Shown here piece after piece: positions 1 through 8,224 of a stretch of DNA of 8,224 nucleotides. A program made the translations under genes and the position numbers. This DNA comes from a virus. Position 1 is the first letter of the stretch; every line of letters begins with the position of its first letter. Location: the IMG/VR virus record IMGVR_UViG_3300005099_000176; one strand, given 5' to 3'. The notes beneath the pieces were generated by a model, which saw only the letters and a list, made by a program, of their open reading frames with translations, was not told the DNA's origin and ran no database searches.

Positions 1-91
1 GCAAAAATCGACTCCGCCGGCGCAAATTAAATTCGGTCGATCACAGATTTACCGGATTTTGTCGGACCTCTCGAGCGAGCCTAGAACGGAA
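1..91. repeat. Terminal direct repeat, copy 1 (identical to 8134..8224); circular-genome overlap
   Basis: Base-by-base comparison: 1..91 equals 8134..8224 with no mismatch. It contains the rep stop codon (81..83). Confidence 0.95.
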
Positions 92-1565
92 CAAATCTAT
101 CCATGAGACCCGCCAAGTACTCAACCACGGCCGCATGGCCTCCAGACTCCGCGCGCTCCAGGAGAATCTGGCGAACATCGGCTTTCTGATGCAGGACGCA
201 ACGCCATTGCGTCGCCGTGATGCGGACCAGCTCGGCGGCGTCGTCGGCCTCCTCCTCGGCAATCTCTTCGTCCGACACCTGGACAATACCGAAAAGCTCC
301 TTGAGACCGTCCGACCAGATGATTTGCCGCTTGCCGAAAAACGCCTTCGCAAAGACCACGAACAGCGCACCGAAGCGCTTGTGCGAGCCGTCCGCACTTC
401 CGTCGTGATACAGCCTAAGCAAGTCGAAAGGAGTCAGGCTTTTAGCCTGGCCTACCTTGCTATGTTGCTTTGCCATCTCGGAGCCGACACCCCAACGCGG
501 CTCACGCCCGAACTTAGCGACGTACTCGGCGGCAGACTCCATGACGACGACGTTGACGCCCCTGGCCCTGTTCGGCAAGGGAAGGCCAGCAGCCAGGCAA
601 GCGGCACGCCACAAGGCGAACAGCTCGGACCGGAGTTGCCGCAGCCTGGTATCGGATAAGGGCTTCGAAGTCAGCCAAAGGGAATGCTCATGAGGATGCC
701 AGCCGTTAGAATCGCCGTAAGTGACCTCCAGGGCACGAACGTTACCAACATGGCCCATCCGCTGGACTAGCTCACGATAGGCCCTCTGGCGGCGCATACG
801 TGCCCTTGCGTCGGAAAAACGAGCCAGCCAGTCGGCCAGATCGTCGGAACGCTTGTGCGAAGTGGTCAAAGTAATCATGTACAGGCCACCACCTTGCTTC
901 TTGTGCAAGTCCGTCGCCTGGACGACCTCGTTTTTCCGACGCTCCGACACCTTGACGGCGCAAGGCGGACATGTCCATACAGACCCGCACACCATCAAGC
1001 CGCCGAAATGGGCCTTCTTCATCGAAGGGGAATACAAGACGGAAACCTCTGCCCCGACCTTGCGCCGGATGCAGCCCGAAACCCGCCATTGCGTGCCGCG
1101 AGGTGTTACCTCATTGGCAAGTAAGCGCCCTGCGCTGGACTGAGCACTGAGCCGGTTAGCACGAGCGTTCAAAACCGAGAATTCGGACGGGGTTTGAACG
1201 ACGAGTTGGCGGGACCTTGGATGAACCGTAAGTCTTTGAATTTCCCCGGTTTTTTCGTCTAAAACCTCGGTAAATCCGGCTCGTGATTCCGTGTTGTTAC
1301 CAAGGCCCTGCACCACCACCCCGCCCGCCCCCGCTTGCGCGTGGTCAGGCGTGGCGGCGGCACGGGCTTCGCGCTCCAGGCGGCGAACGTAAGCAGGGAA
1401 TCCCTTGGGTTCAAGAAGAGGCGGGGTTGCATCACGAGTCTCGCGATGACGTTGCATTGCTGCAACGTTTGACGCTTCCTGCTCGCGTCCAAATGCGAGT
1501 TTGCGCCGCAGTGTTTGAAGCTCTTGGCCCGTGTAGGGCTTGACTTCTGCTTTTTTATCCAACAA
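81..1565 (-). CDS. Rolling-circle replication initiator, HUH superfamily (pC194/pUB110 Rep_1-like motifs) with a long N-terminal extension
   Basis: The open frame runs 81..1628. Motifs read from the translation: YMITLTT (motif 1), WHPHEHSLW (HUH motif 2), AAEYVAKFG (catalytic Tyr motif 3), and the Cys cluster CGSVWTCPPCAVKVSERR that precedes motif 1 in Rep_1-type proteins. Start chosen at TTG 1565 because AGGAG lies at 1576..1580. The track start at 1628 is also TTG, has no SD sequence, and would place a hairpin/T9 element inside the gene. The start is uncertain (candidates 1628, 1568, 1565, 1562, 1457). Confidence 0.8.
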   Translation of the reverse strand: MLDKKAEVKPYTGQELQTLRRKLAFGREQEASNVAAMQRHRETRDATPPLLEPKGFPAYVRRLEREARAAATPDHAQAGAGGVVVQGLGNNTESRAGFTEVLDEKTGEIQRLTVHPRSRQLVVQTPSEFSVLNARANRLSAQSSAGRLLANEVTPRGTQWRVSGCIRRKVGAEVSVLYSPSMKKAHFGGLMVCGSVWTCPPCAVKVSERRKNEVVQATDLHKKQGGGLYMITLTTSHKRSDDLADWLARFSDARARMRRQRAYRELVQRMGHVGNVRALEVTYGDSNGWHPHEHSLWLTSKPLSDTRLRQLRSELFALWRAACLAAGLPLPNRARGVNVVVMESAAEYVAKFGREPRWGVGSEMAKQHSKVGQAKSLTPFDLLRLYHDGSADGSHKRFGALFVVFAKAFFGKRQIIWSDGLKELFGIVQVSDEEIAEEEADDAAELVRITATQWRCVLHQKADVRQILLERAESGGHAAVVEYLAGLMDRFVPF

Positions 1566-1610
1566 AATTTGCTCACTCCTACTACTTAGCCGTGGACGGA
1601 GAACAGCTAC

Positions 1611-1645
1611 AGAGGGGCCGGACTGCAATCCGGTCCTTTTTTTTT
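1611..1645 (+). terminator. Intrinsic-terminator-like hairpin plus T9, oriented on the plus strand (antisense to rep)
   Basis: An 8-bp stem, 1615..1622 (GGGCCGGA) paired with 1629..1636 (TCCGGTCC, one G-T wobble), and a 6-nt loop, followed directly by nine T (1637..1645). On the minus strand it reads A9 then hairpin with no following T-run. It could instead be an ssDNA origin or packaging hairpin. Confidence 0.4.
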
Positions 1646-1649
1646 GCCT

Positions 1650-1664
1650 GGTGCCGTTGGCACC
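1650..1664. other. Perfect hairpin GGTGCC-GTT-GGCACC in the rep-proximal intergenic region
   Basis: 6-bp perfect inverted repeat with a 3-nt loop, read directly. It lies in the non-coding region between the operator copy and the rep start. Confidence 0.5.
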
Positions 1665-1712
1665 GCTTGCGGCTCAAAAAGGTATTTCCCTCTGTTACTG
1701 AAACTGAACGCT

Positions 1713-1742
1713 ACTGTAAAACGTGTCAATGGGCATTGTCAA
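1713..1742 (-). promoter_or_regulatory. Candidate rep promoter (minus strand): TTGACA, 18-nt spacer, TACAGT
   Basis: On the minus strand, TTGACA is the complement of 1737..1742 and TACAGT is the complement of 1713..1718. The geometry matches the candidate promoter at 7769..7798 (TTGACA-18-TACATT). It overlaps the operator-like palindrome. The -10 matches only 4/6. Confidence 0.35.
1724..1741. promoter_or_regulatory. Operator-like palindrome O2: TGTCAATGGGCATTGTCA
   Basis: 17/18 identical to the reverse complement of the perfect palindrome at 7793..7810. It lies in non-coding DNA upstream of rep. Confidence 0.7.
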
Positions 1743-1760
1743 AGCCACTGTTGCCAACAC

Positions 1761-1870
1761 GCGCTCTGTAGGAGCGCTTTGGATGCCGGGGGTTCGCCCT
1801 TCGGGCTCCCTCGCTATTCGCTCGGCTTGAGCCGCCCCCGTTCCTCTGTTCGGGCTCAGTCGGGGCGGTC
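1761..1870. other. Cluster of GC-rich hairpins in the large intergenic region (candidate ori or packaging-signal region)
   Basis: GCGCTC-TGTAG-GAGCGC (1761..1777). GCCC-TTCG-GGC tetraloop-like hairpin (1796..1806). CCGCCCC (1832..1838) pairs with GGGGCGG (1862..1868), which competes with TGAGCC (1828..1833) pairing with GGCTCA (1853..1858). There is no credible ORF here. Confidence 0.4.
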
Positions 1871-1900
1871 TTCAGGACGGTGTTAGCAACGTGCAACATA

Positions 1901-2194
1901 TTAGCGTGGACGCAACAGACGATCACGCAGAATTTTCTCGGCGGCCTCACCCATCGTGACGGGCTTGCTGTCGGCATTCTTCCTGGCGACATAAGCGCGC
2001 AAGGCGTCAGCAACCTCCTTCGGCAACTTAATCGTGACAATCTCCAGGCCCTGGGCGGCGTCCCTAGCCCGCTGTTCACGCTTACGAGCCGCAGCAGCTG
2101 CTTTCAGCGACTTCTCATCTTGCGGCCTGGTAGGCGGTCGACCTGGACGCTTCGGTACACCAGGCAACTCGGAAGTAACATCGTCCTTACGCAT
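1901..2194 (-). CDS. Small basic DNA-binding protein, probable ribbon-helix-helix (CopG/Arc/ParG-like) regulator with a disordered Arg/Pro-rich N-terminal tail
   Basis: 97 aa. ATG at 2194 is preceded by GGAG (7-nt spacing). The C-terminal half reads as an RHH: beta strand IVTIKLPK, helix EVADALRAYVARK, helix TMGEAAEKILRDRLL. The N-terminus carries KRPGRPPTRP and RKREQRARD. Confidence 0.6.
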   Translation of the reverse strand: MRKDDVTSELPGVPKRPGRPPTRPQDEKSLKAAAAARKREQRARDAAQGLEIVTIKLPKEVADALRAYVARKNADSKPVTMGEAAEKILRDRLLRPR

Positions 2195-2348
2195 TGAGCT
2201 TCTCCACCACCGAATTCAACGCCTGCATCTCGGCACGCTCATCGTCAGAAATTGGCGACCGAACGTCCCACGCTTTCAATTCGGATGCGCGCATAAGTAA
2301 CGCCAAACGAATATGCCGCACTTCATCAGCTGTCAGTTCGATAGTCAT
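2187..2348 (-). CDS. Hypothetical 53-aa acidic helical protein, translationally coupled to the downstream RHH gene
   Basis: Hand translation: MTIELTADEVRHIRLALLMRASELKAWDVRSPISDDERAEMQALNSVVEKLNA. ATG at 2348 is preceded by AGGGGGA. The stop TAA (2187..2189) overlaps the next ATG (2194) by 8 nt. It falls below the ORF-track size cut-off. Confidence 0.5.
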   Translation of the reverse strand: MTIELTADEVRHIRLALLMRASELKAWDVRSPISDDERAEMQALNSVVEKLNA

Positions 2349-2372
2349 AGATCCCCCTGTGAAAGAACCTTT

Positions 2373-2420
2373 ATTATACGTGACTTGTCACAAGAACGGG
2401 AGTATTTTTTGTGACTTGTC
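2373..2420 (-). promoter_or_regulatory. Candidate promoter/operator of the 53-aa/RHH module: perfect -10 TATAAT flanked by GTGACTTGTC repeats
   Basis: On the minus strand, TATAAT is the complement of 2373..2378, about 25 nt upstream of the ATG at 2348. The palindrome GTGACTTGTCAC (2380..2391) abuts it. A second GTGACTTGTC lies at 2411..2420, 31 bp away (about three helical turns). No good -35 hexamer. Confidence 0.45.
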
Positions 2421-2436
2421 CGATAAATTTATAGGC

Positions 2437-3690
2437 CTATTCAGGAACAACGCGAGCCGACAGGATTAGAACCAGGTCCGTTTTACTGTTCGTCCCTTCC
2501 TGATTCCTCCAGGTCTTCGGCAGGAACGAGAAGCCCGCATCCCCACTGGAAGACTTTGCATCGTCCAGGCCGCCAATCACCAACACTTGACCGTCCGCCA
2601 CTGAGACCGACGTTTTAACCTGACGCTTGACCAGGGTAGGCGAGCCAGAGACCCCCGTCTTAGTCGCCTGGAAGGACGACACCTGACCGTCAACCAGGAG
2701 GGAAAGACGACCGGACCCAAGGACTTTAGGCAGTACGTCCAGAATCACACCGGAGGGGCGATACACAACGTTCTGGATTGGGTTGCCGACCTGGTCACGG
2801 CTGCTACTGGCGATAGTGGGAGTCTCATCACCGACCGACAGCGAAAGCCTCTCAGCGTCGTCACCCACCACGCGGGAGTTAGAAACCTGACGGAACCGAC
2901 CATCACCGGCCAACGCCTGAAGCACCAGGTCATACCGGCCAGCCCTGACCGAGAACCGCCCATCACCAGGCTCAATGGACACGCCGCCCAGGCGATCAGC
3001 CACAGCATCGGCCACCAGGGAAAGACCACGTGCATTCGTGCCGGTAGTCGTGACCTCGACAAAGGACGCCGACACTTCCACGACAGACGCCGGGACGTCC
3101 AGCTGCTCGACCAGGTCACGCACGGAATCAGCCTGATCCTCCAGGACCGAGACCACCAGGCGAGATCCGCCACCGGACACAGCGACGGGCGCACCGTAGA
3201 CCGTGTTAAGCACCTCAACCACGAAAGGGACCGCCCGATTCTTGAGCGTCAAGACCTGTACCTTCTTCTCAGCCTGGGGAGCTTGGACAACAGCAGGTTC
3301 CTCAACTGCTAGACCAGGTGCGGCCGGCGCCAGAGGTGCGGCCAATGCCGGCGACTCCGAGACCAGGGGCATTGACCCGCCGACAGGTGCAGGCTCCAGG
3401 AAGAAGATCGAACCACGCTCCACCGCCCTGATCCCGTGCGCCTGCAGCACGTTCTCAACGAAGCCAGGCACGGCAGACAACTCGATAGCCTTAACGTTGA
3501 CCGTAATCTTCTTCCCGCTGTTGACCAGGTCACTAGAAACCACGAAGTCACGACCAAGCAGGTTGCCATATGCGACCTTCGCGAAGTCCATCAACGGAAC
3601 CGCTGTGAAATTAAAAGCCACCGGCTCCGACCGGGCCGAAGACGCAAACACGCAAAAAGACACAAACAGGGACACAAACAAGCGCTTCAT
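2437..3690 (-). CDS. Phage-encoded outer-membrane secretin (pIV/GspD family)
   Basis: 417 aa. N-terminal signal peptide MKRLFVSLFVSFCVFASSARSEP. N0-like domain (NFTAVPLMDFAKVAYGNLLGRDFVV...KITVNVK). Ala/Pro linker. C-terminal secretin signature (GQVLVIGGLDD...FSFLPKTWRN...TDLVLILSARVV). The ATG (3690..3688) overlaps the upstream TGA (3689..3687) as ATGA. Confidence 0.85.
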   Translation of the reverse strand: MKRLFVSLFVSFCVFASSARSEPVAFNFTAVPLMDFAKVAYGNLLGRDFVVSSDLVNSGKKITVNVKAIELSAVPGFVENVLQAHGIRAVERGSIFFLEPAPVGGSMPLVSESPALAAPLAPAAPGLAVEEPAVVQAPQAEKKVQVLTLKNRAVPFVVEVLNTVYGAPVAVSGGGSRLVVSVLEDQADSVRDLVEQLDVPASVVEVSASFVEVTTTGTNARGLSLVADAVADRLGGVSIEPGDGRFSVRAGRYDLVLQALAGDGRFRQVSNSRVVGDDAERLSLSVGDETPTIASSSRDQVGNPIQNVVYRPSGVILDVLPKVLGSGRLSLLVDGQVSSFQATKTGVSGSPTLVKRQVKTSVSVADGQVLVIGGLDDAKSSSGDAGFSFLPKTWRNQEGTNSKTDLVLILSARVVPE

Positions 3691-4847
3691 TTCTGAACTC
3701 CCGACACTTCGATATTGCCCTCAAGGACAGCCGACCAACGACCGTCCCCATGCGTGCTAAACGAGACAGGCGTCTCGATACGTCCATCCTCCAGGAAGAT
3801 CAACACCCCGGACGAGCGACGCAAGAAACCGAGCGCCCCTGTGGGCTTGTCATGAACCTTGCCGATTGCCTTGACCGGCGATGGAGTGGGAGGGGGATCA
3901 GATGGCAGCAGGAAGGAACCACCCAGGCCAAGGCAAACGCCGAGGGCCAAAGCAAGAGCGAGAAACTTTGTCATGTGTGGATGCGGAGGCTTGAGAGGTA
4001 ACGCCCGAGGCTTGACCAAAACTAGATCGCCATGCCCAGGAAGGATAGGACCCTGCACGCCGTCAGGAAGCCCGATGCGGGCCGACAGATGCCAGGCCGA
4101 GAGCAAGCAGTGTGTGCCGTGCGGGTAGGTCTCCGAGAAGACCTGTGTCGTGTTGTAGGCGTCGTGCAGATCGTCGCCCTTGAATATCCAGCGATCAGCA
4201 ACCAGGGCGTCAGGGTTCGACCCCAAGCGGACGACAGCAACGTGCACCTTCGGCAGATTGCCCGACACGGCCCCGGCAGTCACGGCGGACACCAGGCCGG
4301 AGACGACGGGCACCTTCATGCGGTCCAACCTGGTCAAGCGGACCACGTACTCAAACAGGGACTCGCGTAGCTGCTTGTCCGCCTGGTTGATGTTCTGCAT
4401 GATGAAGAAGATATCCCAGCCATACTTACGCGCATGGATCATCCACTCCAGCAGTTCGGCCCTCCCCTTCTCAGAAAAGTTCCTGGTGTTGAGCCAAGAG
4501 CCGCATTCGTCCAGGACTAAAGCGCCGTTGTGCGCCTCATCGAAACCACGCAACATCACCGGCGACTTGATCGGTGCCGAACCCTTCCAGCCATCGACCG
4601 TATGCACCAGGTTAGGTTCAAAGGAGACGAACCGATTGCCGCTACCGATCATGTACAGGTCGGCGGCGCTAGGCTTGTCCGGGATGCGGATGACCGAAGC
4701 CGTCGACCGCTCGTCGGCCATGTGCTCCAGGAAGACGTCGCAGTTCGTAGCGACGCGCTTCCCCGCCCGCAGGTATTCGCGCAGCTTTTGCATACCGGCT
4801 TTGCCCTTGCCCGCACCGAGCTTGCCAGTGATCGCGTAGACGGCCAT
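3687..4847 (-). CDS. Zot/pI-like morphogenesis ATPase (inner-membrane assembly protein)
   Basis: Walker A sits at the N-terminus (MAVYAITGKLGAGKGK). Walker B is ALVLDECGSW. There is a single C-proximal TM segment, FLALALALGVCLGLGGSFLL. Start taken at ATG 4847, which overlaps the pVI-like stop (TAATG); the track ORF extends to 4925 but places 26 aa ahead of the P-loop, which is atypical. Confidence 0.85.
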   Translation of the reverse strand: MAVYAITGKLGAGKGKAGMQKLREYLRAGKRVATNCDVFLEHMADERSTASVIRIPDKPSAADLYMIGSGNRFVSFEPNLVHTVDGWKGSAPIKSPVMLRGFDEAHNGALVLDECGSWLNTRNFSEKGRAELLEWMIHARKYGWDIFFIMQNINQADKQLRESLFEYVVRLTRLDRMKVPVVSGLVSAVTAGAVSGNLPKVHVAVVRLGSNPDALVADRWIFKGDDLHDAYNTTQVFSETYPHGTHCLLSAWHLSARIGLPDGVQGPILPGHGDLVLVKPRALPLKPPHPHMTKFLALALALGVCLGLGGSFLLPSDPPPTPSPVKAIGKVHDKPTGALGFLRRSSGVLIFLEDGRIETPVSFSTHGDGRWSAVLEGNIEVSGVQK

Positions 4848-5185
4848 TACATTTTCACGATCATGTTGATGGCCTGCTTTTTGATCACGTACAACTGGCA
4901 CACGATCCAGACCGAGATGTAGCACCCGACGGCGGACAACGTGACCGTGTTAAACGCGATGCCCAGGCCCATAGCAACGGCCTGGTGAGCTTGAGCCATG
5001 CCGGAGATGGACGCCGCACACACGCCGGATACACACGACATCATCGCGGTGAACAAGGCCACGCCGAGCGACAACGCGACGGACCAGGCGGCGAGCCTTG
5101 CCGCTTTCTCCAGGACAAAGAAGCGGGCAAACAGTTTCAGGGCGACCGAGAACAGGCCGCCGAGGAAGGTAGCGAGTAAAGGCAT
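4847..5185 (-). CDS. pVI-like hydrophobic minor virion protein
   Basis: 112 aa with several hydrophobic segments. It sits between the pIII-like and pI-like genes, as gene VI does in Ff phages. GAGGA lies 7 nt upstream of the ATG at 5185. Confidence 0.65.
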   Translation of the reverse strand: MPLLATFLGGLFSVALKLFARFFVLEKAARLAAWSVALSLGVALFTAMMSCVSGVCAASISGMAQAHQAVAMGLGIAFNTVTLSAVGCYISVWIVCQLYVIKKQAINMIVKM

Positions 5186-5188
5186 GGG

Positions 5189-6640
5189 TTATGTCCTCAT
5201 TGCTGTTTGCACCTGGTGCACACAGCCCAGGACGCAGAAAAAGGCGATGACGCCGGAAATGAACAAGCTGAAGGTATCGACCGCCCCACAGATCGGGACG
5301 TTAATCATCTGCCCGGTAATCGGGATCGGGACCTGCGGATTGATGCAGGCGGCTGTCGGAACGATCGGGAACCAGTTCTTGAGCCCAATCGAATCCTCCG
5401 TGATGGCGTCGACAGCAGCCATGCCTTTGTCATTCTGTTCCTTCACCTGGTTGATTTCAGCCTCACCATCCGGCGTGGGCGCAGTGATAGGGCCGAACGC
5501 CGTTCGCAATACCTCCAAGATCGACCGCTGCGTCACTTCCTTGTTGTAGTCCTTCGGAATCTCCAGGGGCGGCGTCTCAGGAGGCGGAGACGGTACAACG
5601 ACGACTTCCCGAATGATCGTGGTGTTATTGGTGACGTTGTTGGTCGTAGTCGTGACGCGCTCGACAGTCGACGGAAAGGTAATCTGAGGATTGTTGACAG
5701 TCGCGCCAGGCTTGATAGTCGGCGTGACGGTAGGCGACTCCGTGACCTTCTCAGTTGAAGTACTACCGTCAGCGTTGGTAATCGTCCTGGTAGAGACTTC
5801 AGCAGCCGGAAGCGTGACCGCCTGCGTGTTTGGCATCGACACAGGCGCATTGCGTAGGTCGAGCGGATACGTACCAGGTGTTATCTCCGGGTTCACCGAA
5901 GGATCGAGACCCATGATGTTGTTATAGAGGCTGGGAATCCGACTAGGACTACTAGCCGTCGCCGCCTCAGTCGCAGTAGTCGCCGTATTCTCACCGTCTA
6001 CAGAAGGCGTCGGAGGCGGCAACTGAGAAACCTTGTAGCTTCCCTGCATGACCCAACCGCAACTGACACCCGCATCCCGTCTGTAGCTCACAATCTGAAA
6101 GCCAGCCGGAACGGAACCACCGCAGCCGTGCGCCGAAGACGGCAATTCCTTGTAGACCGTGTAACCGGCTGATGAGTCGCCAGTGTAGTTACCCGGATGC
6201 GGATACGCCGGGAAATTCTGATTCGTACGCGGGACGACGCTCTCACAGACCACGGCACCAGTACCCACCGGACATGGGATCACACCCTGCGGCCGGATCA
6301 GATCCCAAATGTCCTGAGCCACCAGGGCCGCACCGACGAACGGAATGCTCCGCGCGACAATCCGACCCGCAGCCCTTGCAATCGCCGCACGATTGGCCGC
6401 AGCCTGAACGTTGACAGGGACCGACACCGCAACACCGCTTGGAATGCGAACAGTGACCGGCCCCGAAGCCGTGGCAGTAACTCCAGTACCAGTACCGGCC
6501 ACGGTAACGCCTGGCGTATTGCGAACGATCCTGTTGATGTGATCAAGCCCGGCGTAACTCGATGTGTACTGAGCCGACGCCGACCCCGCGGCCCCGAACA
6601 TTCCCAGGAAGGCCAACCCAATGACTGTATGTTTTCTCAT
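5189..6640 (-). CDS. pIII-like minor coat / host-adsorption protein
   Basis: 483 aa from ATG 6640 (the track starts at GTG 6652). Signal peptide MRKHTVIGLAFLGMFGAAGSASA. Cys-pair-containing N-terminal domains. Thr/Pro-rich linkers (PPPTPSVDGENTATTATEAATASSPS; VTPTIKPG...TTTTNNVTNNTT...PSPPPETPP). C-terminal membrane anchor FSLFISGVIAFFCVLGCV. Its position after the coat gene also fits. Confidence 0.75.
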   Translation of the reverse strand: MRKHTVIGLAFLGMFGAAGSASAQYTSSYAGLDHINRIVRNTPGVTVAGTGTGVTATASGPVTVRIPSGVAVSVPVNVQAAANRAAIARAAGRIVARSIPFVGAALVAQDIWDLIRPQGVIPCPVGTGAVVCESVVPRTNQNFPAYPHPGNYTGDSSAGYTVYKELPSSAHGCGGSVPAGFQIVSYRRDAGVSCGWVMQGSYKVSQLPPPTPSVDGENTATTATEAATASSPSRIPSLYNNIMGLDPSVNPEITPGTYPLDLRNAPVSMPNTQAVTLPAAEVSTRTITNADGSTSTEKVTESPTVTPTIKPGATVNNPQITFPSTVERVTTTTNNVTNNTTIIREVVVVPSPPPETPPLEIPKDYNKEVTQRSILEVLRTAFGPITAPTPDGEAEINQVKEQNDKGMAAVDAITEDSIGLKNWFPIVPTAACINPQVPIPITGQMINVPICGAVDTFSLFISGVIAFFCVLGCVHQVQTAMRT

Positions 6641-6652
6641 GGTCACCCGCAC

Positions 6653-6680
6653 AAATGAAAACGCCCCCGGAGGGGCGAGG
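6653..6680 (-). terminator. Rho-independent terminator downstream of the major coat protein gene
   Basis: The minus strand reads CGCCCC-TCCG-GGGGCG (stem 6662..6667 with 6672..6677), followed by TTTTCATTT. It starts about 20 nt after the coat stop codon (6700..6702). Ff phages have a terminator at the analogous position after gene VIII. Confidence 0.7.
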
Positions 6681-6699
6681 AGCGAACGTGCCGACGCGA

Positions 6700-6933
6700 T
6701 TACTTCGCAGCGCCGAACGATTTCTTCATCATGCGGATGCCCCAGAAGCCACCAGCGACCAGGACGGCCACGGTGAAGGCTGCGCCGATGTAGGACGTAG
6801 CCTTCGCACCGAGTTCAGTGATGGCGTCGACGCCAGGGTCACCACCTTGAGCCATCGCGTGGCCTGCGGTCACCAGGGCCAGAGCCGGGATCGCCGAGAC
6901 TTTCAGGGCTGCTTTTTTCATTGCTGCATTCAT
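6700..6933 (-). CDS. Major coat protein (pVIII-like) precursor
   Basis: 77 aa from ATG 6933 (AGAGAAAACC lies upstream). Signal peptide MNAAMKKAALKVSAIPALALVTAGHAMA with an AxA cleavage motif. The predicted 49-aa mature protein has an acidic N-terminus (QGGDPGVDAITE), a hydrophobic core (YIGAAFTVAVLVAGGFWGI) and a basic C-terminus (RMMKKSFGAAK). The track's start at 6981 is an unsupported TTG. Confidence 0.85.
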   Translation of the reverse strand: MNAAMKKAALKVSAIPALALVTAGHAMAQGGDPGVDAITELGAKATSYIGAAFTVAVLVAGGFWGIRMMKKSFGAAK

Positions 6934-6999
6934 GGTTTTCTCTTTCAGAAGATCGGCGTTAATAGAATCCAGGGTTGCCAACGCCTGGAAGCAAAGAAT

Positions 7000-7107
7000 T
7001 CAGTCGAGGGATTCGATGGCCTTCCTGGTTAGACGTATCCAGGAACCCGCCGCATATCCAAGCCCGAAGGCAGAGAGGCAAGCGCTAATAGCGATGGTCA
7101 TCGTCAT
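7000..7107 (-). CDS. Tiny hydrophobic protein, 35 aa (pVII/pIX-like candidate)
   Basis: MTMTIAISACLSAFGLGYAAGSWIRLTRKAIESLD. AGAGGG lies 7 nt upstream. The ATG (7107..7105) overlaps the preceding TGA (7106..7104) as ATGA. One TM-like segment followed by a basic tail. Confidence 0.6.
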   Translation of the reverse strand: MTMTIAISACLSAFGLGYAAGSWIRLTRKAIESLD

Positions 7108-7226
7108 AGACCGGCCCTCTTGTATCGTTGAACCAGGAAGCGGACAAACAAGACGCCGCCGATCCAAAGACCGACACAAGCCAGGACCGGCCACACCGCC
7201 GCCCATAGGACGCTCCAGTTATTCAT
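7104..7226 (-). CDS. Tiny hydrophobic protein, 40 aa
   Basis: MNNWSVLWAAVWPVLACVGLWIGGVLFVRFLVQRYKRAGL (hand translated). AGGA lies 7 nt upstream. It has ATGA overlaps with the ORFs on both sides. Trp-rich TM segment plus a basic C-terminus. Confidence 0.55.
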   Translation of the reverse strand: MNNWSVLWAAVWPVLACVGLWIGGVLFVRFLVQRYKRAGL

Positions 7227-7300
7227 TCGTGATTCCTGAAAAGCACCACCACCAGGAGGACCAAGGCGGCGACAACGGCGAGCAAGTCAGCGATATTCAC
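7223..7300 (-). CDS. Tiny hydrophobic protein, 25 aa (GTG start)
   Basis: (M)NIADLLAVVAALVLLVVVLFRNHE. GTG (7300..7298) overlaps the preceding TGA (7299..7297) as GTGA, and its own TGA overlaps the next ATG. It is very short and has a non-ATG start, so confidence is lower. Confidence 0.4.
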   Translation of the reverse strand: MNIADLLAVVAALVLLVVVLFRNHE

Positions 7301-7383
7301 CGCTGTTGTCCCGCGATCCAGCCGAGGGCGAAACAGCAGACGACGGCAACGCCTAACAAAACTTCAGGCGTGACGGCTTCCAT
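7297..7383 (-). CDS. Tiny hydrophobic protein, 28 aa
   Basis: MEAVTPEVLLGVAVVCCFALGWIAGQQR. The ATG (7383..7381) overlaps the TAA of the upstream 105-aa gene (TAATG). Single TM-like segment. Confidence 0.5.
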   Translation of the reverse strand: MEAVTPEVLLGVAVVCCFALGWIAGQQR

Positions 7384-7700
7384 TACGCAGCCTTAGCGAG
7401 AGGGAAAATTTTCGGGGTAGAGAGGAACTTGAAGCCGACGACAGTAGCCGCAAGAGCGTTGCCCTTGCCTGGACGCATCTTTACATCGACCTCGAACAGG
7501 GACGGCAGATCGTGAGCCATCAGGGATGCGAAGACTTCAGGCTCAACCATGACCTTCATGGGCTTGCAGCCTTTTTCTTTATCGCTGGCGACGCGGTAAT
7601 CGTTGGACATCCAGACCTGGTGCAATTTCTGGACTTCGCCGGTTTGGCTATCAGGAATTTCGTACTTATCGCACGAGAGAATGAGGGCGGTATCAGCCAT
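7383..7700 (-). CDS. First gene of the structural operon; candidate ssDNA-binding protein (gV analogue), assigned by position and size only
   Basis: 105 aa. AGGA lies 6 nt upstream of the ATG at 7700. The sequence looks beta-rich (LILSCDKYEI, KVMVEPEVF, LFEVDVKMRPGKGNALAATVVGFKFL). It occupies the gene V slot, immediately before the tiny hydrophobic ORFs and the coat gene. I recognise no sequence motif. Confidence 0.45.
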   Translation of the reverse strand: MADTALILSCDKYEIPDSQTGEVQKLHQVWMSNDYRVASDKEKGCKPMKVMVEPEVFASLMAHDLPSLFEVDVKMRPGKGNALAATVVGFKFLSTPKIFPLAKAA

Positions 7701-7768
7701 GTTGTTTCCTTGTGGTAATTGGTGAGTTTGTCAGTCAGACCGCACCAAACCCCGGCCTGATGTCCGAG

Positions 7769-7798
7769 AATGTATCTCTCAATGTTTACCGCTGTCAA
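7769..7798 (-). promoter_or_regulatory. Candidate promoter of the structural/assembly operon: TTGACA, 18-nt spacer, TACATT
   Basis: On the minus strand, TTGACA is the complement of 7793..7798 (inside the palindrome) and TACATT is the complement of 7769..7774. This is about 70 nt upstream of the ATG at 7700. Confidence 0.45.
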
Positions 7799-7810
7799 TG
7801 CCCATTGACA
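7793..7810. promoter_or_regulatory. Operator-like perfect palindrome O1: TGTCAATG-CC-CATTGACA
   Basis: Perfect 8-2-8 inverted repeat. It ends 10 nt before the repressor ATG (7821) and overlaps the -35 of the divergent minus-strand promoter. A second copy lies at 1724..1741. Confidence 0.75.
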
Positions 7811-7820
7811 TGCACCAAGA

Positions 7821-8099
7821 ATGAAAACAACACTCGACTACTTGAACGAGGTCATCAAAAGACGCGGAGATATCGGAAATGACAACCAGCTCGCCCTATA
7901 CCTGGGAATCACCAGACAAGCCGTGCACCAGTACAAGAACGGCCAAAACATGTCCGTCCTGGTAGCCATCAAAGTAGCTCGATGCCTGTGCATTGAGCCG
8001 GTGGAAACGGTATCGGCCACCCTATACGCCCAAGCGAAAAGCGAGGATGAAAAACAGTTCTGGAAGGAACTCTACGAGGAGGCCACCCACCGAATTTAA
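7821..8099 (+). CDS. Cro/CI-type helix-turn-helix transcriptional repressor
   Basis: 92 aa. Canonical HTH NQLALYLGITRQAVHQYKNGQ. It is the only plus-strand gene, is divergent from the structural operon, and sits next to the palindromic operator. The SD is weak (AAGA), so the transcript may be short-leadered or leaderless. Confidence 0.8.
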   Translation: MKTTLDYLNEVIKRRGDIGNDNQLALYLGITRQAVHQYKNGQNMSVLVAIKVARCLCIEPVETVSATLYAQAKSEDEKQFWKELYEEATHRI

Positions 8100-8170
8100 T
8101 TCGACCTGGTCAACTGGAAAAACGCTCTCGAGCGCAAAAATCGACTCCGCCGGCGCAAATTAAATTCGGT
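8089..8170. repeat. 13-bp perfect inverted repeat (ACCGAATTTAATT ... AATTAAATTCGGT) enclosing 56 nt in the convergent repressor/rep intergenic region
   Basis: Arms lie at 8089..8101 (including the repressor TAA stop) and 8158..8170 (the same bases as 25..37). The loop holds a small CGCT-CTCG-AGCG hairpin (8123..8134) flanked by A5 on both sides, which reads T5-hairpin-T5 on the minus strand. Confidence 0.6.
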
Positions 8171-8224
8171 CGATCACAGATTTACCGGATTTTGTCGGAC
8201 CTCTCGAGCGAGCCTAGAACGGAA
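8134..8224. repeat. Terminal direct repeat, copy 2 (identical to 1..91); circular-genome overlap
   Basis: Exact 91-bp identity with the window start. It re-presents the last codons of rep (stop at 8214..8216). Confidence 0.95.

Follow-up and report, generated by a model that had tools for sequence, protein, structure and literature searches.

The repressors RstR, FpsR and Pf4r of filamentous phages each act at a single control region. In CTXphi, the three sites bound by RstR lie together in one compact region before a single operon, and in SW1, FpsR binds PfpsA of a single operon; in both phages all the phage genes lie in one operon behind the rep promoter and the operators are clustered in one intergenic region (PMC4762005). 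The repeats bound by Pf4r of Pf4 are non-palindromic and belong to the promoter region of the repressor's own gene (PMC8402870). A more dispersed arrangement is found in the lambda cI OL/OR and 434/P22-type systems where, as at the locus described here, one small helix-turn-helix (HTH) repressor is associated with related palindromes at two promoters about 2 kb apart. In lambda the repressor gene lies beside one of the operators, giving autoregulation, and we propose likewise for the phage studied here. In the rolling-circle plasmid pMV158, repB is controlled by CopG and antisense RNA II; CopG is cotranscribed with rep and represses it (PMC5717011).

The nearest annotated genomes to that of our phage are those of PMBT54 (OR047306) and blackswan219-6 (MZ474488), whose Rep proteins are 35% and 47% identical, respectively, to the Rep encoded here. 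These phages share its order of genes, with rep, a small reverse-strand regulator and then ssb through to the secretin gene, and with an RHH gene before rep. Pseudomonas phage PMBT54 is episomal and continuously secreted, and the paper describing it contains no analysis of promoters or operators (PMC10534721).

Results

Two related palindromes in a circular inovirus genome

The window, i.e. the whole stretch of DNA that we analysed, comprises the 8,224 nt of IMG/VR record IMGVR_UViG_3300005099_000176. Since positions 1-91 recur exactly at 8134-8224, the window is a circular inovirus genome, that of a small filamentous phage, of 8133 bp. Its minus strand carries the typical inovirus gene set. 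An ssb-like gene (7383..7700) opens the structural and assembly operon and is followed by small membrane ORFs and by the genes for the major coat protein gp8 (6981-6700), a pIII-like protein (6652-5189), a pVI-like protein (5185-4847), Zot/pI (4859-3687) and a secretin (3690-2437). Two small ORFs come next, orf53 (2348-2187) and the RHH-like orf97 (2194-1901), and then, after a gap of about 330 nt, rep (81..1565), which encodes a Rep_1 rolling-circle initiator (Pfam Rep_1, 1.6e-11). An AGGAG and a TTGTTG context conserved in relatives make TTG 1565, rather than 1628, the most likely conserved start of rep. The sole gene on the plus strand (7821..8099) encodes a 92-aa HTH protein, the proposed Cro/cI-type repressor, and is divergent from ssb and convergent with rep. 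Because this gene sits reversed between rep and ssb, the phage is split into two transcription units. The rep and repressor stops (81 and 8099) are convergent and 115 nt apart; the gap contains a weak minus-strand hairpin followed by U5 at about 8118-8137, and no plus-strand terminator was found between the two stops. In a megablast comparison with 50,697 phage records the genome matched none of them, a search of the whole window at E≤1 found no Rfam family, and an exact look-up of the window's own repressor returned no record.

The initial annotation of this DNA had reported that positions 1724..1741 equal the reverse complement of a palindrome at 7793..7810 at all but one of 18 positions, and a site scan gave the same result: TGTCAATGGGCATTGTCA (1724-1741) matches the 7793-7810 palindrome at 17/18 positions on the opposite strand. 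Read on the minus strand, 1724-1741 is TGACAATGCCCATTGACA, one mismatch from TGTCAATGCCCATTGACA at 7793-7810. The site at 7793..7810, hereafter O1, lies between the repressor gene and the ssb operon and is a palindrome with perfect half-sites, TGTCAATG-CC-CATTGACA; the site at 1724..1741 upstream of rep, hereafter O2, reads TGACAATG-CC-CATTGACA on the minus strand, with one asymmetric base in the distal half-site. In the inverted repeat TGTCAAT-GNNC-ATTGACA the half-site centres are 11 bp apart, about one helical turn. The pair was also recovered as inverted repeat I12 (18 nt, 94%). As the annotation had supposed, such a recurrence exceeds chance: none of 200 dinucleotide shuffles contained any match to the operator, no site in the window other than O1 and O2 comes within three mismatches of it, and isolated half-sites, those of O1 and O2 left out, are about as frequent as chance predicts. 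The placement of O2 in non-coding DNA upstream of rep was likewise correct, the rep start at 1565 putting the site 159 nt 5' of the TTG. The separation of 2 kb given for the two sites holds on the circular map, where an arc of 2064 bp that includes rep and the repressor gene joins their centres, but not in window coordinates, where the distance is 6069 bp.

Candidate promoters overlapping O1 and O2

We scanned the window with the sigma-70 consensus, on the assumption that it applies to the host. By this consensus, the minus (gene) strand holds only two sites matching at 10 of 12 positions, and both are overlapped by an operator. The first is the candidate rep promoter, P_rep (1713..1742, minus strand), with a -35 TTGACA at 1742..1737, an 18-nt spacer and a -10 TACAGT at 1718..1713. 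The second is the candidate promoter of the structural and assembly operon, P_ssb (7769..7798, minus strand), in which the -35 TTGACA at 7798..7793 is itself an O1 half-site and is followed by an 18-nt spacer and a -10 TACATT at 7774..7769. Taking transcription to start 7 nt past the -10, P_rep would start near 1706, with O2 at -35..-18, and P_ssb near 7762, with O1 at -48..-31. Promoter scans of three relatives (L031, L027 and L033) gave the same two top sites. Both predicted operators, O2 among them as the annotation had stated, would thus cover consensus -35 elements, if the host sigma is of this type; such overlap with promoters is found in Cro/cI systems.

The annotation had also ascribed the same TTGACA-18-TACAnT geometry to both promoters. 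The hexamers bear this out (TACAGT and TACATT), but the operators lie in registers that differ by 13 bp relative to the -35: in P_ssb the -35 is the promoter-proximal half-site, and in P_rep it is the distal half-site, with the palindrome filling the spacer. The likeness of O1 and O2 could be put down to shared or duplicated promoter architecture with no repressor involved, as both sites hold a consensus -35 at an equal 18-nt spacing from a TAnAnT -10. We consider this very improbable. A copied promoter would not account for the likeness because the operator register differs, conservation spans the whole of both 8-bp half-sites, also where a half-site does not serve as the -35, and distant relatives swap both sites for another palindrome that overlaps other parts of the promoters (see below). 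On the sequence evidence, what the two promoters share is one putative recognition sequence overlaid on them in different ways.

The single asymmetric base of O2 does break the symmetry of one half-site, as first described, but it is not incidental. It is fixed in 11/11 genomes of the group defined below, together with an invariant TT before the operator, and the T-to-A change turns TTGTCA into the consensus -35 TTGACA for rep. The altered half-site position, T3, is invariant across every operator type in the family, so that O2 is plausibly the weaker site; its conserved asymmetry probably lowers affinity relative to O1.

Conservation of the two sites among close relatives

Relatives were gathered through a Rep search of IMG/VR, an operator-pattern scan and a large protein collection. 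The protein collection contained 31 repressor homologs (59-100% identical), and the contigs of ten of these were fetched; a peptide-pattern search for the repressor in IMG/VR found nothing. Group A genomes that carry rep number 11 distinct genomes (the window and ten relatives), which are related, so that counts among them are not counts of independent events. The repressors of the ten further genomes are 56-75% identical, and Rep is 51-61% identical in the three compared. Each of the 11 genomes has exactly two sites (≤3 mismatches), in the same two places. O1 has perfect half-sites, 100% conserved in 13 genomes, and lies about 3-13 nt from the repressor ATG (10-13 nt in the rep-carrying group A genomes). 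O2 is present in 11/11 genomes, 88-159 nt upstream of rep, with half-sites that are 99% conserved. In anchored column statistics over the group A genomes, identity is 99-100% in the operator half-sites and about 90% in the -10 hexamers, compared with 57-60% in the flanking 30 nt and 69% in the P_ssb spacer; the -10 of P_rep, TA[C/G/A]AGT, is 92% conserved at a fixed spacing. The central dinucleotide varies between CC, GG, GC, GT/AC and AG/CT (identity 73-81%). A free centre between fixed half-sites is the pattern expected of a dimer that contacts two half-sites.

The intergenic regions of filamentous phages are rich in functional hairpins of single-stranded DNA, and the palindromes might accordingly act on single-stranded DNA or in replication, in minus-strand priming, in packaging or as Rep-binding origin elements. 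O1 forms a modest hairpin (-5.8 kcal/mol, z -3.2), and at a distance of 40-110 nt from O2 there are conserved hairpins and a conserved TTTTTGAGCCGG motif, possibly the origin. O2, however, does not fold as single-stranded DNA (-1.7 kcal/mol, z about 0): its stem is interrupted by the conserved asymmetric base, a mismatch that is selectively kept in 11/11 genomes. Moreover, O1 is remote from rep and from the candidate origin and abuts the repressor gene, and both sites co-vary with the HTH helix (see below). We regard a function of this kind as extremely improbable, and retain binding of a repressor to double-stranded DNA as the preferred reading.

The repressor gene and O1 were also found together outside the rep-carrying genomes. 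The 5921-bp contig L036 (Logan DRR127966) encodes a repressor of 63% identity whose ATG is separated by 3-4 nt from the palindrome, and has a TTGACA-18-TAAATT promoter, on a different backbone that includes a TraH-like ORF and has no Rep_1, ssb or orf97 homolog on the contig. Judging from this contig, the repressor-operator module appears to move between backbones. Four other IMG/VR contigs with the exact 18-mer (L017, L019, L021 and L022) were set aside as chance matches, since each has just one site and even a profile search of the surrounding 2.5 kb gave no homolog of the repressor; by a rough estimate, about three such contigs would be expected by chance, versus the four seen.

The reverse-strand HTH protein and other candidate readers of the operators

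By sequence alone the assignment of the 92-aa protein is borderline. It matches HTH_3 with E=5e-4 and 20.4 bits, below the Pfam gathering threshold of 23, and phrog_4441/638, and in a phmmer search of PDB sequences its sole match was a 434 repressor variant with an E of 0.9. The AF2 model (pLDDT 95) places the HTH helices at residues 21-28 and 32-39, and the top Foldseek matches of this model were C.AhdI, C.BclI, 434 Cro/repressor and N15 Cro (probability 0.97-1.0, E ~0.1), all of them HTH dimers of the Cro/cI/C-protein kind. The predicted structure thus points to the five-helix HTH fold of Cro/cI proteins. Within the 92 residues there is no S24 peptidase or C-terminal oligomerisation domain, and the window contains no second HTH gene that might serve as a Cro partner. 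RecA-driven induction is not expected of a 92-aa protein that lacks an S24 peptidase domain.

The operators could be real and yet be read by another protein, either orf97, as a replication regulator of the CopG/omega type, or a transcription factor of the host. The first of these candidates has several features in its favor: it is a small candidate DNA-binding protein encoded just upstream of O2, it matches phrog_536 'transcriptional regulator' (1.4e-6), its homologs are found in every group A inovirus examined and weakly match PF10723 RepB-RCR_reg, with a weak BrnA match too, and its PMBT54 equivalent is annotated as an omega repressor. However, HTH dimers typically read inverted repeats of this kind, 18 bp long in a 7-N4-7 layout with a free centre, and the 18-bp P22 operators have a matching half-site layout. 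O1 lies within 3-13 nt of the HTH gene in every genome, and the HTH gene and O1 are both present in L036, where an orf97 homolog is absent from the contig. Across group A the identity of orf97 is 36-71%, as against invariant half-sites and an invariant HTH recognition helix, and the palindrome GTGACwwGTCAC upstream of orf53/orf97 is a better candidate for an orf97 operator. As for host factors, LexA, CRP, FNR and Fur-type boxes do not fit on inspection. A reader other than the 92-aa HTH protein is in our judgement unlikely, and the HTH protein remains the favored one.

Operator type and recognition helix in distant relatives

The order rep, reverse-strand repressor and ssb is kept in relatives with repressors of as little as 32-37% identity. 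Groups B-D and blackswan219-6, with repressors that are 32-40% identical, have no A-type site and carry CGTYAAG-N4-CTTRACG, whose core TTAAG-N4-CTTAA appears similar to the P22 operator core. Upstream of ssb there are one to three of these B-type sites, in tandem at intervals of 16 nt, and a further copy lies 50-125 nt upstream of rep; in the GenBank genome of blackswan219-6 they are at 1254, 1270 and 6346. The pattern is expected about 0.05 times per genome by chance, and only one cross-type match was seen, a B-type match in L032. The B/C pattern was drawn by eye from some of the genomes later scored, group D and blackswan219-6 being independent of it. Carriers of the second operator type are L005-L009, L011, L013-L015 and L038. 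An all-against-all comparison of the regions upstream of ssb and of rep gave 13-16 of 16 within group A and 11-14 between group A and the others.

In group A the recognition helix is invariant, T31-R32-Q33-A34...Q37-Y38 (TRQAxxQY), and helix 2 begins with N-D-N-Q. The corresponding sequences in groups B and C are TRQAISQQ and S-D-Y-K/H. The shared TRQA core accompanies a shared GTyAA half-site core, and the operator type tracks the recognition-helix variant across the groups. An alignment of related phages had been proposed with the initial annotation as a check on whether both sites co-vary with the repressor; in the relatives compared here, both sites switch type together with the recognition helix. 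The heteroimmune variants of CTXphi differ in repressor and operator together, and by their sequences the A-type and the B/C/D-type phages are likely to be heteroimmune groups. No paired site was recognisable in groups E and F or in PMBT54, so the two-operator design is not demonstrated family-wide. The reverse-strand gene of PMBT54 is annotated as MatP_C/RHH-type, not HTH, and its genome has neither type of palindrome.

Other predicted control elements

A search by eye for a sigma-70 promoter of the repressor gene gave nothing convincing in any of several registers, among them a leaderless arrangement and promoters with a -35 at the O1 half-site or at a conserved GTTTACC. The region at 7811-7823 has no recognisable Shine-Dalgarno (SD) sequence, and the ATG lies 10 nt from O1 (3-13 nt in relatives). 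With neither an SD sequence nor a convincing promoter, the repressor gene may use a leaderless or non-canonical start.

The rep leader of about 140 nt (1566..1706, minus strand) is structured (fold z=-2.9), and its SD is sequestered by a stem formed by 1601..1598 with 1579..1576. RNAalifold found compensatory changes in both hairpins, and while the SD varies between relatives (AGGAG, AAGAG, AGAAG), its stem partner changes to compensate. On the plus strand, between P_rep and the rep start, lies a strong intrinsic terminator (1611..1649) that is conserved in relatives and has a 12-bp stem (1611-1640) followed by T9 (dG -18.6 kcal/mol, z -3.4). A candidate antisense promoter, TTGACT-17-CAAAAT (1540..1568, plus strand), is seen as a promoter-like site in 10/11 group A genomes, 66-69 nt from the T-run. 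From these positions we tentatively propose an antisense RNA of about 70 nt, directed against the rep leader and SD and ending at the 1611-1649 terminator; the proposal is tentative because the promoter is weak (its -10 matches at 4/6 positions) and overlaps rep codons. A 1.7-kb repressor transcript running antisense through rep to the same terminator was considered and set aside, the short antisense promoter fitting the position of the terminator better. With its structured leader, the candidate antisense RNA and the RHH-like protein, rep probably has control layers additional to O2.

Between O2 and rep, at 1647-1690, a conserved motif CCTTTTTGAGCCG(G) is followed by short hairpins and a run of A8-9; the A-run with the hairpin is kept even in PMBT54. 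Possibly the Rep_1 initiator nicks here and the segment is the double-strand origin or nick region; O2 would then be within about 100 nt of the origin. On the other side of O2, the GC-rich region between the orf97 stop and O2 (1743-1900, minus strand) contains several short hairpins, among them GCCCGAAGGGC and GCGCTC-ctaca-GAGCGC. Its overall fold is only weakly better than that of shuffles (z -1.8); possible roles are those of a minus-strand origin, of a packaging signal or of a weak terminator insulating P_rep.

A third candidate control region lies upstream of orf53/orf97, where the palindrome GTGACAAGTCAC (2373-2391, minus strand) precedes a perfect TATAAT; a partial repeat of this palindrome is seen at 2411-2421, 30 nt upstream. 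The palindrome GTGACwwGTCAC occurs only in the genomes with the closest orf97 (the window, L027, L031 and L033), and L031 and L033 have promoter matches at the same place upstream of orf53/orf97. This distribution suggests that GTGACwwGTCAC may be the operator of the RHH-like orf97.

In the ssb leader (7719-7758, minus strand) there is a conserved hairpin, AGGCCG-[GGGTTTGGTG]-CGGTCT, whose loop TTGGTG pairs with a downstream CACCAA as a candidate H-type pseudoknot. Pairing was preserved in 144/144 cells over 12 genomes, as compared with 26-51% in slid controls. Three of the pairs have double changes, and GGTG to GGGG always goes with CACC to CTCC. The pseudoknot could serve in translational control of ssb or as a signal in single-stranded DNA.

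Discussion

We consider it probable that the Cro/cI-type HTH protein of 92 aa encoded by the phage itself has two operators, of which O2 is the second. This model rests on the sequence match of the two sites, their conservation, their co-variation with the repressor, their overlap with promoter consensus sequences and the HTH fold. The two-operator, two-promoter reading first put forward for this DNA has withstood the comparative tests, namely the conservation of the sites, the co-variation with the recognition helix and the linkage of O1 to the repressor gene in L036, and remains a reading of sequences. Because the same 18-base palindrome is present at both promoters, one small repressor probably throttles both rep and the virion operon.

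In this model a repressor dimer would bind the 18-bp TGTCAATG-NN-CATTGACA on double-stranded replicative-form DNA. Bound at O1, it would cover the -35 of the promoter for ssb, the coat genes, Zot and the secretin; bound at O2, it would cover the -35 and the spacer of the separate rep promoter. One HTH dimer would thereby repress both promoters sterically and, at O1, regulate its own gene as well. As O1 lies 10 nt from its ATG, the repressor almost certainly limits its own gene, and two operators would be needed because the phage is split into two transcription units. We infer binding, the dimer stoichiometry, the transcription starts, repression over activation and the order of affinities. Repression is preferred to activation because both sites hold a consensus -35 and O2 lies between the -35 and the -10. 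A centre near -39.5, such as that of O1, is also the position of class II activators, though here a consensus -35 lies inside O1. O2 being probably the weaker site, the shut-off of ssb and the virion genes would precede that of replication.

The mechanism so proposed is, by analogy, conventional, i.e. that of a Cro/cI-type repressor with dispersed operators as in lambda. The resemblance has its limits, since lambda has three tandem operators per promoter and group A phages a single operator at each; groups B-D, unlike group A, have 2-3 tandem sites upstream of ssb. With one site per promoter, no S24 or oligomerisation domain and no Cro partner, the locus differs from a lambda-type switch. The phage itself, unlike lambda, is a chronic and apparently non-integrating inovirus: no integrase was found in the genome, and a GTDB genome scan with Rep gave only three distant matches in unrelated MAGs, and so neither a host nor a prophage copy. 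Since PMBT54 is episomal and secreted and neither an integrase nor a prophage copy was found, the repressor is likely to provide negative-feedback control of copy number and virion output together with superinfection immunity, and not a lysogeny switch.

Compared with other inoviruses, the locus is CTXphi-like in that a small HTH repressor encoded on the opposite strand is predicted to control the rep promoter. It departs from the CTXphi RstR/ig-2 arrangement, in which the repressor gene is divergent from rep, in that the repressor gene is divergent from ssb and convergent with rep and in that two promoters, at a distance of 2064 bp, have an operator each. By comparison with these described systems, such a split layout with two operators is new for inoviruses. 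A possible likeness to the CopG and antisense RNA II system of pMV158 extends to orf97 and the candidate countertranscribed RNA only, with a Rep_1-type initiator after an RHH-like gene and a structured leader. In contrast to pMV158, the RHH gene is followed here by a separate candidate promoter with a putative HTH operator before rep begins, and the antisense promoter is weak.

Rep might even be under control in three layers: the HTH protein at O2, which may form a loop with O1 over the 2 kb of rep and the repressor gene in the manner of lambda OL and OR, the antisense transcript of about 70 nt (~1575-1648, plus strand) and orf97 at GTGACwwGTCAC. We find a circuit of this extent rather doubtful. 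If true, it would be partly borrowed from rolling-circle plasmids and would determine how many copies of the genome and how many virions are made during a chronic infection without integration.

The layout extends the range known for filamentous-phage repressors, while the underlying mechanism is a textbook one. It provides a proposed wiring diagram for environmental filamentous phages that have Rep_1, a secretin of their own and a reverse-strand HTH gene, a large clade that has hardly been studied. With one repressor and two dispersed operators, replication and virion production could be throttled separately. At least two specificity groups of operator and recognition helix are apparent; these would predict phages that mutually exclude each other, and may offer small orthogonal repressor-operator pairs.

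Follow-up and report, generated by a model that had tools for sequence, protein, structure and literature searches.

The small proteins pVII and pIX, which also serve as tools in phage display, initiate the assembly of filamentous phages at the packaging signal. To our knowledge, the architecture of the tip formed by pVII and pIX has been solved only for the Ff phages. In Ff and in IKe, the corresponding genes gVII and gIX are located between gV and gVIII, are joined to their neighbors by overlapping stop and start codons (M13: 1108-1209, 1206-1304, and 1301 onward; IKe likewise), and encode peptides of about 30 amino acids that form a single helix and lack a signal peptide. Translation of Ff gene VII is reportedly coupled, a finding attributed to Ivey-Hoyle and Steege. 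In the f1 structure, the C termini of pVII, pIX, and pVIII face the DNA. This includes the C-terminal Arg of pVII and of pIX (PMC10175506), and Arg26 and Glu29 of pIX likewise point toward the DNA and make bonds with pVII. Until the particle is assembled, the tip proteins are all membrane proteins (PMC10175506).

Outside the Ff group, genes of this kind have been annotated in the Vibrio phages fs2 and VFJ as orf38 and orf38-2 ("VII" and "IX protein"), and VFJ carries two coupled ORFs of 38 amino acids before its coat gene. Pf phages encode PfsE (PA0721 in Pf4; orf30 of Pf1), a tiny hydrophobic peptide whose gene directly follows the gene of the single-stranded DNA (ssDNA)-binding protein. PfsE is an inner-membrane peptide of 30 amino acids. 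Through binding to PilC, it blocks type IV pili (PMC8764522), a function tested in Pseudomonas only, and its gene is labelled gVII in a further publication (PMC12328805).

Here, we analyzed a stretch of viral DNA of 8,224 nt, referred to in its full length as the window, with a focus on the small ORFs between its gV-like gene and its coat gene. The window carries an exact terminal repeat of 91 nt. The genome is therefore circular with a unit length of 8,133 nt, and the window represents a complete circular genome of an Ff-like inovirus. Outside the block under study, the following genes were located:

81-1628, minus strand: Rep_1 replication protein
2437-3690, minus strand: secretin
3687-4925, minus strand: Zot/pI ATPase

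Proteins resembling pVI and pIII are also encoded on the minus strand, and a divergent HTH gene is found on the plus strand. The Rep_1-type replication protein and the divergent HTH gene distinguish the window from Ff and IKe. Its pI protein shows 39 to 41% identity to the pI proteins of Vibrio VFJ, Erwinia PEar, IKe, and Ff, with VFJ pI being the closest among named phages (38.7% identity). Searches of the whole window and of the mini-ORF region by megablast and blastn against 50,697 phage records gave no match, and exact look-ups of the window's gV-like protein and of the products of the third and fourth mini-ORF (O3 and O4, see below) found none on record. A coat protein of the window type is also present in prophages of Rugamonas, Duganella, Massilia, Pseudoduganella, and Undibacterium. 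Since these relatives are prophages of Oxalobacteraceae, the host of the window phage is probably a species of this family.

Between the gV-like gene and the coat gene, four mini-ORFs, here named O1 to O4 in the order of their reading direction, occupy the same place in the genome as gVII and gIX of Ff and IKe. The block and its flanking signals comprise the following features:

7769..7798, minus strand: promoter-like site TTGACA-18-TACATT, 5' of gV (consensus scan, 10/12 matches; pattern match only)
7383..7700, minus strand: gV-like gene, 105 amino acids, putative ssDNA-binding protein (ORF; assigned by position)
7297..7383, minus strand: O1, gVII homologue by profile and family matches, 28 amino acids, ATG start, MEAVTPEVLLGVAVVCCFALGWIAGQQR
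7223..7300, minus strand: O2, putative accessory mini-ORF with a homologue in the related locus L007, 25 amino acids, GTG start, MNIADLLAVVAALVLLVVVLFRNHE
7104..7226, minus strand: O3, third small membrane-protein gene as judged by conservation, 40 amino acids, ATG start
7000..7107, minus strand: O4, gIX-equivalent gene as judged by position and family HMM, 35 amino acids, MTMTIAISACLSAFGLGYAAGSWIRLTRKAIESLD
6700..6933, minus strand: major coat gene, gVIII-like, 77 amino acids with signal peptide (Pfam Phage_coatGP8, E=2.3e-10, above cut-off)
6662..6677, minus strand: intrinsic-terminator-like GC-rich hairpin CGCCCCTCCGGGGGCG, followed by a T-run, directly after the coat gene (consensus scan)

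Inspection of the ORF listing and of the sequence bore out the layout given in the original prediction, i.e., four minus-strand mini-ORFs of 28, 25, 40, and 35 amino acids that tile positions 7000 to 7383, each with one segment resembling a transmembrane helix, in a place where Ff phages have only two genes. The junctions were likewise as predicted. The TAA stop of gV overlaps the ATG of O1 by 1 nt in the motif TAATG at 7383, and the following ORFs are joined by GTGA (O1/O2, 7297-7300), ATGA (O2/O3, 7223-7226), and ATGA (O3/O4, 7104-7107). These are the same kinds of stop/start overlap as in Ff and IKe. Every one of the four peptides harbors a single hydrophobic segment, with best 15-residue Kyte-Doolittle means of 2.55 (O1), 3.56 (O2), 2.51 (O3), and 1.74 (O4), compared to 2.55 and 1.98 for pVII and pIX of M13, and the peptides resemble these proteins also in their size of about 30 amino acids, single helix, and lack of a signal peptide. 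A listed ORF of 68 amino acids at 7000-7206 was rejected as a gene of its own; it is the frame of O4 read further upstream, where it overlaps O3, and the ATG of O4 lies within it.

The identity of the coat gene is further supported by a match of its product to PHROG 1646 (E=2.6e-11). The gV-like protein had no match in Pfam, so its assignment rests on position. It has 63 relatives at E<=1e-10, each of them encoded upstream of mini-ORFs, and a gV search of reference genomes yielded no confirmed locus. The promoter-like site at 7769..7798 is likely the start of a transcript running from gV to gVIII. An annotated rho-independent terminator follows the coat gene of Pf1 as well. With the promoter-like site before gV and the hairpin and T-run after the coat gene, the block looks like one transcription unit, and its overlapping stop and start codons and the signals at its ends fit, at the sequence level, a coupled unit of the Ff type.

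We compared O1 with known tip proteins and found a clear relationship to pVII. Searched against the PDB, a family profile built from 17 relatives of O1 matched the "Tail virion protein G7P" of f1 (8b3p; E=1e-5, 28.7 bits), and O1 also matched PHROG 7781, "minor coat protein" (E=8e-6). As a single sequence, it matched Pfam PF19978, Inovirus_G7P_2, with E=3e-4 and 20.8 bits, which is under the curated cut-off of 27. The C-terminal end of O1 (...CFALGWIAGQQR) and that of f1 G7P (...CFALGIIAGGQR) have the sequence ...CFALG(I/W)IAG.QR in common; the C-terminal Arg is invariant in the 17 relatives, and the window peptide ends in ...GQQR. Furthermore, O1 has the form of a pVII gene, being the first small ORF after gV and encoding about 30 amino acids with one hydrophobic helix and no signal peptide. 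These matches identify O1 as a pVII homologue. In several relatives, pVII is extended N-terminally to 55 to 143 amino acids.

The comparison with PfsE, which took in its YAWGW aromatic cluster, also led to O1. Pf1 orf30 aligned with the pVII profile (GWIDG versus GWIAG) at E=1.8e-4 and a probability of 48%, whereas local alignments with O2 of the window (p=0.90), O2 of L007 (p=0.51), and O3 (p=0.58) showed no similarity when compared to shuffled sequences. By sequence, PfsE thus corresponds to O1 and to neither O2 nor O3.

At the other end of the chain, O4 appears to be the equivalent of pIX, mainly by position and form. A gene of the O4 family is the last mini-ORF before the coat gene in every locus, and an HMM of the family built without the window recovered the window copy at E=2.5e-21. 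O4 has the form expected of a pIX protein (32 to 38 amino acids, one hydrophobic helix, and conserved basic and acidic residues near the C terminus); R25, R28, and E32 are nearly invariant in its family, and f1 pIX and O4 both carry Arg and Glu in this region. Similarity to known pIX proteins is weak. The O4 family aligned weakly with the second gene of L151, a locus with two small genes (E=6e-5, probability 65%), with the VFJ "IX protein" (E=4e-4, probability 35%), and, using hhalign, with M13 pIX (E=0.012, probability 3.6%). No match was obtained for O4 in the PDB at E<10, in Pfam or PHROGs, or by tblastn against the 50,697 phage records. The original prediction had counted two peptides more than in Ff, and this count holds. 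The comparisons now set which ones they are: the outer ORFs O1 and O4 correspond to gVII and gIX, and the inner ORFs O2 and O3 are the additional ones, located between the two equivalents.

For the analysis of these inner ORFs, relatives of the locus were collected from coat-based scans, protein searches with O3 and with gV, contig look-ups, and two DNA scans for the pVII motif, one of viral contigs and one of metagenomes; alignment of the coat protein was needed to find them. The metagenome scan for GWIAGQQR gave 96 matches. Among the 80 listed, nearly all were chance matches, and only L092 and L114 were new relatives, with three small genes each. An ORF of the O3 family was found between the pVII and pIX genes in 34 distinct loci besides the window, i.e., in 34/34 of the other related loci with a layout of three or four genes, including loci in genomes of Rugamonas, Duganella, Massilia, Pseudoduganella, and Undibacterium. 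The coupling is retained as well: gVII and O3 overlap by 4 nt in 27/32 three-gene loci, and O3 and gIX overlap by 4 nt in 26/35 loci and by 1 nt in a further 8/35.

The O3 peptides are 32 to 43 amino acids long, with an N-terminal hydrophobic helix that contains an invariant Pro and with an invariant Arg near the end. The C terminus is basic in 35/35 sequences, with a net charge of +2 to +5 over the final 13 residues. An HMM built without the window found the window O3 at E=3.5e-15, while the next-best segment of the window scored E=0.48. Selection on O3 was estimated from the closest pairs because synonymous sites are saturated in diverged ones; a median dN/dS of 0.78 over all moderately diverged pairs was set aside for this reason. 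In the pair L018/L020, 4/82 non-synonymous and 11/23 synonymous sites were changed, and in L012/L024 the counts were 4/79 and 17/26, giving pN/pS values of 0.10 and 0.08, respectively. The pVII and pIX genes of the same pairs show similarly low ratios. O3 is thus under purifying selection.

Database searches placed O3 in a small, specific family. Its relatives form 49 clusters in a set of 5.8 billion proteins and have 42 representatives in a set of 1.84 billion; nearly all are 29 to 53 amino acids long, the named ones are called "hypothetical protein," and none carries a Pfam domain. Searches of O3 against Pfam, PHROGs, NCBIfam, PADLOC, and solved structures returned nothing below E=0.05, and tblastn against the 50,697 phage records did not reveal a member of the family. 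An origin of O3 as a duplicate of pVII, of the pIX-like gene, or of the coat gene was rejected, with profile-profile probabilities of <1%. Taken by its conservation, O3 is a genuine protein-coding gene of a conserved, uncharacterized family and a core gene of a clade made up of Oxalobacteraceae inoviruses and prophages, in which it sits at the same exact position.

The results for O1, O3, and O4 also bear on the question of whether, in DNA rich in GC, short ORFs might have lined up by chance to give the whole chain. Short ORFs are indeed frequent in this genome, which has a GC content of 58% and 121 ORFs of at least 20 amino acids in the ORF listing. However, the protein-level conservation of O1, O3, and O4 extends over dozens of diverged relatives, the changes are biased toward synonymous ones, and O1 matches a solved f1 protein. 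For these three ORFs, the f1 G7P match, the substitution pattern, and the HMMs built without the window refute a chance origin, and for the chain as a whole we regard it as extremely improbable. According to the original prediction, the unbroken coupling by itself spoke against chance. This argument did not hold for O2, since an ORF filling the gap is retained in 69% of shuffled inserts; the other three are non-chance as predicted, with conservation as the reason instead of coupling. We also looked in the relatives for frame-breaking indels, which had been named as an observation that would count against the mini-ORFs, and detected none. The ORFs are intact where present, and O2 is cleanly absent elsewhere. 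The proposed check by conservation and dN/dS supported O3 and, alike, pVII and pIX; for O2 it was confined to one comparison with a high pN of 0.41.

In contrast to the core gene O3, O2 is a rare accessory insert. It was found in two lineages, the window and L007 (identical to L131/L132), and is absent from 33/35 of the three- or four-gene loci compared. Among the loci without it are L133 and L135, which have the closest gV (89% identity), and L029 and L030, which carry the nearest relatives of the L007 O3. A search of six-frame translations of about 1 Mb of the relatives' loci with an O2 profile returned the L007 copies only, and the family libraries (Pfam, PHROGs, NCBIfam, and PADLOC) contained no match. 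The distance from the gVII stop to the O3 start is -4 to +7 nt in relatives (-4 to +3 in nine that were lined up), compared to 70 nt in the window and 94 nt in L007, and O2 fills this spacer exactly.

Such an insert may be no gene at all but 70 to 94 nt that happen to be open between the flanking stop and start codons, with the peptide as a by-product. For the window copy, several observations would fit this explanation. Both the GTG start, which lies in the gVII stop, and the TGA stop are situated inside the flanking genes; no Shine-Dalgarno sequence was found in front of the GTG; and the 69% of dinucleotide shuffles given above refers to this 70-nt insert. Its absence from nearly all loci, including the two phages with the closest gV, the lack of a family match, and the fact that gene callers passed it over point in the same direction. 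The L007 copy, on the other hand, is open in only 3.9% of shuffles, and its start codon, an ATG, is preceded by the consensus Shine-Dalgarno sequence GAGGTGA. The two peptides (25 amino acids in the window, 29 in L007) are both hydrophobic, share 11 identities, and are alike at the protein level beyond composition, with an alignment score of 26 versus 0.8 ± 7.2 for shuffles (p about 0.001). They differ by two indels of 6 nt each, both in frame, and 7/11 of the identical residues are encoded by different codons. GC contents at codon positions 1, 2, and 3 are 0.69/0.23/0.73 in the window and 0.53/0.30/0.70 in L007, and the low value at position 2 and high value at position 3 are the pattern of the phage's real genes. 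A role of the insert as structured RNA is not indicated, as its folding z-score of -1.85 is unremarkable. We therefore lean toward O2 being coding and consider the by-product explanation possible but doubtful; the support for O2 consists of its L007 homologue, a single independent comparison. An origin by duplication of O3 or gVII was not supported (profile-profile probability of about 2%). Pairwise comparison of O2 with the pVII proteins of IKe, M13, and VFJ gave p=0.005 to 0.04 in some cases, which is not significant after ten tests.

The region between gVII and O3 is occupied differently in another relative. In L142, an unrelated ORF of 76 amino acids with two hydrophobic segments lies between the pVII gene and the O3-like gene and is coupled to gVII by GTGA. 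The slot between gVII and O3 is thus variable, and, with the N-terminally extended pVII proteins of several relatives also taken into account, the 5' side of the block tolerates and collects additions.

A different layout was found in the uncultured loci L140/L144/L155 and L151, in which a pVII gene with the GWIAG.QR end is followed directly by a second gene of the VFJ type. Ff, IKe, and VFJ also have two genes in this place, and fs2 and VFJ lack an equivalent of O3 or O2. Since two-gene loci exist with the same pVII motif, L140 and L151 joining it to the VFJ-like second gene, the three-gene layout is a clade-specific state, for which a gain of O3 and a loss elsewhere are both possible. The expectation that automated gene callers miss some of the mini-ORFs proved justified in the relatives: the callers had skipped pVII and O2 in L131/L132, pVII and O3 in L135, and pVII and pIX in L031.

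On the basis of these comparisons, we propose with moderate confidence that the block is a leading-tip module that has grown and now comprises three core genes along with a variable slot for accessory ones. A single transcript running from gV to gVIII would probably give rise to all four peptides through termination-reinitiation coupling, as with gV, gVII, and gIX of Ff. Each peptide would enter the inner membrane as one helix, with the N terminus outside and the C terminus inside, like the Ff capsid proteins before assembly. The short N terminus, helix, and basic tail of O3 would correspond to this layout as seen in pVII, pIX, and pVIII. Given its coupling to gVII on one side and to gIX on the other, we take O3 as a tip component: most likely, it would be a third stoichiometric part of the leading (round) tip or of a membrane-bound assembly intermediate, joining pVII and pIX either at the tip itself or in the complex by which the packaging hairpin is captured at the membrane.

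Extra tip protein, assembly factor, and superinfection-exclusion peptide were the candidate roles put forward for the additional ORFs in the original prediction, and all three are hypotheses. O3 might also be expressed without becoming part of the virion. It could then serve as an inner-membrane assembly factor that, for example, docks the complex of pVII, pIX, and packaging signal to pI, or as a host-directed peptide that, for instance, down-regulates a receptor or acts in superinfection exclusion. No capsid protein resembles O3 in sequence, related phages that share the pVII motif are assembled with two small genes only, so that O3 is not universally needed, and PfsE sets a precedent for a tiny peptide of the gVII position that acts on a host target, PilC (PMC8764522, PMC12328805). 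We nevertheless judge a non-virion role to be unlikely, since, at nearly all loci, coupling links O3 to a tip gene at either end, and since O3 is never lost inside the clade and combines a helix with a basic tail in the layout of DNA-facing capsid proteins. The last of these points is to be read with care, because the positive-inside rule gives a basic C terminus in any small inner-membrane protein, which makes it no proof of a virion role.

If O3 is indeed a tip component, a more far-reaching picture can be drawn, which we put forward tentatively. In this picture, O3 would be a third structural tip protein, the DNA-capping end would consist of pVII, O3, and pIX compared with five copies each of pVII and pIX in f1, and the slot holding O2 or the ORF of L142 would be a hotspot for acquired small membrane effectors. 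O3 might, for instance, take the place of the first pVIII layer around the pVII bundle.

For O2, the neutral C terminus, which is unlike that of DNA-facing capsid proteins, the patchy distribution, and the weak start signals in the window led us to regard it as most likely an accessory small membrane peptide that acts on the host or on incoming phage and is no capsid subunit. By analogy, it would most likely be of the same general kind as the host- or superinfection-directed peptides of other inoviruses.

The block joins two known genes, those of pVII and pIX, with the new, conserved O3 family and the rare accessory O2. O3 adds a family that is absent from the searched libraries and that gene callers skipped in one inspected related contig, and the locus thus provides a concrete case of inovirus genes for 25 to 40 amino acids being dropped by gene callers. 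The slot beside O3 is a candidate place in which filamentous phages may encode small PfsE-like peptides directed at the host. A clade with a third, strictly conserved mini-protein between gVII and gIX represents a natural test of how fixed the tip architecture is, and greater complexity than in M13 may be found in the particle tip of these phages or in its membrane partners.

The window is a circularly closed assembly with a genome of 8133 nt, as follows from an exact direct repeat of 91 nt at its ends:

Window 1-91 and 8134-8224, direct terminal repeat.

Its DNA was probably derived from the replicative form or from virions rather than from a prophage fragment.

As listed, the ORF for pI, the Zot-type ATPase, has a GTG at 4925 as its start codon and shares 79 nt with the pVI-like gene:

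Window 4845-4925, 5' part of the listed pI ORF.

Since the Zot domain sets in only at residue 28 of this ORF (MAVYAITGKLGAGKG), translation probably begins at 4847 instead, with an ATG that has 1 nt in common with the pVI stop codon and would extend the coupling chain to pI. The listed 68-aa ORF at 7000-7206 was rejected as a gene; it is the frame of O4, the pIX equivalent, prolonged upstream through the conserved mini-gene O3. Two further small ORFs are located between the genes for the secretin and Rep:

Window 1901-2348, minus strand, ORFs of 97 and 53 aa.

Neither yielded a Pfam match, and a weak RepB-RCR_reg match was found at the equivalent place in the relative L131.

Some related contigs share the gV gene (81 to 83% identity) but differ in the structural genes downstream:

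L002 3326-4145; L136/L137 1501-2392, gV with another structural block.

Here, gV is directly followed by an ORF of 87 to 100 aa and a coat gene of 70 to 72 aa, and the pVII, O3, and pIX genes are absent from these blocks. Such contigs point to the gV/gVII junction as a putative recombination breakpoint. Downstream of gVII, a different extra ORF was seen in a single instance:

L142 1721-1951, reverse strand, 76-aa ORF with two hydrophobic segments, between pVII and an O3-like gene.

This ORF is GTGA-coupled to gVII and occupies the slot of the rare accessory mini-ORF O2, to which it is unrelated in sequence.

The pVII profile of the window's clade was also aligned with a PfsE-family peptide of Pf1 using hhalign (GWIAG versus GWIDG; E = 1.8e-4, probability 48%):

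L165 (Pf1) 452-544, orf30.

This agrees with the literature, where pfsE is named gVII (PMC12328805).

In six loci, pVII carries long N-terminal extensions, resulting in proteins of 55 to 143 aa:

L010 1060-1317
L011 1855-2139
L022 1892-2212
L026 2064-2231
L133 1828-2259
L142 1551-1724 (reverse strand)

The extension in L133 contains an internal repeat, and that in L142 resembles a signal peptide. Because the pVII N terminus forms the outermost end of the f1 particle, these extensions could, by analogy, be natural tip displays.

Follow-up and report, generated by a model that had tools for sequence, protein, structure and literature searches.

We consider it likely that this phage is controlled by a dimeric repressor of the Cro/CI type that uses two 18-bp operators, O1 and O2, and that competes at them with sigma-70 for the -35 hexamers of two promoters, P1 and P2. 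We infer the binding, the dimer stoichiometry, the transcription starts and the sign of the regulation from the sequence. What results is a concrete regulatory map (two operators, two promoters and one repressor) for a clade of uncultured filamentous phages known from metagenomes only, in which a single small repressor probably couples the control of replication to virion production. The existing understanding of phage repressor action is left unchanged, this being an ordinary kind of phage switch.

The window, i.e., the whole stretch of 8,224 nt that was analysed, begins and ends with the same sequence (1..91 is identical to 8134..8224), and because of this exact 91-bp terminal overlap it can be taken as a circular, complete genome of ~8,133 bp. 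Judging from the small circular genome and the presence of the inovirus gene set (matches to Rep_1, Phage_coatGP8, Zot and Secretin in Pfam/PHROG searches), it is the complete circular genome of a filamentous phage (inovirus) of ~8.13 kb. The minus strand carries all the large genes, the 92-aa ORF being the sole protein gene on the plus strand. The genes are:

7821..8099, plus strand: gene of the 92-aa Cro/CI-type HTH repressor (ORF list, PHROG, Pfam)
7700..7383, minus strand: 105-aa ORF, first gene past P1, in the gV (ssDNA-binding protein) slot (position only)
6981..6700, minus strand: major coat protein (Pfam Phage_coatGP8)
6652..5189, minus strand: ORF in the pIII slot (position)
5185..4847, minus strand: pVI-like ORF (PHROG 17485 / 1944 'minor head protein'; weak Pfam DUF5455)
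4925..3687, minus strand: Zot/pI ATPase (Pfam Zot)
3690..2437, minus strand: pIV secretin (Pfam Secretin)
2348..2187 and 2194..1901, minus strand: two small ORFs of 53 aa and 97 aa (ORF list)
1628..81, minus strand: Rep, a Rep_1-family rolling-circle replication initiator (Pfam Rep_1, 1.6e-11; PHROG 11698, 1.7e-74)

The ORF in the gV slot had no Pfam or PHROG match, and ORFs of 105-114 aa are syntenic with it in related contigs. The leader sequences indicate that the true start of Rep is probably a TTG near 1565, behind the SD AGGAG. Where the window ends join, the repressor gene (stop at 8099) and Rep (stop at 81 = 8214) run toward each other. When the whole window was compared with GenBank phages by Megablast, nothing matched. 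By Rep protein it comes closest to an uncultured record, 'Phage blackswan219-6' (47% identity), and to Pseudomonas phage PMBT54 (35%). No relatives were found in a single-protein scan of IMG/VR, nor in a profile scan of 185,579 reference genomes, hence no integrated prophage copies; no integrase was seen in this genome either.

The operators and their predicted promoters are:

7793..7810, unstranded: O1, perfect 8-2-8 palindrome TGTCAATG-CC-CATTGACA (sequence, repeat search)
7769..7798, minus strand: predicted P1, -35 TTGACA at 7798..7793, 18-nt spacer, -10 TACATT at 7774..7769 (consensus scan)
1724..1741, unstranded: O2, upstream of Rep (mismatch-tolerant 18-mer search)
1713..1742, minus strand: predicted P2 for Rep, -35 TTGACA at 1742..1737, 18-nt spacer, -10 TACAGT at 1718..1713 (consensus scan, 10/12)

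O1 reads TGTCAATGCCCATTGACA, with 8-nt arms that are perfectly complementary around a non-symmetric CC centre, and 10 nt (7811..7820) separate its end from the ATG at 7821 of the 92-aa ORF. The sequence and the repeat search thus bear out what the preliminary description had claimed of this palindrome and of its distance from the ATG. It had also derived a minus-strand promoter, TTGACA-18-TACATT, from one half of the palindrome, and the consensus scan returned the same promoter independently. P1 matches the sigma-70 consensus, which we assume to apply in the host, at 10/12 positions. Its -35 is the left (promoter-proximal) half of O1 read on the minus strand, and transcription would start near 7762. 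The O1 palindrome alone is not significant, because the window has two inverted repeats with perfect 8+8 arms and a gap of 0-6 (O1 and another at 1449..1468), compared to a mean of 1.07 over 200 Markov-1 simulations. What indicates that it is a real element is its second copy, its conservation in relatives and the covariation between protein and operator.

The second copy was missed in the preliminary description, which dealt with the operator at the structural operon. O2 lies at the Rep promoter, reads TGACAATGCCCATTGACA on the minus strand and has one mismatch with respect to O1. The chance expectation for such a copy was 0 in 200 shuffles, and the 18-mer is present at these two sites and nowhere else in the window. 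O1 and O2 are separate sites ~2 kb apart on the circle and, because the flanks of the two copies are unrelated, they represent a repeated site and not a duplicated segment. The -35 of P2 arises from the conserved mismatch in the promoter-distal half of O2, and the P2 start would be near 1706. The scan of the whole window gave only two minus-strand sigma-70-like sites, each overlapping one of the two palindromes. Minus-strand TTGACA occurs three times in the 8.2 kb, always inside O1 or O2, where all four half-sites are located too.

For the comparison we used ~18 non-redundant related metagenomic contigs carrying repressor homologues (58-78% identical), with 16 relatives in the O1 alignment. 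The inovirus contigs among them share the synteny, with the gV-slot ORF leftward and the repressor rightward, followed by Rep, the small RHH ORF, in some cases a secretin, and Zot. No locus lacked O1: the distance from its end to the MKTT/MRTT start codon was 9-12 nt, and the dyad was perfect in all loci except L025 (one arm position) and L030 (position 16). In the alignment the arms are invariant except for one co-varying pair (14/16 arm positions invariant), whereas the 2-nt centre varies (CC, GC, AC), and it is because the arms are fixed while the centre varies that O1 reads as the operator of a dimer. The -10 of P1 was TACATT, or TATATT in four loci, at a spacing of 17-18 nt. All loci that extend far enough to cover the region upstream of Rep had O2 there, always with the same single deviation (plus strand CATTGTCA), by which the coding-strand TTGTCA becomes a perfect -35 TTGACA. 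The -10 of P2 was TACAGT, TAGAGT or TAAAGT, always located 5 nt past the palindrome. At both sites, then, the operators overlap a TTGACA -35 with -10 partners at 17-18 nt, as judged by consensus matches. The TGTCAATG palindrome was absent from the nearest GenBank records, PMBT54 and 'Phage blackswan219-6', and upstream of gp24 of Burkholderia phiE12-2 there was merely a loose TGTCAAT-containing repeat and no copy of the operator.

Two contigs depart from this synteny. In L021 (2206..2514) and L022 (1034..1342) an HTH gene (P0029, 63% identical) is accompanied by O1 and by a divergent TTGACA-18-TAAATT promoter over a different backbone, with a TraH-like 509-aa ORF and no Rep_1 match, which suggests that repressor and operator form a portable module.

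The 92-aa protein matched PHROG 4441 'HTH DNA binding protein' (2.1e-15) and Pfam HTH_3 (20.4 bits, E 5e-4, just under the gathering score of 23). Its AF2 model (pLDDT 95.7) has six helices, with the HTH at residues 21-39 (helices 21-28 and 32-39). The top PDB folds in Foldseek were 434 Cro (the best), C.AhdI, the 434 repressor N-terminal domain and HigA, with C.BclI also among the matches; the probabilities of the top matches were 0.99-1.0 but their E-values were weak (~0.1). Among solved structures the best match by sequence was the dimeric repressor CylR2. All of these (434 Cro, C.AhdI, 434 repressor, HigA and CylR2) are dimeric dyad-binding HTH proteins. The earlier assignment of the neighbouring ORF as an HTH protein of the repressor type is therefore upheld by PHROG 4441, the near-threshold HTH_3 match and the 434-Cro-like model. 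An exact-sequence look-up found nothing on record, and tblastn against 50,697 phage records (E <= 1e-3) recovered only Burkholderia P2-like phages and one uncultured inovirus. In metagenomes we found 30 homologues that were 59-78% identical. In them the N-terminal MKTT is invariant, and so is the recognition region ITRQAxxQYKxGQNMSV except for position 42. Codons 3-4 of the repressor gene showed synonymous changes in three loci, which together with the invariant MKTT indicates that the ATG at 7821 is the true translated start.

The link between this protein and the palindrome comes from the one variable position. Repressors with R instead of Q at position 42 are of only two types, P0026-like (L003 and L004) and P0028 (L025), and these three loci are also the only ones with the symmetric change T7C/A12G in O1. 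In the first set of loci it was found solely in L003 and L004, where O1 reads TGTCAACGnnCGTTGACA. The locus of P0028 was retrieved to test the prediction, and its O1 (TGTCAACGGCTGTTGACA) has C7 and G12 as predicted, while sister proteins with Q42 (L020) have the T7 operator. O2 of L003 has the T7C/A12G change in one half only. The AF2 model places residue 42 in the loop that follows the recognition helix, and it is from the corresponding loop of the 434 repressor that Arg43 reaches inner base pairs of the operator in their complex. By analogy, a change from Gln to Arg paired with a change from T:A to C:G at an inner position is plausible and chemically reasonable. The covariation in the three loci probably goes back to one event in the evolution of one clade. 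The natural specificity pair (Q42 with T7, R42 with C7) is usable for studying immunity divergence or as a source of orthogonal parts.

The mechanism that we propose is that the 92-aa protein would bind as a dimer to O1 (7793..7810) and O2 (1724..1741), each half-site (CATTGACA) holding the -35 consensus TTGACA. At P1, with a start near 7762, the operator would extend from ~-48 to -31 (centre -39.5) and its promoter-proximal half would be the -35, and at P2, with a start near 1706, it would extend from ~-35 to -18 (centre -26.5), with the promoter-distal half as the -35. At P1 as at P2, six base pairs would be required by the repressor and by sigma region 4 alike. P1 would drive the gV-slot gene, the coat genes and the assembly genes and P2 would drive Rep, and the bound repressor would shut off replication and virion production together. 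The perfect dyad of O1, as opposed to the conserved imperfect one of O2, suggests that O1 may be filled before O2, with a graded occupancy. The palindrome was also considered as two back-to-back -35 hexamers, a reason that we rejected: it accounts for no more than 12 of the 16 arm positions, the plus strand offers no -10 partner, and the two TTGACA of O2 are on the same strand.

How much of the genome P1 would serve had been overstated. P1 would drive the gV, coat and assembly genes, as had been proposed earlier, but the 'whole' operon overreaches, because the Rep promoter is separate, the ORFs at 2348..1901 have a TATAAT-type promoter of their own with a different palindrome, and there is a terminator-like hairpin at 6677..6662. 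This hairpin (CGCCCCTCCGGGGGCG, minus strand), which is rich in G+C and has a T-run behind it, is located directly 3' of the major coat gene, the usual attenuator site of inoviruses, and because of this position the genes past the coat gene probably reach lower expression from P1 than gV and coat do.

Repression at P1 is less certain than at P2, as the centre of O1, ~-39.5 from the P1 start, is close to the class II activator position (-41.5). The protein might thus be an activator or timing controller at O1, like the R-M C proteins or lambda CI at PRM, and repress only at O2. The presence of the controller proteins C.AhdI and C.BclI among the fold matches, and the difference of 13 bp between the registers of O1 and O2 relative to their promoters, would fit such a role. 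We find it unlikely, however, given that P1 already has a perfect TTGACA -35 and a 4/6 -10 while activator-dependent promoters usually lack a good -35. Furthermore, since the operator half-site and the -35 hexamer coincide in these six bases, sigma region 4 and the protein would clash, and at O2 (centre ~-26.5) repression alone is sterically plausible. A different possibility is that the palindrome acts as a hairpin in the phage ssDNA or in RNA, as a minus-strand origin, a packaging signal or a leader hairpin before the repressor start. Here the two sites behave differently: the ssDNA of O1 folds at -5.6 to -5.8 kcal/mol (z ~-3), whereas O2, with its universally conserved arm mismatch, folds at -1.7 kcal/mol (z ~0), no better than shuffles. 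Inoviruses are known to use ssDNA hairpins, which fits, and base pairing survives the T7C/A12G double change of L003, L004 and L025, compatible with a preserved hairpin, but the change in one arm of O2 in L003 breaks the pair. Besides, 14/16 arm positions are fixed in sequence and not merely complementary, and the coincidence with -35 and -10 at both sites and the link to residue 42 would be left unexplained. Because O2 does not fold, we reject the hairpin as the main explanation and regard it as very unlikely.

The palindromes could also be bound by a host regulator or by the 97-aa ribbon-helix-helix protein of the phage, the 92-aa HTH protein having its targets elsewhere. The 97-aa ORF (2194..1901, PHROG 536 'transcriptional regulator') does provide a second putative DNA-binding protein, the connection of the 92-aa protein to the site is indirect, and some filamentous-phage repressors, such as ORF15 of phiRSM, mainly affect host genes (PMC3816273). 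Nevertheless, the C7/G12 variant of the operator goes with the amino acid at position 42 of the HTH protein, the HTH gene has moved jointly with O1 into the different backbone of L021 and L022, and the palindrome GTGAC-WW-GTCAC, upstream of the operon of the RHH gene, would be a more natural RHH target. As for the host, no LexA-type box CTGT-N8-ACAG (the gamma/beta-proteobacterial type, with <=1 mismatch) was present anywhere in the window. The chance that another factor is the one that binds the palindromes appears to us very small, and we retain the competition of the 92-aa repressor with sigma-70 at both operators.

The system would then work like the known small repressors of filamentous phages, but with a different layout (two simple dyads, two promoters) and without sequence homology to RstR or Pf4r. 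RstR of CTXphi is described in PMC4762005 as having three sites in the rstR-rstA region, repressing the phage genes and autoregulating, and according to the title of a work cited there it forms tetrameric complexes. Shared with RstR are the Cro/CI-superfamily HTH without a protease domain, the position of the gene opposite to the main genes and the sites in a compact divergent region. In CTXphi, though, repressor gene and replication gene (rstA) diverge and the phage genes depend on one promoter, whereas here the repressor gene is located between Rep and the gV slot, convergent on Rep and divergent from the gV-slot gene. Replication is here under a second, separate operator, with two simple 18-bp dyads ~2 kb apart, and there is no LexA box for SOS co-repression. 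No Vibrio phage was matched by tblastn (E <= 1e-3). Pf4r (repressor C of the Pseudomonas phage Pf4) binds as a dimer to motifs over direct and inverted repeats beside its own gene and confers immunity (PMC8402870). It is likewise a small filamentous-phage repressor with repeated motifs in the intergenic region next to its own gene, but in Pf4, an integrated prophage, there is an excisionase/integrase switch (xisF4), the motif and the number of sites differ, and tblastn detected no sequence similarity.

FpsR of the Shewanella phage SW1 is a reverse-oriented 13-kDa Cro/CI-like HTH protein without a protease domain that binds the promoter of the replication gene and did not bind its own promoter region (PMC4762005). 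In SW1 the promoters face each other with long overlapping 5' UTRs and eight genes form one operon from the fpsA promoter, in contrast to at least two operator-controlled promoters here. The genomic slot of a reverse-oriented regulator gene is shared with ORF15 of the Ralstonia phages phiRSM1 and phiRSM3, located between the replication and ssDNA-binding-protein genes (PMC3816273), and with ORF2 of PMBT54, a phage thought to be episomal that has the same Rep/gV slot and an omega-like RHH gene before Rep (PMC10534721). PMBT54, the closest cultured relative by Rep (35%), has in common with our phage this RHH gene and a phage-encoded secretin, but its slot gene is non-homologous, being annotated as a MatP_C-domain protein and not as an HTH. 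The phiRSM phages carry in addition a serine recombinase, and no operators are defined for phiRSM or PMBT54. With the Cro and CI proteins of the lambdoid phages (434, P22, lambda) there is similarity in the fold (434 Cro being the best PDB match), in the 17-18-bp dyads with fixed arms and variable centre, in the location of the operators over the -35/-10 of divergent promoters and in the residue of the loop after helix 3, which plausibly reads inner positions. What is different is the lack of a tripartite OR/OL array, of any sign of cooperative binding, of a Cro antagonist gene and of a RecA-cleavable C-terminal domain, and the presence of two operators and two promoters in an ssDNA phage.

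For the repressor gene itself, no candidate promoter was convincing. Already in the preliminary description no conventional plus-strand promoter or strong SD was seen for it, and the promoter scan and the candidates that we tried lead to the same result. The scan reported no plus-strand sigma-70-like site in 7300..8224, the 10 nt before the ATG (caccaaga) hold only AAGA and no proper Shine-Dalgarno, and a conserved sigma-70-type promoter was not found in the window and its relatives. The right half of O1 (TTGACA) with AACACT 17/18 nt away recurs in relatives but lies inside the ORF, and was rejected because codons 1-4 are translated, as the synonymous changes indicate. With TTTACC-18-CATGCA, transcription would begin at 7821 itself, the A of the ATG, so that the mRNA would be leaderless and the centre of O1 would fall near -19.5, a location that resembles that of OR3 at lambda PRM; the -10 of this candidate is poor and not conserved. 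The hexamer GAGAAT (7766..7771), conserved and -10-like on the strand opposite to the P1 -10 that it overlies, has no -35 partner, and a weak promoter site ~93 nt upstream of O1, found in some relatives, is poor in the window. Since O1 ends 10 nt from the start codon, the promoter must overlap or precede O1, and on these geometric grounds negative autoregulation is likely.

The intergenic region contains another conserved block, AGACCGCACCAAACCCCGGCC at 7739..7759, within which CCGCnCCAA...CCGG (7742..7757) is invariant in the 16 relatives. It is located just downstream of the inferred P1 start and at the -35 position for GAGAAT. A 5'-UTR element, an activator site for the repressor gene or a replication/packaging signal are possibilities for it.

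Upstream of the 53-aa and 97-aa ORFs there is a second family of palindromes. In their minus-strand promoter region (2370..2425) GTGAC-WW-GTCAC (2380..2391) lies directly against a perfect TATAAT, and GACAAGTCAC occurs as a direct copy ~31 nt upstream of it; L006, L007 and L008 have two full palindromes of this type 30-31 bp apart. Another regulator probably uses this palindrome as its operator; the most natural candidate is the 97-aa protein (2194..1901), whose homologues have a weak PF10723 RepB-RCR_reg match.

A candidate countertranscript of ~70 nt was detected on the plus strand (1540..1645), antisense to the leader and start of Rep. Its promoter, TTGACT-17-CAAAAT (1540..1568), is invariant in all relatives, and it consists of two stem-loops followed by an intrinsic terminator with T9 (hairpin 1611..1640). 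RNAalifold with 15 loci gave 19 pairs, of which six show compensatory changes, as well as many G-U pairs that can form on the plus strand only, and the Rfam search, in which the countertranscript was included, found no family at the gathering threshold. It would be complementary to the leader and ribosome-binding site of the rep mRNA. Antisense RNAs of such kind are found in rolling-circle plasmids, e.g., RNAII of pMV158.

More speculatively, the pair of operators could be one layer of a plasmid-like control of an episomal phage in three layers, i.e., the repressor with a high-affinity perfect site at the morphogenesis promoter and an imperfect one at Rep, the ~70-nt antisense countertranscript against the rep leader, and the RHH protein with GTGAC-WW-GTCAC. 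Together they might set copy number and virion output without integration, with a non-canonical promoter for the repressor gene (possibly leaderless or activator-dependent) and Q42R/C7 as a switch of immunity specificity. We offer this scheme as a tentative one, which may well prove wrong.

Two further structures border the Rep gene and its operator. Just upstream of O2 on the minus strand (1745..1790), between the stop of the 97-aa ORF and O2, there is a hairpin AGCGCTC-CTACA-GAGCGC. Its stem differs in relatives (GCGGTC/GACCGC, CCGCCC/GGGCGG, GCGCCC/GGGCGC), with the pairing and a CTCCA-like loop kept, and it could be the terminator of the small-ORF transcript or an origin/nick-site hairpin. 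At the other end, where the repressor and Rep genes converge, 8089..8170 contains a perfect inverted repeat of 13 nt (ACCGAATTTAATT / AATTAAATTCGGT) whose arms are 56 nt apart. It overlaps the stop codon of the repressor gene, and its possible roles are those of a bidirectional terminator, an origin or a site of recombination. In addition, CTCTCGAGCG is repeated at 8125 and 8201.
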